Source of the DNA: a virus
Virus record (IMG/VR): IMGVR_UViG_3300034072_000578
Coordinates: 32,001-96,000 of that record
Direction: 5' to 3' (one strand)
Length of the DNA stretch: 64,000 nucleotides
The position numbers and the translations under genes were made by a program. The notes under the pieces were generated by a model. That model searched no databases, was not told the origin of the DNA, and saw nothing but the letters and a program-made list of their open reading frames with translations. Of the stretch, positions 1 to 64,000 are shown piece after piece. Within the stretch, counting starts at the first letter, position 1; every line of letters starts with the position of its first letter.

Positions 1-37
1 TTTTCGGGATTGAAGCCGCCTGAGTATGCCATTGCCA

Positions 38-403
38 TTAGGTTTCGTCTCCAAATAAGTCTGCGGCTTTTTCGTAGTCGATCTGGTAATGGTCTAGCTG
101 CCCTAGCACGTTGTAACGTGGTTCTAGCTGCTTAACTCTGAAAACCTTACCATGAACGATAAACAAATCGCCCCAATCGGGTTTAACGCTAACGGGGACT
201 AGGAGTCTTCCGCTAGCATGGTATTCTTTAATGTTTCCTCTTGTAGCGCTTGAGTCCGCTCTTACAGTGCTATCTTCTTTTTTAGTATCGTAGCGGACTT
301 GCGCGAAAGGAATTTTCTCTTTATCGCCGTAGTTCTCTTCACCGTATTTGTTATAGCCGGGAAGCTTTCTACGGACGTAGCAGAAGTTGTTAGGTCTAAA
401 CAT
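38..403 (-). CDS. putative head-closure/head-tail joining protein
   Basis: Small beta-rich ORF downstream of capsid and adaptor genes. Start moved to MFRPNN, which abuts the upstream stop. Confidence 0.5.
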   Translation of the reverse strand: MFRPNNFCYVRRKLPGYNKYGEENYGDKEKIPFAQVRYDTKKEDSTVRADSSATRGNIKEYHASGRLLVPVSVKPDWGDLFIVHGKVFRVKQLEPRYNVLGQLDHYQIDYEKAADLFGDET

Positions 404-1197
404 TATGCCCTCGCTAGTCTCCAAATCTGTGCGTTGGTAGCGCTCCACCAAATCCAATCCTTAATGTGGGAATAAGCCTCATCGGACATGTTAGTTAGCT
501 TAGAGCCTCCAACGGCAGATTGACGGAAGAACATTGAGCTTTCGCCAATGGTTTCCGACACGATACCTGTTCTAATTTTCTCTCTAATCGGGCTGTTTTC
601 AACAAGCATATTAGCTTCTACAAGCTGTGCCTTCTTTACAGCCTCTTGAAAGGCTACAGGGAGCGTTTTGAACTGGTCTAGGGTGTAAGTGCTAATATCC
701 GTCCCTCGCTCCTGACAGCGGCCTACAGGGGCGAAATCGAACTTGCTTTTGATGATGCGTTCATAAGCATTCTCTAAAGCGACGGCTTTGATTTCGTCCG
801 TAAGCATATCGAAGAATTTAAGGTCTTCACTTAGCTTGGCTCTGATGATTACGCTTTCCGGGTAGGTCATAAAGCTATCTACCATCGGGGTTAGCTTAGT
901 AACGTCTCCGACAAGCTTATACAGAATGGTTTGCTTGTATGTTCCTTGGGCGGTTACTAGCTTTACGTTTAGCTGCCTTACGTCGATCTTCTGTGCGCTG
1001 CTGTTATACGTAGCTAATACAGTAATCATGGTAGAGCTTGCAGCAGGGTCAAAGCTAGGAGCCGTGGTAAAAGCAATTAGCTCTTCCCCGTATGCGTCTA
1101 ACACCTGATACTGTAGATCAGTAACGTCTAGATTGTTGCCATTGCTGACATGTGGGATCGTAATAAATACGTCCGTTCCTGCTGCGAACTCTTCCAT
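403..1197 (-). CDS. putative head-tail adaptor/virion protein
   Basis: Position after the major capsid gene; C-terminal 'VKKAQLVEA...IVSETIGESSMFF' resembles head-tail connector proteins. Confidence 0.5.
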   Translation of the reverse strand: MEEFAAGTDVFITIPHVSNGNNLDVTDLQYQVLDAYGEELIAFTTAPSFDPAASSTMITVLATYNSSAQKIDVRQLNVKLVTAQGTYKQTILYKLVGDVTKLTPMVDSFMTYPESVIIRAKLSEDLKFFDMLTDEIKAVALENAYERIIKSKFDFAPVGRCQERGTDISTYTLDQFKTLPVAFQEAVKKAQLVEANMLVENSPIREKIRTGIVSETIGESSMFFRQSAVGGSKLTNMSDEAYSHIKDWIWWSATNAQIWRLARA

Positions 1198-1198
1198 A

Positions 1199-1612
1199 TT
1201 ATGCCGCCTTCTTTTGGGCTTCCATGATATCCGCGATCATTGCATCAATGCTTACGCCTTTAACGCCAAATTCCGCTGCGATTTCACGAATGCCTTTAAT
1301 TCCCTTTTCTGATCCAATTTCGATCAGTTGTTCTTCTGTATACTTTAGTTCAGTAGCGTCTGTCGCTGGTTCGTCTGACTCTTTTTGTAGAGCAGTTTCA
1401 ACGACTGCTGATACATTACGAGCGTCAACCATAACAGTCGCAGGTCCAACTTGTTCATCATTGCCCACCTTAACGATCTTGATATTAGCCCCGATACGTC
1501 TAATTTCCATGTCGGTCGCCTCTCTTACAGAGACACCGCCCTCAAACTGTAGTGTGCCTAGGAAGCCATCAAATGCTTCATACCCAGCAACGTCGATTTT
1601 AATCTTGCTCAT
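1199..1612 (-). CDS. hypothetical virion-associated protein
   Basis: Probable start MSKIKID with a GAGG RBS; lies immediately downstream of the capsid gene. Confidence 0.5.
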   Translation of the reverse strand: MSKIKIDVAGYEAFDGFLGTLQFEGGVSVREATDMEIRRIGANIKIVKVGNDEQVGPATVMVDARNVSAVVETALQKESDEPATDATELKYTEEQLIEIGSEKGIKGIREIAAEFGVKGVSIDAMIADIMEAQKKAA

Positions 1613-1659
1613 TAGTAACCTCTTAAAATTTAATAAGCCATTATAGCGTATATTACAGA

Positions 1660-1696
1660 CAAACGAAAGGCCGCATAAAGCGGCCTGTTTCGTTTT
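1660..1696 (-). terminator. intrinsic terminator after major capsid gene
   Basis: Hairpin AGGCCGC-ataaa-GCGGCCT flanked by aaacgaaa/tttcgtttt. Confidence 0.65.
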
Positions 1697-1716
1697 ATTC
1701 AGTTTCGAACTATCTA

Positions 1717-2622
1717 TTAGATATTTGTGATACCCTTTAGACGAGCGATGCTCTTCGTTGACTTTAGAGCCATAGCGGTATACCACTTTAGTCTGTAACG
1801 AACGCTGTCGCGTAGCTCTAGGGTTCCTAGGCTTTCAACGCGAATACCCGCTGCATCACCACCGTATAGGCCGTGTAGACCGTCAACCGTGTTCATACGA
1901 GCCGCATAGATTGAGCAAGTGTTACCTGTGCTTGTTCCCTGATCTTCGTTACCCGGTAGGTATTCTGATAGGATGATTGGTAGACCGTCATAAGCTGGAA
2001 CTGTGCCATCGAAGTCACGTAGCTTTAGCTGTTCAGGAACCATACCACCTGATGTTCTCATTAGCGTCTTAAGAGCGCGATATGTGCCGTGGCGCATAAA
2101 GATAGCATCTGGACGGTTAGGAACTTGGTCGATTAGCTGGTCTAGCATTTCGAAGGTTAGAGCCGCACCGTTAGCGCCTGCTGTGATCGTCTGACCGGCA
2201 GTTACTAGCTTACGGAAGCCATCGAATTCTAGTGCGTTTGTTGCGCTATCACCTGTAACCATTGTCTGACGGAACTTCTGGTCAACTGCCTTAGCAGCAC
2301 CTTGAAGCTGTAGAGCGATCTGGCTGTTAGTGTCACCCATCGTTTCTGATAGGAACTTGTCGATATCGACGTTCTTAGCCATGATCTTTAGGGTCACGGT
2401 TACGTCTGTGAAAGTGCTTCCACCTTCTGAGATATCGCTGTTAACATCGATGAAATCGATAGTTGGGATGGTGTTCTCACGGTTGTATACGTAAGCCTTA
2501 TGGTTCACCTGCACGAAAGGTAGAAGCGCATAAATGGCGTCACGCTTAATAATTTCTTCTACAACGCCTTGGACTAGAAGGTTATTCGATAGTCTCTGGG
2601 CATCAACTTTTAAAAGTGGCAT
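1717..2622 (-). CDS. major capsid protein (HK97 fold)
   Basis: 301 aa downstream of scaffold and portal; 'EFDGFRKL', 'LDQLIDQV' and 'YRLKWY' are typical of this capsid class. Confidence 0.85.
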   Translation of the reverse strand: MPLLKVDAQRLSNNLLVQGVVEEIIKRDAIYALLPFVQVNHKAYVYNRENTIPTIDFIDVNSDISEGGSTFTDVTVTLKIMAKNVDIDKFLSETMGDTNSQIALQLQGAAKAVDQKFRQTMVTGDSATNALEFDGFRKLVTAGQTITAGANGAALTFEMLDQLIDQVPNRPDAIFMRHGTYRALKTLMRTSGGMVPEQLKLRDFDGTVPAYDGLPIILSEYLPGNEDQGTSTGNTCSIYAARMNTVDGLHGLYGGDAAGIRVESLGTLELRDSVRYRLKWYTAMALKSTKSIARLKGITNI

Positions 2623-2751
2623 GTTTAACTCCGTTTTCTTTAATTACGGAGATAATATTAACACTAGTATATGTATTAACAAAGCATTATTTAATTCTAC
2701 TTGTAATTTCTGTGCATCAATAGTAATATAGGCACAGAAAAGGACACAAGA

Positions 2752-3153
2752 ATGTATTCAACCGACGAAGAAAGAAAACAAGCCAGAAAAGATTCTTCTA
2801 AAAGATATAGAGAGAAGCAAAGATTACTAACTGGCAGAGCCAGCAATTGCAGATATGAAGTTCGCTTCTTATCCGCGATCAAAGGAAGAGCTATTAGAAA
2901 TGGGCTAGATTTTGACTTAACGTATGAAGACGTAATTTTCCCAGATTATTGCCCCGTCCTCGGAATAGCCATAGACTTTTCTAAACCCGGTCGTTCCGAT
3001 AACAGCCCTTCAATGGATCGCATTGATAATACTAAAGGGTATGTGAAAGGGAATGTTGAAATTATATCATGGCGAGCCAATAGAATTAAGAATGATGGCA
3101 CGGCGGAAGAGCATGTGAAAATAGCAGAATATATAAAAGGGCGCTTAATTTAA
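2752..3153 (+). CDS. HNH homing endonuclease
   Basis: 'CPVLG...SPSMDRIDNTKGYVKGNVEIISWRANRIK' motif; AT-rich and inverted within the head operon. Confidence 0.8.
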   Translation: MYSTDEERKQARKDSSKRYREKQRLLTGRASNCRYEVRFLSAIKGRAIRNGLDFDLTYEDVIFPDYCPVLGIAIDFSKPGRSDNSPSMDRIDNTKGYVKGNVEIISWRANRIKNDGTAEEHVKIAEYIKGRLI

Positions 3154-3163
3154 GCGCCCTTTA
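3136..3163. terminator. bidirectional hairpin between convergent HNH and scaffold genes
   Basis: AAAGGGCGCTTAA-t-TTAAGCGCCCTTT inverted repeat. Confidence 0.55.
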
Positions 3164-3185
3164 AGTTTGCCACTTTCGGAGTTAA

Positions 3186-4019
3186 TTACTTTTTATTGAT
3201 GCCTTTAATCAGCGCATCAAGACCAGCAGCGATCTTGTCGGTAGTATCTACGTAATCCTGCTGTTTTGCGGGCTTCTCTACACTGCTAGGCTTTGAACCT
3301 GCACCGCTCTTTGCTGGAGCTTTTAGTAGATAATCTTTATCCGGGTCAGCATTAATGATAGCTTCGATAGCGGCTTCGAACGAAACTGCTTCGCCTGTAG
3401 CGTCAACAATCATGGTTCTATCTGCTTCGCCCTTAGGCTTGTCATAAGCTACTTGCTTGCCATCTACGAATTCGAAGTGAGACTGATATAGAGCCTTGGC
3501 CTTGTTCGGAGTTAAAGTTAGCTTGTCAGTCACGAACTTCGAATTGGCAAATGAATTACCTACTGTTAAATCTTCGATCTGCTTTAGGAGCTTAGCCTTT
3601 TCAGCTTCTGCGTTGTCCGCACGTTCCTTTTCGGCATTTACCTTAGCGTCGGCAGCTTCACGTTGCTTAGTTAGAAGACGCTCATACTCGCCCTTCTTTT
3701 CAAGGGCCGCGTTTTCAGCAGTCTCCTTATCGGCAAGCATCTGGCGAACAGCTTCGATATCTAGGCCATCTACGGTAGTCTTTAGAGCAGCTAGGTCAGC
3801 AGCAGCTTTCTTAGCCGCTTCCTTATGCTTCATAACTTCCTTTAGGAGCTTAGCTTCGTTATCGCTAATTTTGGGTTTGGAATCTTTTTCTTTGTCGTCT
3901 GCACCGGAATTGTCATCAACGGTATCAGTCGTCGTATCCGTGGTATCATTGCCTTTTAAGCCTTCACGAATCTTCTCAGCGGTATCTTCCACTGTATCGG
4001 TTGTAGTTTCAGTAGTCAT
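3186..4019 (-). CDS. capsid scaffolding protein
   Basis: Acidic N-terminus and long coiled coil; lies between portal and capsid genes. Confidence 0.75.
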   Translation of the reverse strand: MTTETTTDTVEDTAEKIREGLKGNDTTDTTTDTVDDNSGADDKEKDSKPKISDNEAKLLKEVMKHKEAAKKAAADLAALKTTVDGLDIEAVRQMLADKETAENAALEKKGEYERLLTKQREAADAKVNAEKERADNAEAEKAKLLKQIEDLTVGNSFANSKFVTDKLTLTPNKAKALYQSHFEFVDGKQVAYDKPKGEADRTMIVDATGEAVSFEAAIEAIINADPDKDYLLKAPAKSGAGSKPSSVEKPAKQQDYVDTTDKIAAGLDALIKGINKK

Positions 4020-4053
4020 TCATTTACCTTTCTCTTGGTATCACTTGGTCCTA

Positions 4054-5628
4054 TCACTTGGACTTGTCTGCGGGTTTATTATTCTGGCCCTGCGATCCAG
4101 TTTTCGATCCGGTTGCGCTAGCAGTAGGCTTAGGAGCTAGTTTCGCTTTAGCTTCCTCTTCCTGCTTTTGTAGCCATTCCTTTTCGATGTCCTTATACAT
4201 AGCGTCGCGAGCTTTCTTAGAGATTTGTGGCCATAGTTTGTCCACTAATCCTTTCATCTGTTCTTGACGGACTGTATTAGGAGCCTTTATTGTAGTCAAA
4301 ACTGTAGCAATGTCAAATTCATTTCCTAGATTTCTTACGTCAAAGTCTTTTGAGTAAGTAACATAAGCTTCTAGTTCGTCTGATGAAATGGCTACTCCAT
4401 TCCATGCTTTAACAATAGCTACGATTCTATTTTCGCAATACTGTAGGGCTTTAGCCTTGTTAGCTAGCATGGCGTTCATACGCTCAAAGTCGTAAGCTTT
4501 CGCTACGCCTGATGAGTTGTCGATACCTACAGCGTTATCTTGCTTGGTGCGTTCTCCAGCCATACCAACCGAGTGGTAGATTTCGCCGATGATCTTGTTA
4601 ACGACGTTAAGGATCATTTCAGGCTGGCTTGGGTCAGGGCTGATGTAGTCTGGCTTATTACCACCTTCACCGCCATGATATAGGAAGATACGCTTTGTGC
4701 CGAATTCAAGCATCTTCTGGCCAATGCCTTTACCGTCATCATCTGCGAAGGCGACGGCTTCCGCTGGGATAACTAGCTGGCTGAAAGACTGATCTTGGAT
4801 AATCGCGTCTAGGTTCGATAGATAGTTGGCCGCTTTACGGTCTAGGTAAGCGATATCCGCGATTAGAGCCGTTGAAGTGTATGGGTTTTCGGTTTCGTTG
4901 TGGTCTAGATAGGTTACAGGAACGATACCTAAGCCGTGTGTCCCTTCATCTTCTAGGCCCCATTTAGCTTGGGCGTATTCGCTAGGAGTATCGCCATTGC
5001 TTTCAGAAGTGAATAGATACCACTTGTCGCGGGTCCATAGACGAATCTTCTCTACGATCTTGCCGGTATATTCGAACGGATCGCTATCATCACGAACGAT
5101 TTCCCTGATCTTAATCCAGTTAAGTTCGCCGTCATCGTTTAGAGATAAGTCCAGAACGTCTAGCGGGCTTACCGTGTAGGCGTAGACACGCTTCTTGTTC
5201 TTTTTAGCTTCCGCAACAGAAAGGTTGTCGGTTGCGTTGCTGTCTACGACAATCCAGACGCGACCAAAGATTGAAGCTTGGGCCGACGCCATTGTCATGA
5301 AGTGGTCGATATCACGCTTCTGTAGCGTGGTAGCGTTCCAAAAGTCCCTCACATACTGTTCGGCGTCTTCCTTACGTGCGACATCGGCCTTGAAAATATA
5401 CTTATTAACAAGGTCCACGACTTCGCGGGTATGATTGAAGCGGTAGGCACGGTCTAGACGTTCGTTGAACTCTTCGTGGCCTTCCTTAAAATACTTATCG
5501 ATGTTGTCAGCAAACCAGTGTTTACCGCCTTCATAGGTGTCCTTAAAGAACTTCCATTCGGCGGCATACTTATCGTAATCTGGGTGCTTCTTCTCAATAA
5601 AGGGGTTGATACTAGTTAAATCTACCAT
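4054..5628 (-). CDS. portal protein
   Basis: 524 aa directly after TerL; 'HGLGIVPV' and 'SGVAKAYDF' are SPP1-like portal motifs. Confidence 0.85.
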   Translation of the reverse strand: MVDLTSINPFIEKKHPDYDKYAAEWKFFKDTYEGGKHWFADNIDKYFKEGHEEFNERLDRAYRFNHTREVVDLVNKYIFKADVARKEDAEQYVRDFWNATTLQKRDIDHFMTMASAQASIFGRVWIVVDSNATDNLSVAEAKKNKKRVYAYTVSPLDVLDLSLNDDGELNWIKIREIVRDDSDPFEYTGKIVEKIRLWTRDKWYLFTSESNGDTPSEYAQAKWGLEDEGTHGLGIVPVTYLDHNETENPYTSTALIADIAYLDRKAANYLSNLDAIIQDQSFSQLVIPAEAVAFADDDGKGIGQKMLEFGTKRIFLYHGGEGGNKPDYISPDPSQPEMILNVVNKIIGEIYHSVGMAGERTKQDNAVGIDNSSGVAKAYDFERMNAMLANKAKALQYCENRIVAIVKAWNGVAISSDELEAYVTYSKDFDVRNLGNEFDIATVLTTIKAPNTVRQEQMKGLVDKLWPQISKKARDAMYKDIEKEWLQKQEEEAKAKLAPKPTASATGSKTGSQGQNNKPADKSK

Positions 5629-5644
5629 GTTTCTCTCTTAAATA

Positions 5645-6904
5645 TTATCTGCTAATACCATAATATTGTTTCTTTTGCACGGGGAATCTGAAATCAATTA
5701 CGTATCCTAGGGCGTCGGTCATGTGTTCCGTGCCTAGTTTCTTGTTAACTTCTCTAGTTCCCTCTTTATAGATTGTCTGCTCAAGCGAACGAATTAGCTG
5801 GCTGCAATTATTACTTACGAAAAGTCTAGACTCTCCGCTGGCTGTTAGGAACATTCTGTTAACAGCGTTAATACGATCTGCTACTAGAGGATGCTTGCGC
5901 TTGTAGAAAAGCTTTCTAAAGCCCATCTGTCTTAGGATATCTAAGTCTGACTCGCCTCTAGTATGGCCTCTGGCAGCACCGGCAGGGTCAGGATAGATTT
6001 CCACCGCTCGTTTGTGTCTAAAGAACTTCTGTTCGATGACTTCTGAAAGTTCATGGGTGGAAGCGTTACGTAAGTGGATTTCGTCTACGATCCATATTTC
6101 CCCATTAGGTTGCGGTTGTAGGACCACCGATGACATAGGATCGATGTTGAAGTCCTGCCCGATCCAGATAGGAAGGCTGGGGTTAAACGGAAGGAACCTG
6201 CTAGCGTGTAGCTTACGGTCGAAAGCGTAGTAGACTTTACCCTGCATGGTTTCGAAGGAAGCCATGAATTCCTGATTAAACGACTTAGGGTCAAGGTTAC
6301 GTCTAGCAGCCTCGATTTCGTCTTCCGGGATAAAGGGATTGTCGGCGGTTACGAACTGCCATGATTTCCAGCCATGCTTCTTCCAAGCCGGATCAAAGCC
6401 GCGCATATAAAGGTCATAGAGTAGGTTGTAGCTCTTAGGGGTTCCAGCTACCACAACTCGGCCTCTACGGTCGGTTAGGGTAGGATATAGAACCTTGCTA
6501 AAGATTTCATCGCTGTTGAAGTCCTGATACTCATCCATGCAAAGAAGGTCTAGCGATGAACCGCGTAGACCGTCTGGCTTATCGACACCGAAAAGCGAAA
6601 TCTTAGAGCCGTTCTTAAGCTCCATGATTAGTTCTACTTCTGATGTTTTCTTAATGAATGATTTGGGGACAGCTTCTTTAAGCTCCGACCACATTAGACG
6701 CTTAGCCTGCTTGTATGTAGGAGCTACATACCAGATTACAGACTTGGGCTTAGCGAAAGCCTCTTTGATGATTTCCGCTTTAAGAGCCTGTGTCTTACCG
6801 AAACGTCTACCACAAACCATGACCTTAAAACGAGCTTTGTCGTTAAAGACCTTGGCTTGGGCGGAATGTAACCTTAGATTGAATAAGGGGGTAGGGACTA
6901 CCAT
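5645..6904 (-). CDS. terL: terminase large subunit
   Basis: Walker A 'GRRFGKT', Walker B 'LLCMDE', coupling motif 'GTP', RNase H-like 'GQDFN...HMTDALGY'. Confidence 0.95.
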   Translation of the reverse strand: MVVPTPLFNLRLHSAQAKVFNDKARFKVMVCGRRFGKTQALKAEIIKEAFAKPKSVIWYVAPTYKQAKRLMWSELKEAVPKSFIKKTSEVELIMELKNGSKISLFGVDKPDGLRGSSLDLLCMDEYQDFNSDEIFSKVLYPTLTDRRGRVVVAGTPKSYNLLYDLYMRGFDPAWKKHGWKSWQFVTADNPFIPEDEIEAARRNLDPKSFNQEFMASFETMQGKVYYAFDRKLHASRFLPFNPSLPIWIGQDFNIDPMSSVVLQPQPNGEIWIVDEIHLRNASTHELSEVIEQKFFRHKRAVEIYPDPAGAARGHTRGESDLDILRQMGFRKLFYKRKHPLVADRINAVNRMFLTASGESRLFVSNNCSQLIRSLEQTIYKEGTREVNKKLGTEHMTDALGYVIDFRFPVQKKQYYGISR

Positions 6905-7527
6905 TATTCCCCCTCTTCGTCTTCTAAACCTTCCATAATGAGGTTGTCGGTTTCGTCTTCCTCATCATCAACACCACCGGAAGTTTCCGCTGAAATTCTC
7001 TGTGCTTCTCTTAAAGCCAAAATATCTGCCTCAGAATATACACCGATGTTGAAGTTTAGGTTTTCATCTGGCTTATTATCCGGGTTATATAGATCGTAAA
7101 GGTGATACATATCATTACGAATAGTCTTGTAGACCTTCGTAGCCGCGATAATAGTTTCTACTTCTTGCCTTACTGTAGCGAGTTTCTTGCCTTCCTTTTT
7201 CGCCTCCATGATCTGATTCATGGTGGAAGTCATTAGGAAGTCGCCGTAGCGTAGGAATCTTTTCTTGAAGTTGTAGATTTCTTCGACCATCTTGGCGGCT
7301 TCTTCATCTGCTTTAGCCGCAACTTCTTTGGCGATGTGATGAGCTTTAGCGCCGCGTTTAATACCGCGACGCTTTAACCCTTGTGAAAGGGCAGCTTCTG
7401 AAATCTTAAACTTTTCGGACAGTTCTTTAAGGGTGGTTTCGCCACGCTCCCATAGGGCGCTAATGACGATCCACTCCGATTCCTTAAGTCTCTTAGTAGG
7501 TTCTGTTGTTAATTTTTCTTCACTCAT
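6904..7527 (-). CDS. terS: terminase small subunit (putative)
   Basis: N-terminal HTH; directly upstream of and overlapping terL. Confidence 0.7.
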   Translation of the reverse strand: MSEEKLTTEPTKRLKESEWIVISALWERGETTLKELSEKFKISEAALSQGLKRRGIKRGAKAHHIAKEVAAKADEEAAKMVEEIYNFKKRFLRYGDFLMTSTMNQIMEAKKEGKKLATVRQEVETIIAATKVYKTIRNDMYHLYDLYNPDNKPDENLNFNIGVYSEADILALREAQRISAETSGGVDDEEDETDNLIMEGLEDEEGE

Positions 7528-7566
7528 AATAAACGATTATATATCATTAATTAACGATAGTAAAGT

Positions 7567-9345
7567 TTATACTGACTGTCTGGTATACCACTCTGTAGCA
7601 CTGTCTGCATAAAGCATATTAGCATCACGATAAGCAGCGATATAAGCTACCAATTGCTTAAAGTCATTTTCATACCAGTAAAGGGTATCGGCAGGAGGGG
7701 TTGTCCCTGTCCCGCCTGCGGCTATACCGTGACAGAATAAGAAAATGGTTACGCCATTATAAACAGCAGCATCGACCAAAGCCTTGGCTTGTGCGAGCGT
7801 CTTACCACCGATGTTTACAGCGCCATGACCTAATAGCTTTGGACCAGCGTTGTATTCGTTATTGTGTATCCACCAGCCCCAACCCGATCTAGCCATCTTA
7901 ACGCCCTTAGAAGCTAGCATAGCGTCTGTAGAAGCGTCATTAGACGATAGAGGGTATGAGAATAGGTCAATGCCTCTGGTGAAGCCCTGTGCGGTGAAAA
8001 TGGCTTTGGCGGTGTCATAGTCCGTTCCTAGTTGGGTAGCTCCTACCGCAACATAGTCTGGATGGTTCATGCCTTGGCTGATGGCGTCCCAACCTGCGTT
8101 ATATACTTTTCTCAGAAGGGCGTTAGCATTCGTCGCACCATCGATAAGATTGCCATCACCAGCCCAATAAGCTTTGATACCGGCGTCTCTAAGGATTGGG
8201 TATGCAAGGTTTGGAATCGACTCTTCGCCAAACTTGTCGAAACCAATAACTACAGAACCTCTTGTAGGGATTTCCTTATGGTAGAAGACCGTATCTAGGT
8301 AAACCTCATTAGCAACGTTGTTACCAGTGCTTAAGCTGATTTGAACGCTGTTAATCGTTTCGTCTAGAGTTTGACCACCTGTAACCACCCAAGCCGAACC
8401 ATTAGGCTCTGTAGCTCCGGTCCCGTTAGGGCGAACAGTTAGTAGGTTCCATCCCTGATGAAGTTGACCGGGATAGGCCCATGAGAATTCCGTTCTTTTG
8501 GCTGCGAAATTATCGCTTGAGAAGCGAATTGAGATTGAACCGGCTGTAGCGGTCCAATAGACCCAAAATCCGACCACTGAGACTTCTGAAAGCTTGAAAG
8601 CACTGGTAGCATAGCGAGAGCCAGCAAAAGTGCCTGTAGCAGGCTTAGAGAGGCTTAAACCAGATGTTTTACCGCTAGGGGCTGCAACCGGATAAGCTTT
8701 GATCGTATTTGTCATGTTTGAGGCTACAGTCCAGCCTGTTAGAGCCGCTGTATTTGCAATGACAGTAGGGGTTTTAGCTTGTGGGAATTTACCAGTGTAA
8801 GGAGTTCCATGGCTGGCAACCGTAACTGATCCGCTAGAGTTAGTAGCTGTTACATTGCAGCGGATAATCTTACCAGCATCAATTCTCTTAAAAGTATAAG
8901 AGGCACTGGTAGCTCCGGTAATATTAATACCTTCGGAAGTCCATTGGTAAGAGTAAGTTGGAGCAGGAAAACCAGTCCAAGTTCCATTAGAAACAGTGAT
9001 TGTTCCACCGATCTTAAAGCTACCAGAAAGAGTTGGCCTAGCTGTATTAACCGGAAGCTTATTTGCTTCTGCTACTGTAATGGAAAAGGTAGTTTCTTTT
9101 CTGTATCCGTAAGCTGATTCAAATTCATACTCTACTAAAACAACCTTAACTACTCCGGGAACCAGATTAGTTCCTGTTAAAGTGTTTCCATTAAGAGTAA
9201 ATGAACCAGAACTAAAACTAACTAAAGCTAATTCAGTATTAGTAGTTCTATTCTGAACTGTTACGGTTAAGTTACTATTCTCTGTTCCACTTAGAGAAGA
9301 AAGAGTGATAGTGTTAAAATTAGGTTTTGAATATAGGAACGACAT
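7567..9345 (-). CDS. Ig-like domain plus NodB/polysaccharide deacetylase-like protein
   Basis: Ig-like repeat 'PVNTARPTLSG...GTWTG..PTYSYQW...IRCNVTATNSSG'; C-terminal 'IGFD...GWDAISQGMNH...FSYP...LFCHG' CE4-like fold. Confidence 0.6.
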   Translation of the reverse strand: MSFLYSKPNFNTITLSSLSGTENSNLTVTVQNRTTNTELALVSFSSGSFTLNGNTLTGTNLVPGVVKVVLVEYEFESAYGYRKETTFSITVAEANKLPVNTARPTLSGSFKIGGTITVSNGTWTGFPAPTYSYQWTSEGINITGATSASYTFKRIDAGKIIRCNVTATNSSGSVTVASHGTPYTGKFPQAKTPTVIANTAALTGWTVASNMTNTIKAYPVAAPSGKTSGLSLSKPATGTFAGSRYATSAFKLSEVSVVGFWVYWTATAGSISIRFSSDNFAAKRTEFSWAYPGQLHQGWNLLTVRPNGTGATEPNGSAWVVTGGQTLDETINSVQISLSTGNNVANEVYLDTVFYHKEIPTRGSVVIGFDKFGEESIPNLAYPILRDAGIKAYWAGDGNLIDGATNANALLRKVYNAGWDAISQGMNHPDYVAVGATQLGTDYDTAKAIFTAQGFTRGIDLFSYPLSSNDASTDAMLASKGVKMARSGWGWWIHNNEYNAGPKLLGHGAVNIGGKTLAQAKALVDAAVYNGVTIFLFCHGIAAGGTGTTPPADTLYWYENDFKQLVAYIAAYRDANMLYADSATEWYTRQSV

Positions 9346-9548
9346 TTATATCCCCTCTAGTAGATAATCAGAGGGAATATAACACGATAGAGAAAAAATA
9401 TAAAATTTAAATATATTTATTTTTAATAAGGGGGAGTGAGACTCCCTTATAACCGAAAAGTCACACCTGTCAAGCTAAATGTGAAAAGTGGCGGAAATCC
9501 TAGGTTTTTTCGTTCACTTTTTTCTTGACAGGTTTATAACCTATTTGG

Positions 9549-9803
9549 TTAGACGTAATCTAAAGCCTTTGTAGTGACCATAAATACCCTTACTTTCTTC
9601 CCCTCTCTCTCAACCATATCACGGCGTTCTACAAACCCATTTTCTACTAGAATTTTAATAGAGTGTAACATAGCGTCTCTCTTACATTCATAGCTTATAT
9701 GATTTAGGATATCATAAACTGATACCGGAGACTTATCAGGGTTTCCTTTTTTGATAACAGATAGAATTTCAATCTGCTTAGCTGTAAATCTAATTTCTTT
9801 CAT
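9549..9803 (-). CDS. winged-helix DNA-binding protein
   Basis: 84 aa, wHTH-like 'SIKILVENGFVER'. Confidence 0.55.
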   Translation of the reverse strand: MKEIRFTAKQIEILSVIKKGNPDKSPVSVYDILNHISYECKRDAMLHSIKILVENGFVERRDMVEREGKKVRVFMVTTKALDYV

Positions 9804-9958
9804 TAATATCGCCCTCCAAAATGAGCATCAACCTCTTCCATATCTTCCGGTTCAAATTCTTCTCCTAAACCGCAATCGAAACAGGTTATTTCACAGAATC
9901 TATGTTTACATTCTGCACAGTCTTCAAATTTATCTGATTCAAAAAACTCTTCGTCCAT
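9803..9958 (-). CDS. small acidic Cys-rich (zinc-binding) protein, not in the ORF track
   Basis: 51-aa ORF MDEEFFESDKFEDCAECKHRFCEITCFDCGLGEEF..., coupled to its neighbours. Confidence 0.55.
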   Translation of the reverse strand: MDEEFFESDKFEDCAECKHRFCEITCFDCGLGEEFEPEDMEEVDAHFGGRY

Positions 9959-9960
9959 GA

Positions 9961-10608
9961 TTATCTCTTTTCTAAAAATAGAATGTGGTAGAGGGCTTTA
10001 CCGAAATCGGAATAGCCATCTGAAAACTTATAATCATGATCGGCGGCTACCTTAAGCAGAAGGTCTTCCACTTCGTCGGCTTCATCTAGTTCAAGTCTAA
10101 TCTTGATCGTTCTATGGGTGTCTTCTTTTTCTTCGACTTCTCTAACGCCTTCCTCTAGCATTTCCTCTAGTTCGGTATCCTCTGGCGTTAATTCGAATAG
10201 TTCCCCGTCTGGTAGGGTAGCGTCTAGGCTGTCTAGGTCCATTTCCGCTAGGAGCTTGTCTAGTAGCTCTTTGTCGTCTTCACCGTATCTGGTGTTATCA
10301 ATTAGGCCAATCTCTTTTGCGCGGTCTTCTGAGACTTTCCCTAGATTTAGAACGGGAACTTCTTCCCAACCCAATTCCTTTACCGCTTCGTTGCGGTGAT
10401 AGCCGCCTAGGATTTCTAATGTTCCATCGGCTAGTTCTCTAACTACAATGGGTTTAAACGCCCCGTGTTTCGTAAGTGATTGCTTTAGTTTCTCAAATGC
10501 TGCCCTGCCTACCTTATTCGAGTTCCAAGGATTAGGGGCTAGCTTGAAGGGATTAATATGTAATAGTTCCATTGACTTTTTGTTCTTTCTTGCTATAAAA
10601 ATCGTCAT
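9961..10608 (-). CDS. ParB/Srx N-terminal-domain protein
   Basis: 'PNPWNSN...LKQSL..HG..KPIVVR...ILGGYHRNEA' ParB-N signature. Confidence 0.8.
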   Translation of the reverse strand: MTIFIARKNKKSMELLHINPFKLAPNPWNSNKVGRAAFEKLKQSLTKHGAFKPIVVRELADGTLEILGGYHRNEAVKELGWEEVPVLNLGKVSEDRAKEIGLIDNTRYGEDDKELLDKLLAEMDLDSLDATLPDGELFELTPEDTELEEMLEEGVREVEEKEDTHRTIKIRLELDEADEVEDLLLKVAADHDYKFSDGYSDFGKALYHILFLEKR

Positions 10609-10630
10609 TATTTAACAGAAACATGGAATT

Positions 10631-12079
10631 ATGTCAAAACTTATCACTATTGCTAGCAATGCTTTTACCTCCAAGCTATTAGATGCTGACGTTAACGCTA
10701 TGGAAGTTGTTAGCGACATTGTTAGCTACTACGTGAAGGGCTACGAAAACACCTACTCTTACAAGAACCAAACTTGGAACGGTAAATCGACAATGTTCGA
10801 TTGGCATACCGCTTCCTTCCCTAGGGGCTTTTTAAGCGCCGTGAACGCTAGGTTGACGCAAGAGGGGTATCAGGTCCGTAACCTAGCTAAATCGCTTCCA
10901 GAACCGCTAGGAAAGCTCCCTAGGACGCTTGGCGGGTTCGAATACACAGACAAGTATGATTACCAGTGGAAACTAGTCCGTAAGCTAGAAGAAACTGGTA
11001 TGATGATCGCCCGTTTAGCTACTGGCGCTGGTAAGACTTTCGCAGCAGCTTTATGCTACACCAAGATCAAACGGCCCACCCTGATCCTGACTAAGCGGAC
11101 TCCGCTGCTACACCAGTTCGTAGAGCGCCTTGAGACTTTCGGCTACAAAGCTGGAACAATCGGTGATAGTCAGATGGACATTAACCCCGAAATCACCGTA
11201 GCTATGGCTCAGACGCTGGAGAACAGACTTCATGAACCGGCTATTCAGGAATATTTAAAGTCGGTCGAATTCATCATCGGCGAAGAAGCTCATGAGATTA
11301 GCGACGACTCTTACTGGAATGTAGTAAAATCATGTCCTAATGCCTATTACAAGCTGGCTCTTACCGCTACTCCTTTCATGAAGGACGTAGGCGAAGCTAA
11401 TATGAAGCTGCTAGGGGCTTTTGGTCCTGTCGGCATTAACGTTTCTGAGAAGCTTCTAATTGACCGTGGCGTAAATGCCACACCTAAGATCAAATTTACT
11501 ACCTATTCTCCACCAGCTAAGTGCAAATATAATAGCAACTATCAGAAGGCAGTGGAGTTTGGAATAACTCATTGCGAAAGTCGTAATAAAGCTATCCTAG
11601 AAAACGCACTAGAAGCTCATAAGAGAGGGTTGCCTGTCTTAACGCTAATTGCTAGACAGGATCACGGCAAGGTTCTAGAAGCAATGTTCCTAGCCGCTGG
11701 CATCAGGACTAAGTTCATCTTTGGGGAAAGCACTCGCAAGAAGCGTCGTGAAGCTCTAAAGGAACTAGCCGAGGGTAAGATTGACGCACTAATAGGATCA
11801 ACAATCCTAGACGTAGGCGTTGACGTTCCCATGATCGGCGTTCTAATTATCGCTGGTGGCGGAAAAGCCGAGGTAGGATACAGGCAGCGAATTGGCCGTG
11901 GCCTTCGCAGCAAACCTACCGGACCAAACATATGCTTCGTAGTGGACTTTCTGGACGATCATAACGTCCATCTTCATGACCACTATAGAGAGCGTTATAA
12001 GATCGTCCGTGACACACCCGGCTTTAGTGAGAATTTGCTAGGGATGCACGAACAGCTAGATTGGAGTATATTTGATTAA
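10631..12079 (+). CDS. superfamily 2 DNA helicase
   Basis: 'ATGAGKT', 'EEAH', 'LTATP', 'GVDVP' and 'QRIGRGLR' motifs. Confidence 0.9.
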   Translation: MSKLITIASNAFTSKLLDADVNAMEVVSDIVSYYVKGYENTYSYKNQTWNGKSTMFDWHTASFPRGFLSAVNARLTQEGYQVRNLAKSLPEPLGKLPRTLGGFEYTDKYDYQWKLVRKLEETGMMIARLATGAGKTFAAALCYTKIKRPTLILTKRTPLLHQFVERLETFGYKAGTIGDSQMDINPEITVAMAQTLENRLHEPAIQEYLKSVEFIIGEEAHEISDDSYWNVVKSCPNAYYKLALTATPFMKDVGEANMKLLGAFGPVGINVSEKLLIDRGVNATPKIKFTTYSPPAKCKYNSNYQKAVEFGITHCESRNKAILENALEAHKRGLPVLTLIARQDHGKVLEAMFLAAGIRTKFIFGESTRKKRREALKELAEGKIDALIGSTILDVGVDVPMIGVLIIAGGGKAEVGYRQRIGRGLRSKPTGPNICFVVDFLDDHNVHLHDHYRERYKIVRDTPGFSENLLGMHEQLDWSIFD

Positions 12080-12580
12080 ATGTTAATAGGCTTATGTGGT
12101 ATGCCTAGGTCCGGTAAGACCGAGGTTAAGAAAATTTTAGAAGAGGTATATGGGTTCTATACCCTAGATACCAAACAAGTGTTACGCGAAATGGCCGCTA
12201 AACTAACCGGCCTAAGTCCAGATGACTTTATCACCCAAGAGCAAAAACAGACTCTGTTCGAAGGCGTCGAACGTAGGAAGATCATGGGTGAGATTGGCAA
12301 TGTAGCGGAAAAGCTATGGGGCGACTCCTACATGATCGAACGGGAACTTAAAAACCCCGCCTTTTATGAAGGTAAACGCATCGTAGTGGACGCCCTACGC
12401 AAGGAACAGCCTAGAGACTTCCCCGGCTACGTCTTTCAGGTAATTAGCAATAGAGCCATTGATACAGGTAATTCCTTCGATGACTTCTATAAAGGCCGGA
12501 ACGATGGTATCATCATCAACGATGGTAGCTTAGATGACCTAAGAGACACCGTTGAAAGAGCGATTAGAAGATATCTTTAA
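12080..12580 (+). CDS. deoxynucleoside monophosphate kinase
   Basis: N-terminal 'LIGLCGMPRSGKT', 'IVVDALR', C-terminal 'IINDGSLDDL'. Confidence 0.75.
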   Translation: MLIGLCGMPRSGKTEVKKILEEVYGFYTLDTKQVLREMAAKLTGLSPDDFITQEQKQTLFEGVERRKIMGEIGNVAEKLWGDSYMIERELKNPAFYEGKRIVVDALRKEQPRDFPGYVFQVISNRAIDTGNSFDDFYKGRNDGIIINDGSLDDLRDTVERAIRRYL

Positions 12581-12591
12581 GAAGGGTTTAC

Positions 12592-12873
12592 ATGGGCGAC
12601 GAAACTGATAAAAAGCAACCACCAGAACGCAGCGCGGTCTTTTCCACGACTGACGGGAAGAAAGTAAGAATTGAGTTTGACAAGGTTTTCTCTTACGTAG
12701 GTAAGACCAAAAATCATAGCACAACTATTGAATATGGTTATAGTTACGAAAAAGAAAGTCGCGAGACATTCATTTTAGATATTGACTTTGATGAATTCGA
12801 TGATAAACTCACAACTTATCAAAAAGAATTAAGAGATTATTACAGAGAGTTTGAAACAAGCTCTTCGTATTGA
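12592..12873 (+). CDS. hypothetical protein
   Basis: 93-aa ORF with RBS, co-oriented with the operon. Confidence 0.55.
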   Translation: MGDETDKKQPPERSAVFSTTDGKKVRIEFDKVFSYVGKTKNHSTTIEYGYSYEKESRETFILDIDFDEFDDKLTTYQKELRDYYREFETSSSY

Positions 12874-12951
12874 TGCGGGATAGTAGCAGTCTGGTAGCTC
12901 GCCACTCTCATAAGGTGGAGGTCGAGGGTTCAAATCCCTCTCCCGCATCCA
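12874..12951 (+). tRNA. tRNA-Met(CAT), initiator-like scaffold
   Basis: Cloverleaf with CTCATAA loop and encoded CCA; D and T arms resemble tRNA-fMet, but the GGG/CCC anticodon stem is absent. Confidence 0.85.
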
Positions 12952-12958
12952 GATTTTC

Positions 12959-13034
12959 GGGGAAGTAGCTCAGTTGGATAGAGCAAAGCCACTTTAGGGC
13001 TTGTGCGTTGGTTCGAGTCCAACCTTCCCCACCA
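12959..13034 (+). tRNA. atypical tRNA (loop ACTTTAG; Lys-TTT by position)
   Basis: Perfect cloverleaf with CCA, but C at position 33. Confidence 0.7.
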
Positions 13035-13068
13035 CAGTTAAACAACTTAGTAACGACTAAAGTATATG

Positions 13069-13250
13069 CCCGTCTTGCTAAGGTATCTATGGACAACTGC
13101 TGATGCACGTTAAATCCCTGAGGCAAGGGTTTGCAGAGGTCATAGGTTTATTTGTTTGTGACGGGAGATTACCACTCAGAAGCTACGGCTTGCTGCGGTA
13201 ATGATACCACCGGGTTTACGGTCATCCTGCTTATAGCAAAAACCGGCAAG
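13069..13250 (+). ncRNA. unknown structured RNA(s) in tRNA spacer
   Basis: Nested pairings CCCGTC/GACGGG, CTATG/CATAG, CTGC/GCAG, AAATCCCT/AGGGTTT, then ATTACC/GGTAAT and CCGG hairpins; no ORF. Confidence 0.45.
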
Positions 13251-13269
13251 TTTTAGCCTTAAAGGCTTT

Positions 13270-13347
13270 CGGGAATTAGCGCAGTCTGGTCAGCGTGTGC
13301 CCTTTGGAGGGGTGAGGTCGTAGGTTCGAATCCTACATTCCCGACCA
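13270..13347 (+). tRNA. tRNA-Pro(TGG)
   Basis: Cloverleaf, loop TTTGGAG, CCA. Confidence 0.9.
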
Positions 13348-13418
13348 TTTACAGCTACGGCTGCTTGGGTGAGCAAAACAAATACCTTGGAACTTTGGCT
13401 AGTTCCTAAAAGCTCAAT

Positions 13419-13504
13419 GCGGGATTGGTGGAACTGGATATACACATATGCCTTAGAAGCATACGCCGAAAGGATTGAGAGTTCGAGTCTCTCATCCCGC
13501 ACCA
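13419..13504 (+). tRNA. tRNA-Leu(TAG)
   Basis: Class II cloverleaf, loop CTTAGAA, CCA. Confidence 0.92.
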
Positions 13505-13555
13505 GTTTATTTTAATAAGAAACTATGTTATTATCCTCACAAACGAGGTAATAAC

Positions 13556-14110
13556 ATGGACAGATCAAAATTCTATTCTACGGTAAGAGCTAAACTAGGC
13601 TCTCTTACACAATCACAAATCAATGGCTTTGAGACAGTGCTAGATGCGCTAGAGGGTCAACCTCTTTCGCACAGAGCGTATTCGCTCGCAACTGCTTGGC
13701 ATGAAACCAATAAAACTATGCTCCCTGTTGTCGAAGCCTATTGGCTTTCGGAAGCATGGCGTAAGAAGAACTTAAGATACTATCCTTGGCATGGTCGCGG
13801 TTATGTTCAATTAACATGGGAATATAACTACAAGAGAGCAGATAAAGAACTTGGTCTAAAAGGGACTTTACTTGCTAATCCTGATCGTGCTATGGAACCT
13901 AAGATTGCTGCTAAGGTTATGCGCCTAGGTATGGATGAGGGATGGTTTACTAACGTAAAGCTATCTGACTGCCTACCAATGAGAGGCGTAGCTACTAGAG
14001 CGCAATACATGAAAGCAAGAACAATCATCAATGGATCGGATAAAGCCGACCTAATTGAAGATTATGCGCAGGTGTTCGAAAGAGCGCTTCGTGATGGAGG
14101 TTTAGTATAA
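13556..14110 (+). CDS. glycoside hydrolase family 19-type endolysin
   Basis: 'ATAWHET' and 'GRGYVQLTWEYNY' GH19 motifs; start MDRSK with GAGG RBS. Confidence 0.85.
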   Translation: MDRSKFYSTVRAKLGSLTQSQINGFETVLDALEGQPLSHRAYSLATAWHETNKTMLPVVEAYWLSEAWRKKNLRYYPWHGRGYVQLTWEYNYKRADKELGLKGTLLANPDRAMEPKIAAKVMRLGMDEGWFTNVKLSDCLPMRGVATRAQYMKARTIINGSDKADLIEDYAQVFERALRDGGLV

Positions 14111-14167
14111 TGAGTAGTTGTAGAACAAGAGATATTCCAGACCAGCAATGGGGTGGATAATCTATAT

Positions 14168-14249
14168 CCCCTAGTAACAACGGCGGCTACGAACCGCTAG
14201 TAACGTAACTGGATTGAAAATGCAGGTTCGAATCCTGTCTAGGGGTCCA
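14168..14249 (+). tRNA. tRNA-Arg(ACG)-like RNA lacking a D-arm
   Basis: Acceptor CCCCTAG/CTAGGGG-T-CCA, anticodon arm GGCGG-CTACGAA-CCGCT and canonical T arm; D-arm replaced by 7 nt; 23-nt variable region. Confidence 0.65.
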
Positions 14250-14258
14250 TTTTAATAA

Positions 14259-14333
14259 CGGCGTGTAGCATAACGGTTAGTGCATCCCACTGATAATGGG
14301 CAGATGGAAGTTCGATTCTTCCCTCGCCGACCA
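14259..14333 (+). tRNA. tRNA-Ile(GAT)
   Basis: Cloverleaf, loop CTGATAA, CCA. Confidence 0.88.
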
Positions 14334-14393
14334 ATTTAAACTGTCCTCATTTGGCCAGTTATGACGAATTACGGGACTTAATTGTCCATATAT

Positions 14394-14467
14394 GGCCGGT
14401 TACGTTAATAGTAAACTACCCTCCTTACAAGTGGGGATCAGCGGGGCAGAACCGCTACTGGCTACCA
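14394..14467 (+). tRNA. tRNA-Val(TAC), atypical T-loop
   Basis: Loop CTTACAA and CCA; T-loop is GGCAGAA instead of TTCRAAY. Confidence 0.7.
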
Positions 14468-14473
14468 TTTATT

Positions 14474-14881
14474 ATGACATACAAAATAACAAACTGTAAT
14501 TATTGCAATGTAGAATTCAGATATTGTGATTCGAAAAGAACTGGTAAGTTTTGTTCTAACCAGTGTTTTCAAGATCATAGATATGAATTCGTTACTAGGC
14601 CGAATATTCTTTTAGGTTTGACGGACGCCAAACAATTAAGAGATAGACTTCTAAAAGATACTCCTTATTGCTCAGAGTGTGGAGTAGGAGAGTTTTGGGA
14701 AGGTAAGAAGTTATCATTACAGATCGATCATTTTGATGGCGATAGTGATAACAACGCCCCTTATAACTTAAGAGTTTTGTGTCCTAATTGTCATTCTCAG
14801 ACTGATAATTATGGGATTAAAAATAAAGGATCGTCATCTAGACGTTCTAAATATCTAAAAGAATATAAATCTAATTACTAA
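14474..14881 (+). CDS. HNH endonuclease
   Basis: 'CSECG...LQIDHFDGDSDNNAPYNLRVLCPNCHSQT'; start at MTYK after the tRNA. Confidence 0.85.
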   Translation: MTYKITNCNYCNVEFRYCDSKRTGKFCSNQCFQDHRYEFVTRPNILLGLTDAKQLRDRLLKDTPYCSECGVGEFWEGKKLSLQIDHFDGDSDNNAPYNLRVLCPNCHSQTDNYGIKNKGSSSRRSKYLKEYKSNY

Positions 14882-14954
14882 TTTCAGGGTGACTAGCTTA
14901 GGTTGGTTATAAAGAAGGCTAGTTTTAAAGTTCGCCTCCACCGATTAATTCATT

Positions 14955-15044
14955 GGATCATTGGGCGAGTGGTTTATGCCGTGTCCCTGCTAAGGACATG
15001 CACCTTAACCGGTGCCGTTGGTTCGAATCCAACATGATCCGCCA
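14955..15044 (+). tRNA. tRNA-Ser(GCT)
   Basis: Class II cloverleaf, loop CTGCTAA, GCCA end. Confidence 0.92.
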
Positions 15045-15071
15045 GTTTAACACTAATAAGAGTATCTAATA

Positions 15072-15323
15072 ATGCGTATCTATTTTGCCGCTAGCAACAA
15101 TGGTGATGGTTCTTCAAGCGTCCATTTCTTCGAAAGTAAGAAGTGTATCGACCTTTTAGAAGAGCATGACCTAGAAGGATATGGCGGTTGCGAAGGTGGC
15201 GACTGGATGGATATTGACGGTTCTGTTACTGGAATTAATATCGAAACTTTAGAAGAAGTAGTTGACTACCTAGTTGACTACGGCTATATAGATGAAGAAG
15301 ACGCAGAGCGTCTAAAAGCTTAA
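15072..15323 (+). CDS. hypothetical acidic protein
   Basis: 83-aa ORF between tRNAs. Confidence 0.6.
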   Translation: MRIYFAASNNGDGSSSVHFFESKKCIDLLEEHDLEGYGGCEGGDWMDIDGSVTGINIETLEEVVDYLVDYGYIDEEDAERLKA

Positions 15324-15330
15324 AAGACAT

Positions 15331-15413
15331 GCTAGTGTCGCATAGTGGTCCATTGCACCGATCTTGTAAGTCGGAATTCCAGATCGTGGGTTCGAATCCC
15401 ACCACTAGCTCCA
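15331..15413 (+). tRNA. tRNA-Thr(TGT)
   Basis: Loop CTTGTAA, CCA; enlarged variable region. Confidence 0.85.
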
Positions 15414-15470
15414 TTAATAATTAAGGCCGGAACACTACGGTAAAGAGCTTCGATAGAAGCTTGCCTTAAT

Positions 15471-15547
15471 GGGGAATTAGCTCATTTGGGTAGAGCGTCG
15501 CACTTGCACTGCGAAGGCAAAGAGTTCGAACCTCTTATTCTCCACCA
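15471..15547 (+). tRNA. tRNA-Ala(TGC)
   Basis: Loop CTTGCAC, G3.U70, CCA. Confidence 0.92.
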
Positions 15548-15558
15548 GATTAAATAAC

Positions 15559-15655
15559 GGAAGTATGGCAGAGTCTGGTTTATCGCGCTCGCCTTGAAAG
15601 CGAGAGTGGGCCTTAAACAAGTCCACCGTGGGTTCGAATCCTACTGCTTCCTCCA
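15559..15655 (+). tRNA. tRNA-Ser(TGA)
   Basis: Class II cloverleaf, loop CTTGAAA, CCA. Confidence 0.92.
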
Positions 15656-15661
15656 GAATAC

Positions 15662-15737
15662 GGGTCGGTAGCTCAGTTGGTAGAGCATGGGGCTGAAAAT
15701 CTCAGTGTCGAGAGTTCAATTCTCTCCCCTCCCACCA
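15662..15737 (+). tRNA. tRNA-Phe(GAA)
   Basis: Loop CTGAAAA, CCA; two acceptor-stem mismatches. Confidence 0.85.
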
Positions 15738-15788
15738 TTTACAACTTCGGTTGCTCGGACTTGCCACAGTCCTTTCAAAATTCCTAAC

Positions 15789-15862
15789 GCGGGCTTGGCG
15801 TAGTGTTAGCGTGTCTGGCTTCCAACCAGAAGGCAAGAGTTAGATTCTCTTAGTCCGCACCA
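15789..15862 (+). tRNA. tRNA-Gly(TCC)
   Basis: Loop CTTCCAA, CCA; T-loop TTAGATT. Confidence 0.82.
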
Positions 15863-15880
15863 TAATTAAATACGGCACTT

Positions 15881-16372
15881 ATGACAGAATTAGATAGGTT
15901 TTTATCTTATATTTTAGTTTCTGAAACAAACTGTTGGGAATGGCAAGGCGCTTTAAGTGAAAAGGGCTATGGCGTTTTCAACATGGGTTCTAGAAAAGAA
16001 GGTAATAAAAGAACTATAAGAGCGCACCGATATTCTTATATGAAATATAAAGGCGAATTGGGCGAACTTCTAGTCTGTCATAAGTGCGACAACAGAAAGT
16101 GTTGCAATCCAGATCATCTTTTTTTAGGAACTGATGAGGATAACATTAGGGATATGTGGGCTAAGGGTAGGCAACCTCCACCTTTAGTCCAACTAGGGTC
16201 AGCAAATAATAATGCCATCTTGGATGATGTTAAAGTCGCTAAAATCAAATCTCTACTAGATACTTTTAACAATAAAGAATTAGGCGCTATGTTTGGCGTC
16301 AAGCATTCAACTATATCCAAAATAAGAACGGGTAGAACTTGGGTGCATGTTCAGGGATCGTCTAATGGGTAG
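15881..16372 (+). CDS. HNH endonuclease with C-terminal HTH
   Basis: 'CWEWQG...AHRYSY...VCHKCDNRKCCNPDHLFLGT..DN'; the stop codon lies inside tRNA-Gln. Confidence 0.9.
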   Translation: MTELDRFLSYILVSETNCWEWQGALSEKGYGVFNMGSRKEGNKRTIRAHRYSYMKYKGELGELLVCHKCDNRKCCNPDHLFLGTDEDNIRDMWAKGRQPPPLVQLGSANNNAILDDVKVAKIKSLLDTFNNKELGAMFGVKHSTISKIRTGRTWVHVQGSSNG

Positions 16373-16425
16373 GACAACTGGTTTTGATCCAGTTAATAGG
16401 GGTTCGAGTCCCTTTCCCTGATCCA
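16351..16425 (+). tRNA. tRNA-Gln(TTG)
   Basis: Loop TTTTGAT, CCA. Confidence 0.88.
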
Positions 16426-16435
16426 ATTCAAATAC

Positions 16436-16509
16436 GGGCTATTCGTTTAATGGTAGGACGCTGGATTGTCTATCCGGCAGCAGGGGTTCGATTCCCCTAT
16501 AGCTCGCCA
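16436..16509 (+). tRNA. tRNA-Asp(GTC)
   Basis: Loop TTGTCTA, GCCA end. Confidence 0.9.
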
Positions 16510-16630
16510 TTTGTCAGAAGGGGCGCTAATCCCTTCGCCGCTCCCTAACCGGTTATTAGGTGTTAGGGTGAGCTAGTGGAGTGAGTGGCGCTAGCAATAA
16601 CTAAAGGAAGACGTTCCTACCACAAACTAT

Positions 16631-16707
16631 CGATGGCGTAGTGTAAACGGTGAACATGGCGGATTGTGATTCCGCAGTTGAGGGTTCGAATCCCTCCGTC
16701 ACGACCA
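16631..16707 (+). tRNA. tRNA-His(GTG)
   Basis: Loop TTGTGAT, ACCA end, no G-1. Confidence 0.85.
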
Positions 16708-16722
16708 AATACAGGATTAATT

Positions 16723-17130
16723 ATGAAGAGTTTTGACGAACTAAAGCAAGAACGTAACGAGCAACGATTAACAGGCTTACTAAACCAGCTTGTTTATTTC
16801 GATGAACGATTAGATGGTGCCATTAAAGCCCACGAAAAGAAGATGGATGAGCTTTATTTTCTCGAAGAAGAACTAAAGCAACTAACAGCTAACCCTTCTC
16901 TCCTAACGCAGGAGCAGGTCTCAGCTATTATTGAGAAGCTTAATAAGTTAATCTATGCCACAGGCGGGATCGTTTCTGGTAATCATATTATAGGTGGCTC
17001 TATTACCGCAGACAAGATTGTAGCCCATTCTATTTGTGCAACGAATTTGTCGGATTGGCGTAACGCATCAAGCTCAGTAACAATTGCTGGCGGACAGGTA
17101 GCAAGTAACACTATTTCAACTACTAGATAA
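16723..17130 (+). CDS. hypothetical coiled-coil protein
   Basis: Start MKSFD with AGGA RBS. Confidence 0.6.
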   Translation: MKSFDELKQERNEQRLTGLLNQLVYFDERLDGAIKAHEKKMDELYFLEEELKQLTANPSLLTQEQVSAIIEKLNKLIYATGGIVSGNHIIGGSITADKIVAHSICATNLSDWRNASSSVTIAGGQVASNTISTTR

Positions 17131-17137
17131 TCAACTT

Positions 17138-17212
17138 AGGGGTGTAGTATAATGGCTATTACAGTCGACTCCAAATCCTCAGATCAGGGTTCGATTCCCT
17201 GCTCCCCTGCCA
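17138..17212 (+). tRNA. tRNA-Trp(CCA)
   Basis: Loop CTCCAAA, GCCA end; two anticodon-stem mismatches. Confidence 0.82.
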
Positions 17213-17229
17213 TTTATAAGAGAATTTAA

Positions 17230-17535
17230 ATGAGCTTAGAAAAAGTATTAGAAATTTACAATGAAGACAGTTGGGGTCTAGAAGACTATATTGTCGATAA
17301 GACTGACTCCGATTGGGTTCAGGATCATAAATACCAGTATCGTTCCTACATTATCAAGTATGAGGACGGCAAGTTTTACCAGATCAACGAAAGCCGTTCC
17401 GGCTCTTATCATTCGGATTGGTATTACAACCCAGCAGAGATTTTCGAAGTCGAAAGACAAGAAAAAGTAGTTACTAAGACAGAAATCACTTGGCATATGG
17501 TCGGTGATCGTGTAGAGAGTAAAGATCGCTGGTAA
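17230..17535 (+). CDS. hypothetical phage protein
   Basis: 101 aa, 'SRSGSYHSDWYY' motif seen in phage hypothetical proteins. Confidence 0.65.
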   Translation: MSLEKVLEIYNEDSWGLEDYIVDKTDSDWVQDHKYQYRSYIIKYEDGKFYQINESRSGSYHSDWYYNPAEIFEVERQEKVVTKTEITWHMVGDRVESKDRW

Positions 17536-17545
17536 TAAGAATTTT

Positions 17546-17621
17546 TGGCTAGTAGCTTAACCGGTAAAGCCACTCACTGTTAATGAGTCAGATGCAGGTT
17601 CGACCCCTGCCTAGTCAGCCA
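17546..17621 (+). tRNA. tRNA-Asn(GTT)
   Basis: Loop CTGTTAA, GCCA end. Confidence 0.9.
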
Positions 17622-17623
17622 GA

Positions 17624-17848
17624 ATTAGTAAGCGAAGAAGTAAACGCTAGTAGAAAGCATGTGACCTACAGCATGTTAGTAGATAGCGCGGGGCAACAGC
17701 CTTAGAGTTTAATTAGTCAGTTCCTGAACCAAGAGCGTCGGAACTAAGTGGAAAGAAGCCTGTAGGAGGCGCATCGCCGCAATGCTAATTAAGACCCGTT
17801 GAACAGCCGACTATATCGATTAGGCTTCGGCATTCTTCGCTTACTAAT
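17624..17848 (+). ncRNA. unknown ~225-nt multibranched RNA
   Basis: Perfect 16-bp terminal helix ATTAGTAAGCGAAGAA/TTCTTCGCTTACTAAT, plus internal helices (TTAATTAG/CTAATTAA, AGTTCC/GGAACT, GCCT/AGGC). Confidence 0.65.
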
Positions 17849-17877
17849 AACAATCCCTAATAAGGGTTTATTTAATC

Positions 17878-17954
17878 GGGGCCATCGTCTATGTGGCTAG
17901 GATAGTTGGTTTTCACCCAGCAGAACCGGGGTTCGATGCCCGGTGGCCCCACCA
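17878..17954 (+). tRNA. tRNA-Glu(TTC)
   Basis: Loop TTTTCAC, CCA. Confidence 0.88.
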
Positions 17955-17983
17955 TTCCCCACTAACAACATTGAGTAGCAAAC

Positions 17984-18157
17984 ATGGATACGAAGGCTTG
18001 CGATTACTGCGGACGCCCTGTAGAGGATGGCGCGTTGCGTTACGGTCCCGCGATTCCCGGCCCCCGGCATTGGGAATGTAACAATGTCAAAAACGGTAAA
18101 CCGTCAACCATCGAAGATATCATAGCTACTTTAATGAAGGATATGAAAAATGCGTAA
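17984..18157 (+). CDS. small CxxC protein, not in the ORF track
   Basis: MDTKACDYCGRPVEDG...HWEC, 57 aa, overlapping the next start. Confidence 0.5.
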   Translation: MDTKACDYCGRPVEDGALRYGPAIPGPRHWECNNVKNGKPSTIEDIIATLMKDMKNA

Positions 18158-18527
18158 ATCATTTGTTCTTTTTAGCGCAGCGCTCGCAACCCTAGTTGCT
18201 GGCTGCTCTTGCGCCCCATCCAATCAACCCCAACAGCAGGCGTATTACGATCAGCCTGTCCAGCAGCAGCAATACGCCCCTGCCCCTGTCCAGCAGGCAC
18301 AGCCCGGTTTCCTTGATCGTCATGGCGATGCGATCCTAGCTGGCGGCGTCGGCTATCTCGCCGGTAAGGCCGCTTCCAAGCGGGAATACCGCAATGACCG
18401 GAACTATTCGCGTCCCCGCTATTACAGCCGTCCTTCCCGCCCAGCGGCGACCCGCTATTACTCTTCCTCGCCCTCGCGGTCAACCTTCCGTAGTTCAAGC
18501 CGTGGTTCCTTCCGAAGCCGCCGCTGA
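18150..18527 (+). CDS. putative lipoprotein with Arg/Ser-rich tail
   Basis: Signal peptide with lipobox LVAGC, Gln-rich linker and basic C-terminus. Confidence 0.7.
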   Translation: MRKSFVLFSAALATLVAGCSCAPSNQPQQQAYYDQPVQQQQYAPAPVQQAQPGFLDRHGDAILAGGVGYLAGKAASKREYRNDRNYSRPRYYSRPSRPAATRYYSSSPSRSTFRSSSRGSFRSRR

Positions 18528-18692
18528 TTACAGCCATTTGAAAATGGAGGGTTCCTTTACTAACGCTAAAGGTCAAGTGACCAAGTGGAAAAGGAATCCC
18601 GAAAAGCCATGGCTAGTTGAAGTCCTAGTAGATGATGAGCCTATCGACTGGCTCAAACTAGGTCAAGAAGCTCTAGAAGGTGGTAACAAGAA

Positions 18693-19022
18693 ATGAATAT
18701 TTTCGCCAGCGAACGCATTAAGCCCGCTAACATTAAGTTCCCTAAGGGAATGGATAAGTTGGAATGGGAGCATGTTGAAACTACTTCTAGTTTCGATGCT
18801 AATTTCGCTGCTACCAAGGTTGGTCACGTAGTTATTGACTGCTTTCATGGCGAAAATATCAACGGTCTTAGAGTAGCTAAAGCCATTGTGGAACTTAGCA
18901 TCGATAAGCACCAACCTCTTCCGACTCTTCTACTGGTAGGCCCAGATCAGAACATGCGGAAAGAGATAGAAACCTATATCTCCAACTCCAAAAGATGGAT
19001 AGATATCGCAACAGGTAAGTGA
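18693..19022 (+). CDS. hypothetical protein
   Basis: 109-aa coupled ORF. Confidence 0.55.
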   Translation: MNIFASERIKPANIKFPKGMDKLEWEHVETTSSFDANFAATKVGHVVIDCFHGENINGLRVAKAIVELSIDKHQPLPTLLLVGPDQNMRKEIETYISNSKRWIDIATGK

Positions 19023-19026
19023 TTGT

Positions 19027-19587
19027 TTGTTAGATAAGTTAATTGAGGAAGGCCGAAAGTTCCCGGTCATCTACGCCGATCCGGCTTGGACATTCAAAAC
19101 ATACAGTGCCAAGGGTGAAGATAAATCCCCTTCGAAGCATTATAAAACAATGTCTATCGCAGACATTTGTGCGCTACCTGTTAAAGAGGTAGCTGCTAAA
19201 GACTCTATTCTTTTAATGTGGGTTTATCAGCCCCTTCTTCCAGAAGCGTTCGAAGTAATGGACGCTTGGGGCTTTGATTATAAGTCAATTGCTTTCGTTT
19301 GGGATAAGCTAACCAAGCATGGCAAGAAACACATGTCCACCGGCTACTACACTAGGGCCGGTATGGAAATGGTTCTACTAGGGCGTCGAGGTAATCCGCC
19401 TAGAGTTAAAGACCGTGGCGTTAGGCAGGTCTTCCAATCAACAGTAAGAGAGCATAGTCGTAAGCCTGATGAAGTCTATGACTTTATCGAGCGGCTTTAT
19501 GACGGCCCTTACCTAGAAATGTTCGCCCGCAATACCTACCGCAAGGATTGGACTAAGGTTGGCGACGAGGTAGGGAAGCTTGGCTAG
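19027..19587 (+). CDS. MT-A70 family adenine methyltransferase
   Basis: 'VIYADPAW', 'LLMWV', 'WGFDYK', 'REHSRKPDE', 'LEMFAR'. Confidence 0.9.
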   Translation: MLDKLIEEGRKFPVIYADPAWTFKTYSAKGEDKSPSKHYKTMSIADICALPVKEVAAKDSILLMWVYQPLLPEAFEVMDAWGFDYKSIAFVWDKLTKHGKKHMSTGYYTRAGMEMVLLGRRGNPPRVKDRGVRQVFQSTVREHSRKPDEVYDFIERLYDGPYLEMFARNTYRKDWTKVGDEVGKLG

Positions 19588-20014
19588 CGCTCCAGTTCTG
19601 GAAGACCTTTGTAGGGAGCTTGCTAGAGAACTGCACCTTAAAGTCGACTCTTATGAAGATAAGCTAAACCAAGAAATCAACATAAGAGTTGTCGAGCAAT
19701 ACGCCTCTAGCAACACCTACGGGTATCGCATCGATATGATGCGTGTAATGTTAAATGGTAGGGAGGAATATGAGCATTTCTTCCACCATATGCGTTCGGT
19801 AATTCTGGAAGCTCGAAAGAAAAGTGATCGATGCCTAGAGACAGGCAGAGTCGTATATCGATTTGAGCCAGAAAAGATTATCCCGGTATCATCCAGACCG
19901 GTCGATTGGGGTCAACGCCCACCGCCTAAGGCAGATAAGCTACCCGAACCACCACCCGACCCCAAATTAATTATGATGGAAAGAAAGCAACTCCATGAAT
20001 ACGGACGTTACTAA
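19580..20014 (+). CDS. hypothetical protein
   Basis: 144-aa coupled ORF. Confidence 0.5.
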   Translation: MASAPVLEDLCRELARELHLKVDSYEDKLNQEINIRVVEQYASSNTYGYRIDMMRVMLNGREEYEHFFHHMRSVILEARKKSDRCLETGRVVYRFEPEKIIPVSSRPVDWGQRPPPKADKLPEPPPDPKLIMMERKQLHEYGRY

Positions 20015-20393
20015 ACCGATCTTTGTTTTCGGTAGCAATTTAGCAGGAAGGCATGGCAAAGGTGCCGCTTCTATAGCTAGGCTTCAATATGGGGCGATTT
20101 ACGGGCAGGGAGAGGGTCTACAGGGCCAATCCTACGCTGTCCCTACCAAGGATGCAGCTTTAAAGGTTTTGCCCCTCAGGACCATTAAAATGCACGTAGA
20201 TAAGTTTCTCAAATTCGCAGAGCGGAATTCTGATATAACTTTTAAAGTTACTGCGCTAGGAACTGGCCTAGCTGGTTACTCGCATGATGACATAGGGCCA
20301 ATGTTCGCCTTGGCTAGCATGAACTGTGTTCTACCTATGGCTTGGAAGCCCTATGCCATGGATTGCGGTTATAGACAATGGTGGTGGAGTTAA
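19995..20393 (+). CDS. conserved phage protein (IFVFGSN...HGKGAA family)
   Basis: 'IFVFGSNLAGRHGKGAA...GLQGQSYAVPT...VTALGTGLAG' motif. Confidence 0.75.
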   Translation: MNTDVTKPIFVFGSNLAGRHGKGAASIARLQYGAIYGQGEGLQGQSYAVPTKDAALKVLPLRTIKMHVDKFLKFAERNSDITFKVTALGTGLAGYSHDDIGPMFALASMNCVLPMAWKPYAMDCGYRQWWWS

Positions 20394-20840
20394 TTACTCC
20401 GCTACCTTCACTTTAGTAGGCGTAACGGCCTCAAGTGCCCTAAGGCGATCAGAATACTTAGATAGTCTTCCATCAACTTCATTAAACTTGGAGGTTGTCT
20501 GCGTTTTGAAGTCATCTTGGCGATCCTTAACAGTCTGTAACGTAATACGCTGTTCGGTAGAAGCGACGGCAAGAGCTTGTGTAGCTTCCGTCATTGCTTT
20601 GAGGTTGGAGTCGGTTGCATTCATTCGCGTGGTGTAGATAGTCCCAAAAGAACCTACTACAGTCATGAAAATAGTAATGCCGATACCAATGGGTGTCCAG
20701 TTAATCTTCGACTCGGTATCTAACTTGTTTTGAATCTTATCTAGAGTAGATGAAATGCTATCAATGATAGTCTCTAATCTAGAAAGCCTTGTGTCAACGT
20801 TCGTTCCGTGGTCATATCTAGGCTGTCTTTGGCTGCTCAT
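20394..20840 (-). CDS. single-TM coiled-coil membrane protein (possible holin/XhlA-like)
   Basis: Coiled coil, TM segment 'IGIGITIFMTVVGSFG', coiled coil; lone minus-strand gene. Confidence 0.5.
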   Translation of the reverse strand: MSSQRQPRYDHGTNVDTRLSRLETIIDSISSTLDKIQNKLDTESKINWTPIGIGITIFMTVVGSFGTIYTTRMNATDSNLKAMTEATQALAVASTEQRITLQTVKDRQDDFKTQTTSKFNEVDGRLSKYSDRLRALEAVTPTKVKVAE

Positions 20841-20888
20841 AGTTATTCCTTACTTTGTTGCGCCGAAGTATAACACAATTACAAAGGA

Positions 20889-21464
20889 TTGCTAATGATA
20901 ACTCTATTAACAACACCTGCAACACCTAGATTAGAAGGTTATATAGAAGACTTCCGCTCTTTTGCTATTAGACTTCATGGCGATCAGCGTTATGGTGACT
21001 TCCCTTATCCTTTCCACCTAGCCCATGTAGAAGAAACTCTAGTAGCAAATGGCTACGATGACTTTAAATATCGAGCTAGCGGATGGCTTCACGATGTCCT
21101 AGAAGACTGCGATATGTCTATTAACAGGCTGGCCGAATGCTTCGGCTCTGAGATTGCTGCTATGGTGTTCGCTTGCACTGGCGAAGGGGCCAATCGTAAG
21201 GAACGCAATGCTAGCGTCTACAAAAAACTAGCAGCACTTCCCGCAGCAGCGCCGGTTAAAGTAGCTGATCGTATTGTTAATATGAAGTTCAGTGTAATCA
21301 ATAAGAGCAAGCAACTAGGAATGTATATTAGAGAGTTCGGGGATTTTTCTAATAATGTCCGCCCTCTTATGACAAACACAACGAAAGACGCTCTTCTGTG
21401 GAATCGACTAGAAGACGTAGTAGGACTAGCGGTTAAAAGAATGTCAGAAACAAAGGTTGCGTGA
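20889..21464 (+). CDS. HD-domain (p)ppGpp hydrolase-like protein (Mesh1/SpoT HD)
   Basis: 'HGDQRYG..PY..HL..V', 'WLHDVLED', 'VKVADRIVN'. Confidence 0.85.
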   Translation: MLMITLLTTPATPRLEGYIEDFRSFAIRLHGDQRYGDFPYPFHLAHVEETLVANGYDDFKYRASGWLHDVLEDCDMSINRLAECFGSEIAAMVFACTGEGANRKERNASVYKKLAALPAAAPVKVADRIVNMKFSVINKSKQLGMYIREFGDFSNNVRPLMTNTTKDALLWNRLEDVVGLAVKRMSETKVA

Positions 21465-21485
21465 CGTTCCCGAATCGGCTATAGC
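21457..21485 (+). promoter_or_regulatory. sigma70-type promoter with CGAATCG in the spacer
   Basis: TTGCGT-17 nt-TATAGC directly before a tRNA. Confidence 0.6.
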
Positions 21486-21497
21486 CCTGAAAATCAA

Positions 21498-21574
21498 GCG
21501 CGTTTAGCTCAGTTGGTAGAGCAGTCGGCCCCTAATCCGACAGGCCACGGGTTCGATCCCTGTAACGCGCACCA
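21498..21574 (+). tRNA. atypical tRNA with 8-nt anticodon loop CCCCTAAT (Arg-CCT or CTA)
   Basis: Otherwise canonical cloverleaf with CCA. Confidence 0.75.
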
Positions 21575-21708
21575 GTTTCTAAGGTGAGTATCCCTCTTAA
21601 AGCGAAGTTACGCCTACTCGGTCATAGTAGCCTTCCGCCTTATTAAGTAAGGAATTAAATATGAACTATATGGAGCATGATATTTCCCGAATATGAAGGG
21701 AGATATTC

Positions 21709-22047
21709 ATGAAGAAACAACACTACGAAATTAACAAAGTTCAAAACCGCCTTTGGGGACTTTCGGGCGTCCTCGCCTCTTATGGCCCTAGAGATATTGG
21801 CTGGTGGCGACGTAATTTTTACGCCCTCGAAAACTTCGGTGATCGTCACCGGGTTATGAACGAGAAGCGTCAAAATCGTAACGCTCGCAAAGACGAAGAA
21901 ATCCAGCACTACAAGGTCAAGCTTCGCAGCAGACGTATGAACGTCCCCACTAAATGGGACGATGAACATATCTCTAAGTGGGGCGGCAAGTCTTGGAAGC
22001 TTGGGACTAAGGCCCGCAAACAGTGGGCTAAGAACGTTCGCCACTAA
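21709..22047 (+). CDS. hypothetical basic protein
   Basis: 112 aa, Arg/Lys/Trp-rich, GGAG RBS. Confidence 0.6.
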   Translation: MKKQHYEINKVQNRLWGLSGVLASYGPRDIGWWRRNFYALENFGDRHRVMNEKRQNRNARKDEEIQHYKVKLRSRRMNVPTKWDDEHISKWGGKSWKLGTKARKQWAKNVRH

Positions 22048-22271
22048 CTATAACTAGTGGCAAGGGTAATGTAGCATTGAAGGTCGCTTGTTTCGTGCCA
22101 TTTCCGGGGTAGCAACCGGCCCGCTTGACAACTTAGAATTACGTGTTATATTGAAAGCTCACTACAGAAGGAAAGTAGAATGCACTAGCTGCCCCATCGT
22201 CCTCCTTAAAGTAGTCAGTATCTAACCCAAAGCGATTTACTGATTTATTTTAAGATTAAAGGACAATACAC

Positions 22272-22598
22272 ATGACTAAGAACTATTTCGACCATTACAA
22301 TACCCTAGCCAACAACAAAGACGTTTCAAGAGCAGACGTTTATACTCGCTGCATCATCAAGGCCATTCGTGCTAAGAGCGAGGACAAGGTTGGCGTTGCA
22401 ATCGCCCTACTAAAGAAGGCTTTCACTAAGCCCACAAACCCTACTAAGGTCGCCAACGGCGCTCTACAGTATTGGGGCATCAATCACGCTCGCTATGAAG
22501 CCAGCCTGAAATATCGTTATCTAACGAAAGAATATCTAACAGAAGCCGAACAAGGCGCTTGGGAAGTAATTTTCCAAGCCACCAAAGGCGTAGCATAA
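22272..22598 (+). CDS. hypothetical protein
   Basis: 108 aa, AAGGA RBS, coupled to the Pth2-like gene. Confidence 0.65.
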   Translation: MTKNYFDHYNTLANNKDVSRADVYTRCIIKAIRAKSEDKVGVAIALLKKAFTKPTNPTKVANGALQYWGINHARYEASLKYRYLTKEYLTEAEQGAWEVIFQATKGVA

Positions 22599-22921
22599 TG
22601 ACTCCATATTATTGCTATATCTTTGTGCGCCAAGATATAACACCGGAGCAGCAACTAATCCAATTTGGGCATGTTGCTGCTAAGGCAGGCGCTAAGAGTC
22701 CCGATAAGCTTTGGGAGTATGTTCATTTCGTTGGGATCGGAGTTAGAAACGAAAGGGAGCTTCACAAAGCTGCGCTCCTAATGGCTGACAATGACATTCC
22801 TTATTCTACCTTTAATGAAGGGGCCATGGACGATGAGCTAACAGCCGTCGCCTCAGTCCCGGTAAGAGGTCCGACTAGGGAAGTGTTCAAGAATTATAAG
22901 ACGTTACGCTTCGGAAATTGA
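22598..22921 (+). CDS. peptidyl-tRNA hydrolase II-like protein
   Basis: 'YIFVRQDI...QLIQFGHVA...ELTAVA...FKNYKTL' Pth2-like pattern. Confidence 0.7.
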   Translation: MTPYYCYIFVRQDITPEQQLIQFGHVAAKAGAKSPDKLWEYVHFVGIGVRNERELHKAALLMADNDIPYSTFNEGAMDDELTAVASVPVRGPTREVFKNYKTLRFGN

Positions 22922-22940
22922 AATTTTCCTCTTTCCTACA

Positions 22941-22995
22941 CGGGCGGGAATCGCTATCTGTTTCAATACAGGGCGATTCCCGCCCTTTTCGTTTC
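22941..22995 (+). terminator. intrinsic terminator
   Basis: GGGCGGGAATCGC...GCGATTCCCGCCC followed by TTTTCGTTT. Confidence 0.7.
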
Positions 22996-23181
22996 TGGGG
23001 AGTTATGAGCGGTGGAAGTTTACGTAATTTTGTATGGGTGTGCTGCTAAGCCCGAATTATCCGATGAAGTGAAGGGCTACCTTTACAACCGGATCGACGC
23101 CCAAGAATATTGCGACCAGCAGAATGAAGAAGCGGAAGAAGGCTATGCTTACTGGTTTGAGACAGCCCCGCAACTGATGGT

Positions 23182-23553
23182 ATGATAATAACCTTGCTAG
23201 TATGCTTGGTAATTAAGCATTTCATCTTCGATTTCGTTTATCAACCAGCCTATCAATGGCAGAACAAAGGAAGATACGGGCATTGGGGCGGACTAGTTCA
23301 TTCCGCTCAACATGGGATAGCTTCTGCCGTAATATTGCCATTCTTTATTGATGATAAGTCAGTAATAGCCTATCTGGTAGCGTTCGAATTCATCGTTCAC
23401 TACCATATGGACTACTTCAAGATGAAGTTGAATGCACATATGGGGTGGAAGTGTAACACCCATTATGAGTTTTGGGTTTGGACAGGTTTCGACCAACTAA
23501 TCCATTCACTAACTTACCTAGTAATGGCGGAAGTAGTTTACCGTTACAGCTAA
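23182..23553 (+). CDS. DUF3307-like membrane protein
   Basis: 'KHFIFDF..Q', 'HSAQHG', 'HYHMDYFK', 'GFDQLIH'. Confidence 0.75.
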   Translation: MIITLLVCLVIKHFIFDFVYQPAYQWQNKGRYGHWGGLVHSAQHGIASAVILPFFIDDKSVIAYLVAFEFIVHYHMDYFKMKLNAHMGWKCNTHYEFWVWTGFDQLIHSLTYLVMAEVVYRYS

Positions 23554-23587
23554 GGTAAGAAAAAGTTTCTCTCGCCAAACTTTTCTG

Positions 23588-23616
23588 TTGACGGGCGAAT
23601 CTCAGGTCGCTAGACC
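23588..23616 (+). promoter_or_regulatory. sigma70-type promoter with CGAATC (vWA-TerB-TerC operon)
   Basis: TTGACG-17 nt-TAGACC with an upstream A/T tract. Confidence 0.6.
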
Positions 23617-23690
23617 GAAATCATCTACTGGCTATCGGGTGGTTTAGTTAGTAGGTTCCTTTTTTAACCGCTCTGGTAAGAGGTATTACC

Positions 23691-24290
23691 ATGACTCAGT
23701 TGAACGCCGAAACGGCATCTGAATTCGATTTCGTTGCCCTGATCGACGCTTCGGGTTCGATGGGCAATCCGTCCGTCAAGATGCCGGGGAAGACCCGCTG
23801 GCAGGAAATGCAAGAGTCGCTGCTGGGCTTCATCCGCGCCATCGAACCGTTCGACGCTGACGGCATCGATGTCGGTGTGTTCGGCCCGAACTTCGAAGTC
23901 GAAGAAGGCGTTACGTCCGCCACCATCGACAAGCTGTTCGCTTCGCGTGGTCCGCGTGGTTCGACCCCGCTGCATGATGCCATCGCGTGGACCATCGACA
24001 AGCAGAAGAAGACCGGCAAGAAGACCTTCGCCGTCATCTTCACCGATGGCGAGCCGAACGATCAGGCGCTGGTCGCCAAGCTCATCACCGATGCTTCGAA
24101 CAACATCGCGAAGGATGAAGACCTGACGTTCCTCTTCATCCAGATCGGCGACGACAAGGCGGCGCGGAACTATCTCGATCATCTGGACGACCAGTTGACC
24201 GGCAAGTTCGACATCGTGGACGTTGTGAGCGTCACCGAAGCGGACTCGATGGAACCGCTGGCCCTCATCAACAAGGCCATTGCCGACTAA
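23691..24290 (+). CDS. von Willebrand factor A domain protein (Ter-associated)
   Basis: MIDAS 'DASGSM', 'GSTPL', 'FTDGEP', 'FIQIGDD'. Confidence 0.9.
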   Translation: MTQLNAETASEFDFVALIDASGSMGNPSVKMPGKTRWQEMQESLLGFIRAIEPFDADGIDVGVFGPNFEVEEGVTSATIDKLFASRGPRGSTPLHDAIAWTIDKQKKTGKKTFAVIFTDGEPNDQALVAKLITDASNNIAKDEDLTFLFIQIGDDKAARNYLDHLDDQLTGKFDIVDVVSVTEADSMEPLALINKAIAD

Positions 24291-24401
24291 TCGCCGGCAA
24301 TACATCACCAACCTAGTTAGTTGGTATCGTTCTGAATAACCTTGGGGTAGTAGAAGTAGGAAGAAATGCTTCTACTACCCCTTTTAGTAGCGGGGTTTAA
24401 T

Positions 24402-24848
24402 ATGGGTTTCCTCGATAGCCTCAAAGGCATCGCCTCCAACTTCATGGCTGATGCTGAAAAGGCTCTTAGCCGCATGTCCGACAAGGCGACTTTCATTCGC
24501 ACCGTCCAAGCTTCCTATCTGGTCGCTGCCGCTGATGGCAACGTATCGGATGAAGAGAAGGTGGTTCTTGGCCGCGTCATCGCCAAGAAACTTCCTTCCT
24601 TCAAGTCGTCGGAGGTTGCTAAGGCAATCGATGACTGCGCCGAAGAAATGTCCCTCTCTGCCGTAGCTGGTAAGGTTGCTCTTATGGAGAGCATCGAAAA
24701 GGCTGCTGGCACTGATGGTGCAAAGGTCATCATGCTTGGCATGTTGGCCGTGGCCAATGCCGACAATGAGTTCCAACCCTCCGAACAGCAGGTGGCGCGG
24801 GCCATTTGCGTCAAGCTCGGTCTTCGCCCGCAGGAGTATGCGCTATAA
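24402..24848 (+). CDS. terB: TerB family protein
   Basis: 'VAAADGNVSDEEK' and 'VANADNEFQPSEQQVARAICVKLGL'. Confidence 0.85.
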   Translation: MGFLDSLKGIASNFMADAEKALSRMSDKATFIRTVQASYLVAAADGNVSDEEKVVLGRVIAKKLPSFKSSEVAKAIDDCAEEMSLSAVAGKVALMESIEKAAGTDGAKVIMLGMLAVANADNEFQPSEQQVARAICVKLGLRPQEYAL

Positions 24849-25447
24849 TGGAATGGTTACTTGCTAACCTGATGACGTTCGGTAGTATCGTTCTGCTGGA
24901 CATCGTTCTCTCCGGTGATAACGCCGTTATTATCGGGGCAAAAGCCGCCAGCCTTCCCGCCGAACAGCGTAAGAAGGTCATCAAATACGGCATGTTCATG
25001 GCCGCAGGTTTCCGCATCGTTCTGCTGTTCCTCGCGACCTACCTGCTACAGATTCCCGGTATCCGACTCGCCGGTGGTCTTGCCCTGCTCTATGTGGCGT
25101 GGGGTATGTTCAAGGATATCAGGGACAATGGTATCGTTGATGGTAGCACGGAGAACGTAACGGCTGCTGCGAACTATCGTTCCGCACTCTTCGCCGTTGC
25201 TCTTGCCGATCTTTCGATGTCCATCGATAACATTCTTGCCGTTGCTGGTGCTGCCGGGGATCATTACTTCGCGCTCATCTTCGGTATCGTGTTGTCGATC
25301 TTCATCATGATCTTTGCTGCCAATGCGGTAGCGAGACTCATTGAGAAGTATCGTTGGCTGGCTTGGTTCGGCTTGCTGCTGGTCCTCTATATCGCGGGTC
25401 ATCTGATCTATCAGGACGTTCCAGTCATCGTGTCTTGGACTTCCTAA
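24848..25447 (+). CDS. terC: TerC family membrane protein (YjbE-like)
   Basis: 'DIVLSGDNAVII', 'ADLSMSIDNILAVAG', multiple TM helices. Confidence 0.9.
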   Translation: MEWLLANLMTFGSIVLLDIVLSGDNAVIIGAKAASLPAEQRKKVIKYGMFMAAGFRIVLLFLATYLLQIPGIRLAGGLALLYVAWGMFKDIRDNGIVDGSTENVTAAANYRSALFAVALADLSMSIDNILAVAGAAGDHYFALIFGIVLSIFIMIFAANAVARLIEKYRWLAWFGLLLVLYIAGHLIYQDVPVIVSWTS

Positions 25448-25457
25448 TAAGCTAATA

Positions 25458-25488
25458 GAAACGGGGCTTAACGGCCCCGTTTTTATTT
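25458..25488 (+). terminator. intrinsic terminator after terC
   Basis: AAACGGGGC-ttaacg-GCCCCGTTT followed by TTATTT. Confidence 0.75.
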
Positions 25489-25565
25489 GACCTTAATCAA
25501 ATAATACTAGATTAAATATAAGATCAGGGCCAAGAAAAAAAGTTTGGGCTTGGTGCATTTTTCTC

Positions 25566-25594
25566 TTGCACCGAATCGATTCGTCGCCTAGATA
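25566..25594 (+). promoter_or_regulatory. promoter of large ncRNA with palindromic double GANTC
   Basis: TTGCAC-CGAATCGATTCG...-TAGATA with a 17-nt spacer. Confidence 0.65.
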
Positions 25595-25639
25595 GAGATC
25601 ACCGGCAAGGAAACGAACCGGTCGCTGCTTGAAGCGGAT

Positions 25640-26415
25640 AAGCTAGAGTAATCTGGTGAAAGGTTAGGAGCCAAACCAAGCCGCCTAGTAATAGGTCAAC
25701 TTAAGCAACATGGAACTGACCGAAAGGTTCCTCTATACAAGTAGGGGATAGATTGAAGGATAAGGGTTTTAGGTCCGAAAGGATAACTAGCAGAGCTAAT
25801 CGGTGAGCTAGTGAAGTCGCAAACACCTGCACCAAGCAAAACTTATTCGAAGTCGATAGTGAACCATAAGGGTAATAGTTCGACCATTAGCGTGGAAGAG
25901 CATTAGCCAGTTACCAAAGGTGGAGACACTTTACGTAACCGTTGAGTAGCCCGCAAGGCGAAAGACATGAGGCGTGTGGCATGTTGTTCCCCAAAAGGGA
26001 ATGATACCATTGGACAAGCACGTCTTAACTGGAAACAACTTAGCATAACGGTAATGCGATGGACTCTTAATCCATTGATTGTTGGTTCAAATCCAGCAGT
26101 TGATTCATCAACGCAAAGCCTTGTCCAGCTATAAGTGAAAGGCACCTAAGCCCTACCTAGAGTGGGGGCATGAAGTCTCGCAAGGATGGATTGTTTGTAG
26201 TGGAAGAACTCATTGCTCTTTAGCGGGAGCTTAATGGAGGTAAAACTTCAATGGGATTAAGATACTATGAGTAGCTTGTAGTGATATCGCAAATGCCAGC
26301 GATTAATAAAATGGCGGTGTTGGTAGTTACTATGATACCTTGACCGGGTTATAGTGGAAAAGGCCCTAAACAATAAGGGGTTTAAGACTGCCCTTAGTAA
26401 GTGTATTCTCAGCTT
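25640..26415 (+). ncRNA. GOLLD-like large structured RNA (~780 nt)
   Basis: ORF-free with its own promoter; 5' AAGCTAGAGTA pairs with 3' TATTCTCAGCTT; many GNRA-capped hairpins; next to tRNAs. Size, context and terminal sequences resemble GOLLD as I recall it (no covariance search run). Confidence 0.7.
26034..26105 (+). tRNA. tRNA-Lys(CTT) embedded in GOLLD-like RNA
   Basis: D arm, ATGGA-CTCTTAA-TCCAT anticodon arm, GTTGG-TTCAAAT-CCAGC T arm; no encoded CCA. Confidence 0.75.
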
Positions 26416-26428
26416 GCTAATTACATAT

Positions 26429-26477
26429 GGGGATAATCGCGTAAAGTCATTGGTCTGACCGCTCGGTTTCCCCACCA
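26429..26477 (+). ncRNA. mini acceptor-stem RNA ending in ACCA
   Basis: GGGGA.../...TCCCC-ACCA, 49 nt, no T arm. Confidence 0.4.
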
Positions 26478-26478
26478 T

Positions 26479-26556
26479 GGCCTATGTAGCTCAGTCCGGT
26501 TAGAGCGTCCGATAAATAAGGAAGGTCGTTGGTTCGAATCCAACCCTAAGGCCCCA
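26479..26556 (+). ncRNA. tRNA-like RNA with collapsed anticodon arm
   Basis: Canonical D and T arms and CCA; anticodon arm is only TCC-GATAAATAA-GGA. Confidence 0.6.
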
Positions 26557-26557
26557 T

Positions 26558-26654
26558 AGCGCGGTAGTTTGAGTGTGCTTCTGGACAGAAGTATGCAGAC
26601 AAAACAGCTTTCGGAGGATTGAAGACGGGGGTTTGAATCCCTCTCGCGCTTCCA
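26558..26654 (+). ncRNA. tRNA-like RNA with hairpin inserted in the D region
   Basis: AGCGCG/CGCGCT-TCCA acceptor, GGGG-TTTGAAT-CCCT T arm, long hairpin TGTGCTTCTG-ga-CAGAAGTATG. Confidence 0.55.
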
Positions 26655-26656
26655 AC

Positions 26657-26766
26657 GGGACGGTAATTCAGCGGTAGAAGACGAAACCTTGTCTAAGCCC
26701 TTTGAGGGTGATGGACCCCAAGACAAGGCCAGATAGTCGGAGGTTCGATCCCTCCCCGTCCCGCCA
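26657..26766 (+). ncRNA. tRNA-like RNA with branched domain replacing the anticodon arm
   Basis: GGGACGG/CCGTCCC-GCCA acceptor, D-like arm, perfect T arm; CCTTGTCT/AGACAAGG helix encloses a further hairpin. Confidence 0.65.
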
Positions 26767-26982
26767 CTTAATAACATTGAAACATGATGGTCTGCACATT
26801 GTCATGTTTCAACCTTGTTAAGTTTCACATTATCGGTGGGCTGAAATCCAGCGATAGAGGCAAGCCCCTAAGCAAGGCTCCTACGTGAACCTAATCCATA
26901 GTGTTAGGAGCGATGATTTACGCTAGCTATGATTAGGGGAAGCTAGAAAGGTTATAGACCTGATAAACTTCCCCTTCTTAGT

Positions 26983-27059
26983 GGACCCTTAGCTCATTTG
27001 GTTAGAGCGACGGACTTTTAATCTGTAGGTGCTGGGTTCGAATCCCAGAGGGTCCACCA
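26983..27059 (+). tRNA. tRNA-Lys(TTT)
   Basis: Canonical cloverleaf, loop CTTTTAA, CCA. Confidence 0.93.
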
Positions 27060-27182
27060 CTTACTTAGTAGTGATAGAATACGGGTTGGTTCTTCAATTT
27101 GCTTTTGCCCAAAAGCTGTCGATCCGTATTCTTTCTTTATTAAGTGGGGTGTTATGTATTTTCTTACGTTATGACCTACCAA

Positions 27183-27266
27183 GCCCTCTTGGCGTAATTG
27201 GTAGGCGCAGCAGACTTAAAATCTGCCGGTTGATCCGTCTCGGTTCGAGTCCGAGAGAGGGCACCA
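27183..27266 (+). tRNA. tRNA-Leu(TAA)
   Basis: Class II cloverleaf, loop CTTAAAA, CCA. Confidence 0.92.
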
Positions 27267-27425
27267 AGTTTCAGAGCCAACTTCGCGGGCGTCTCCATCC
27301 GCGAGAAAACACCTAGACATACCCTCTTGCATGTGGGTAGTTAATGGACGGTGGGGTAAAAGCCCTCAATATGCAGCGTTATATGACTGGCCTTCGGTGT
27401 CGCAACCTAGCCTTTCGACTAACCT

Positions 27426-27447
27426 AGGCCCTTCGGGGCCTTTTTTT
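27426..27447 (+). terminator. intrinsic terminator closing the RNA operon
   Basis: AGGCCC-TTCG-GGGCCT followed by a T tract. Confidence 0.85.
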
Positions 27448-27460
27448 GGAGTCTTACTAA

Positions 27461-28000
27461 ATGGGTCTTTTGGGTAAGAAGAAGCAAGAGCTTCCCGTCA
27501 ATGCCGGTGTCGAACTTGGCGACTACGTTAAGGACGTAGTTACCGGTTTTGAGGGCATTGCTTATGCTCGCGACTATCACCTTCACGGTTGCGACCGTAT
27601 CGAGGTATCTCCGACCAGCTTGGATGATAACGGCAACCCCAAGGATGCTTTCGTTTTCGATATCCTGCGCCTGACGGTGATCGAAAAGGGGCGTATGGCT
27701 TGTATCGAGCCTAACGCCCACTTTAGCGCGTTCACCATGGGCGCGAAGGTCAAGGACACCATCACCGGCTTTGAAGGCATTATCGGCACCCGCACCGAAA
27801 TCGTCACCGGCCTTACCCTCATCGGGATCATGCCGACTGTCCTTTCCAAGGAAGGCGCTCTCAAGGACGCTAAGGTCTTCCCGGCTGGCCGGGTGGAACT
27901 GATCGCGGAACAGCCTGTCCCGGTCGCTCCTGAGGCTCCAAAGGGCAAACCGGGCGGTCCTACCGAACGTCGCAGCGCTGCCAAGGCTCCGCCCCGCTAA
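27461..28000 (+). CDS. hypothetical protein with two tandem SH3-like repeats
   Basis: 'LGDYVKDVVTGFEGI' and 'MGAKVKDTITGFEGI' repeats. Confidence 0.7.
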   Translation: MGLLGKKKQELPVNAGVELGDYVKDVVTGFEGIAYARDYHLHGCDRIEVSPTSLDDNGNPKDAFVFDILRLTVIEKGRMACIEPNAHFSAFTMGAKVKDTITGFEGIIGTRTEIVTGLTLIGIMPTVLSKEGALKDAKVFPAGRVELIAEQPVPVAPEAPKGKPGGPTERRSAAKAPPR

Positions 28001-28066
28001 CAGCTATATTACTAGCCGTTTTAATTACTCCCGTTCTTGCTATAAAGGCTCGAACGGGAGTTTTTT

Positions 28067-28597
28067 ATGCGATTAAGAGAACATTTAATACTACGTGGAA
28101 TGAATCCTAGCCTATACCGACACGCTAAATGTTATTCCACTAACAAAATCACCTTCTATTTATACAATTTAAGTGGTCAGATGGTAGGTTATCAACACTA
28201 CCGACCATTAATAGAAGAAAAAGGGGTTAAAAATAACCCTAAATTAGGTCGATACTTCACTAAATTACCTAAGAACACTATTGGAGTGTTCGGATTAGAC
28301 GTTTTAGATGAAACTAGACCAGAATTATTCGTAGTTGAAGGCATTTTTAAAGCCGCCAAGCTCCATCGGCTAGGCTACAACGCCATCGCGGTCCTAGGGC
28401 CGACCCCCAAGCCCATGGCAGCATGGTTTCGCGCTCTACGAGGCTCCTACAAGCTCCTAGCGATCGGTGACAATGACCGGGCCGGTCAATATCTGGTCGA
28501 TATTGTTGGCGCTGGCACCCTTTCCCCTGTAGATTTGGACGAAATGGACGACTCAGCGGTGGTGGAATTGGCAAATGAGCAAATACAGCGGTATTAA
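28067..28597 (+). CDS. TOPRIM/DNA primase-like protein
   Basis: 'LYNLSGQMVGYQHYRP', 'FVVEGIF', 'IGDNDRAG'. Confidence 0.75.
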   Translation: MRLREHLILRGMNPSLYRHAKCYSTNKITFYLYNLSGQMVGYQHYRPLIEEKGVKNNPKLGRYFTKLPKNTIGVFGLDVLDETRPELFVVEGIFKAAKLHRLGYNAIAVLGPTPKPMAAWFRALRGSYKLLAIGDNDRAGQYLVDIVGAGTLSPVDLDEMDDSAVVELANEQIQRY

Positions 28598-28702
28598 ATG
28601 GAAGATTAAAGCTTACTTGATAGCTAAGTTTTGGAATCCCAAAAGAAATAGCAAAGAATATTGGGGTTTTATTAAGAACGCCAGCAAAAGGAAGATTAAG
28701 AA

Positions 28703-29020
28703 ATGACTAATATTATAGTGTCAAACCAAGTAGAGTGCCTGTCATGTGGTGATAGGCCCTATTCCGCTCATAGACATGACTTTAAATACTGCAAATGCGG
28801 TAATGTAGCTGTCGATGGTGGCCAAGCTTACCTTCGCAGGGTGTATAATAACACTAACTGGAAGGAAATTTCGATAAAAATACCGGAAGAAGCCGTTAAT
28901 AAGGCCATCGAAGAGGTCGAAGAAGCGATCAAGACAGGTCGCAACGCAAGAGGGCTGGTATATGCCGCCCTGCGTGGCCTAAGAGACGGTGGTTTCACCT
29001 TCCCCGACAACAATATCTAA
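28703..29020 (+). CDS. zinc-ribbon protein
   Basis: 'CLSCGD...SAHRHDFKYCKCGNVAVDGG..YLRR'. Confidence 0.7.
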   Translation: MTNIIVSNQVECLSCGDRPYSAHRHDFKYCKCGNVAVDGGQAYLRRVYNNTNWKEISIKIPEEAVNKAIEEVEEAIKTGRNARGLVYAALRGLRDGGFTFPDNNI

Positions 29021-29326
29021 GAAGGGTTGTTTTCTATCATGGGCTGTCTTAAAGCATTGCTCAACGGGATCGGTCTTCTGATCGCTCTTTCCTTCCTCAT
29101 TATCTTTTGGAACGTATGAAACAGTTTATCATTCACAAAGTTACCAACGCACCCGACCATGTTAATGGGACTCCTAAGGGTCCGATTTGGAAGCGGGCTA
29201 AGAGCCTCCATAAATATAAGAAGTTCTATACGAACAAGATGGAGGCTCTTCTTATCGCCTTTTATCTCAACCAGTTTAGCAAGTTCGGCTTCGAAGTAAG
29301 CGAACGGATTGTGGAGGAATAATCCC

Positions 29327-29680
29327 ATGGCTAATAAAGAGAACATGTTGAAGCTCGCGGAAGCCCTAGAGTCGGGCACCTATCCCCAAGCAAGAGGTAG
29401 CTGGGGCGCTGGAAGCTTCGAAGGCCACCAGACGCCAGCCCTTTATGGCCAAGAGGAAAAGGGCTTTTGCTGTATGCACGTTGCTCTAGCTCTCGCTACC
29501 AACACGGCTAGCTTGTCAGGTAATATGTTCACCCGCAGTCGCAACGCACGGGCTGATGCGACATCATGGCTGGGAATCGACGAAGGAGGCTTTGCTGATT
29601 TCGTCACGTTGAACGACAAGGAAGGCAAGACCTTCCCCGAAATCGCCCAATATATCCGCGATACATATTTAGCCGACTAA
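29327..29680 (+). CDS. hypothetical protein (paralog of 48079-48471)
   Basis: 'AEALESG.YPQAR...FCC.HV...LND...KTFPEIA'. Confidence 0.7.
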   Translation: MANKENMLKLAEALESGTYPQARGSWGAGSFEGHQTPALYGQEEKGFCCMHVALALATNTASLSGNMFTRSRNARADATSWLGIDEGGFADFVTLNDKEGKTFPEIAQYIRDTYLAD

Positions 29681-29694
29681 TCTCCGGGGGAATA

Positions 29695-30102
29695 ATGGAA
29701 CTGCTATTAATTAACAAGCTAAGCCCATTAATCACTAAAAGAGATAAAAATAGAAAACCGGGTAGATACCGTTCCCTAGAATATAAATATATGATCGGGG
29801 AGAAGTCCAATCACCGCTGCGTTCATTGCGGCGTTGATATGGTCTATGAAGGCCCACAAGTCCCTACCAGCTTCACCTATGAGCATGTCATTCCCATCTG
29901 CTACGGCTCTACGTGGGAACTAGACAACCTTTATGGGGCCTGTCTGGAATGTAACCATCGCGGCGGCACACAAAGCGGTCAAGAGGCAACCCGACGCCTT
30001 TTGCTGGAACACGGCATCTGCCTGTGCTACAACGAGGAATCGGATATCGCAAGAGCAGACGCGATGTATCGGCTTCATTTCGAGGACAGAATCGCGGCGT
30101 AG
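29695..30102 (+). CDS. HNH endonuclease
   Basis: 'CVHCG...TYEHVIP...NLYGACLECN'. Confidence 0.75.
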   Translation: MELLLINKLSPLITKRDKNRKPGRYRSLEYKYMIGEKSNHRCVHCGVDMVYEGPQVPTSFTYEHVIPICYGSTWELDNLYGACLECNHRGGTQSGQEATRRLLLEHGICLCYNEESDIARADAMYRLHFEDRIAA

Positions 30103-30111
30103 TGAGGTTTT

Positions 30112-31269
30112 ATGGTTGTTATCGAGATTATTGTAGTATTCTTTTGGATACTTAGTGCCTTCACTTTCGTATGGAGCTTGCTGGACCTGTTTCTTGGCAG
30201 CTACTACGACAAAGAGAAAGCCCTTCCTAGGGTGATAGTATCTAGCATCCTGCTAGTTATCCTCTACAACCTCCCCTATGAATATTGGGGTCTAGCGGAG
30301 ACGATGAACTAATGTGGTCTTTCATAGGCTTCTTTCTAGTCCTCGCTCTTGGGACGTATCTCACGGTAGCGGGTGGACTGTTGGTATGGGTAAACCATGC
30401 TTTTGGAGGAAGGTTTGAGAAAGCCGTCCTGATACCCCCAGCAATAGGATTTGTGATGCTAGCTTTTTGCTGGTATTTTAATCCTGTGAGCCTTGATGTA
30501 AATATAAGGTAATAATATATGCAAGTAGGTGATTTAGTAACCCGCGTTAACCCATCCGTAACCTGTGCGGTAGGCAAGGTAACTGCCATCCTAGAAGATG
30601 GTAAGTTCCTAATTAATTTCGGGCGTAAAAATAGTCTTCGGATGGTGGAAGACTATGTGCCTTTCGTTCCATGGCATAAGCGGAAGAGGGGGCTGGGATG
30701 ACAAGACGTATTGAAAACCTAGATTGGCTTCCTATAGAGCTTGCTAGCAGGGATTTGAAGGTTGGTAGCGGGCAAGTGGTGGTTCTTTACCGACCACATG
30801 TTCATGGTAGCTGTTTGCTGGAATATACTACCAGCAACCCCGACTATGCTATGACCAATGCGGCTAAGCATGGCTACACTGAGTTTGCTTTGTTGGTGGA
30901 TGGGTGATGTCTTATTCTAGGAAAGTTTTCTACAGGGCTAGTGTTAAGGGTATTAACCGCCTTGGGAAAGAGCAAACCTTCTGGCTTAATAGCCTGCCGG
31001 TGTCTGGTTGCGATCCTGTCACTTGGGCGGATTGGTCGGGTCAATGGGCCGACCTAGAAGAGTTCAAGGCTGACGTTAAGCGTCTGTCGGTGGAAGGTTT
31101 TAGCAACTGGTCTATCCGGTCAATTGACCTTAGCACCTTGCAGTGTTTGGAAGTTGTGGTAGTAACCACGACTGATACGAGCTACAGGGTTATTGGACTT
31201 GAGCCTACTATTACCGACGAGGATCATCCTTGCGGTTGTGGGCAAAGATTGTGTTCTAGCTGTAACTAG
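30112..31269 (+). CDS. run of five small hypothetical genes (30112-30312, ~30312-30512, 30519-30701, 30698-30907, 30904-31269)
   Basis: Tightly coupled ORFs; the first two are hydrophobic. Confidence 0.5.
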
Positions 31270-31540
31270 TTTGGGGCTTAAGGGGGTTGTGAGGTTTAGG
31301 TAATTTTGGGGTTAAATTTGTGAATGGTATGGAGCGGCCAAAGCCGTAACTTTCTAGGACATCCTACCCCCTCGACTCGCAACAGGTCAATAGGGCGAAT
31401 CACTCTTTTTCACATTCTTTTTTAATGCGCTTCCAAAAAACAAAACAAACAATGTCAACACATATAATCACATCACATAGTAATGTGATATAGTAGGGCC
31501 TACTCATATAGCCCCATATAAGCCCCATACAGTAGGGCCA

Positions 31541-31615
31541 GCCCTGCTAGGCTACCCTAGTAGCGCAAGCCCCTAGAAAGGCGCTCTAAGGGGCTTCCTA
31601 GGGGCTTGTATGGGG
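31541..31615. repeat. palindromic repeat element copy A
   Basis: GCTACCCTA core with AAGCCCCTAG...CTAGGGGCTT; related to 35080 and 37746. Confidence 0.5.
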
Positions 31616-31624
31616 TAATGCATA

Positions 31625-33080
31625 TCAGCAAGGGCCTACCCTGTAACGCGGTTCATTATCCGGCCCCTTATAGAGGTTCATGCATTCATCACTAGTAGCA
31701 GGGTCCGCTACAGTAATGGGCTTAGCCTCCATAGTAGGGGCGGGTTGTATGTAAGTATTAACCGCCACCATAGCAGACAGTGCAATACAGGCCATGCTAA
31801 TGGCGATGACAAACAGAAGACAATTCTTAAACATTGCTCAAACCCCATGTTTCATTGAGAAAGATAATAAGCGGATTAGTAAGGTCAATATGAACCCCTA
31901 GGGAGTAATCATCTTCCCCTACCTCTTCCCTGCTATAGGTATAAAGCCCCATATTGGCATAGGTAGTGCGCCATTCACAGGAATGCGGCCTTGATCCCCC
32001 CTCTATAGTCATGCGCTTAGACTGGAATTCATGAATAGTCTTAGCAATGTCTTTAGGAAGCGAATTAATGCTTTCCGAAGAAAGGATAAATTCTTGTTCG
32101 CTACTGCTAATCCATTCAATCCCTTTATTAGCCGCAATAATAGTTGCGGCAAATAGGGCGGTTGAGTCCATGTCTAGGGTTGGTTTGTTCCCCATCACGT
32201 AATCAACCAAACGGCGGACCTTTTGAAGCCCCTTAAGGTTAGTCCGCCATCCATTCTTGCGGACCTTATTAAACATGATCCAAGGATCAACATTAAGGGC
32301 AATGAAGAAAGCCGCAACATTACGGCTATCGGCGAATTGAGCCGCTACCCTACGCAATTCAACATGGCTTTTATGAGGGGCCTTTTCCCGCTCAAAGTTA
32401 GCGCGTTCCAGTAGGGCGGAATTGATACGCTTTACCATTGAGTCGACTTCGCGACTCTCACTGGCTTTGATATCTAGTATCAGGTCCAAAAGGGCGGACT
32501 GCATAGTCTGACTCCTAGTTGTAAATCCGTTGGATTAGCTTTCGCTTCCCATCGGCGCGGATTCCCCATTTGGAACCCCTCCAAACGTTAATGCAGCTAA
32601 TGTGAAACCAGTTAGGGGAAGTAATGCGAAAGCGCTTTCCGTTGCGGTCGACTCCCGTCGCCACAAAAGAAACGTAATCGACTCCGTTAACATTTTGCAT
32701 GGCTGTTACTCCATCGGCTTGTATCATTGTTCGTTCTCCATATATTCCAGATACTCAGCGCGGGATGAATGAGCTATCATAATCCCATAGGGCCGATAAC
32801 TACCCCGACTCATCCCGTAGGGAACGACAAAAGGATAAGGCGATTTAACCTTAGCCTTTAGATTGCGCCAAGCATCGGTGACAGTCGCCGTCACTTCACG
32901 CTTGTTAGCGCCATAAAAACCAGCGTCACGAATGGACTCCGCTTCGCTTTCAATAATGGCTTTCAATTCGCGCCGACTATCAACCTTAACAATATAGCTA
33001 TTGTCAGGCATATATGCGCCGCGCATTCCCGTTGCTATGTGGAAATATTCAGCCATCTTTTTTACTCCATCTAAATTCAT
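31625..33080 (-). CDS. four hypothetical genes (31625-31834, 31827-32504, 32515-32727, 32724-33080)
   Basis: Coupled ORFs with strong GGAG RBSs; putative early genes. Confidence 0.55.
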
Positions 33081-33119
33081 AGTAAGGGCGGACTATTGCT
33101 AGCCCGCCCCTATTAGAAG

Positions 33120-34169
33120 TTAGAGCATTTCAAGCGCCAGCGACATTGCCGCATCTTTCGCCCGATTGCCGTTGCCGATAGTGGCGCTTTCCCACCGCTT
33201 GCCTTCCTTAGTGCGGGCAACGTGATCCTGATAGAAGGTGACGGCATTAAGAGCGCCCCAAAGCGTGCCATCTGCTGCTGCCTTATCCGCACCCGGACTA
33301 TCGGTGAAAAGGCGGACCATTTGCGCAACGTTATTGCGCTGGTTACTTGTCACGCCTTCCCGATCAAAATCGAGTTCAGTGCGAAGCCAATCGGAGTCAT
33401 CCTTAAGGGCTTTCGGACTGTAAAGCTTCGCGAAGAAACGCGAAAGCTTGTCATCAGTCATACGGACCTTGCTCATTGCCTTTACGGCTTGAACATATTC
33501 CGCGAAAGCCGAGTCGAATTCGCCCAATTGAGTAAACAGCTTATCAGCGTCGAATTCGCCGCTATTGCGTTGTTTCGCCGTTGTTTGGGCGTTCATCACC
33601 GCCGAAAGACTGACAGTGTTTTGACAAACAACCCGCACCGACGTTGCACGGGCAGTCCGCGCATAGGTTCCGTCGTAGGAAGTCAGCAGCAGGATATAGG
33701 GAAGGATGATATCGCCAGCGATGTCGCCTTGCCCCTCTTCACGCTTGGCAAGCCCCCATACAACGCGACCGCCCTTTAGAGCGCCCGCAACGTCCATCTT
33801 AAAGCCGTTACCCTTAACAAGGCTCATAAGCCCCTCTAGCAGGTCAAGGGGTTGCGCGGGGTCATAGTGCGACTCCGACATCACCGAAAGGGGATCGCCG
33901 GTGTCAGTGCGATACATGACTGCGCGGTTTTCATAGGAACGAGTCAGCATGGCCAGCGATTCATCATCCCCTTCCTTGAAATTGGGGTTAGGGATCGAAT
34001 AGAAGGCAGGGGCCTTTGCGACCTGATAGTCAAGGCCAGCAACCTGCGCGATTTGTGCGGCGTCCATATCATCGGTGATATGATTGCCAAAGCCATGCCA
34101 TGGCTTACCCTCCGAAGCGCGGTAAGCGATAGCGGCCTTGCCAAGGGTGAAGTCAAGTGCGTGGGACAT
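33120..34169 (-). CDS. DUF932 family protein
   Basis: Start MSHAL; 'PWHGFG', 'AGALKGGRVVW', 'LLTSYDGT...VRVVCQNT', 'GTLWGALNAVT'. Confidence 0.85.
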   Translation of the reverse strand: MSHALDFTLGKAAIAYRASEGKPWHGFGNHITDDMDAAQIAQVAGLDYQVAKAPAFYSIPNPNFKEGDDESLAMLTRSYENRAVMYRTDTGDPLSVMSESHYDPAQPLDLLEGLMSLVKGNGFKMDVAGALKGGRVVWGLAKREEGQGDIAGDIILPYILLLTSYDGTYARTARATSVRVVCQNTVSLSAVMNAQTTAKQRNSGEFDADKLFTQLGEFDSAFAEYVQAVKAMSKVRMTDDKLSRFFAKLYSPKALKDDSDWLRTELDFDREGVTSNQRNNVAQMVRLFTDSPGADKAAADGTLWGALNAVTFYQDHVARTKEGKRWESATIGNGNRAKDAAMSLALEML

Positions 34170-34228
34170 AAATAAAGCCTTTCTAAATGTTGCGGAGTCT
34201 TTCGCTCCCAAAGCTAGTGGCGCATTAA

Positions 34229-34632
34229 TTAATATCCGAATATTTCCGTATGCCGTTCGGCCCATGCAAGGGCAATTTCCCGCATCTGGTCGGGAGTATA
34301 GAGCCGCGTCACATTGGACGCCCACAAACTACCGTAGGCAGTAGCGTAAAAGTTATCTTTATTAACGGCGATATCCTCAATGCCCTTAATTGCCTGTTTC
34401 ATTGTTTCATCGCTAATAAATTGTTTCATGCGTAAATCGCCTTTCTTGTCGTGATATATGCACCATAGGCGTTATCCGCCTTATCCATGGCGCGGCTTGC
34501 ACCAGCGCTTGTCTTATAGCGCTTTGTTTTTCCGGTGACTTTGTTAGTCACTTCATAGCGAATTGGCTTATTCACTTGTGACAAACCCAAAGAGGAAAGC
34601 CGCGATAACAGCCAAGAAAAGAAGATTGGCAA
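34229..34632 (-). CDS. two small hypothetical genes (34229-34429, 34426-34632)
   Basis: Coupled short ORFs. Confidence 0.45.
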
Positions 34633-34689
34633 TTACCAAAGCGATATCGAGATAAAGATTATTCGTCATGGTTCCGACTCCAGATTGGT

Positions 34690-34915
34690 TAGTTTATTCC
34701 ACTAGCTTTAGGAACGGCGGTTAATTGCTTAACCGCTTTCCTAATGGCTCAATCGTTAGTGTCTGATTGAGTAAGCCCCATTGTGGGTTGCTAGGTAAAG
34801 CGGATGACATAACGGCCCAACCTAGCCCCTAAGGGGAACGCCTAACCATTAGGCGATTAACCTAGGGGCTTACCGTCATCGGGCCTAGGTGGCGGGGCTT
34901 GTTCCCGCCGATGTC
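34690..34915 (-). ncRNA. highly structured 5' leader RNA
   Basis: Consecutive hairpins downstream of the promoter at 34947, with possible crossing pairings. Confidence 0.45.
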
Positions 34916-34917
34916 CC

Positions 34918-34947
34918 TATCTAGGGGCGGATTCGTGATTCGGTCAA
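34918..34947 (-). promoter_or_regulatory. promoter TTGACC-GAATCACGAATC...-TAGATA
   Basis: Two tandem GANTC sites in the spacer. Confidence 0.65.
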
Positions 34948-35079
34948 GCGCTAAAATGAAATTATTTTTGCCCCTAATCTAAGCTCATCGGACGGCTAGC
35001 TTAGATTAGCGGATTCCTTGCTCTAATACCAAACAGACACCCGTGCGCGTATGTTGCAAGAGCCATGCCAAACCTAATA

Positions 35080-35150
35080 GCCCCTATAAGGCGTTTTAAG
35101 CCCCTTACAGGGCCTTTAGGGGGCCTAAGCTACCCTAACACCTAAAAGAG
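35080..35150. repeat. palindromic repeat element copy B
   Basis: GCGTTTTAAGCCC...GCTACCCTA, shared with 37746 and 31541. Confidence 0.5.
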
Positions 35151-35275
35151 GTGATTCGGCCCTGTATGAGCGTTTCAAGAGTGCGACTCGTAAGAAGGTC
35201 GGAAATAAGCAAATAAAGTTATTTCAAGTGAAAAGTGATTTTTTTAATCTCATTCCAGAAAAGTGATTTTTAGGT

Positions 35276-35373
35276 TTGACATTAAATGCCGAATCGCCCT
35301 AAGAGGGAGTCACCGGACGGGGCAACCCAGACGGTCCAGCCTCCCCTAGAGGCAACTGGCTCTTTCTCATTGT
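35276..35373 (+). promoter_or_regulatory. promoter with CGAATCG and boxA-like GCTCTTT downstream
   Basis: TTGACA-18 nt-TAAGAG, hairpin leader, GCTCTTTCTCATTGT. Confidence 0.5.
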
Positions 35374-35505
35374 TGGACTAATGCCCTTCGCTAGGCGGCA
35401 CAAAAACCTAGGAAGGAAATTAAATAGAACCCCATTAAAAAAGGGGCTTGCGAATCACTAAATAATTCGCCATTAAATAATCACACCGAACGAAAGGAAC
35501 CTACC

Positions 35506-35658
35506 ATGAAAAAATTCTGGATCGAATGGCTTGACGGTAGCTTGATTGGGGAAGTAGAAGCGGAAAGCGAAAGACAAGCCCGCAACATATGCGAGAACCA
35601 CGCTACGGGGTGGGGGCTGGAGCCGGGAACCTACCAGCTACGGGAGAAGCCGGAGTGA
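35506..35658 (+). CDS. small hypothetical protein, not in the ORF track
   Basis: 50 aa MKKFWIEWLDGS..., AAAGGA RBS, upstream promoter TTGCGAATCA. Confidence 0.55.
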   Translation: MKKFWIEWLDGSLIGEVEAESERQARNICENHATGWGLEPGTYQLREKPE

Positions 35659-35711
35659 CCGGGAGGGGGCCGCGAGGCTCCCACCCCACCCCAAGGGGCT
35701 TCTGGCTAGTC

Positions 35712-36236
35712 CTATGGTGAAAGTTGGCCGGTTCCCGGTTTCAAAGTTGATTTCCAGCCAGTTCCCAATTTTATCTTTGATATTTGGGATTTATGCACAC
35801 CAAATAGTTTAGCTATATCTTTATGATACATTCCGGTATCCAATAGCTTTCTAATTTCTTCTACTTTTGTTTCTGTCAATTTAGAATTAGGCTTTTCAGA
35901 GCCTTTTAATGCTTTGGAATAATCTATCTTACCATTCCTAACCGCATCATCCGCATTATCTTGGTAAGTTCCCCAAGCTAAATTAGTCCAAACATTATTA
36001 GACTTATCATCATCTAAGTGCCTACAGACAAATTTACCGTCTGTGGGCTTAGGTCCGTTAAATAAAGTGCATACCCATATATGGATATTATAATCTTTGC
36101 CACCACTTATAATATTTAGATAACCGGGTGTGGTAACTTGCGGCTTCCTAAATCTATTAGTAGTCGGATTAAATACCCTACCTAAGTTGGATATTAATAA
36201 GGGTGTTTCTGGTATGGGGAGGAATGTTTCTTTCAT
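35712..36236 (-). CDS. HNH endonuclease with C-terminal HTH
   Basis: 'ISNLGRV', 'CRHLDDDKSNNVWTNLAWGT..DN'; start MKETF. Confidence 0.85.
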   Translation of the reverse strand: MKETFLPIPETPLLISNLGRVFNPTTNRFRKPQVTTPGYLNIISGGKDYNIHIWVCTLFNGPKPTDGKFVCRHLDDDKSNNVWTNLAWGTYQDNADDAVRNGKIDYSKALKGSEKPNSKLTETKVEEIRKLLDTGMYHKDIAKLFGVHKSQISKIKLGTGWKSTLKPGTGQLSP

Positions 36237-36254
36237 TTCTCCCGCGTAAGATAC

Positions 36255-36350
36255 AAAATGCCAAAAATCAATAGACAGTAGTATCCCAAAATGCCAATTA
36301 ATGAGAAACCTAAAATGCCCATATCTCATTAACTCCATAATGCCAGAATA
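36255..36350. repeat. four A(A/T)AATGCC direct repeats
   Basis: Copies at 36255, 36288, 36312 and 36337. Confidence 0.55.
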
Positions 36351-36525
36351 TAAGAAACCCCATTAGAAACGAAAATAGGAGAGGTTGACCCGAAGCCAAC
36401 GCTCTCCTACTGATTCGCTGTCGCTTCACGAATCATGCTCCCTATTTACGGGCATAAGGGAGATTGCCCTATCATAATAAACTGTTGGTCATTACCTATA
36501 CCTCCAATTAGAGTGGAAATAAGTG

Positions 36526-36759
36526 TTAAGCTGCCCTTGCCGTCTCAATCTTGATCTTCCTTCCCTGATGGTGGAAGGTCAAGGAGTCAAAGCCAAGTCG
36601 CTTCAATGACTGGAAGCCCTTAAGGGCCTTGGCGGAAGCCTCTTCATCGACCAATTGGCCCAGCTTCCGCACTCCCTGCTGCGGGGTGACGCCTAGAACC
36701 GTAAAGTCAGCCTTTTTGGAATGAGGCTTAAAAACCTTTATGACGTTCTGTTTCGGCAT
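36526..36759 (-). CDS. hypothetical basic protein
   Basis: GGAG RBS; downstream of the promoter at 36897. Confidence 0.6.
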   Translation of the reverse strand: MPKQNVIKVFKPHSKKADFTVLGVTPQQGVRKLGQLVDEEASAKALKGFQSLKRLGFDSLTFHHQGRKIKIETARAA

Positions 36760-36868
36760 TTGATGTTACTCCAAGGATAGCAGGTTCATAGTTAAAACCG
36801 CAGACCCTTAATTTGGTTCCAACAATCACCTTTCGTTTCTGCGTTCTCAGGCTTTCTCACCTGTTCCC

Positions 36869-36897
36869 GGTCTATAGACGATTCGGGGGTTTGGCAA
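36869..36897 (-). promoter_or_regulatory. promoter TTGCCA-17 nt (CGAATCG)-TAGACC
   Basis: Member of the CGAATC promoter family. Confidence 0.6.
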
Positions 36898-36963
36898 GCA
36901 AAAAAAAGGCAGGGCGTCAACCCTGCCTTAAGTTGTTTAGAAAGGTGGTAAGAGGCACTTTTA

Positions 36964-37578
36964 TTAGTGCGTCAAAACCGTTGCCTCTTCGCTCGCTTCG
37001 CCGCCTTCCTGCTGGCCCTCTTCCTTGTTTTCTTCGGAGTTGCCCGAAAGATGCTGACGGGCACCAGCCAGCGCTTCGGCGAGATTGTTGCTGGAATTCG
37101 CCGCAGCCGCACCAGACCGCGAGGTCGGAGTCTTGCGAACATGAGGCTCACCATCCGGCAGACGGGTGATATAGGCGAATTCGCCATCCTCATCCGAAAG
37201 CGTGTCGAACTTGCGTCCTGCCCATTCCCGGCCTGCCTGCGTCACGTTGTTGAGCTTCGTAACCACGCCCATCATGAACGAACGGAGGGGGTTCTTGCCG
37301 CCCTCGGCAGTCTTGGGGATCGCCACCTTGGCGGTCATGCCGACGTTCAGCAGAGCGATATCGGGGCTGATGGCGTTGAGGGCTTCCACAAGGCTCTTGC
37401 CACCCTGTGCGGCCTTATTGACCTTCTTACGGCGGAGTTCGTTGGGATCGAAGTTGGCGATGATGCCACCACGGGCAGCAGCTTCTGCCACTTCTGCCTT
37501 CACCAGCTTGCCACCGACACGGACCTTGCCGGCCTGATCGACGGTGAAACCGGCCTGTTCGATTGCTTCCTTGTTCAT
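36964..37578 (-). CDS. hypothetical protein with host-like codon usage
   Basis: 204 aa, GC-rich third positions, strong RBS, own promoter and terminator. Confidence 0.7.
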   Translation of the reverse strand: MNKEAIEQAGFTVDQAGKVRVGGKLVKAEVAEAAARGGIIANFDPNELRRKKVNKAAQGGKSLVEALNAISPDIALLNVGMTAKVAIPKTAEGGKNPLRSFMMGVVTKLNNVTQAGREWAGRKFDTLSDEDGEFAYITRLPDGEPHVRKTPTSRSGAAAANSSNNLAEALAGARQHLSGNSEENKEEGQQEGGEASEEATVLTH

Positions 37579-37634
37579 GTTGTCTTCCTTCCGACTGATG
37601 TTTGTGTTTTCGCCTTCTCAGTGGCGATGACTAT

Positions 37635-37663
37635 TAGCTAATGGCCTTAGATGATTCGTGCAA
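37635..37663 (-). promoter_or_regulatory. promoter TTGCAC-GAATCA...-TAGCTA
   Basis: 17-nt spacer with an upstream A tract. Confidence 0.6.
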
Positions 37664-37745
37664 GAGCTTTTTTCACTCTTACCAACTTTTTTTGTCGAAA
37701 CTTGTTCTCAGGGCTTCCCACCAGCATTTAATCTTAGATTATATC

Positions 37746-37845
37746 CTAGAATGCGTTTTAAGCCCTTCTCAGAGCTTTTTAAGGGCTTTAGGGTAGTTGG
37801 GTAGCCTAGAACGCACAAAAGCCCTCTAAGGGGCTTTAAATCGGC
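37746..37845. repeat. palindromic repeat element copy C
   Basis: GCGTTTTAAGCCCTT...AAGGGCTT, TAGGGTAG/GGGTAGCCTAG, AAAGCCC...GGGGCTTT. Confidence 0.5.
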
Positions 37846-37956
37846 TAATAATGAAAGATGGGTGTTGACCGGGCAGCTAGGTTTTCGGGTGGGGGTGGAT
37901 AACCCAGCTATGAGGGGGCTTCATTGCGTCGGAAGGACACACCCGGTCAACGCTTA

Positions 37957-37987
37957 TGTCTATGGGGTGATTCGCTGATTCGGTCAA
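37957..37987 (-). promoter_or_regulatory. promoter TTGACC-GAATCAGCGAATCA...-TAGACA
   Basis: Near-copy of the 34947 promoter. Confidence 0.65.
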
Positions 37988-38044
37988 GCGATATCTTTGA
38001 ACCAGAATAAAACGAAACCAGAAAGCCCGCTAACCTTATCTAAA

Positions 38045-38060
38045 TGTTTCACGTGGAACA
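38045..38060. promoter_or_regulatory. parS: parS site
   Basis: TGTTTCACGTGGAACA, a 15/16 match to the palindrome TGTTTCACGTGAAACA; intergenic. Confidence 0.8.
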
Positions 38061-38177
38061 CTCTAAGGTTAGATTAGGGAACCTTTAGAAGGCAAAATAA
38101 AAGCCCCGCATCCTTAGACGCGGGGCAACCTAATAACCATTCCTTAAGCTTCTTGATGATCCGCTTTAGCTTGCGCT

Positions 38178-38876
38178 TCATTCCAGATATCCTTTCACTT
38201 CCGACTCAACCCCCTTGCTGAGCTTCACCTTAGAACCTTCTTCATAGCCATGTCCAGCTATTTCTTGGCTTCCGGTGTAAAGGGCAATATCTTTCTTGCT
38301 GGTCTTTTGCCCTTTGGCTTTGGGCATTTCCCTAAGAATGATATCTTGTTTCAGCACAATAAGAGCGTTACCAGCTACTTCCTTTTCTGCAATCATTTTA
38401 ACTAGGGATTCATGAACCGCCACAAGGAACCCCAATTTAAAGTTATGCTTGATTTCATCACCCTTAACCCCATTGTTAATGAGCCGGTGATAAGCAACAG
38501 TCATGGGAAGCTTATGATAGCCGGTGATAAGGCTATCTGAAATGAGGTCATAAAGCCAGTTGGCATATTGAAGGTCTACGGGAAGACCGTAAAAGATGAT
38601 GTTTTTATTGTCTTCGCTTTTAACCGCATATGTATCGGTAAGCTTAGCAATGGCCTTACAGATAAGCTCCATCTTATCCGTCTCTTTGCGGGGCTTCTTA
38701 GTAAAGCTTTCAACCTTACTGGACTTAACTTCTAGGTCAGTCTCAGTGAGGCGATACTTTGCCATCATCTTTTCGAAAGCATTAGCAAACGCCATTGCCT
38801 CTTCGGGAGTTCCAGCGTTATTAGCCTTCGCTTTAATTGCGTTCAGCTTGCGGATGATGTCGTCCCGGTTGGTCAT
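38178..38876 (-). CDS. DUF2786-like protein
   Basis: N-terminal 'IIRKLNAIKAKA...TPEEAMAF...MMAKYRL'. Confidence 0.7.
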   Translation of the reverse strand: MTNRDDIIRKLNAIKAKANNAGTPEEAMAFANAFEKMMAKYRLTETDLEVKSSKVESFTKKPRKETDKMELICKAIAKLTDTYAVKSEDNKNIIFYGLPVDLQYANWLYDLISDSLITGYHKLPMTVAYHRLINNGVKGDEIKHNFKLGFLVAVHESLVKMIAEKEVAGNALIVLKQDIILREMPKAKGQKTSKKDIALYTGSQEIAGHGYEEGSKVKLSKGVESEVKGYLE

Positions 38877-39029
38877 GTTTGCTTCCTAGGTGATTCGTTG
38901 CTGTTGAGACTGGTTTAGGGGGTTATTGGGGTTAGTGCAAGTTTTTTCTTTTTGGTGTTGGATTGTGTGTGTCGCTAATCTAACCTAAGTGAGCTTTAAA
39001 TTTTTTAATCTTAACTTATAAAATCCTGC

Positions 39030-39240
39030 CGATCCAACCAACTCAAAAAACAAACTCAACTCTCCCTATCTATCCCTTTCCCTATATACAACCAAACCAA
39101 ATCAACTACCCTCAACTACCAAAACCCTCCCCTCTTCCCCTACCTTCTCCCTTTCCCTTTCTCTCCCCTATATACAACCCTTCCTTATGCTCTTCACGTA
39201 TGTAAAGCTTTATCCTATCGGCTCCTTACTTCCTTCACTA
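39030..39240. repeat. strand-asymmetric low-complexity tract
   Basis: Very G-poor top strand; CCCTATATACAACC occurs twice. Confidence 0.5.
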
Positions 39241-39540
39241 TATCGACGGATACAAACCGGACCTTATTAGGTTGACCGTCTATATATCTGTCTATTGCTT
39301 CTATTAGTTCCTTTCTTGCTTCTTCCCTTGTTTCGGCTTTCATCGTTACCGTGAATTTATGTTCGTTCATTAGAAAGGCCCTTCCTCAATGAGTTTCTTA
39401 ATCTTATACCTATGCAGTCTTGTTCGTGCTGCATTATGTTTTGCTTGGGCGATTTCGTTATCCCTATGTGTAACAACGACTCCGGCAATAAGTTTGCTTT
39501 CTTCGTTGTTCATATGTTTTGGGATTATTGGCATTGTCAT

Positions 39541-42500
39541 TTAATCTTGTCCTATTTGTTCATAGGGGATTTGGTTATCCGTAAAGAACTGTTTTATATA
39601 TTCCCTTGCTTCTTCGTCTTTCATGTGGAAGAGTTCGCTGGGGCTTTTGAAATAGTCAGGATAGCGATTGACGATTGCCTGCCCTAGCCTTTCATGGGGG
39701 CGGTTAGCAGGGTTAGCAAGCGCATAGATATCCTTGCGATACATTTGCTTTCTTATTGTCATTTGTTTTGCCCTGCTGCTACGGCTTCTTTTGCTACGGA
39801 CTTACATGCTTCGATGTTCCAGATTTCTTCCCTGCATATCTGGAACGCTTTCATATAATCATCATAGCCGGGTTTTCTGGCTTCGATGATTTTGTGTTCG
39901 ATGATCCGGTTGACGGTGATTTCCCTTTCGGAGGGGATGACAGAGCCGACCAGCGAGCCAAAGACAGCCGATAGACCTACGCAGCTAACAAAGAGGGTCT
40001 TTTCCTTCATGTCTACCTCACTCACAACGTTCTCTTGCTATTAGAACCAGCATTATTTATCTTCCGGCTGGAGGAATTCCAAAAACTCTTCTTCGTAATC
40101 GTTCCCTACATTCTCCGCCGTTAGGAACCAATCGTCATAAGCTTTGACGATATCCTCATCCGCATAGTTGCTCAGTTGCGGGAACTTAAAGCGAAGGTTA
40201 TTTACTAGGGCTTTATCCCTCACCTTCCGCTGTTCTTCCGTCAAAATACCGTCTACCATAGCTGCTACTCCCTAAAGAGCTTCTTAAAGAAACTATAAAA
40301 GAACGGGTAATTGATTGCTTGCGTTACCCCTTCATCTTTTAGTTTCTTATCTAGGATTTTCTGTTCGATGGCTTCATATCTGTTATGGGCTTTCCTACGC
40401 CAGATATCCGCATGATCCCTATCAATCTTACCCTCTTTTAGAAGCAATTCTATTGACTGGATATCTTCGCGGTAATCTCTTAGGTGCTTTGTGTCAGCAT
40501 CATAACGCGACTCAAGCCTAGCAGCTATGCGCTCTAGGCTCTTGTCTGATCTGACATTATTGGGGATGATACTACGGGCCATCTTATTTCCGGTAGCGTT
40601 CCTTGATCTGGTCGATAAGCTCAGGGTGATTGAGCCTAAAGTCTAGAACCTTCTGGATCAAGGCATTGTTCCGGCTTTGATGGAAAATGGGCTTTTCCGG
40701 GATGGGTGGGAACATGTTAGCCCGAACCCTCTTGCTGTTGTCGATGCGCAACGCTGGACCTGCATTAGCCATGACTTTAACCCTTCTTCTTTTTGATTAT
40801 GTTGTCAAATACGTGGTCGAATATTATCCAACCAATACAGGCAACAAATACAATGCTAACAATGTCGTCGGCATTGTAACCGATAACCTTAAGCAATAGG
40901 ATAAGACCTATTATCTCGAAATACTGTTTCATACCACAAGTGTCTTAGCGGTAAGGAACATGCTTTCGATTGCTTCCCTTTTTGGAAGGGTATTAAAGAA
41001 ATCCACTACCGAAGCGTTGCGGCTGTCAGAACCCAAAGCAATGGCGGAAGCTTCTGCCATGGCATTATATGCCTTGTTATTAGCTTCGCTAATGACGTAA
41101 TCATTAACGACCATTCCCTTCTGGTAATAGTCCTTAGCGACTCCCAAAGCATAGATGCCACAGCATCCAACCAGCTTGTCGCCCTCGAAAACACAAAAGC
41201 GAGTCGATGGGCGGACATTATCAAAGACCTTATTTGCCTGTTCAAGCAATGTCTTTGCGATAGCGCTGGTAAGGTTGCTAATATCGTCCATGTTAACCGT
41301 TCCTCTTACGCATGATGAATCGGGCTTCCACATAGGAAGCGAAGCGCTGGACAATGAAAGGGCGTTCCCCTTCCAGTTCCAAAGCCAGACAGTAAGGCTT
41401 GTTGTTAGCCTCTTCCGTCGTCACCGGATAAGCTGCGTAGCCGCTAATGTCGGTTACTTCGCTGTCTACTACGTGGAACATATTAGCCTTCCTTTAGAAT
41501 TAGCCCGATTCGATCGCCCTTTGCGTGGGCTTCGCTGATCCTTCTAAGCTTTTCCTGCAACCTGTCAAGCTCCTTACAAGCTCTTTCTACCGCTTCTAGT
41601 GATAGAATGTTGTGCGGGTTGTTCCTGTCAAAGCCCCTAAATATGTTATTAATATATGCCGGATGCTTTAGGCGCTTGCATCCTTTAATGAAGTTCCTAG
41701 GATCAGGCGGCATGGAATGAGTGCCAGTAACCCGGCCTACGTCATATTCCCCTTCCGGCCTGTCATAGCGCCAGATACCATCATCCCCTTTGACGCACTC
41801 ATAATAAGGCGTCCTGTTTTCTGCGATGATAGTAACTAGGTTTCCTTCTATCGTATGATAGGATTCGCCGACAATAAACATCGGCTCATATTTGCGTTCT
41901 TCTGTCACAGGCGAACCTTCACTAGAGTTATAATAAGCCACCCTTTATTAGATGGCTTATCGAATTCTAGATTTGGTAATATTGGGTCTTAAGTTCTTCC
42001 GGCACTTCGCCCTTTAGAAGTGCTTCCAATTGTTGTTGAGTTATCTTAGTGGGGCCACCATCCCAATCGTTTTTAAGATTAAGAACTACCACGCCGCCGC
42101 CAGTGGAAACAATATAGTCACCCCTAGTAATGTGATACGTCATCCCGTTCCAAACAGTCTGATCGCTGTAAGTCGAGAAATGATAATAAGGGAACCGTTC
42201 TTTAAGTTCCTTATATTTATCGATGGTCGCTTGAGTTTGTTTCACCTCAATTCGAACGGTGCCCTCATTCTTCCATTCGACTCGCCACTCCCATTCTTTC
42301 TTGACGGTAGCGTAAGCTTCTTTCGCCGCTGCGGTTTCTTCTGCCTCAGCGCGGGCAAGCTCCAGCTTCAAGACGCTGATTTGATTTTTGATCTGTTCGC
42401 TAGACTTGGGCATTTTTACTTCCTTATTCCCGCTTTAGAAAATGGGTTAAGCTGGATGGGGCAATTACCATGCTTCCATATGATGTTGCGCCATTGCTTA

Positions 42501-44508
42501 CCGGCTTTCAGCCATTGTTCGTAGGGGATATAACTAGCGTAGTCAATCCACAACTTACCGCCAATTAGCAGATAAGTTATTCCGCCATGAAATACCAGCA
42601 TCTATTTAACCCCACATTAAATAACGCGAATCACCCCGATTCGCTGCCCTTACGGGGTAACATAATCAGGGCCATATCGCGAACTATTTATTTTCTAGGA
42701 ACGGGATTAAATAGGGCACTAACCTTATCTGCCGACCCTCCCCGCCATGAACAGGGTCAGTTCACCCGGCTTGAAAAGTCTATATTGATTTCCAGCCGGT
42801 TCCCAAAATTGGAAGTCAGCCGGTTCCCAAAAGTAGCGGTTCTCAAGTCCCAATTTCCAGCGATCCAAAGTCACAACCTTGCCGGTTCTAAAGTGATGAT
42901 ACTGGAATGCTAGGACATAGCCTATCCGTTCGGGTAGAGCTTGCCGGATAACGCTACAACCCGCTGCTACTACGCTGTAGGGGAGAGTGATGATTTCACA
43001 GCCAAACCCACATGCCACTTGATCTTGGAAGATAATGTTGCAGTAGACGGTTCTTTCAGCTTGGCTATTGCTTCTTCTATCTTCCATTGTTCTACCTCGT
43101 CAGCATGGGTATAACTGCTGTCATGGCCTTTGTCGTAGAAAGCTACACTGCCGATCTTGTGGCGGTTTTTACTGTCTCTATAGAAAGTGTATTCGGCACC
43201 GGGCCATTTATTTACGTCATCTTCGTATATCTTAAAGGCCATGAAATCATCGCCTCTAAGAAAGTCTATCACCTTATATAGTTCACGGTTAGTTGGCACC
43301 CATGACTTGCCTTCCGCTATTAGCCTAATTAATGCTAAATTATGTAGATCGTGCGAAACCAAAATGCCAACTTTCCATTAACTATAATGCCAGAATATCA
43401 TTGACTATCAGTCAAAGAACAGGTGCTGGTTATTGTCTGGTGATGTAGGGGGCGACCAACCGTGTCTTACTTCTACAGGACTCATCGTGATAGTTGGCTG
43501 CGGACCATCGAAGGTTACGACGGCATTGGCGATCTGCTCTGCCTCATTAAGGGCTGCTCTTGTGGCCTTGCTCTTATAATCATCTTCTAGCTCTGGCTTG
43601 TAGAAACCCTCACCGGTCATTTCTTCTAGAAGCTGGTTTGAGAAGGGGTCTTTGTAGATTTCGCCTTCCCGTGAGTTCTCTAGATTTTTGTAATAGGTGG
43701 CAGCAGTGCGAATCAGCCTGATTTGTTTGTCGATCAAGGTTTCGCCGCTACTAAAAATGACCATAGATGCGGGGTTGAAGCCGAAACTATGGTCATAACG
43801 CTTTGCCATGCTGATTAATAATCCAGCAGTTAACGGTAAAATATTCATATTCCATAAACCTTTCATATATTTAACTTAACATTATATCGCTAAGTGTTTG
43901 TTTTATAACGATTTTATTATGTTAAGAAGTTAAGCCTTCTTCTTGGCCCACTTCTTATGAAGTTTACCGTCAGGCTTATACCATTCCACCTGAACGATAA
44001 TGCCACGGTTTACCATACTCACCCCGCGCTGATATTGGAACGTAGCGGCGGACAATGTCTGCCGCGCTTCGATGAAAGTCTTGTTGGGGTTCTCATGGAT
44101 GAACTTGACATGGTGAAGGCGCTCCTGCGCTTCCAGATGCTCCATAGCGTAGGCTTCAAGGCACATAGTTCGTTTTCCTTTCGTGTCTTTGTAGGCTGCA
44201 ACTTTGTCGGGATTAGCATCGCGCCATTCCTTGGACTTATCGCGAGAAGTTGCTACGTCTTTATGATAATAACGCATTCTCGCTTTACCCCTATTCTTCT
44301 TACCATTAGGGGTTTTATAGTAATCCTTAGCGTATTTTGCGATCTTATCTTTATTGCGTTGCCTATAAGCTCGGTCAACCTCTGCCTTATTCTTACGCTT
44401 TATTAGTTGTTCTACTCTATCAAGCTCTTCTTTTGTTAGCGCCCTAGTTTTGTTGATGACATTATATACTTCTATCATGCCATCATAATCTATAGCTTTA
44501 CCTGCCAT
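39541..44508 (-). CDS. run of ~13 hypothetical genes (e.g. 39541-39762, 39759-40025, 40053-40259, 40265-40582, 40584-40772, 40929-41291, 41293-41481, 41483-41941, 41967-42413, 42416-42601, 42970-43362, 43408-43866, 43930-44508)
   Basis: Co-oriented, closely spaced ORFs without recognisable motifs. Confidence 0.5.
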
Positions 44509-44569
44509 TCACTCCGAACCCCATCGTGGATATCAGCGATCATATGCAGATGGACGTGGAAATCAAGGG

Positions 44570-45016
44570 TTAATCTTCGATTCGCAGCAGCTTCACCCCA
44601 GATTCGGCGAAAAGCTGTTCCGAAAGGGCAATCTCATCCGCCCATCGCGTCAAAAGATCGTCAGATGCCGGGATTGTATAGACCGTCTTGATGCCATTAG
44701 ATATGATCTTTAATGCACACTTAGAACAAGGTGGATGCGTTACAACCATTCCATATCCGAAAGTGCATTCTCTCTTATGGTCTAATGCGTTGGCTTCTGC
44801 GTGGACGATACGGTCATATTTCCACTGGCGATCAGCTATCATTCTCTCTAGGTTATCTGGGATGCCCCTAGGAAGCCCGTTAAAGCCGCATGAGACGATG
44901 CTTTTGTCTGGGCGGTATATGATAGCACCGACTTTCGTAGAAGGGTCTAGGGAGCCTCTGGCGACCGCCAAGGCCACATTTGCGAAATAGTTCTGCCATT
45001 TACTATTCAACAACAT
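44570..45016 (-). CDS. dCMP deaminase
   Basis: 'KVGA', 'GFNG', 'VHAEANA', 'PCSKCA'. Confidence 0.9.
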   Translation of the reverse strand: MLLNSKWQNYFANVALAVARGSLDPSTKVGAIIYRPDKSIVSCGFNGLPRGIPDNLERMIADRQWKYDRIVHAEANALDHKRECTFGYGMVVTHPPCSKCALKIISNGIKTVYTIPASDDLLTRWADEIALSEQLFAESGVKLLRIED

Positions 45017-45461
45017 TTAATACCGCGAATTCTCCATGATGCTCTATGGCTGCAAGGTTGTATGCTTTTGCTGCATCCTTTGGGTCCGAATAATAACCCA
45101 GATGCTTTGTTTTCTTGTTATAAGTGATTTTAGCGCACCATCTATTGCGCTTCTTATCGAAATGGACACCCTTAAAGCCGCTAGTGTTCCTACTCGTTAT
45201 CCTAGTATTGTAGGCATTTTGGCCTATACTTGCGTTTCTAAGATTGGATAATCTATTATCTAGTCGGTTTCCGTTCTTATGGTCCGCCACACCCTTGTCT
45301 AAATTCAGAATGAAACGCTGCATCGTGATACGGCGTCCACATATTGTAGTCTGTGCGTAGCCATTCTCATCTATCCACCAAGAATAATAGGATAATAACG
45401 GATATAGCTCTTCATCAATTAGAATCGGTGTCCCATTAGTTGCCAGAATCTCATTCGTCAT
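45003..45461 (-). CDS. HNH-AP2 endonuclease
   Basis: 'DHKNGNRLDNRLSNLR' plus AP2-like 'SGFKGV...HLGYY...AAKAYN'. Confidence 0.9.
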   Translation of the reverse strand: MTNEILATNGTPILIDEELYPLLSYYSWWIDENGYAQTTICGRRITMQRFILNLDKGVADHKNGNRLDNRLSNLRNASIGQNAYNTRITSRNTSGFKGVHFDKKRNRWCAKITYNKKTKHLGYYSDPKDAAKAYNLAAIEHHGEFAVLNVVE

Positions 45462-45535
45462 AGGAGGGTTTCTCTTCTTTCTTCTTATTAGGGATAACTT
45501 GCTTCCTTTTGAAGCGGACTTCTACCGCAAAGGGA

Positions 45536-46466
45536 TTACGGGTCTTTCTTTTTGGTTCTTTCTTCATTGTAAACTCTTAGTCTTTCCATTCCTGCGGGTG
45601 CAATGAGCATGGAACCCCGGATATATACTTCCTTGTCCCAAACTCTTTCCGATCCAGATATCATTCTGATGTTCTCCACGCCGATGATTTCGGTTAGTAG
45701 CTTGTTCCATAGATCGCTACGGGTCCAAGTGATGTCCCTATAGACCCAACCGGGAGCTTCTAGTTGCTCTTGCATGGCTTCTTCGATGGCATTGTGCATA
45801 CTCATCATTAGTTCTTTATCATTCATTCTACACCTGTGAGGCTGATAGTTTCGACAAGAGTTTTTAGCGACTCTGAAATTTAGAGCCATTTCTTAAAAAC
45901 AGCCCAAATTACCCTTATTTAGCGTTTATTTGTAAACATTTATAAGGACGTTTGGGCTGTTTTTATTATAGTTGTATAAATGCGTTTTTAACGGATATTA
46001 ACTTTCTTCCTCGTCTTCGGGAAGCCAATCAACCCATTCTTCCGGCCATTTATAGGACGGTGACGTTAGATAACTTGCCATTTACAAAGTCTACCTTGAT
46101 TAAGCCAGCGTGATTATCTTTACCGGCGTTTCTTTTGGCATCCTCTGGAGTGTCATAATATGCCCCGGTAATATCGGTGTAAACGTTGGTATATTTGCTC
46201 ATCATCACCGGTGGTTCTACTAGGTCTAGCGGATGCTGCGAATGTTCATACTTGCCGGTAGTGGCGTTGTAGGCGGTAATAGCACCGCAATAATGACCTT
46301 CGTTATTGTAAGAGTAAGCAATCTCTTCATGGGCTTCATCACTGCCCCACTTCTTGCCGCTTTCTACTAGAGCGACAATTGGATAATCGCCTTTCTTAGT
46401 AGTGCAGATGATGCGGGCATTATGGCCGCTTACAGTTACATATTTCTTAGATGGATCAATCTTCAT
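45536..46466 (-). CDS. two hypothetical genes (45536-~45808, 46050-46466)
   Basis: Co-oriented ORFs. Confidence 0.5.
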
Positions 46467-46469
46467 ATA

Positions 46470-46955
46470 TTACCTTTCGTAAACGCGAAACTTCTGTGAA
46501 GCGAAATCCCAAGCAATGATCCGGCCCCCGCATGACAGATGGCTCTTACAAGCCTCGCGGACGGCCTCTACAGCCTCAACGCCGTTGTTTAGGTAGTGCT
46601 GGGCTATGTGCTGGCCCGATCCCCACGCAGCAGGCTCTGTGACCGTCGCAAACAGGCCGGTAGTCTCTAGCTCGATGCACCTGCCAGCTTTGTTAACCAG
46701 AATAGCGGTGGTGTCATACATACCCGGATAGTTGCTATCGTCGGGCGTTTCAAACGGCTCAAAACCGTTCTGCTCGATATGGGCGATCCATGGTTCGATA
46801 ACCATTACTGCCCCGCAAAATGCCCCTATGAACTTCCCTAGGGTTGGGTGGTTTACTTCTCTTAGTTTCCATTCCTTATCTGAAACTAAATTATCACCGA
46901 TAGTAGACCGACCATCGGCTACTAATAAGGTCTTATCCCAAGCAATTACTGTCAT
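46470..46955 (-). CDS. Ntn-hydrolase/HslV-like peptidase
   Basis: N-terminal Thr ('MTVIA...ADGR'), 'WGSG', 'AVEAV'. Confidence 0.7.
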   Translation of the reverse strand: MTVIAWDKTLLVADGRSTIGDNLVSDKEWKLREVNHPTLGKFIGAFCGAVMVIEPWIAHIEQNGFEPFETPDDSNYPGMYDTTAILVNKAGRCIELETTGLFATVTEPAAWGSGQHIAQHYLNNGVEAVEAVREACKSHLSCGGRIIAWDFASQKFRVYER

Positions 46956-47323
46956 TAATTCATTCCGTGTTTATCTGTAGTCCAAAAGGCTTGGCTAATT
47001 CCATATGCCTTTAAAGCCTTTCTACAACCATCACACGGTTTAGCAAGCGCTGGTGCCCCGTTTCTTGCCACTCTTGCTACAAAGATTGTCGATCCTCTTA
47101 GCTCATGTCTTTTCTTCGCTTTAAGAGCATTCTTAATAGCGTCTATTTCCGCATGTTTGCAGATGGCTAAAGGATGCGGGGAAAAGCGAGACTGTAAAGG
47201 ATCGGTCTTAAACGAATTTAGCCCGACGCTTATTACCTTTTTGCGTCGGGCTATAACCGCTGCCATTTTAGGCAGGTTTTCTACAGGATTAGCTCTGGCG
47301 ACCGCCAAGGCCATGTCGATCAT
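46955..47323 (-). CDS. second cytidine/adenosine deaminase-fold protein
   Basis: 'HAEIDAI' and 'AKPCDGC'. Confidence 0.8.
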   Translation of the reverse strand: MIDMALAVARANPVENLPKMAAVIARRKKVISVGLNSFKTDPLQSRFSPHPLAICKHAEIDAIKNALKAKKRHELRGSTIFVARVARNGAPALAKPCDGCRKALKAYGISQAFWTTDKHGMN

Positions 47324-47466
47324 GAACGCCCTCGTAAATGTCTGGGATATCGAAGGGAGCCAGCTTTACAGCGGCCCGATAAATCCAGTCATACAGCGCC
47401 CATGAACGAATATAAATAGCTTGTGGCAATAGTCTTACCAAGATTACTTCCAGAAGGAAGTAAGTA

Positions 47467-47784
47467 TTAAGCAGCAAGCTTGCTACCGCCATCATTATTA
47501 AGTCTGTCATTCACTCTAGTTACCCGTCCGTTTCTTGCCGTCCAGCTAGAGATAAACACTTGCTGGCTTTCGGTCTTTATTTCCCACATTACTTCCGGGT
47601 GTTGTTTACTAAGTCTCTCTAGTCTCAGCGCCAGATTGTGCTTGTTTACGTATTTCATATGATCGTCGGTAATATTACCGCTGCTATCGACATATGGTAG
47701 TTCCGCACGAAACATAAGATGGTAATATCTGTCCATCGTGGTAACGCTAGCAGGAACTGTTAATTTGTATTCTAGCAAACGCAT
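47467..47784 (-). CDS. hypothetical protein
   Basis: 105-aa ORF with GAGG RBS. Confidence 0.5.
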   Translation of the reverse strand: MRLLEYKLTVPASVTTMDRYYHLMFRAELPYVDSSGNITDDHMKYVNKHNLALRLERLSKQHPEVMWEIKTESQQVFISSWTARNGRVTRVNDRLNNDGGSKLAA

Positions 47785-47830
47785 TGTAAAACCTCAATAA
47801 AAAAGCCCGCCATTGAGGCGGGCTTATTGT

Positions 47831-47906
47831 TGGTGGGCGTGGTAGGGATCGAACCTACGACCTAGCCGTTATGAGCGACCAGCTACTACCACTGAGCTAC
47901 ACGCCC
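47831..47906 (-). tRNA. tRNA-Ile2/Met(CAT)
   Basis: Reverse-complement cloverleaf, loop CTCATAA, ACCA; followed by a terminator at 47800-47826. Confidence 0.88.
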
Positions 47907-47911
47907 ACTAA

Positions 47912-48082
47912 TTAATAAGCCGCTACGCCGTAATTGGCTTCACCGGGACGGTTCGCACTGCGGTTGACCTGCTGGACGATGCAGTTATCACCGGAGCCTG
48001 CGACCTCATAATAGAGGTTGGGGTTGCCACGAACAAGGTTGTTCAGCCCATTTGCCCGCTTACGTGCCTTCTCTTCGGTCAT
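47912..48082 (-). CDS. small hypothetical protein, not in the ORF track
   Basis: 56 aa MTEEKARKRAN..., ATGA-coupled. Confidence 0.5.
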   Translation of the reverse strand: MTEEKARKRANGLNNLVRGNPNLYYEVAGSGDNCIVQQVNRSANRPGEANYGVAAY

Positions 48083-48471
48083 GCTTCCGTTGCCTCTTCT
48101 GTGGTTGCTAGTTTGCGCATTTCTGCTGCGATTTCGGGGAAGCTTTTGTAGCCGCCATCGTTCATGGAAACGAATTCGCTGATCTGCGGATGACTTAGGC
48201 CGGATATGCCAGCGACATATAACGACCGATCAAAGATGCCACCGCTATCCCCATGATACCGGTCATCGGCTTGGATGATGCGGGACATTGCGTCCTGTTC
48301 CCGATCTGTGGTTTCCGTATGAACCGCGATCATCACATGAAGGCAACAAAAGCCACCTTTCTGGACGTGGGGGCTGAATTCTCCACCGCCCCAAGTATGT
48401 CGCGCTTGTGGGAACTTACCGCTTTCAAGGGCTTCTGCGGTCTTAAGAAGCAACTCTTTATTAAGAGCCAT
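48079..48471 (-). CDS. hypothetical protein (paralog of 29327-29680)
   Basis: 'AEALESGKFPQAR...FCCLHV...MND...SFPEIA'. Confidence 0.7.
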   Translation of the reverse strand: MALNKELLLKTAEALESGKFPQARHTWGGGEFSPHVQKGGFCCLHVMIAVHTETTDREQDAMSRIIQADDRYHGDSGGIFDRSLYVAGISGLSHPQISEFVSMNDGGYKSFPEIAAEMRKLATTEEATEA

Positions 48472-48486
48472 ATTAAATACCTTGTT

Positions 48487-48562
48487 TGGAACCCCGGACG
48501 GGAATCGAACCCGCGCTATACCTCTTTTGCAGGGAGGCGCATTTCCACTTTGCTACCGGGAT
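48487..48562 (-). tRNA. tRNA-Cys(GCA)
   Basis: Loop CTGCAAA, TCCA end. Confidence 0.88.
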
Positions 48563-48566
48563 TACA

Positions 48567-48661
48567 GGTTAGCGAAGAAGCTCTTTACCGGCGAGGTAGG
48601 GAGCGCGAAGGACAGCAATGAAGCTATCGAAGTTGAAGCCGGTTAGATCGCCTTCGCTATT
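48567..48661 (-). ncRNA. small structured RNA between tRNA-Arg and tRNA-Cys
   Basis: Terminal TAGCGAAG/CTTCGCTA helix and CCGG helix. Confidence 0.4.
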
Positions 48662-48728
48662 GGCGAGGAAGTAACCGAGGGTAAGATAAGCGATAAGAAA
48701 GTATAACATAAAAGCTTTCTGTGAAAGA

Positions 48729-48806
48729 TGGTGATCCCGGTTGGACTCGAACCAACAACCTGTCGCTTAGAAGGCGACCGCTCTTTTCCAGTTGAGCTAC
48801 GGGACC
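48729..48806 (-). tRNA. tRNA-Arg(TCT)
   Basis: Loop TTCTAA, ACCA end. Confidence 0.9.
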
Positions 48807-48848
48807 ATGTGGGGTAGCTTTTACACTACCCCGTTGAAATGTCAACCG

Positions 48849-49592
48849 TTATTTGCGGGCGACGGCGGGAGTGAAATAGCACTTGATGCTGTCGATGATG
48901 TCCTTGGAATGGATCACCGGCAACGTTACCGTCCGACCAGCAAGGAAGTTGGTGATGGCGGTTGCCGTTCCCTTCTTCTTGTTGAAGTTATCGGAGGGGT
49001 GACATACCGAGGTTGCTACCTCGAAAGTCTGGGCATCCCGTTCATTCCCGTTGAAGCCTTCCGGCGTCTTGTAAACGACGGTCAAACCGACATTGGGAAT
49101 ATCTTGGGAATAAATATGGACCACCTTGAGTCCATGATGCTGGAGAATGACGCCGTTGTCCTGCGTCTCGAAAGGCTTCATGGCCTTCTTATGGGCGTCC
49201 AGCATCGGGGCGACGATATCGGAAAGGGTTTCACCTTCCGGCTTCTCCGAAGCTTCCTTGGCCAGCGCTTCGACCGCGCCGATGATCGCATCGCCGATCA
49301 CATCACCGAGCGTCAAAGGCTGCTCGCTACCTTTCTCGCGAAGACCGGTGAGAATGTCACTGAGCGTCTTGCCAGCGGGAGGAACATGATTGCGAAGATG
49401 GTCCTTCGCCGACTCTTTCAGTTCGGCGAGCTTTTCGGCCGGAACACCGGGCTTGGGCGAATAGAGAACGCCGCCCATTTCGAACGAACCATCTTCATAT
49501 TCGGTGAAGGAATGCCCGTTAATGATTTCGGTCTTCCCCTCACCAGTAATTGCGCCCAAGATCAGCGGAAGAATATCACTAAGACCGTTCAT
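48849..49592 (-). CDS. hypothetical protein with host-like codon usage
   Basis: 247 aa; repeated 'LSDI' motifs; C-terminal 'CHPSDNFNKKKG...A' motif. Confidence 0.7.
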   Translation of the reverse strand: MNGLSDILPLILGAITGEGKTEIINGHSFTEYEDGSFEMGGVLYSPKPGVPAEKLAELKESAKDHLRNHVPPAGKTLSDILTGLREKGSEQPLTLGDVIGDAIIGAVEALAKEASEKPEGETLSDIVAPMLDAHKKAMKPFETQDNGVILQHHGLKVVHIYSQDIPNVGLTVVYKTPEGFNGNERDAQTFEVATSVCHPSDNFNKKKGTATAITNFLAGRTVTLPVIHSKDIIDSIKCYFTPAVARK

Positions 49593-49610
49593 AAAGAATG
49601 CTTTCTAATA

Positions 49611-49698
49611 TGGTGGGGAAGGTGGGATTCGAACCCACTCAAGGTTTCCCTAGCAGATTTACAGTCTGCCCCAAGCTCTCCAACTCTGGCGCTTCCCC
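49611..49698 (-). tRNA. tRNA-Tyr(GTA)
   Basis: Class II cloverleaf, loop CTGTAAA, ACCA. Confidence 0.9.
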
Positions 49699-49739
49699 AC
49701 GATTGGACGGGAGCCGATTCCCCCGTCCGTGATGCCCTT

Positions 49740-50765
49740 TTACACGGTCGCAAGAGTGCCGTCAACTGGCCAACCTTGCGAAAGAGCAAATCTTTCTAGC
49801 TCTGACTTCTTAAGCGACTGACACCCCATTCTTACGCCACCCTTGTTATCGAGTCCTACATCATATCCACGAATAGAACCTACGTTAACGTGGTAGCCTT
49901 CGTTATACCGATTACGGTAATAATCGTTAGCCATTTCCTGATTACCGAACGCATAAGGTGCAAGCTTATTGAAGCCTTGGCGGATCAGGTTCAGGCTAGT
50001 GCGCTGACCGTCCGAACCAATAACATCATCGCGGGAACCTGACCGAATTACGCGGAGTCGCTGGCCACCGCCCTGACCTTTGACATATCGAATGTCTTTG
50101 TCGGTCATCTTTTCGCCGTTATCCCATTTTTCAATGGCTTCTCTGGTAGTGGCGTCAAGTGCTGCAAGTTCTAGCTTCTTCCTTGCATCCTGTTCTTCCC
50201 GGCGCTTTTCATCGAAGAAAGTAACAATTTCGGTTTCGGTTTCATCGATTTCATCCCTGATCGGATCAAGGGTAAGCCGCCATGTGGAACGTAGAGTGCC
50301 AAGCTCTGCCTCATGCTGCTCGCGAAGCGCTCTTTCAGCATCAGCGAAGCGCTTGTTAACCACATCGATCTGAGCGTTATATTCCGATTCGGCTTTATCC
50401 TTCTTAGCGATCAGATTATATGCCGCCAGCGAAAAAGTCTTGCCGAAAGTCTTGCCGATTTCGATTAGCTTATCCAGCCGACCTTGACGGAAATCTTCGA
50501 GTCTTTTGGTGGGACTTAGAAGATCACTGAAACTCCCTACTCGAAGGAAGTTCTTACCTTCCTTGACGGTCGAAACCAAGAGCGCATCATTGACTTCATC
50601 CGTCAGGTTATTAGCTACCAGAATAGCAGCATCGGACTTCTTAGCGATTAGTCGCTTGTCCATGTAAAGATTTTCATCTTTGAAAGATAAAGAACCGTAT
50701 AAACCTTCTTCTTCGCCATTGAGATATGCGGCGACGATATTCGAAACGTTATCATAGGTCTTCAT
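49740..50765 (-). CDS. hypothetical coiled-coil protein
   Basis: Start MKTYDN; central coiled coil. Confidence 0.6.
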   Translation of the reverse strand: MKTYDNVSNIVAAYLNGEEEGLYGSLSFKDENLYMDKRLIAKKSDAAILVANNLTDEVNDALLVSTVKEGKNFLRVGSFSDLLSPTKRLEDFRQGRLDKLIEIGKTFGKTFSLAAYNLIAKKDKAESEYNAQIDVVNKRFADAERALREQHEAELGTLRSTWRLTLDPIRDEIDETETEIVTFFDEKRREEQDARKKLELAALDATTREAIEKWDNGEKMTDKDIRYVKGQGGGQRLRVIRSGSRDDVIGSDGQRTSLNLIRQGFNKLAPYAFGNQEMANDYYRNRYNEGYHVNVGSIRGYDVGLDNKGGVRMGCQSLKKSELERFALSQGWPVDGTLATV

Positions 50766-50856
50766 ATATAATATGCTTTCTAATGGAGAAATGGACGCAC
50801 GAACCCTAGGGAAGCGTTCTGAATTGAACATGGGGGATGCTTCCCTAGGGAAACTG

Positions 50857-51093
50857 TTAGGAAAGGAGGTTGGCTAGGTTGCCACCGATACGACGGGCTT
50901 TATCAGCTTCCGTCTCTGCTGCCTCAGCAGCCTTCGCAGCAGCTTCTGCTACGGCCTTGGCCTTCTCTGCCTTGTTGACCTGATGGACAACTGCCTTGTC
51001 TAGCTTGGCAACGGCCTTATTGATCGACTTGACCGCCTTAGCGGCATTTGGTTCACCGAAAATGATGTAGAAAATACGTAATAAGCTATTCAT
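50857..51093 (-). CDS. Ala/Lys-rich hypothetical protein
   Basis: 78-aa ORF. Confidence 0.55.
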   Translation of the reverse strand: MNSLLRIFYIIFGEPNAAKAVKSINKAVAKLDKAVVHQVNKAEKAKAVAEAAAKAAEAAETEADKARRIGGNLANLLS

Positions 51094-51110
51094 GTCTTAC
51101 TTTCCGTTGT

Positions 51111-51197
51111 TGGTAGGGGTAATGGGACTCGAACCCATACGGCCTTTCGGCCACTGCATTTTGAGTGCAGCGCGTCTACCAGTTCCGCCATACCCCC
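51111..51197 (-). tRNA. tRNA-Leu(CAA)
   Basis: Class II cloverleaf, loop CTCAAAA, ACCA. Confidence 0.9.
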
Positions 51198-51203
51198 GTG
51201 GTG

Positions 51204-51542
51204 TTAGGGCAAAAGCCCCGAACGTCTTAGCCGATAGTCCCGGTTAATGGACTCGACATCGTTATTGAAATCTTCTCTGGCCTTCCACTTATCGAATTGA
51301 TACTGCTGCCAGATAGGATCATCTTCATAAGAGGGCTTCGTGCGGGGCATATCCTTGTAGGGCTGTCCCGAAGCCTTCTCATAGCAGTAAGCTACCGCCT
51401 GCTGCTGTTGCTGGTAGGTGGCCCTCTTGTTGTTCAGGGTCGGCTCATAGCATTCCCTGAAAATATCCCCGCCAGACTTCTGGGCCATGGCCGGAGCGGA
51501 AACCGAGAGCAAAGCGGCAACGATAGCTAGATTGATTCGCAT
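51204..51542 (-). CDS. exported hypothetical protein
   Basis: Signal peptide ending AMA-Q; GAGG RBS. Confidence 0.6.
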   Translation of the reverse strand: MRINLAIVAALLSVSAPAMAQKSGGDIFRECYEPTLNNKRATYQQQQQAVAYCYEKASGQPYKDMPRTKPSYEDDPIWQQYQFDKWKAREDFNNDVESINRDYRLRRSGLLP

Positions 51543-51595
51543 GATTCATTCCTCCTATCGTCCCACTTTACAGCGGTTTACCGCCCAATCAAGCC

Positions 51596-52204
51596 TTAAT
51601 CGATGGGGACCAGCTTAAAACCCTGCGATGCGAAATAAGATAGCATTGCAAAAGCGGCGCTATAAAGAGAGCCACGAAATTCATGGGGAAGGTCTTGGAA
51701 GGACACGTTAGAATGCAAGCTTTTTACTTCCTGCATAAAGGCGTTGTCTACCCCGTTAAACTTACGGCGAGCGTTGACCACATCGACATAAGAGCGAAAG
51801 ATAGCTTCCTGTAGGAGGCTAACTGAGCCGTGCTGTTTCTGGATCATTTAGCCGTGCCTTTCTGCCAGTTCGTTAAACTCTTCCGGCGAAAGCATCTGTT
51901 CCCCTTCGGTCGGTTCTACCACGACTTCTTCGTTGTCGTTGGTAGGAAAATAAATTGGTATCAGTTCTTCGATACGGGCGATAACCTGCTGGAGGTTATA
52001 AAGCCGTTCCATATGAAACGGCGTCTTGGTTTTCAGCAGTAGCGACTTCATATGAGCCGCTTTAAGCGCTGTCAAGATGGTTTCGTGATTGTCAGCCCCT
52101 AGTTCGATGAGCAATCCCCGGTTCTTGTAGGTGATTTTAGCCTTGGTAAGAACCGCTTCATAATGAGGGAATTGCTCGGCGGTTAAACGCATTTCGATAG
52201 GCAT
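51596..52204 (-). CDS. two hypothetical genes (51596-51847, 51848-52204)
   Basis: Coupled ORFs. Confidence 0.55.
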
Positions 52205-52225
52205 ATGTGATAACTCCGGTAATAA

Positions 52226-52777
52226 TTAGACGATGAACCAGCCGTGACGAACACCCTTGAAGAATGCCTGTGCGTTCACTTCCGTATCGTAGTCCCCCTT
52301 ATGGGCGAGTCGCGAATCATAATCAACGTCTAGTGCAAAGCATAGTTCTTCAAGTCTTGGCGACTTTCCTAAGTCGGTTGCGAACGTTCCTTCTACCATA
52401 GTATCGAACCACTTAGTGTCAGGTAGTTCGAAACCGTTTCTTTCTGCTTCCATTTTAAGGAACGGGTAGTCAAACCCGCCCTCATAATCTGGACCGCCGC
52501 CGTTGTGGGCCACGATTAAATGGCTTTCTTTCAGCACCTTAATGATTTGAGGGAAGCATTTCGCAATGACCGGCTTCGTCTTCAATTCATCGAGGGCGAT
52601 GCCATGCACGGCAAAAGCCTTGGCGTCAATGTTACGCTCTGGGTTAAAACGTAGTAGTAAGTTCCTCTTCTCTTCCTCGGTATCTAAATCGAACTGCCGT
52701 AAAGACAGTTCGATAATACGATGGTCAGGATGGAGCTTACCAGTGGTTTCTTCGTCTAAGAATGTTACTAAGCGCAT
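52226..52777 (-). CDS. DnaQ/DEDDh 3'-5' exonuclease
   Basis: 'LDEETTG', 'VAHNG...FD', 'DTM', 'AHKGDYDT'. Confidence 0.85.
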   Translation of the reverse strand: MRLVTFLDEETTGKLHPDHRIIELSLRQFDLDTEEEKRNLLLRFNPERNIDAKAFAVHGIALDELKTKPVIAKCFPQIIKVLKESHLIVAHNGGGPDYEGGFDYPFLKMEAERNGFELPDTKWFDTMVEGTFATDLGKSPRLEELCFALDVDYDSRLAHKGDYDTEVNAQAFFKGVRHGWFIV

Positions 52778-52911
52778 TGTTCACTTATAGGATAATAATT
52801 AAAATAATAAAGAGCATTAGATAGAAAAATGCTAGGTCGCCCATTTGATGGCCTTTCTAATAATGGTGGTTAGACCGTAAATTGCTAGCAATTCTACGAT
52901 GCAAAATAAAC

Positions 52912-53955
52912 CTATAGGGTGCATGTCGTTGATACCTTCTGTTTATACCAGATAGCAGCACGGGCGGCGACTACCTTGCTAAGTTCGTTCCAAGGAGTTT
53001 CATTCTCGGCCCGCTCAGTTTCGGACTCCTTAAATACGTCGGAGCATACCCACTTGATAAAGTTGGGCGTTTCCTTCATGCTGCGGATGGTCGATTCGTC
53101 TGCGAACGCCTGCCAGCCCTGTTCCATGCGCTGTTCAGTGCAGAATGCATCGGCGAAACGGTTCTTGTTCGCGAACTTCTCTGGATCGAAGTTAACAGCA
53201 GCCTTTGTCTTGTTGACTCGGTGATGCTCTGACTTCGCTTTGAAGTTGAAATGGCTGAAATGCTCTATCTCATTGCCAAGATATGCCACACCCGGTTTCG
53301 ATCCTAGGAACGGGTAGCAAACGAATCCTTCGCCATGGCCTTCTACGTCGAAAAGCTCTTTGATGAAAGGGTCTACTAGACCGACTTCTTCGGTTGCTTT
53401 GTTAAGCGCACTTAGAGTCTTTTCAGTCTCAGTCTTGCTAACAAAGTCAATGGTGACGGTATCGTGCCATGGAATAACGATAACAGTGTCAGGAGCTTCT
53501 AGTCCTAGAACTGCCTCGATATGATCTGGACAAATAAGACGACAATATTCGCCGTTGTCCTTATGGCTGTCTAGAGCGAAAACAAAGAAGTGCTTGGTAG
53601 GAATGGAGCTAACAGCTACATTCGATTGGACACCGGGACCAGCCCACTCGCCATAGACGATAATAGTAGCGTCCGACTTCGATAAGCCGCTGAAATAGCT
53701 CTCATTGGCTTCAACCCAAGCGCGGAAGCCTGCGTTATCGCTGTTACCGGGAATGTCGCTGGAGCGCTTCTGCGCTGTTACACGCCCATCGGGGTCTACC
53801 CTTACGGCAGCATTTGTTCCGTGAAGTTTAATCTTTAAACCATATTTGATACGGTAATCGTTGGCTACAATTACCTGATGTAATCGGTTGTGACCTAACG
53901 ACTTTACCACTTCATGGAAGGAATTGAGGTCATTCCATTTAACAAACTTACTCAT
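52912..53955 (-). CDS. RNA ligase (Rnl2 family)
   Basis: Motif I 'KIKLHGTNA', 'YGEWAGPGVQ', 'FVFA', 'GEGFV', 'FKAK'. Confidence 0.85.
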   Translation of the reverse strand: MSKFVKWNDLNSFHEVVKSLGHNRLHQVIVANDYRIKYGLKIKLHGTNAAVRVDPDGRVTAQKRSSDIPGNSDNAGFRAWVEANESYFSGLSKSDATIIVYGEWAGPGVQSNVAVSSIPTKHFFVFALDSHKDNGEYCRLICPDHIEAVLGLEAPDTVIVIPWHDTVTIDFVSKTETEKTLSALNKATEEVGLVDPFIKELFDVEGHGEGFVCYPFLGSKPGVAYLGNEIEHFSHFNFKAKSEHHRVNKTKAAVNFDPEKFANKNRFADAFCTEQRMEQGWQAFADESTIRSMKETPNFIKWVCSDVFKESETERAENETPWNELSKVVAARAAIWYKQKVSTTCTL

Positions 53956-54353
53956 TTCGAATGTTTCACTTTCGCTAGTGCTTCATCTATAGTATAGCCA
54001 ACTCTCAACCTACTACGCAGGGTTTCTACGTGTATTCCTGATCGTCTAGCTATTTCGGAAATTGTTAACTCTTCACCTTCGTATAGGAATTTCCTATTAC
54101 GTCTTGTGTTTGAAGAATTTTCTTTAGGAGAAACCCAACGGCAATTATCCTTGTAATAGCCGTCTTCGTTATTGATCCTATCTAATTGATACTCAGGGAA
54201 TGGCGGATCGCCCATATCTGCTAGAAACCTAGCATATGAGTTCATCCACTCTGGGCAAACCCATATTCCTCTGCCGCCATAAAACCCATAATTGTCAGCG
54301 TTAACATTATAACACCTTTGTTTCATGGCGTTATAACTGTTATACGCCGTCAC
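53952..54353 (-). CDS. HNH-type endonuclease
   Basis: 'MKQRCYN...YGGRGI.VC..W..F..DMG...LDRINNEDGY..DNCRW'. Confidence 0.85.
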   Translation of the reverse strand: MTAYNSYNAMKQRCYNVNADNYGFYGGRGIWVCPEWMNSYARFLADMGDPPFPEYQLDRINNEDGYYKDNCRWVSPKENSSNTRRNRKFLYEGEELTISEIARRSGIHVETLRSRLRVGYTIDEALAKVKHSK

Positions 54354-54355
54354 TT

Positions 54356-54960
54356 TTAACGTTCCTTCGGTAATTCTAAATTGTTGATGAGGTTTGCTAG
54401 CGCTAGGCCAGCTTTGATAGAATAGATTGAACGGTAGACGGTGCCGTTATTAGCTTGATCGCTAATAACAATACACTTAATACCGCCATGTTCTTCTATT
54501 GATGCGTCTAGTTTTACCGTGCCTAGACGCGGGCACTTAATGATGGCACTAGCCATTAATTATCATTTCCTGTTATGGGTAGTAGGCCCATGAATTCCCT
54601 TACTTCGTTTCTGGTGCGTTTTAAGGGCGCTGGAAGCGTATCTGGGAAAGGATGGGTAAAGGCTAGGGAAAGACCGTTTAGGCGCTCTAGGAGGGTCGCC
54701 CGTTCGATTTTGGCCTTCTGTAGTGCGATAGCTCGCCCAAAGCCTGCCGGTTCAGGTGGAGCTAGGAACTGATCTTCGGTTCCTTCTTCTCTACCTACCC
54801 TAATACGGCGTCTTATAGCGTCTTCTGCATCATACTTCTGACGATACATATCGATTTGCTTGGAAAGGTCATGAATACGATTCATGATTTCTTCCTGCGT
54901 ATCGTAGTCTTTGCTCTCTACTTCGGTGTTTTCACCAGTTAAGTCGCTTCCAGCGCTCAT
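54356..54960 (-). CDS. two hypothetical genes (54356-54556, 54556-54960)
   Basis: Coupled ORFs. Confidence 0.5.
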
Positions 54961-55520
54961 TATATCCTCTTTAAGATATAGTTGACCCGTTCATCATACT
55001 GATATTCCTTAGGAACATCGATGACCTTTACTTTGTTCGAATGGAGTTGACTTACATAGTAGTCAATTCGATGGTCGAACGCCTCTCTGTCATAGGCTTT
55101 TGGCCTATTGTATTTATCTTCCATCTGTTCCGTTAAATCGGCTTCTGGATAGATTAGAATGTCGCAATATTCGCGGGTTGCTAGGATGCAACGTTTAGCG
55201 AAGTCTGCTACTCTTTCCGAATACCGCCAGTGAGGTAGACCCATTGCCATATAGGCCGCTAGGTCGATTGGGGATCGGTCATAGATAGTGTCTACACTTG
55301 CAGTCATCTTGTAGGATTCTAGAAAGACTTCTAAAACCCTTTCTTGATATTCGATTAGCTGTTCTGGCGTATGGGGCTTGTTTAGATCGAACCCCATACG
55401 CTTAGCAACCGGGCCTGCAAATGAAGGAATATACAGATAATGAGGACGGGCCTTGTTTAACTTCATGCAAGTTTGTGACTTGCCGATACCGTGAGGGCCT
55501 GTAAACATTACCCGCGTCAT
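54960..55520 (-). CDS. P-loop nucleotide kinase-like protein
   Basis: 'FTGPHGIGKS', 'IYDRSPID..AY'. Confidence 0.75.
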   Translation of the reverse strand: MTRVMFTGPHGIGKSQTCMKLNKARPHYLYIPSFAGPVAKRMGFDLNKPHTPEQLIEYQERVLEVFLESYKMTASVDTIYDRSPIDLAAYMAMGLPHWRYSERVADFAKRCILATREYCDILIYPEADLTEQMEDKYNRPKAYDREAFDHRIDYYVSQLHSNKVKVIDVPKEYQYDERVNYILKRI

Positions 55521-55522
55521 TA

Positions 55523-56590
55523 TTAGCTTCCTTTTGACTTATTGAATTCTGCTGGTTCTTCCAGTAGATATTTGGTGTTGAGGGTAGTAGCGAGCTTCCT
55601 ACCATCTTCTAGGTCTTCAATGGTCTGGACCAAAGAAGTGCGGACTCTTGCGCCATCCCACCAGCGTTGCTTTTTGTCTTCGTGGATGGTGCCGATAATA
55701 ACCGACCGCCCCTTACCCATACCGACAATCATGTAACCGCGAATGATGGCATCAAAATCAGGCATTAAAGTTCCTTTATAGCGCTAACTTCTTTGAAGAT
55801 ACGAACTTCACCAAGGATCGCTTCGATTTCGCAGCCGTCCTCCGTGTCCTCGATTGCATAACCACGATTCGCTAGCTCGGTAAAGAGGCTCTTAAATCGT
55901 GCAGCACTAACCCTTAGTTGCTTGGCTAGCTGTTCGTCTGTTAGCTTATCTACTGGACGGATATTGGTAACGTAGAAGTTGTGCTTGAAGTTAGCATCAT
56001 CCTTCTTATAAACGCCACCACTGCAAAGCCAGACGGTTTCGTTAAATTCGCTACCTTTCACCGGCTTTAGAGTGTGGTATTCTGCCCTTGGATTATAAGG
56101 GTGAAGTAGTTCCCATTCCTTGCCGTTCTTGTCGTATAAGGGTAGCTCCCAATCAACGCTGTTTTTCATCTAGCTTCCGTGCCTCTTCAATTGACATTAC
56201 AGTTAGGGTTGATAAATCGCCGTTCTTAAGGACGACTACCTTAGAACCCGGCTTGGCATGGTCATGGGCCTTTAGGCTGTCATACCAGCTATCATCATAA
56301 TGCCCTGTCTGAGGATAATCCTCAGCTTTATAGTGGACCATGAACTTGTAAGCGTCCTTCGGCTTATTCTTGAAGTTAATACCTTCGCTAGGGCTAGTCC
56401 CCGCTAGGTGCATTGGATGGTTGGTAGCAAGGAAGATACCGTTCTTACCATAAACCCACTTATATGGGGCGTCATTGTAAGAACAGATATACATGGTGGT
56501 CAAAACATCGACCACTTTCATGTTTACATATTTCATTTCGGTTTCTACTACGTCACCGACCTTGTAGTTTGCATGTTCGCTCTCTGACAT
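55523..56590 (-). CDS. three hypothetical genes (55523-55765, 55765-56169, 56153-56590)
   Basis: Coupled ORFs. Confidence 0.55.
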
Positions 56591-56931
56591 TATAGCGAAA
56601 CTCCCTTTTCATAGGTTTCCTGTAGTGATAGCCAGTAATCGCTACCATTGCCGTAGAAGTCGCCTAGGCTCTTAGCCATCTTGGCATCGATCCGGTCTTC
56701 CCCGCGAATTAGAAGCTGGAGGCGGCGGAAAGGAATACGTGCCCGCTTGGAAAGGTCCGAAAGCTGCGCAGGGAAGTAAGGAACTAGGAATTCCTCTACT
56801 AGAACGTGGCCGGGGTTACGGCGGTAGTTCTTAATCGACGCAAGAGTCTTTAGCTCTGCCGCTGCGGTGATTTCGAAGGCGATCTGTTCGGGGGTTGCTG
56901 CACCTGACTGGATGCGATCATACTGTGTCAT
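56590..56931 (-). CDS. HigA-like antitoxin/HTH protein
   Basis: 'NPGHVLVEEFLVP...L.......LIRGE..I...MA..LG...G....YWLSLQ..Y' HigA pattern. Confidence 0.75.
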   Translation of the reverse strand: MTQYDRIQSGAATPEQIAFEITAAAELKTLASIKNYRRNPGHVLVEEFLVPYFPAQLSDLSKRARIPFRRLQLLIRGEDRIDAKMAKSLGDFYGNGSDYWLSLQETYEKGVSL

Positions 56932-56955
56932 ATTTAATATACCAATTATTAGGGG

Positions 56956-57156
56956 TTAGTCGAAAGAGATATCGCCAATTGCTTCTGCGATACCAGCGAG
57001 GGCTTCGCCGCCACCAGCGGCGATAACCCAACCTGAGAGATAAAGTAGCGTTGGGGTTAGGAACCACCAAGACCAACTAAAGACACCTATAGCAGCCAGC
57101 GTAATTAAAACAACCGTTAGTGCGTTAGGTAGTATGTGGATTAGTTTTTCAGTCAC
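56956..57156 (-). CDS. small membrane protein
   Basis: Two hydrophobic segments. Confidence 0.5.
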   Translation of the reverse strand: MTEKLIHILPNALTVVLITLAAIGVFSWSWWFLTPTLLYLSGWVIAAGGGEALAGIAEAIGDISFD

Positions 57157-57218
57157 GATATCCGATTACAAATTCCTTAAAGAGCATCATTAGTCCGAGA
57201 CTTGCTACCATAATTATC

Positions 57219-57707
57219 TCAGCCATACATTTGTCTTTTTACCTCAGCTTCTAGTAGCGGCTCTGGAGCCTGCCAGCCTTCCGGCTTCTTAGTTTTGCCG
57301 TCTGGATGATATAAAGGCTTTCCATCTGGCCCAAGCTTCGCCATATTAGCGCCTTGAACGATTTCCCATAGCTTGCCGGGACGAATGCCTAGCTCTACTA
57401 AAGTGCCTACAGCGAAGTAAATCTGGTCGATACAAGCGTCCGCCTGATCCACAATCGTCTTAGCGTCCCGCATTTCCTGTGTCTCTTCATCGATCCACTT
57501 GGCCCGCTTGTTAATGCGGTCTTCCGTTAGAAGGACAGGTGAGTCAGGAGCGGCGTGGCCGAAAGCCTTATGGAACTTGCGAACGTCCTCGAATAGGGCG
57601 TCTAGCGGCTTAATATCTTCCCGCTTATAGATTGCTCCAGCTACCGTCCAGTTCTCTGGTAAGTAGCTGTAACGTGCTTCAATCTTCATTGGTAATTCAG
57701 TCTTCAT
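57219..57707 (-). CDS. MazG-like nucleotide pyrophosphohydrolase
   Basis: 'VRKFHKAF', 'EETQE', 'ADACIDQIY', 'VQGANMAK', 'KPEGW'. Confidence 0.8.
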   Translation of the reverse strand: MKTELPMKIEARYSYLPENWTVAGAIYKREDIKPLDALFEDVRKFHKAFGHAAPDSPVLLTEDRINKRAKWIDEETQEMRDAKTIVDQADACIDQIYFAVGTLVELGIRPGKLWEIVQGANMAKLGPDGKPLYHPDGKTKKPEGWQAPEPLLEAEVKRQMYG

Positions 57708-58627
57708 TATCTATCCTCGATAGTGTTGTAAGGGATTTGTTTGCGGAATTGACGCCAACCGTAGAAGTTGCCATGTTCTTTAGGATTGGCCCAACCAATA
57801 TCTTCTTTATATTCTACGCCACCGACACCGCTATCGTGATACTCGTATTTCTTAGTATCTGGCGTAGCAACATGTTCTGCCGGTGAAGCATGAACGGGAC
57901 GGCTTACCATTAGTAGTTCGTAGCGCTTTAATTCCTTTTCAAAAGAACCATCGCCGTCGAACGGCTTAATTGTTAGCCGTGCGCAACGTGCTACCGAAAT
58001 CTTCTTAAGAATATCAATAGTTTCTAGCTCGGTAGGCTGGACGCCATTCTTATCAAGAAAGTATTGCCAAGCTAGAGTAGTATCGCCGGAAGCAATATAG
58101 GGCATATGCCAGTCACCGGGCTTGATGGCTTCTGGTGTGCTATTATCCATAGCTAGCTTCATTTGCTTAGCTAGTTCGTCAATCTCTGGCTGCGCCCCTA
58201 CTTCATCGCGTAGTTCGAAGAAGTTTGCCCAATCGGTAGAGCTTACTAGAACGTCAATATAACCAAACCATTCTAGCGGACGGTTAGCCCATTGCTTATG
58301 AACTTTTAGGTTATTAAGCTGTCTTACAGCGCCCTTAGTAAAGTCCACAAGAGATAGCCAAATATCTTCGGCTGTTTTGCGATCCTCATCGCTCATTTCC
58401 TGCGAAGCAACCATTCCGGGTTGGTTCATCATGAAATGTGGAACATAGGGAGCTTCTTCTAGAAGCGTTGCTACGGGAACTGCTCTAGAGCTTCTACCGT
58501 TGCGACTGAATACCCGGTGTGTCATGAACTCTGAGTGGATCATGCGGGGGTATCGTAGGTGGAGGGTGGTTAATCGAACGCCCTCTGGTGAAATACTATC
58601 ACAAATAACTTTAGCTGTTATAGCCAT
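57707..58627 (-). CDS. thyX: flavin-dependent thymidylate synthase
   Basis: 'HSEFMTHRVFSRNGRSSRA', 'HKQWANR', 'HASPAEH'. Confidence 0.85.
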   Translation of the reverse strand: MAITAKVICDSISPEGVRLTTLHLRYPRMIHSEFMTHRVFSRNGRSSRAVPVATLLEEAPYVPHFMMNQPGMVASQEMSDEDRKTAEDIWLSLVDFTKGAVRQLNNLKVHKQWANRPLEWFGYIDVLVSSTDWANFFELRDEVGAQPEIDELAKQMKLAMDNSTPEAIKPGDWHMPYIASGDTTLAWQYFLDKNGVQPTELETIDILKKISVARCARLTIKPFDGDGSFEKELKRYELLMVSRPVHASPAEHVATPDTKKYEYHDSGVGGVEYKEDIGWANPKEHGNFYGWRQFRKQIPYNTIEDR

Positions 58628-58872
58628 ATTAACTTTCGTTCTTTATGGTTCCAGTTAGGAACTAGTTTCTTAGGCTCTTCTGCTAGAATTGCCTTATGGA
58701 TTTCGTGGACTGCTGCCGCTACTAGAGTATCTTTATTGCGGTGAGACAGAACGAACTCTGCCCCACCTTCACCCATAGCTCTTACAGCATAATACAAGCT
58801 ACCATCGGTAAACAGCGAGAAGTCATCACTTACCTGTTCCGTTTCTGGTAGCGCTTTGAATTTAGAAATCAT
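58618..58872 (-). CDS. hypothetical protein
   Basis: ORF between nrdB and thyX; start uncertain. Confidence 0.45.
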   Translation of the reverse strand: MISKFKALPETEQVSDDFSLFTDGSLYYAVRAMGEGGAEFVLSHRNKDTLVAAAVHEIHKAILAEEPKKLVPNWNHKERKLIWL

Positions 58873-59830
58873 ATGCGTTATCGTCCCATTCGCCTTCCGT
58901 AGAGGCTTTAGCATACTCTGTTACGCGGGTTTCGAAGAAGTTGCCATGTTCCGCAGCATTAAGCATACCCGGAATCCAAGGTAGCGGCATGACATCGATT
59001 TCGAAGAGCTTACCGTCAAAGCCTAGCTGATTAAACCGCAGGTTGGCGATCCACATCATATAATCTTTAACCTCTTGCGCCTCAAGCCCTTCTACCGGTC
59101 CCATTTCAAACACTAGGTCAATGAACTTGAATTCATTTGTTACCGCTTGTCTGATGACCTTTTCTACTTTGGGTCTTAAGATACGCTTATCTAGGTTCTT
59201 TTCCGCTACAAAGGTCTGGAATAGCTTGGCCATTCCTTCGCAGTGCATGGATTCGTCACGAACCGACCAAGCGATAATATCGCCCATTCCCTTAAGCTTG
59301 TTATGGCGGGGGAAGTTTAGTAGGATCGCGAAGGAAGCAAACAGGCTGATGCCTTCGGTTGCTGCGCTGAAAGCTGCGATAGCTTCGGCTAGCTCCATGT
59401 CCGTTTCGGGATCGAAGCTATGGATGAAGTCAAGCTTAGCTTGCATTTCCTCATACTGCTGGAATGCGCTAAATTCAACCTCTGGTAGCCCAAGTGTTTG
59501 AAGTAAATGTGCATAAGCTACTAAGTGAACTGTTTCCATGTTCTCAAATGCTGTTAGCATCATACTTACTTCGGTTCTTTTGAAGAACTTCTTATACTTT
59601 TCTGCGTAGCAGTTCTTAATCTCTTCGTCTGACTTAGTAAAGAGGCGGAATACCTGCGTTACTACGTTCTTCTCAGGAATGGTTAGTTTGTTCTCCCAAT
59701 CCTTTACATCGTCACCCATTGTTGCCTCTTTAGGCATCCAATGGTTATTTTGTTGCTTTTCCCAATAATCAAAAGCCCATGGGTAGGCTAGCGGATATAA
59801 CGCACCGCCGCTTTCTGTTACTGATACCAT
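58862..59830 (-). CDS. nrdB: ribonucleotide reductase class I beta subunit
   Basis: 'ETVH..AY', 'EGISLFASF', 'RDESMH', 'NFFETRVTEY'. Confidence 0.95.
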   Translation of the reverse strand: MVSVTESGGALYPLAYPWAFDYWEKQQNNHWMPKEATMGDDVKDWENKLTIPEKNVVTQVFRLFTKSDEEIKNCYAEKYKKFFKRTEVSMMLTAFENMETVHLVAYAHLLQTLGLPEVEFSAFQQYEEMQAKLDFIHSFDPETDMELAEAIAAFSAATEGISLFASFAILLNFPRHNKLKGMGDIIAWSVRDESMHCEGMAKLFQTFVAEKNLDKRILRPKVEKVIRQAVTNEFKFIDLVFEMGPVEGLEAQEVKDYMMWIANLRFNQLGFDGKLFEIDVMPLPWIPGMLNAAEHGNFFETRVTEYAKASTEGEWDDNAYDF

Positions 59831-59831
59831 A

Positions 59832-60128
59832 TTACCTATCTAGTTTATCGTTGATCTGTAGGAGAATTCTTGCTGCTGCTGCTCTACCAGATTCACCAGT
59901 GAACGCAACCGGTAGTAGTTTACCTTGTGGGTTGCCTCTATATAGAGCGTTAGCCCTATGATGGTCTATCCCCGATCTTAGTAGGCTCTCTACATTAGAA
60001 CCTTCTATAATAATGGTGCAAGCAGGCTTATTTTTAGTTGCTGCTACTGGAATGGTGGTCCACGGTGCATTTCCATACACCGTAAACTCTTGACCATCAA
60101 TCTCAATCCGTCTTGTTAATACTGGCAA
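59832..60128 (-). CDS. hypothetical protein
   Basis: 98-aa ORF between nrdA and nrdB. Confidence 0.5.
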   Translation of the reverse strand: MPVLTRRIEIDGQEFTVYGNAPWTTIPVAATKNKPACTIIIEGSNVESLLRSGIDHHRANALYRGNPQGKLLPVAFTGESGRAAAARILLQINDKLDR

Positions 60129-60245
60129 TGTATTTCCGTTTCTCGATTTCGCTAAATGCTTCGTTGAATTTATCTAAAGCCCCAACAGCAAGCTTACGTA
60201 GATATTCTACGTAAGCTTCTAGATGGGCATCACTCATATTCTCAA

Positions 60246-62186
60246 TTACTGACATGCCATGCAACCTTCATCTTCTTCAAAGTCCATATCAGCTACCGGC
60301 TCTTCAAGGTGCGTTACTTCCTTTAGAACTAGATCAGGCTGTTTGATCGCTTGTGGCATTTCGCCTACTACGTTCGTTGCTACTAGGGTAGAGCGGCTAC
60401 GATTGTAGTAAAGTCCCTTAAGACCTAGTGACCATGCCTTAAAGTGTAGCTTGTTAATATCGCTCTTCTTAGCCGTAGCATAAACAAAGATATTAACTGA
60501 CTGACCCTGACAGATATATTCCTGTCTGTCGGCGGCATGTTCGATGATCCAATTCTGATCGATTTCAAAGGCGGTCTTAAATACTTCCTTTTCTAATTCG
60601 TCCAGATATGGAAGGCCCTGCACCGATCCCTTACCATGTTCGTTGTCCATGATATAGGCCCACTGCGCTTCAACCCAAGCCTTTTGCTTCTTATCATAGT
60701 CAGGGTCCATATCGTCATAGCCGTGAAGCTTTACGTATTTAACCTGTAGACAAGCGTTTAACCACTTGTTACGGACAATGAACTGACCGCTTAGTGTCTT
60801 CTGTTTGAAGATATTAGCGGTAAATGGCTCGATGCCGGGGCTTGCTTCGCCGCAAATGATGCTGATCGATGCTGTAGGAGCTACGGCAAACATATGGCTG
60901 AAACGGACGTTTAGGCCCACTCTAGCGGCATCTGGGCAAGGGCCACGCTCGGTAGCTAGCTTGTCGTTTACCTCGTCGGCGGTTTCCTTTAGCCATTTGT
61001 GGATTTTCTTATTCCACACCTTAGCCATAACGCCTTCAAACGGAATCTTGTTCTTCTGTAGGAAGCTATGGAAGCCCATAACGCCTAGACCAATAGAACG
61101 CTCCATTCTAGCTGAGTAGTTAGGACGCTCGAAACCGGGAACACCATGCGTATTTTCGATGAAGTTCTGCATGTTGTTATCTAGGAAACGTAATACGTCT
61201 TCTAGGAACTGCTTGTTATCCTGCCACTGGTCATAGGTTTCTAGGTTAACACTTGAAAGGCAACATACAGCGGTTCTACGGCGACCATTGTAATCGATAC
61301 CAGTTGTTAAAGTAATCTCACTGCAAAGATTGCTAGTGCTATTTAATAGACCGTTCTTCTTATAGACTAGAGGGCGCTTTTCATTAACGGTATCTACGAA
61401 CCATAGATAAGGCTCACCAGTATTAATACGACGTTCTAGAATCTGTTCCCAAAGCTTACGCGCTTTAATTGTCTTAATAACTGCCTTAGTCTTAGGTGAT
61501 ACTAAGTCCCAATCGGCATTTACTTTAACAGCTTCCATGAAAGCATTGGTAATAACAACACCGTGATGAGCATGGAGAGCCTTACGCTCTGGCGCTCCCT
61601 TGTGCGGGTTACGTAGCTCTACGAACTCTTCGATTTCAGGGTGGTTTACGTCCAGATAGAAGGCCGCTGAGCCTCTACGTAGGTTCCCTTGGCTGATCGC
61701 TAGGCAATCTGCTGCTGTTGATACGACGAAAGGAATTGCGCCGCTGGTTTCGCCGACTCTGCCGGTTTCATCTTCGCCACCTACAGGCTCGCCAATTGAG
61801 CGGATTTCGGATAGGTTAGTGCCGATCCCACCGCCACGGCTTGCTAGCCATTTATTTTCTAATTGGGTTTCAAAGATTTCAGATAGGGAGTCGCCCATCT
61901 GATTAAGGAAGCAGCTAATTGTTAGGTTTTTCTTGCTACCGGAGTTGCTTAGAACCGGAGTAGCTGGCATGAACCATAGGTTGCTGATGTAATCGTATAG
62001 ACGCTGGGCGTGTGCGTCATCATCACTGTTTACGGCTGCTACACGGGCGAACATTTGCTGGAATGTTTCGTCGGTCCATAAGTAGCGGTCTTTTAGGGTT
62101 TGCTTAGCAAAGCGAGTTAGTTTGCGATCCCGCTCATTATCAATTGTGATTGTTCTATTAAAATTATTATAAATTTCTGTTGTCAT
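60246..62186 (-). CDS. nrdA: ribonucleotide reductase class I alpha subunit
   Basis: 'ISCF', 'GGGIG', 'SNLCSEI', 'VCCLSS', 'APTAS', C-terminal 'CMACQ'. Confidence 0.95.
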   Translation of the reverse strand: MTTEIYNNFNRTITIDNERDRKLTRFAKQTLKDRYLWTDETFQQMFARVAAVNSDDDAHAQRLYDYISNLWFMPATPVLSNSGSKKNLTISCFLNQMGDSLSEIFETQLENKWLASRGGGIGTNLSEIRSIGEPVGGEDETGRVGETSGAIPFVVSTAADCLAISQGNLRRGSAAFYLDVNHPEIEEFVELRNPHKGAPERKALHAHHGVVITNAFMEAVKVNADWDLVSPKTKAVIKTIKARKLWEQILERRINTGEPYLWFVDTVNEKRPLVYKKNGLLNSTSNLCSEITLTTGIDYNGRRRTAVCCLSSVNLETYDQWQDNKQFLEDVLRFLDNNMQNFIENTHGVPGFERPNYSARMERSIGLGVMGFHSFLQKNKIPFEGVMAKVWNKKIHKWLKETADEVNDKLATERGPCPDAARVGLNVRFSHMFAVAPTASISIICGEASPGIEPFTANIFKQKTLSGQFIVRNKWLNACLQVKYVKLHGYDDMDPDYDKKQKAWVEAQWAYIMDNEHGKGSVQGLPYLDELEKEVFKTAFEIDQNWIIEHAADRQEYICQGQSVNIFVYATAKKSDINKLHFKAWSLGLKGLYYNRSRSTLVATNVVGEMPQAIKQPDLVLKEVTHLEEPVADMDFEEDEGCMACQ

Positions 62187-62253
62187 TCTTACCTCTAAAA
62201 CTTGGCTGGCTATTATACATTCATCTTTATTTTAAACGAGTCCTTGACAGCCA

Positions 62254-62784
62254 TTATCGCCAAGTATTATTCAAATTAATTTGCGTGATCGTTGTCCTAT
62301 TAACACCGAAAAGTTTAGCTATGTCTTTGTGGTATATACCATCATTCAGCATAGCCCTTATTCTTACCACTTCTTCTGCGGATAGTTTAGCTAAATGCGA
62401 TTTCTCACCCCGGCTATCCGTCCCATGATCGAGCCTATCCGCTTGGTTAGCTTTCTTAGTATCCCATCTTAAGTTCGACAGGATATTGTTAGATTTGTTA
62501 CCATCGTTATGGCAGCAATCATGTAAATCACTTGGGCGCTGGCCGATAAAAGATTCTAATACCAATTTATGTATCGAGAATGTCTTAGATAAATCACCTA
62601 CCGTTAGGTCGCAGTAAGCATAACCTTTATGCTCCCTAGGCTTAATTGGCTTGCCTTTAAATAGACGCATATGAGGTCTAGAACCACGAACTTGAACGAC
62701 TCTATCTAAAGAACGCACCCTACCTAAATTAGAGACTTCGTAATACAATTCCCAACCTACTACAGGCTTCCATTCTTCTATCAT
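62254..62784 (-). CDS. NUMOD4-HNH endonuclease
   Basis: 'WKPVVGWELYYEVSNLGRVRS', 'HNDGNKSNNILSNLRW', C-terminal HTH. Confidence 0.9.
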   Translation of the reverse strand: MIEEWKPVVGWELYYEVSNLGRVRSLDRVVQVRGSRPHMRLFKGKPIKPREHKGYAYCDLTVGDLSKTFSIHKLVLESFIGQRPSDLHDCCHNDGNKSNNILSNLRWDTKKANQADRLDHGTDSRGEKSHLAKLSAEEVVRIRAMLNDGIYHKDIAKLFGVNRTTITQINLNNTWR

Positions 62785-63350
62785 TTAAAAACCATACTTG
62801 ACTTAAAATATTTAATACCTGCGAAGCCTACCGCTACAGCATCCGCTAGGTGTTCGTTTTCGTTCTTAAGATATAGACCTTCCTTGGTCTTAATATCCAT
62901 CTTATTAGAGCGCTTACTAGTAAGCCATCCCGCATCGGGGAACTTCTTATAGCCCCACTCGATCATATCTTCCTTGTCGGCGTGTTTAAAGCCTGTAGCG
63001 GCTTCCTTGACTTCTAAGGGATATACCGGGATGAATGGGATTGGAAGGCAAGCATACATGGCTGTAACCCCTCCAAAAGCGAACGCTGCTCTAGCGTCCT
63101 GCGCCCCGCTTGGGACTTCTCCGAAAGCAACTTCGCAGTTGAATTCTTCTATCGTATTTCGGAGACAAAGCCAATGGCTCTGAAAACGCGCTAGATCGTC
63201 ATAGGACTTACGCATTTTCTTATCGGTCGTAGGGGTGGTTTTATTAAGGTGTAAATTGACAACCCCCGTAATCTTGGGGGTGTCAATATCTAAAGTAACT
63301 ACAGCTAAACCTAAATTCTGTAAACTACCGTCTATACAAATTGCTTTCAT
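62781..63350 (-). CDS. RuvC-like Holliday junction resolvase
   Basis: 'ICIDGSLQNLG', 'GEVP', 'EVK...G...ADKEDM', 'HLADAVA'. Confidence 0.8.
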   Translation of the reverse strand: MKAICIDGSLQNLGLAVVTLDIDTPKITGVVNLHLNKTTPTTDKKMRKSYDDLARFQSHWLCLRNTIEEFNCEVAFGEVPSGAQDARAAFAFGGVTAMYACLPIPFIPVYPLEVKEAATGFKHADKEDMIEWGYKKFPDAGWLTSKRSNKMDIKTKEGLYLKNENEHLADAVAVGFAGIKYFKSSMVFK

Positions 63351-63889
63351 TAATAAATGCCGTAACTCTTCAATCTACTGTAAGCGCTTTCTCTTACTTC
63401 TTTCTTTTCCGCTTCTTCTAGGAATGTAGCGCTCTCATTTAGAACAGTTCCTAATGCGGGGTTATTTCGGATCATAGCTTGTAGCGCCTTGATCGAATTA
63501 ACTTTGGCTTCCGCGAAGGCTTTGTTGAACTGTTCGTCAATAAGGACGCGGAAGTCTTGCCTTGTTTCCCCTTCGTCAGAAGGGGTATAGACTGTGATTA
63601 GTTCCGCATCATCTACAAAGAAAATTTTATCTTTCGCCCCATAGACCGTAGTGAAACCGATCTTGGAGGTTCCTTTAACGACTGTAACGCCACTAACTGT
63701 AACTAGTTCGTCTTGTGCGAAGCTATAATGTGTCTTCGCATCAAGAGAGCTTTCAAAGGGAAGGTCTACAATAGCCCTGTCAGCACTATCGCTAACAAAT
63801 TGTATCCCATCCCTAAATGCTTCGAATGCAGTTACTATCGCTTTTACATCAATATCTTTATCGATACTTTCTAGTAACTTAGGGTTCAT
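63350..63889 (-). CDS. hypothetical protein
   Basis: 179-aa coupled ORF. Confidence 0.55.
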   Translation of the reverse strand: MNPKLLESIDKDIDVKAIVTAFEAFRDGIQFVSDSADRAIVDLPFESSLDAKTHYSFAQDELVTVSGVTVVKGTSKIGFTTVYGAKDKIFFVDDAELITVYTPSDEGETRQDFRVLIDEQFNKAFAEAKVNSIKALQAMIRNNPALGTVLNESATFLEEAEKKEVRESAYSRLKSYGIY

Positions 63890-64000
63890 TTAAATATCCT
63901 GTGATAATACTGTCTCCATTCTCTTTATAAACTTTCGTATAGTTAGGAATCCAACTGCGAAGTTCGTTATGAGAGATAACAAGGATGGTTCCCTTGGAAG

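What the first reader, a model, noticed from the sequence alone, without database searches (positions are those of the whole stretch)
25566..26415. GOLLD-like giant RNA carrying a tRNA-Lys(CUU) inside one of its loops
Seen: ~780 ORF-free nt behind a dedicated promoter, with pairing ends (AAGCTAGAGTA/TATTCTCAGCTT) and many GNRA hairpins. A full cloverleaf with anticodon CTT (26034-26105) is enclosed by helix TGGACAAG (26011)/CTTGTCCA (~26119). It lacks the encoded CCA that the free-standing tRNAs in the window carry, and it is the only Lys-CTT decoder. Known: GOLLD RNAs occur in phages next to tRNA clusters and have no established function. Inference: the tRNA is either excised, coupling tRNA supply to maturation of the large RNA, or displayed as a cargo or decoy domain.
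Basis: partly seen in the sequence, partly recalled or inferred. Interest (0 to 1): 0.85.

Follow-up and report, generated by a model that had tools for sequence, protein, structure and literature searches.

The report
GOLLD phage RNA with built-in tRNA
This gene-free stretch of a 108-kb uncultivated phage encodes a full-length member of the known GOLLD family of giant cage-forming RNAs, with a lysine-tRNA-shaped piece in its internal linker; this arrangement is already published, and the piece looks more like a tethered tRNA body than a working tRNA gene.

Summary
The main observation holds. Rfam's GOLLD model matches window 25967-26415 at 183.6 bits (cut-off 150). ARAGORN and Rfam both call a tRNA-Lys(CUU) at 26034-26105, inside the GOLLD variable linker. 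The helix TGGACAAG/CTTGTCCA that closes the linker is real and covaries strongly. The proposed pairing of the 5' and 3' ends is not supported: it does no better than shuffled controls, and the 5' arm belongs to a conserved local GNRA hairpin. A tRNA in the GOLLD linker is already published (Kretsch 2025; Behra 2019, citing Weinberg 2009), and this scan has noted it in at least 44 other genomes. It is therefore a new member of a known kind.

My survey of 109 distinct IMG/VR GOLLDs found 16 with a linker tRNA at this site, all in one clade. With two from cultured Caulobacter phages (phiCbK, BL57), that gives 18 distinct linker tRNAs. All 18 keep perfect D, anticodon and T stems. Their acceptor stems are AU-rich and mismatched, and 16 of 18 lack CCA, whereas 188 of 195 free tRNAs beside the IMG/VR ones encode it. 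The insert therefore most likely stays tethered inside the cage. Excision as a working tRNA is not excluded, since AAG is this phage's main Lys codon. In phiCbK the annotated 'tRNA-Gly' is such a linker tRNA, which gives a laboratory system for testing this.

The parts
25461..25488 (+). Terminator-like hairpin (ACGGGGC/GCCCCGT) plus T-run that ends the upstream TerC-like membrane-protein gene (24806-25447)
   Evidence: Read directly from the sequence. The upstream ORF matches phrog_7180, membrane protein. The terminator scan did not flag this hairpin.
25566..25594 (+). Putative promoter TTGCAC-N17-TAGATA with a CGAATCGATTCG palindrome in the spacer. Function is unverified.
   Evidence: Read directly from the sequence. 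It does not pass the sigma-70 scan. The motif class occurs 10 times against 7.5 +/- 3.2 expected. Several relatives have near-consensus sigma-70 promoters at the equivalent place, by eye.
25601..26415 (+). Full-length GOLLD RNA, about 815 nt. The 5' end is inferred from the putative promoter; the 3' end is the end of the Rfam model.
25636..25966 (+). GOLLD 5' domain, the variable half of the family
   Evidence: nhmmer finds homology to the 5' regions of other tRNA-bearing GOLLDs: L150 E 5e-15, L206 2e-7, L003 5e-5, L174 1e-4. RNAalifold on 6 sequences predicts 64 pairs, 44 of them with compensatory changes.
25642..25657 (+). Conserved GNRA-capped hairpin (CUAGA-GUAA-UCUGG).
25967..26415 (+). 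GOLLD conserved 3' domain
   Evidence: Rfam RF02032, 183.6 bits (gathering score 150), model positions 1-416.
26011..26018 (+). 5' strand (UGGACAAG) of the linker-closing pseudoknot helix. It lies in the internal loop of the first hairpin of the 3' domain.
   Evidence: Covariation; also visible by eye in 27 other GOLLDs.
26029..26119 (+). Variable linker (Rfam model positions about 63-150). It is disordered and faces the cage interior in the solved env-38 structure.
   Evidence: Alignment; PMC12286853.
26034..26105 (+). tRNA-Lys(CUU)-shaped insert, anticodon at 26066-26068. The acceptor stem is AACAACU/AGUUGAU with an A2.A71 mismatch and only 2 G-C pairs. The discriminator is U and no CCA follows.
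26120..26127 (+). 3' strand (CUUGUCCA) of the linker-closing helix
26403..26411 (+). Nearly invariant terminal loop, here GUAUUCUCA (the family usually has GUAAUCUCA).
   Evidence: In env-38 the corresponding loop L27 pairs with P23 and J24/26 (PMC12286853).
26429..27266 (+). RNA genes on the same strand downstream, with no terminator in between: tRNA-like elements (26480-26552, 26657-26763 and neighbours), tRNA-Lys(UUU) at 26983-27059 and tRNA-Leu(UAA) at 27183-27266. They are probably co-transcribed with the GOLLD RNA.
27426..27451 (+). First terminator-like site on the + strand after the GOLLD gene (leaving out a scan call inside the linker tRNA, 26057-26077)

Best explanation
Window 25601-26415 (+) is a full-length GOLLD RNA gene of a complete 108-kb tailed phage. 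It is probably the first gene of an RNA-only operon: GOLLD, then tRNA-like elements, then tRNA-Lys(UUU) and tRNA-Leu(UAA), then a terminator.

By homology to the solved GOLLD structures, the RNA should self-assemble into a multimeric cage. The variable linker of the 3' domain would face the cage interior, closed at its base by a covarying pseudoknot helix (26011-18 / 26120-27). That linker carries a tRNA-Lys(CUU)-shaped module.

The module belongs to a lineage of linker tRNAs confined to one GOLLD clade. Members keep a perfect tRNA body (D, anticodon and T arms) but have a weak, mismatched, AU-rich acceptor stem. They lack an encoded CCA, and most have a discriminator base that is unusual for their isotype.

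My inference is that the module mostly stays covalently tethered, so one tRNA body per protomer is held inside the cage, and it is not released as a working tRNA.

Shown here: family membership, the site of the insert, the closing helix, and the class-wide properties of the insert. Inferred: cage assembly, tethering, and any role in display or storage.
For: - Identity: GOLLD 183.6 bits against a cut-off of 150. The 5' half is homologous to other GOLLD 5' domains, with compensatory pairs. The genome is phage: portal, terminase, helicase and RNR genes, direct terminal repeats and 100% estimated completeness.
- Closing helix: 97.6% paired, 5 of 8 pairs change on both sides, 0 of 500 shuffles (both helices counted together).
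[quoted passage not shown] In M. aubagnense GOLLD, a Northern blot detected no free product of the embedded pseudo-tRNA (PMC6582537).
- Frequency: 16 of 109 distinct IMG/VR GOLLD 3' domains have a tRNA at the same site. All lie in one clade with SH-aLRT support 98.
- Stem quality in the 18 distinct linker tRNAs against 395 distinct free tRNAs from the same loci: acceptor mismatches 1.56 against 0.18 on average; acceptor G-C fraction 0.18 against 0.60; D, anticodon and T stems have 0 mismatches in all 18.
- CCA: 2 of 18 linker tRNAs encode it, against 188 of 195 free tRNAs in the tRNA-bearing loci and 25 of 25 in this window.
- Discriminator: the window's insert has U73, while free Lys tRNAs have A in 13 of 14 cases, including both Lys(UUU) genes of this phage.
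- Redundancy: in 6 of 10 loci with tRNA arrays, the linker anticodon is duplicated by a free tRNA. One linker 'Ser(GCU)' has no long variable arm and is 85% identical to a linker Arg(UCU).
- Local fold: the minimum-free-energy fold pairs the 3' acceptor strand with the trailer (GUUGA/UCAAC) and not with the 5' acceptor strand.
Against: - The window's insert is one of the best-formed of its class: 61.3 bits, a canonical anticodon loop CU-CUU-AA, and only one acceptor mismatch.
- CUU is unique in the genome, and AAG is the phage's main Lys codon: 1215 AAG against 673 AAA. A decoding role would therefore make sense.
- Hosts generally have a CCA-adding enzyme (control genomes), and an enzyme such as RNase Z could make the 3' end, so the lack of CCA does not forbid maturation.
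- The 18 linker tRNAs are related to one another, so the statistics overstate their independence.
- No expression or processing data could be obtained.
Confidence: 0.55

Rival explanations
1. The insert is a working tRNA gene. RNase P and a 3' endonuclease cut it out of the linker, the host CCA-adding enzyme completes it, and it decodes AAG. The two GOLLD halves stay together through the closing helix and the first hairpin of the 3' domain, so tRNA supply is coupled to GOLLD expression or to opening of the cage.
For: - The tRNA score is 61.3 bits, with a canonical U33 and A37 anticodon loop.
- It is the only CUU anticodon in the genome.
- AAG makes up 64% of Lys codons, while the other A/G-ending codon pairs mostly favour A.
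- The linker is dispensable for the solved fold, where it is disordered (PMC12286853). The closing helix and the hairpin could hold a nicked RNA together.
- Two linker tRNAs elsewhere (L089, L283) do encode CCA.
Against: - There is no CCA, although 25 of 25 free tRNAs in the same phage encode it.
- It has an A1-U72 pair, an A2.A71 mismatch, only 2 G-C pairs in the acceptor stem, and U73 where Lys tRNAs have A73.
- The acceptor defect is class-wide, while the tRNA body is perfectly kept.
- Linker anticodons are often redundant with free tRNAs.
- The phage encodes no CCA-adding enzyme.
- No free product of the embedded tRNA was detected in the one published Northern blot, in a Mycobacterium GOLLD (PMC6582537).
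Confidence: 0.3
2. The insert is a passenger. A tRNA gene landed by recombination in a permissive, unconstrained linker inside a tRNA array, and it is decaying or neutral, with no role for GOLLD or for translation.
For: - The linker varies in length and sequence across the family.
- GOLLD genes sit within tRNA arrays.
- Two members of the tRNA-bearing clade (L149, L282) have lost the tRNA.
- Closely related GOLLDs carry different tRNAs, for example L089 Asn and L283 Glu.
Against: - Neutral decay should also damage the D, anticodon and T stems. All 18 linker tRNAs have 0 mismatches there, against 0.10-0.23 on average in free tRNAs.
- The insert always sits at the same site with conserved leader and trailer sequences.
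- It is confined to one clade and not scattered across the family.
Confidence: 0.1

Closest known systems
GOLLD RNA (Rfam RF02032). Solved examples: env-38 14-mer cage (Kretsch et al. 2025, PMC12286853) and Streptococcus agalactiae 12-mer (reviewed in PMC12990946).
   Same: A conserved 3' domain with the invariant terminal loop, a variable 5' domain of about 350-400 nt, a variable internal linker, a phage origin, and a position within a tRNA array.
   Different: The sequence is divergent: at most 53% identity to any of the 108 other sampled 3' domains. The terminal loop is the GUAUUCUCA variant. The linker holds a tRNA, whereas in env-38 it is a short disordered loop. Multimer assembly has not been tested for this member.
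Mycobacterial GOLLD with an embedded (pseudo-)tRNA (Behra et al. 2019, PMC6582537; Morgado et al. 2020 as cited in PMC12990946: tRNA-Phe in J13/15)
   Same: A tRNA-shaped module in the same linker. The published view is that it is a pseudo-tRNA or is held in 'inhibited storage'. No free product of the embedded tRNA was seen on a Northern blot.
   Different: The isotype differs (Lys CUU). The host is a free phage and not a chromosomal tRNA island. The window's copy has a fully canonical anticodon loop and matches the phage's preferred Lys codon.
Unannotated GOLLD of the cultured Caulobacter phages phiCbK and BL57 (found here)
   Same: The first hairpin of the 3' domain is 77-93% identical over 42-89 nt. 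The linker tRNA sits at the same offset. The top of the acceptor stem is non-canonical (the Rfam tRNA match covers only model positions 4-67), and there is no CCA.
   Different: The anticodon is UCC (annotated tRNA-Gly), with a non-U base at position 33. GC content is 59% against 43%. The terminal loop is the GUAGUCUCA variant. These are jumbo phages of 205-229 kb.
ROOL RNA (a second family of phage-borne cage-forming RNAs)
   Same: A giant phage non-coding RNA near tRNA islands, forming a cage with an interior disordered linker (PMC12286853).
   Different: The sequence and fold are unrelated. No ROOL hit was found here.

Membership tests
GOLLD RNA (RF02032) | A match to the covariance model of the conserved 3' domain above the curated gathering score | tested here: met
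   183.6 bits against 150, E 4.7e-50, model positions 1-416, not truncated.
GOLLD RNA (RF02032) | The nearly invariant 3'-terminal loop GUA(A/U)UCUCA | tested here: met
   GUAUUCUCA at 26403-26411. The motif is invariant in 28 verified members. The U variant occurs in 61 IMG/VR stretches.
GOLLD RNA (RF02032) | A variable linker in the 3' domain, closed by a covarying helix | tested here: met
   Helix 26011-18 / 26120-27: 97.6% of cells paired, 5 of 8 pairs change on both sides, 0 of 500 shuffles (both helices counted together).
GOLLD RNA (RF02032) | A structured 5' domain of about 350-420 nt, less conserved than the 3' domain | tested here: met
   nhmmer homology to five other GOLLD 5' regions, best E 5e-15. 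Of 64 consensus pairs, 44 show compensatory changes. There are 7 GNRA hairpins against 2.0 expected.
GOLLD RNA (RF02032) | Phage or prophage origin and adjacency to tRNA genes | tested here: met
   The genome is a phage with direct terminal repeats, portal and terminase genes, and 26 tRNAs flank the gene.
GOLLD RNA (RF02032) | Self-assembly into a homo-oligomeric cage | not testable with these tools
   Known only from cryo-EM of env-38 and the S. agalactiae member (PMC12286853, PMC12990946).
Functional elongator tRNA-Lys | A cloverleaf with a canonical 7-nt anticodon loop (U33, purine 37) | tested here: met
   ARAGORN and Rfam tRNA (61.3 bits). The loop is C-U-CUU-A-A. The D, anticodon and T stems have no mismatch.
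Functional elongator tRNA-Lys | A stable 7-bp acceptor stem | tested here: not met
   A2.A71 mismatch and only 2 G-C pairs. Of 395 free tRNAs, 329 have no mismatch and 370 have 3 or more G-C pairs. The minimum-free-energy fold prefers an alternative trailer hairpin.
Functional elongator tRNA-Lys | Discriminator A73, typical of bacterial and phage tRNA-Lys | tested here: not met
   U73 here. It is A in 13 of 14 free Lys tRNAs of the sample and in both Lys(UUU) genes of this phage.
Functional elongator tRNA-Lys | A 3' CCA, encoded as in the rest of this phage's tRNAs or added after transcription | tested here: inconclusive
   CCA is not encoded, against 25 of 25 free tRNAs. The phage has no CCA-adding enzyme. 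A host enzyme could add it.
Functional elongator tRNA-Lys | Release by RNase P and 3' processing, and aminoacylation | not testable with these tools

The most novel reading that the evidence does not exclude
The linker tRNAs of one GOLLD clade, including this one and the 'tRNA-Gly' of Caulobacter phage phiCbK, are not tRNA genes. They are a dedicated lineage of tethered tRNA bodies. Selection keeps the elbow and a canonical anticodon arm, deliberately weakens the acceptor end, and lets the anticodon switch quickly, often to copy a free tRNA of the same phage. On this reading the GOLLD cage presents 10-14 anticodon arms as bait, sensor or store for anticodon-directed enzymes or for the translation machinery.
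Probability: 0.35. Interest if true: 0.65.

Novelty: new member of a known kind. Interest (0 to 1): 0.33.

Why it matters
GOLLD is one of the largest bacterial and phage non-coding RNAs. Its cage structure was solved in 2025, but its function is still unknown. This locus by itself adds only another, divergent member with a linker tRNA.

The comparative result is more useful. Linker tRNAs are confined to one clade, have perfect bodies but defective acceptor ends, mostly lack CCA (16 of 18), and are often redundant with free tRNAs. This narrows the hypotheses towards a tethered tRNA module.

The finding that phiCbK carries such a GOLLD, apparently unreported in the searchable literature, gives a genetically tractable phage-host pair (Caulobacter crescentus) in which to test what the cage and its tRNA do.

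Tried and rejected
- Papers not held: Weinberg 2009 and Morgado 2020 are not in the library. Their content is cited only through PMC6582537, PMC12286853 and PMC12990946.
- Similarity search: blastn against cultured phages gave only short matches of 42-89 nt, all to Caulobacter phages.
- Promoter: the sigma-70 scan found no + strand promoter in 25000-27600, and the TTG(A/C)NN-17/18-TAGA(C/T) class is not enriched by count.
- Linker-helix script: my heuristic finder for the linker helix mis-assigned many sequences. I used it only where it agreed with inspection by eye. The MAFFT alignment A1 misaligns the small GNRA hairpin (helix 1 is 61% paired), so I judged that hairpin from A2 and by eye.
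- Close relatives: a search through the neighbouring TerC-like protein found one related contig (66% identity) with no GOLLD in the 1.5 kb available. Conservation of the Lys(CUU) insert in near relatives could therefore not be tested.
- Recent duplication: linker tRNAs are not recent copies of free tRNAs of the same phage, with 51-66% identity, which is at background level.
- CCA-adding enzyme: none is encoded by the phage.
The 16-of-109 figure is a sample and not a census.

Full report
OBSERVATION

The window is bases 32001-96000 of a 108,412-bp IMG/VR virus record with direct terminal repeats and an estimated completeness of 100%. It encodes a portal protein, a large terminase subunit, a helicase and a ribonucleotide reductase. 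It holds all 26 tRNA genes that ARAGORN finds in the genome.

The flagged stretch follows a TerC-like membrane-protein gene (24806-25447) and a hairpin with a T-run at 25461-25488. It contains no ORF longer than 80 aa.

Rfam's GOLLD model (RF02032) matches 25967-26415 on the + strand over its whole length at 183.6 bits, against a gathering score of 150, with E 4.7e-50. ARAGORN calls tRNA-Lys(ctt) at 26034-26106, and the Rfam tRNA model gives 61.3 bits at 26034-26105. In the GOLLD alignment the tRNA falls in the unpaired, variable stretch between model positions 63 and about 150.

The helix TGGACAAG (26011-26018) / CTTGTCCA (26120-26127) is real. Its 5' strand lies in the internal loop of the first hairpin of the 3' domain, and its 3' strand follows the linker, so it is a pseudoknot that closes the linker. 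In a 16-sequence alignment it is 97.6% paired, 5 of 8 pairs change on both sides, and no shuffle out of 500 reaches the values observed for the whole tested structure, which also included the small GNRA hairpin. The same complementarity, with different sequences, is visible by eye in all 27 other verified GOLLDs.

GNRA-capped hairpins are enriched: 7 against 2.0 +/- 1.4 in shuffles.

The tRNA has no encoded CCA, whereas all 25 free tRNAs of the window read N-CCA. CTT is a unique anticodon in the genome.

WHICH DETAILS DO NOT HOLD

The proposed pairing of 25640-25650 with 26404-26415 is no better than chance across relatives: 55.8% paired against 54.9% in shuffles, and 129 of 500 shuffles do as well. 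The 5' arm is in fact the 5' strand and GUAA loop of a local hairpin (25642-25657) that is conserved with compensatory changes. The 3' arm is the nearly invariant terminal loop. In the solved env-38 structure that loop pairs with elements of the 3' domain, and the 5' and 3' halves form separate domains (PMC12286853).

The 'dedicated promoter' (TTGCAC-17-TAGATA, 25566-25594) does not pass a sigma-70 scan. Its motif class is not enriched by count: 10 sites against 7.5 +/- 3.2. It remains plausible for two reasons. Five of those sites share a GC(C/T)TAGA motif (four also carry CGAATC). Several relatives have near-consensus promoters at the equivalent position (by eye).

There is no terminator between the GOLLD 3' end and 27426. 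The RNA is therefore probably co-transcribed with the downstream tRNA-like elements, tRNA-Lys(UUU) and tRNA-Leu(UAA). Its 3' end is then probably made by processing at the next tRNA-like element, which starts 14 nt downstream. In many other GOLLDs a tRNA on the same strand starts 4-17 nt after the 3' end.

THE 5' HALF

Positions 25640-25966 are homologous to the 5' regions of other GOLLDs: L150 at E 5e-15, then L206, L003, L174 and L228. A six-sequence RNAalifold consensus has 64 pairs, 44 of them with compensatory changes. The gene is therefore a full-length GOLLD of about 815 nt.

WHAT IS ALREADY KNOWN

- Kretsch et al. 2025 (PMC12286853) solved GOLLD env-38 as a 14-mer cage. They showed that the variable linker lies in the cage interior. 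[quoted passage not shown]
- A 2026 review (PMC12990946) describes a tRNA-Phe in the J13/15 linker of a Mycolicibacterium GOLLD and proposes 'inhibited storage'.
- Behra et al. 2019 (PMC6582537) found a pseudo-tRNA inside the M. aubagnense GOLLD and detected no expression of it by Northern blot. They cite the 2009 discovery paper for a predicted tRNA inside GOLLD.
- Earlier notes of this scan list GOLLD with a linker tRNA in at least 44 other genomes.

The finding is therefore a new member of a known kind.

SURVEY

Three pattern scans of IMG/VR for the conserved 3' tail, filtered with an nhmmer profile, gave 109 distinct 3' domains with enough flanking sequence. Rfam confirmed 27 of the first 77 records and all 12 tRNA-bearing loci that I tested, at 159-226 bits.

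Sixteen of the 109 carry an ARAGORN tRNA at the same place, 309-421 nt before the 3' end, on the same strand. A seventeenth (L021) has a tRNA-like element that ARAGORN misses. The anticodons are varied:
- Asn GUU in four, and Asn AUU in one
- Arg UCU in three
- Lys UUU in two, and Lys CUU in one (this window)
- one each of Pro UGG, Trp CCA, Glu UUC, an ochre-reading UUA, and a 'Ser' GCU that has no long variable arm

On a tree of the post-linker 285 nt, all 17 fall in one clade of 39 rows (SH-aLRT 98), and 15 of them in a sub-clade of 17. The window is a long branch within the larger clade, and its exact place is unsure. Within the clade the anticodon changes between close relatives. This happens in two ways:
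- by point change in an otherwise similar tRNA body, for example Arg UCU against 'Ser' GCU at 85% identity, and the UUA tRNA against Asn GUU at 79%
- by replacement of the whole tRNA, as between L089 and L283

PROPERTIES OF THE LINKER tRNAs

I compared 18 distinct linker tRNAs (the 16 above plus phiCbK and BL57) with 395 distinct free tRNAs from the same loci.

| Feature | Linker tRNAs (18) | Free tRNAs (395) |
|---|---|---|
| Acceptor-stem mismatches, mean | 1.56 | 0.18 |
| Acceptor-stem G-C fraction | 0.18 | 0.60 |
| D, anticodon and T stem mismatches | 0 in all 18 | 0.10-0.23 on average |
| Encoded CCA | 2 of 18 | 253 of 395 |

In the tRNA-bearing IMG/VR loci specifically, 188 of 195 free tRNAs encode CCA. 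None of the 12 linker tRNAs checked begins with a G1-C72 pair, and most of their discriminators are unusual for the isotype. Their Rfam tRNA scores are 45-69 bits, within the range of free tRNAs. In 6 of 10 loci with sizeable arrays, a free tRNA has the same anticodon as the linker tRNA, and in two of those loci it is the only duplicated anticodon. The linker tRNAs are not recent copies of those free tRNAs.

The window's insert fits the class. It has an A1-U72 pair, an A2.A71 mismatch, 2 G-C pairs in the acceptor stem, U73 where both of the phage's own Lys(UUU) genes have A73, and no CCA. In a minimum-free-energy fold, its 3' acceptor strand pairs with the trailer and not with the 5' acceptor strand.

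One caveat applies to all of this: the linker tRNAs share ancestry, so the p-values overstate their independence.

INTERPRETATION

Neutral decay would damage all four stems, but only the acceptor end is defective. The body of the tRNA is therefore under selection, while the features needed for RNase P recognition, CCA-dependent maturation and aminoacylation are not.

Three other points go the same way: the interior position of the linker, the negative Northern blot in Mycobacterium, and the redundancy with free tRNAs. Taken together, these favour a tRNA body that stays tethered to each protomer inside the cage. I put this at about 0.55.

The main rival, at about 0.3, is excision as a working tRNA-Lys(CUU). 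It has specific support in this phage. The insert is well formed, CUU is unique in the genome, and AAG is the preferred Lys codon (1215 against 673 AAA), although other A/G-ending codon pairs mostly favour A. The phage has no CCA-adding enzyme of its own, but hosts usually have one. A pure passenger or pseudogene is unlikely, at about 0.1.

A USABLE LEAD

The only cultured-phage matches to the region are 18 phiCbK-like Caulobacter phage records. In phiCbK (JX100813.1) and BL57 (PQ287320.1), Rfam finds an unannotated GOLLD at 165 and 170 bits. The gene annotated 'tRNA-Gly (GGA)' lies in its linker at the same offset as in the window. Its Rfam tRNA match covers only model positions 4-67, so the top of the acceptor stem is non-canonical. 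Position 33 is not U, and no CCA follows. No paper in the searchable library mentions phiCbK together with GOLLD. This phage and its host make a tractable system for deciding between tethering and excision.

VERDICT

The locus is a divergent new member of the GOLLD family with the known linker-tRNA arrangement.

Noticed in passing
L286 1529-2015 (JX100813.1, phiCbK); L287 1532-2018 (PQ287320.1, BL57): The cultured Caulobacter phages phiCbK and BL57 carry an unannotated GOLLD RNA (165 and 170 bits against a cut-off of 150). The gene annotated as tRNA-Gly(GGA) is the linker tRNA of that GOLLD. I found no paper in the held library that links phiCbK and GOLLD.
   Followed up: partly
window 26429-26766: Directly after the GOLLD 3' end lie CCA-ended tRNA-like elements with abnormal anticodon arms. 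Rfam tRNA gives 33.4 bits at 26480-26552. At 26657-26763 it gives 36.9 bits, with 53 nt in place of the 17-nt anticodon arm. They are the mirror image of the linker tRNA: good acceptor end and CCA, but no normal anticodon arm.
   Followed up: partly
L289 4801-4915: A related phage contig (its TerC-like protein is 66% identical) has, downstream of that gene, a tRNA with a 52-nt insert in the anticodon arm (45 bits). It resembles the window's element at 26657-26763. There is no GOLLD in the 1.5 kb available. ARAGORN calls no tRNA there.
   Followed up: no
window 21498-21574: ARAGORN reports a tRNA with a four-base anticodon CCUA (8-nt loop). Rfam tRNA gives 57.3 bits, and it ends in A-CCA. It may be an amber or quadruplet decoder.
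   Followed up: no
L144 (provirus record G070), linker of its GOLLD: The linker holds what looks by eye like a tRNA remnant without a T arm: an acceptor-like stem AGATAA/TTATCT, a hairpin, and an anticodon-like arm ATGGA-CTGTAAA-TCCAT. The stem of that arm is identical to the anticodon stem of the window's tRNA.
   Followed up: no
many loci, e.g. L005, L008, L022, L062, L111: A tRNA on the same strand very often starts 4-17 nt after the GOLLD 3' end, and in one sub-family tRNA-Pro and tRNA-Met end just before the 5' end. This suggests that the ends of GOLLD are made by tRNA-processing enzymes.
   Followed up: no
L286 702-1020 and L287 636-954, minus strand: A permuted (two-piece) tmRNA (RF04321, 71 bits) lies about 500 nt upstream of the GOLLD gene in phiCbK and BL57, on the opposite strand.
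   Followed up: no
whole genome G000: Lys codon usage is skewed towards AAG (1215 against 673 AAA), while Glu, Leu and Arg prefer the A-ending codon. The genome is 45.7% G+C. The phage carries two tRNA-Lys(UUU) genes plus the linker Lys(CUU).
   Followed up: partly

Follow-up and report, generated by a model that had tools for sequence, protein, structure and literature searches.

The window analyzed here, a stretch of 64,000 nucleotides, corresponds to bases 32001 to 96000 of a viral record of 108,412 bp that has direct terminal repeats, and ARAGORN finds 26 tRNAs in it. On its plus strand, downstream of genes for vWA, TerB, and TerC and a terminator, lie a GOLLD RNA and, directly after it, four CCA-ending units that are designated a to d. 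The region of the array is free of open reading frames, and the locus is best explained as a noncoding RNA operon of about 1.85 kb, which runs from a promoter through GOLLD, units a to d, a hairpin, tRNA-Lys, a second hairpin, and tRNA-Leu to a terminator. The features are as follows.

25566..25594, plus strand: putative promoter of the RNA operon (TTGCAC, 17 nt, TAGATA; CGAATCGAT within the spacer), read from the sequence
25967..26415, plus strand: GOLLD RNA, conserved 3' domain (Rfam RF02032, 183.6 bits, E = 1.5e-51)
26034-26105, plus strand: tRNA-Lys(CUU) without CCA, embedded in GOLLD (ARAGORN and Rfam)
26429-26477, plus strand: unit a, 49 nt, 3' end ACCA; bulged hairpin closed by GGGGA/UCCCC, without a T loop
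26479-26556, plus strand: unit b, 78 nt, 3' end CCCA; near-tRNA with D and T arms
26558-26654, plus strand: unit c, 97 nt, 3' end UCCA; tRNA shell with an oversized D region
26657-26766, plus strand: unit d, 110 nt, 3' end GCCA; tRNA shell with a 55-nt insert
26767..26823, plus strand: long hairpin beginning right after the CCA of d (inverted repeat; fold z -5.6)
26983..27059, plus strand: canonical tRNA-Lys(UUU) with encoded CCA (ARAGORN; Rfam 68.8 bits)
27060-27147, plus strand: paralogous long hairpin directly after the CCA of tRNA-Lys (inverted repeat; fold z -6.3)
27183..27266, plus strand: canonical tRNA-Leu(UAA) with encoded CCA (ARAGORN; Rfam 58.2 bits)
27426..27451, plus strand: intrinsic terminator with a G+C-rich hairpin and, after it, a run of T (terminator scan)

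We infer promoter function for 25566 to 25594 from three sources: the sequence itself, the motif TTGNNN-CGAATCGAT-N6-CCTAGATAGA that is also present after TerC in the relative G001, and the starts of RNA-library contigs described below; the consensus scan made no call at this position. Between this promoter and 27426 the terminator scan found no intrinsic terminator, the one at 27426 being the first.

GOLLD forms a 14-mer cage, and we know of no function for it. Its 5' domain probably starts near 25601. The full GOLLD model (positions 1 to 416) ends at 26415 and unit a begins at 26429, 13 nt later, so that a to d lie outside the model. GOLLD is located in tRNA islands and its linker may hold a tRNA (PMC12286853, PMC6582537), and the locus conforms to this known arrangement by the tRNA at 26034 to 26105. 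A full-text literature search combining GOLLD with "tRNA-like" returned incidental mentions only, and the term "RNase P" is absent from the text of PMC12286853. In a soil DNA run and in one wastewater RNA-type library, the embedded tRNA carries the anticodon TCT rather than CTT (26066 C>T, 26067 T>C), and its closing pair is changed in compensation (26063 A>C with 26071 T>G); the linker tRNA has thus switched from a Lys-CUU to an Arg-UCU type between near-identical phages, with the stem kept.

The two long hairpins have common ends (ACTTA...TTAAGT), and each of them lies directly 3' of a CCA, which indicates that d occupies the place of a real tRNA in a repeated module. The hairpins could be processing or stabilizing elements of the operon. 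Neither of two ORF-free plus-strand stretches within the operon, 26824 to 26982 (about 160 nt) and 27267 to 27425, matches an Rfam family. The first of them opens with a T-arm-like remnant (26836 to 26852), and another sequence takes its place in the close relative X5.

Anatomy of the four units

The preliminary description placed four back-to-back CCA-ending units right after GOLLD, and the coordinates bear this out: the array occupies 26429 to 26766, with spacers of 1, 1, and 2 nt at the a/b, b/c, and c/d borders. The base preceding the unit is T for a, b, and c and C for d. All four end in NCCA, like the free-standing tRNAs of this phage. With its default settings ARAGORN makes no call on any of them; the preliminary description had expected pseudo or undetermined calls. 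Similarity searches were equally silent: blastn of 26429 to 26766 against 50,697 phage records returned nothing, and blastn of 25950 to 27300 against all phage records gave matches solely to canonical tRNAs.

Unit a is the 49-nt minihelix-like RNA of the preliminary description, a bulged hairpin (helix of 5+5 bp; minimum free energy, -18.4 kcal/mol; z -2.9) followed by ACCA, in which the Rfam tRNA model (RF00005; gathering threshold, 29 bits) has no match. Unit b has the D and T arms and the 3-bp anticodon stem ascribed to it, the latter closing a 9-nt loop; its acceptor has flaws that had gone unmentioned, with 5 of 7 positions paired (i.e., two mismatches) plus one extra nucleotide. It scores 33.4 bits with the Rfam tRNA model and 38.7 bits with our own model R1. 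Its best Escherichia coli match is a tRNA-Ile (E = 0.6) and its phage matches are tRNAs of many identities; a derivation from tRNA-Ile(GAU) would be only a lead.

Unit c has a fully paired acceptor (7/7) and T stem (5/5), and its T loop, UUUGAAU, is noncanonical. As described earlier, a hairpin sits in the D region (the D stem GUUU/AAAC encloses a 30-nt loop bearing a hairpin with a z of -2.8) and a normal anticodon arm is missing, its position being taken by a weak hairpin of merely 4 to 5 bp. The Rfam tRNA score of c is 24.5 bits, under the cutoff. In unit d, the acceptor is fully paired (7/7), the D arm carries the usual GG, the T arm is canonical (5/5), and the anticodon arm is replaced by a 55-nt insert composed of an 8-bp stem and an inner hairpin (z -2.3). 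The perfect acceptor and T arms and the replacement domain of about 55 nt attributed to d thus stand, whereas the branching of that domain is not established. The Rfam tRNA score of d, 36.9 bits, is obtained only when the alignment is local and passes over 53 nt in the place of the anticodon arm.

Taken over the array, a tRNA-type 7-bp acceptor with CCA and T arm is present in c and d, the acceptor is imperfect in b, and a offers a bulged helix with ACCA; a canonical anticodon arm (5-bp stem and 7-nt loop with U33 and an anticodon) is absent in all four. These features support the prediction that a to d are tRNA-shaped, CCA-ending units unable to decode. The shells of c and d are not a product of chance, since a T arm with a 7/7 acceptor and N-CCA occurs at 22 sites in the window versus 0.07 per shuffle; in shuffles, the combination of perfect acceptor and T stems seen in c and d is rarer by a factor of about 300. 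For a, a crude pattern of its type is met about 2.8 times per shuffled window, and the case for this unit therefore rests on its context.

The interiors gave no common theme. Alignment of the inserts of d, its counterpart in G001, other G001 units, c, and an orphan unit revealed no common motif. The inserts of b, c, and d were also considered for Shine-Dalgarno-like motifs, which were rejected: their best pairing with the 16S 3' tail reaches -10 to -14 kcal/mol, a strength that is also found in canonical tRNAs and in 6 to 19% of random 90-nt windows.

Other unusual elements occur elsewhere in the window. A fifth CCA-ended tRNA-like unit (14168-14249, plus strand) is situated between an ORF and tRNA-Ile, with no ARAGORN call and an Rfam score of 27.4 bits; its acceptor is paired 7/7, its T arm is canonical, the D arm is missing, and it carries a long extra region and an anticodon-like hairpin with the loop CTACGAA. 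A tRNA at 21498-21574 (plus strand; Rfam 57.3 bits) has an 8-nt anticodon loop, is reported by ARAGORN as "tRNA-???" (anticodon ccta), and may be a suppressor or frameshift-type tRNA. HNH homing-endonuclease-like ORFs lie among the tRNAs at 14351-14881 and 15881-16372 (plus strand), as in the tRNA regions of T4 and T5.

Known tRNA-like RNAs of phages and other systems

The array had been put forward as an undescribed system, a claim that we do not uphold, as T5 and T4 carry annotated tRNA-like stable RNAs in such arrays; a to d belong to a kind long known from these phages. In the T5 genome (NC_005859), RNA1 and RNA2 are annotated as "tRNA-like stable RNA with unknown functions" and RNA3 as "putative tRNA-like RNA," and RNAI, RNAIII, and RNAIV are annotated as well. 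RNA1, RNAI, RNAIII, and tRNA-His of T5 are arranged head to tail with spacers of 0 to 4 nt, comparable to the 1 to 2 nt found here. In T5 RNA1 and RNA2, a canonical T arm is combined with an acceptor-like stem, and folded inserts replace the anticodon arm, in the manner of c and d; RNAI, a long hairpin with a GCCA end, is comparable to a. HNH endonuclease genes are also found in the T5 tRNA region. The locus differs from that of T5 in that the array follows GOLLD, CCA is encoded by every unit, and the phage is not a T5 relative, given that its portal protein is nearest those of Rhizobium phage RHEph10 and of Klebsiella, Escherichia, and Salmonella phages at 48% identity.

In T4 (NC_000866), species 1 and species 2 (rnaC and rnaD) are small stable RNAs that adjoin the last tRNA of the cluster at 1 and 6 nt. 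The rnaC RNA, which abuts rnaD and tRNA-Arg, lacks an anticodon arm; its T arm is canonical (CCGGG-TTCGAAT-CCCGG) and its 3' strand is acceptor-like. The T4 arrangement has two units where the present one has four; it encodes no CCA, lacks a large RNA upstream, and shows no sequence similarity to a to d. No homology of a to d to the T5 or T4 RNAs was detected by blastn; the class is one of build, not of sequence, and a to d share its features: a position in a phage tRNA cluster, spacing by a few nucleotides, and a shell or hairpin with NCCA and without a usable anticodon arm. Members of the T5/T4 class accumulate as discrete stable RNAs in infected cells, and a to d would be expected to do likewise. 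To our knowledge, phage tRNA-like stable RNAs have remained without a function since the 1970s and 1980s.

T5 also has a larger RNA with a GOLLD-like layout. RNAX (L127, NC_005859 40848-41566) is an annotated 719-nt stable RNA that lies unspaced next to tRNA-Arg and in which a tRNA-like stretch is embedded (38.3 bits with the Rfam tRNA model); it has no match to the Rfam GOLLD model.

Outside phages, the tRNA-like folds 3' of the long RNA MALAT1 (mascRNA) and the t-elements of plant mitochondria recruit RNase P, and the resulting cut makes the 3' end of the long RNA and frees a small tRNA-like RNA. They are likened to the present units by mechanism and not by membership, for they are eukaryotic, unrelated in sequence, and single, and cleavage in the present array is proposed.

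Two other classes of structured RNA were rejected. ARAGORN in tmRNA mode found none in the array, and the Rfam tmRNA model reached 7.1 bits (E = 4.2). No Y RNA family, YrlA included, is among the Rfam matches up to an E value of 10, the ends of a to d lie at the acceptor and not at a Ro-binding stem, and no TROVE domain (Ro60) is encoded in the whole 108-kb phage.

Relatives, GOLLD 3' ends, and RNA libraries

Two relatives (X5 and G001) were available for comparison. X5 is a near-identical phage in the soil DNA run, with flanks that differ by about 0.7% and a sequence that departs from the window after 26822. Unit a is identical in X5 and unit d has one change. Unit b is cleanly absent, skipped over 79 nt from CCA to CCA (from 26474 to 26554). 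Because b is missing from so close a relative and has an imperfect acceptor, it looks dispensable and is probably a decaying tRNA. Unit c carries 16 substitutions and 2 deletions, all within 26578 to 26637; its acceptor and T stems are unchanged, its D-region hairpin is gone, and its T loop now reads TGCAAGT. With the changes confined to an interior that diverges by about 19% between flanks that differ by about 0.7%, c has been rewritten or replaced within a constant shell.

G001 is the sole relative in the viral collection (TerC, 66% identical; helicase, 76% identical). After the same promoter motif it has no GOLLD; a hairpin follows, and then a 118-nt d-like unit (L002:4801-4918) with a 7/7 acceptor, a 4/4 D stem, a 5/5 T stem, GCCA, a 63-nt insert, and no anticodon arm. 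This unit has no sequence similarity to d. The tRNA cluster of G001 (L122, G001 44647-46707) contains several further odd CCA-ended tRNAs, among them a 99-nt unit with a long hairpin as anticodon arm and a GACA end, a 98-nt unit with a doubtful ARAGORN call of Thr(ggt), a Pro-like tRNA with an odd T arm, and a His-like tRNA whose T loop, TGCAAGT, is the same unusual loop as in the X5 version of c.

Searches for additional relatives added little. An exact pattern from d found nothing in the viral contigs, and the promoter pattern found G001 only. The 179-amino-acid downstream protein, the helicase, and TerC as anchors recovered G001 and one uninformative contig only, and metagenome scans yielded nothing further. 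Few tRNAs, and no GOLLD, are present in the Rhizobium phages that are nearest by portal. The bacterial homologs of TerC come from Sphingomicrobium, at about 51%.

A pattern for the GOLLD 3' end matched 119 viral loci (L003-L121), of which 73 are distinct and have enough downstream sequence. In 14 of these 73, a tRNA (11 loci) or an anticodon-less tRNA-like unit (3 loci) begins 6 to 16 nt downstream. The other 59 have no tRNA-like unit after the 3' end; some of them are probably false pattern matches in coding sequence, and many of the 59 have a textbook intrinsic terminator 25 to 40 nt downstream. In five loci, Rfam confirms a GOLLD that ends 3 to 12 nt before the tRNA or tRNA-like unit. The units that abut GOLLD include a 59-nt tRNA entirely without an anticodon arm (L065:7165-7223) and, in the L006 type, units of 113 to 116 nt with two T arms (e.g., L006:2569-2684); L033 and L086 have more such tRNA-like units after the first tRNA. 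Since either a terminator or a tRNA-shaped unit comes after the GOLLD 3' end, the two look interchangeable for 3'-end formation, which points to RNase P cleavage as a possible alternative route to the GOLLD 3' end.

The stretch from 25609 to 26822 is covered by contigs from wastewater libraries of RNA type in three studies, and the coding genes on either side have none. Contig starts are at 25609 and 25625, one contig ends at 26822, and the GOLLD/a, b/c, and c/d borders are all spanned; a 151-nt metatranscriptome contig joins the GOLLD 3' end and a. This coverage fits a single transcript from about 25601, and the border-crossing contigs fit precursors or contaminating DNA equally, assembled contigs showing neither RNA ends nor abundance. 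Library depth over tRNA-Lys and tRNA-Leu was rejected as evidence for this phage, the loose ends there coming from other organisms. In two studies, the GOLLD part (25609-26394) was recovered without neighboring genes in wastewater RNA-type contigs, which would be consistent with an RNA particle of great stability in the environment.

Proposed processing of the array and alternative readings

We tentatively favor, with a confidence somewhat short of even, the reading in which a to d are processing modules of tRNA origin, host RNase P cuts them, and a sets the GOLLD 3' end. For bacterial RNase P, a stack of acceptor and T stem with RCCA is enough. Each unit appears to retain what the host tRNA-processing enzymes read, namely an acceptor helix on a T arm or hairpin, N73-CCA, and mostly U at position -1, and to lack what the ribosome reads. 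RNase P would cut on the 5' side of each unit, the cut before a would create the GOLLD 3' end, and the 1 to 2 nt after each CCA would be trimmed off; the products would be small CCA-ended stable RNAs of the kind of T5 RNA1, RNA2, RNA3, and RNAI and T4 species 1. The units would be exchangeable cassettes bounded by CCA, with c and d kept for their shell.

Evidence for processing modules comes from the abutting NCCA-ended units, their place in a single operon, the contig coverage, the survey of GOLLD 3' ends, the shells of c and d, X5 and G001, and the RNAs of T5 and T4. Other observations speak against it. One module would suffice to end GOLLD, and four exceed that need; a lacks a T loop and is statistically weak; the T loop of c is noncanonical and differs between close relatives; and in 59 of the 73 pattern loci the GOLLD 3' end has no tRNA-like unit after it. 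The d-like unit of G001, in a phage locus without GOLLD, argues against a GOLLD-tied role of d.

Alternatively, the processed forms of c and d, and perhaps of a, might act in trans as mimics of the tRNA top half, serving as decoys or sponges for host factors that read the acceptor stem, the elbow, or CCA, e.g., defense nucleotidyltransferases or tRNA 3'-end nucleases, so that real tRNAs would be protected. We consider this unlikely. It gains from the G001 unit, in which the shell is intact and the sequence has turned over fully in the absence of GOLLD, and from the further anticodon-less units in the tRNA clusters of G001 and the window. The concentration of changes in the interior of c is what an arms race might produce, but it could equally be a recombination tract. 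We know of no target, b is dispensable, and no phage-encoded partner was found among Ro60/TROVE proteins, CCA-adding enzymes, and RtcB. Anticodon nucleases, which the preliminary description had named among the toxins to be decoyed, are an unlikely target because no anticodon loop is offered. The wider proposition that c, d, the G001 d-like unit, and the GOLLD-abutting units of Lactobacillales prophages make up a functional class of processed CCA-ended "top-half" tRNAs, acting in trans as acceptor-end decoys or as adaptors or cargo of the GOLLD cage, is likewise doubtful.

It is similarly improbable that the units are mere relics, i.e., tRNA genes that are leaving a fast-turning array, damaged by indels and still transcribed and cut, yet useless. 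Unit b would suit such a description, with its acceptor mismatches and its loss from X5; the HNH homing endonuclease genes among the tRNAs make rearrangement likely, the inserts share no sequence, and the Lactobacillales prophage units, with their two T arms, resemble fused tRNA pieces. Neutral decay, however, would strike the stems too, whereas the acceptor and T stems are perfect in c and d, in the G001 unit, and in the units next to GOLLD (with CCA also kept in the present array), and the decoding part alone has been lost. In addition, the d-like unit persists where intergenic sequence has diverged beyond recognition. The earlier argument against simple decay is supported at least for c and d, by their perfect shells, the G001 unit, and the stems of c preserved in X5; b is probably decaying.

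A third possibility, which we judge to be quite improbable, is that the units are partners or cargo of GOLLD, attached to it or docked on it and stored or displayed by the multimeric cage. They lie directly 3' of GOLLD, one contig connects its 3' end with a, and the papers on the cage structure propose storage of tRNAs in it (PMC12286853, PMC12990946). The preliminary description had also suggested partners of the large RNA. Pairing with GOLLD was rejected, as the duplex energies of the interiors of a, c, and d with it equal those of shuffles; a d-like unit occurs in G001 without GOLLD, and at many GOLLD loci a terminator closes the RNA and a tRNA-like unit is absent.

Working tRNAs interrupted by introns, whose removal would restore the anticodon arm, are very improbable and were rejected for inconsistent calls: the ARAGORN intron option forces calls on the G001 unit, G001 44815, and L006, and at lowered thresholds also on c and d, but the calls vary with the settings (Cys or Tyr for c, Pyl for d), the intron positions are noncanonical, U33 is missing, the option yields nothing in a to d at default thresholds, and we know of no splicing route for 9- to 29-nt tRNA introns in bacteria or phages.

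The locus unites GOLLD and phage tRNA-like stable RNAs in one small operon. Together with the survey, it suggests a rule by which the GOLLD 3' end comes either from a terminator or from RNase P acting at an abutting tRNA-shaped unit, and this rule gives a handle on the mature ends of GOLLD in vivo. The array also provides a compact system of four cassettes with natural variants (b missing, a different c) for the function of anticodon-less shells. If the units are punctuation only, they would belong to ordinary phage tRNA-cluster biology; if the trans-acting class is real, it would give a function to the old stable RNAs of T4 and T5.
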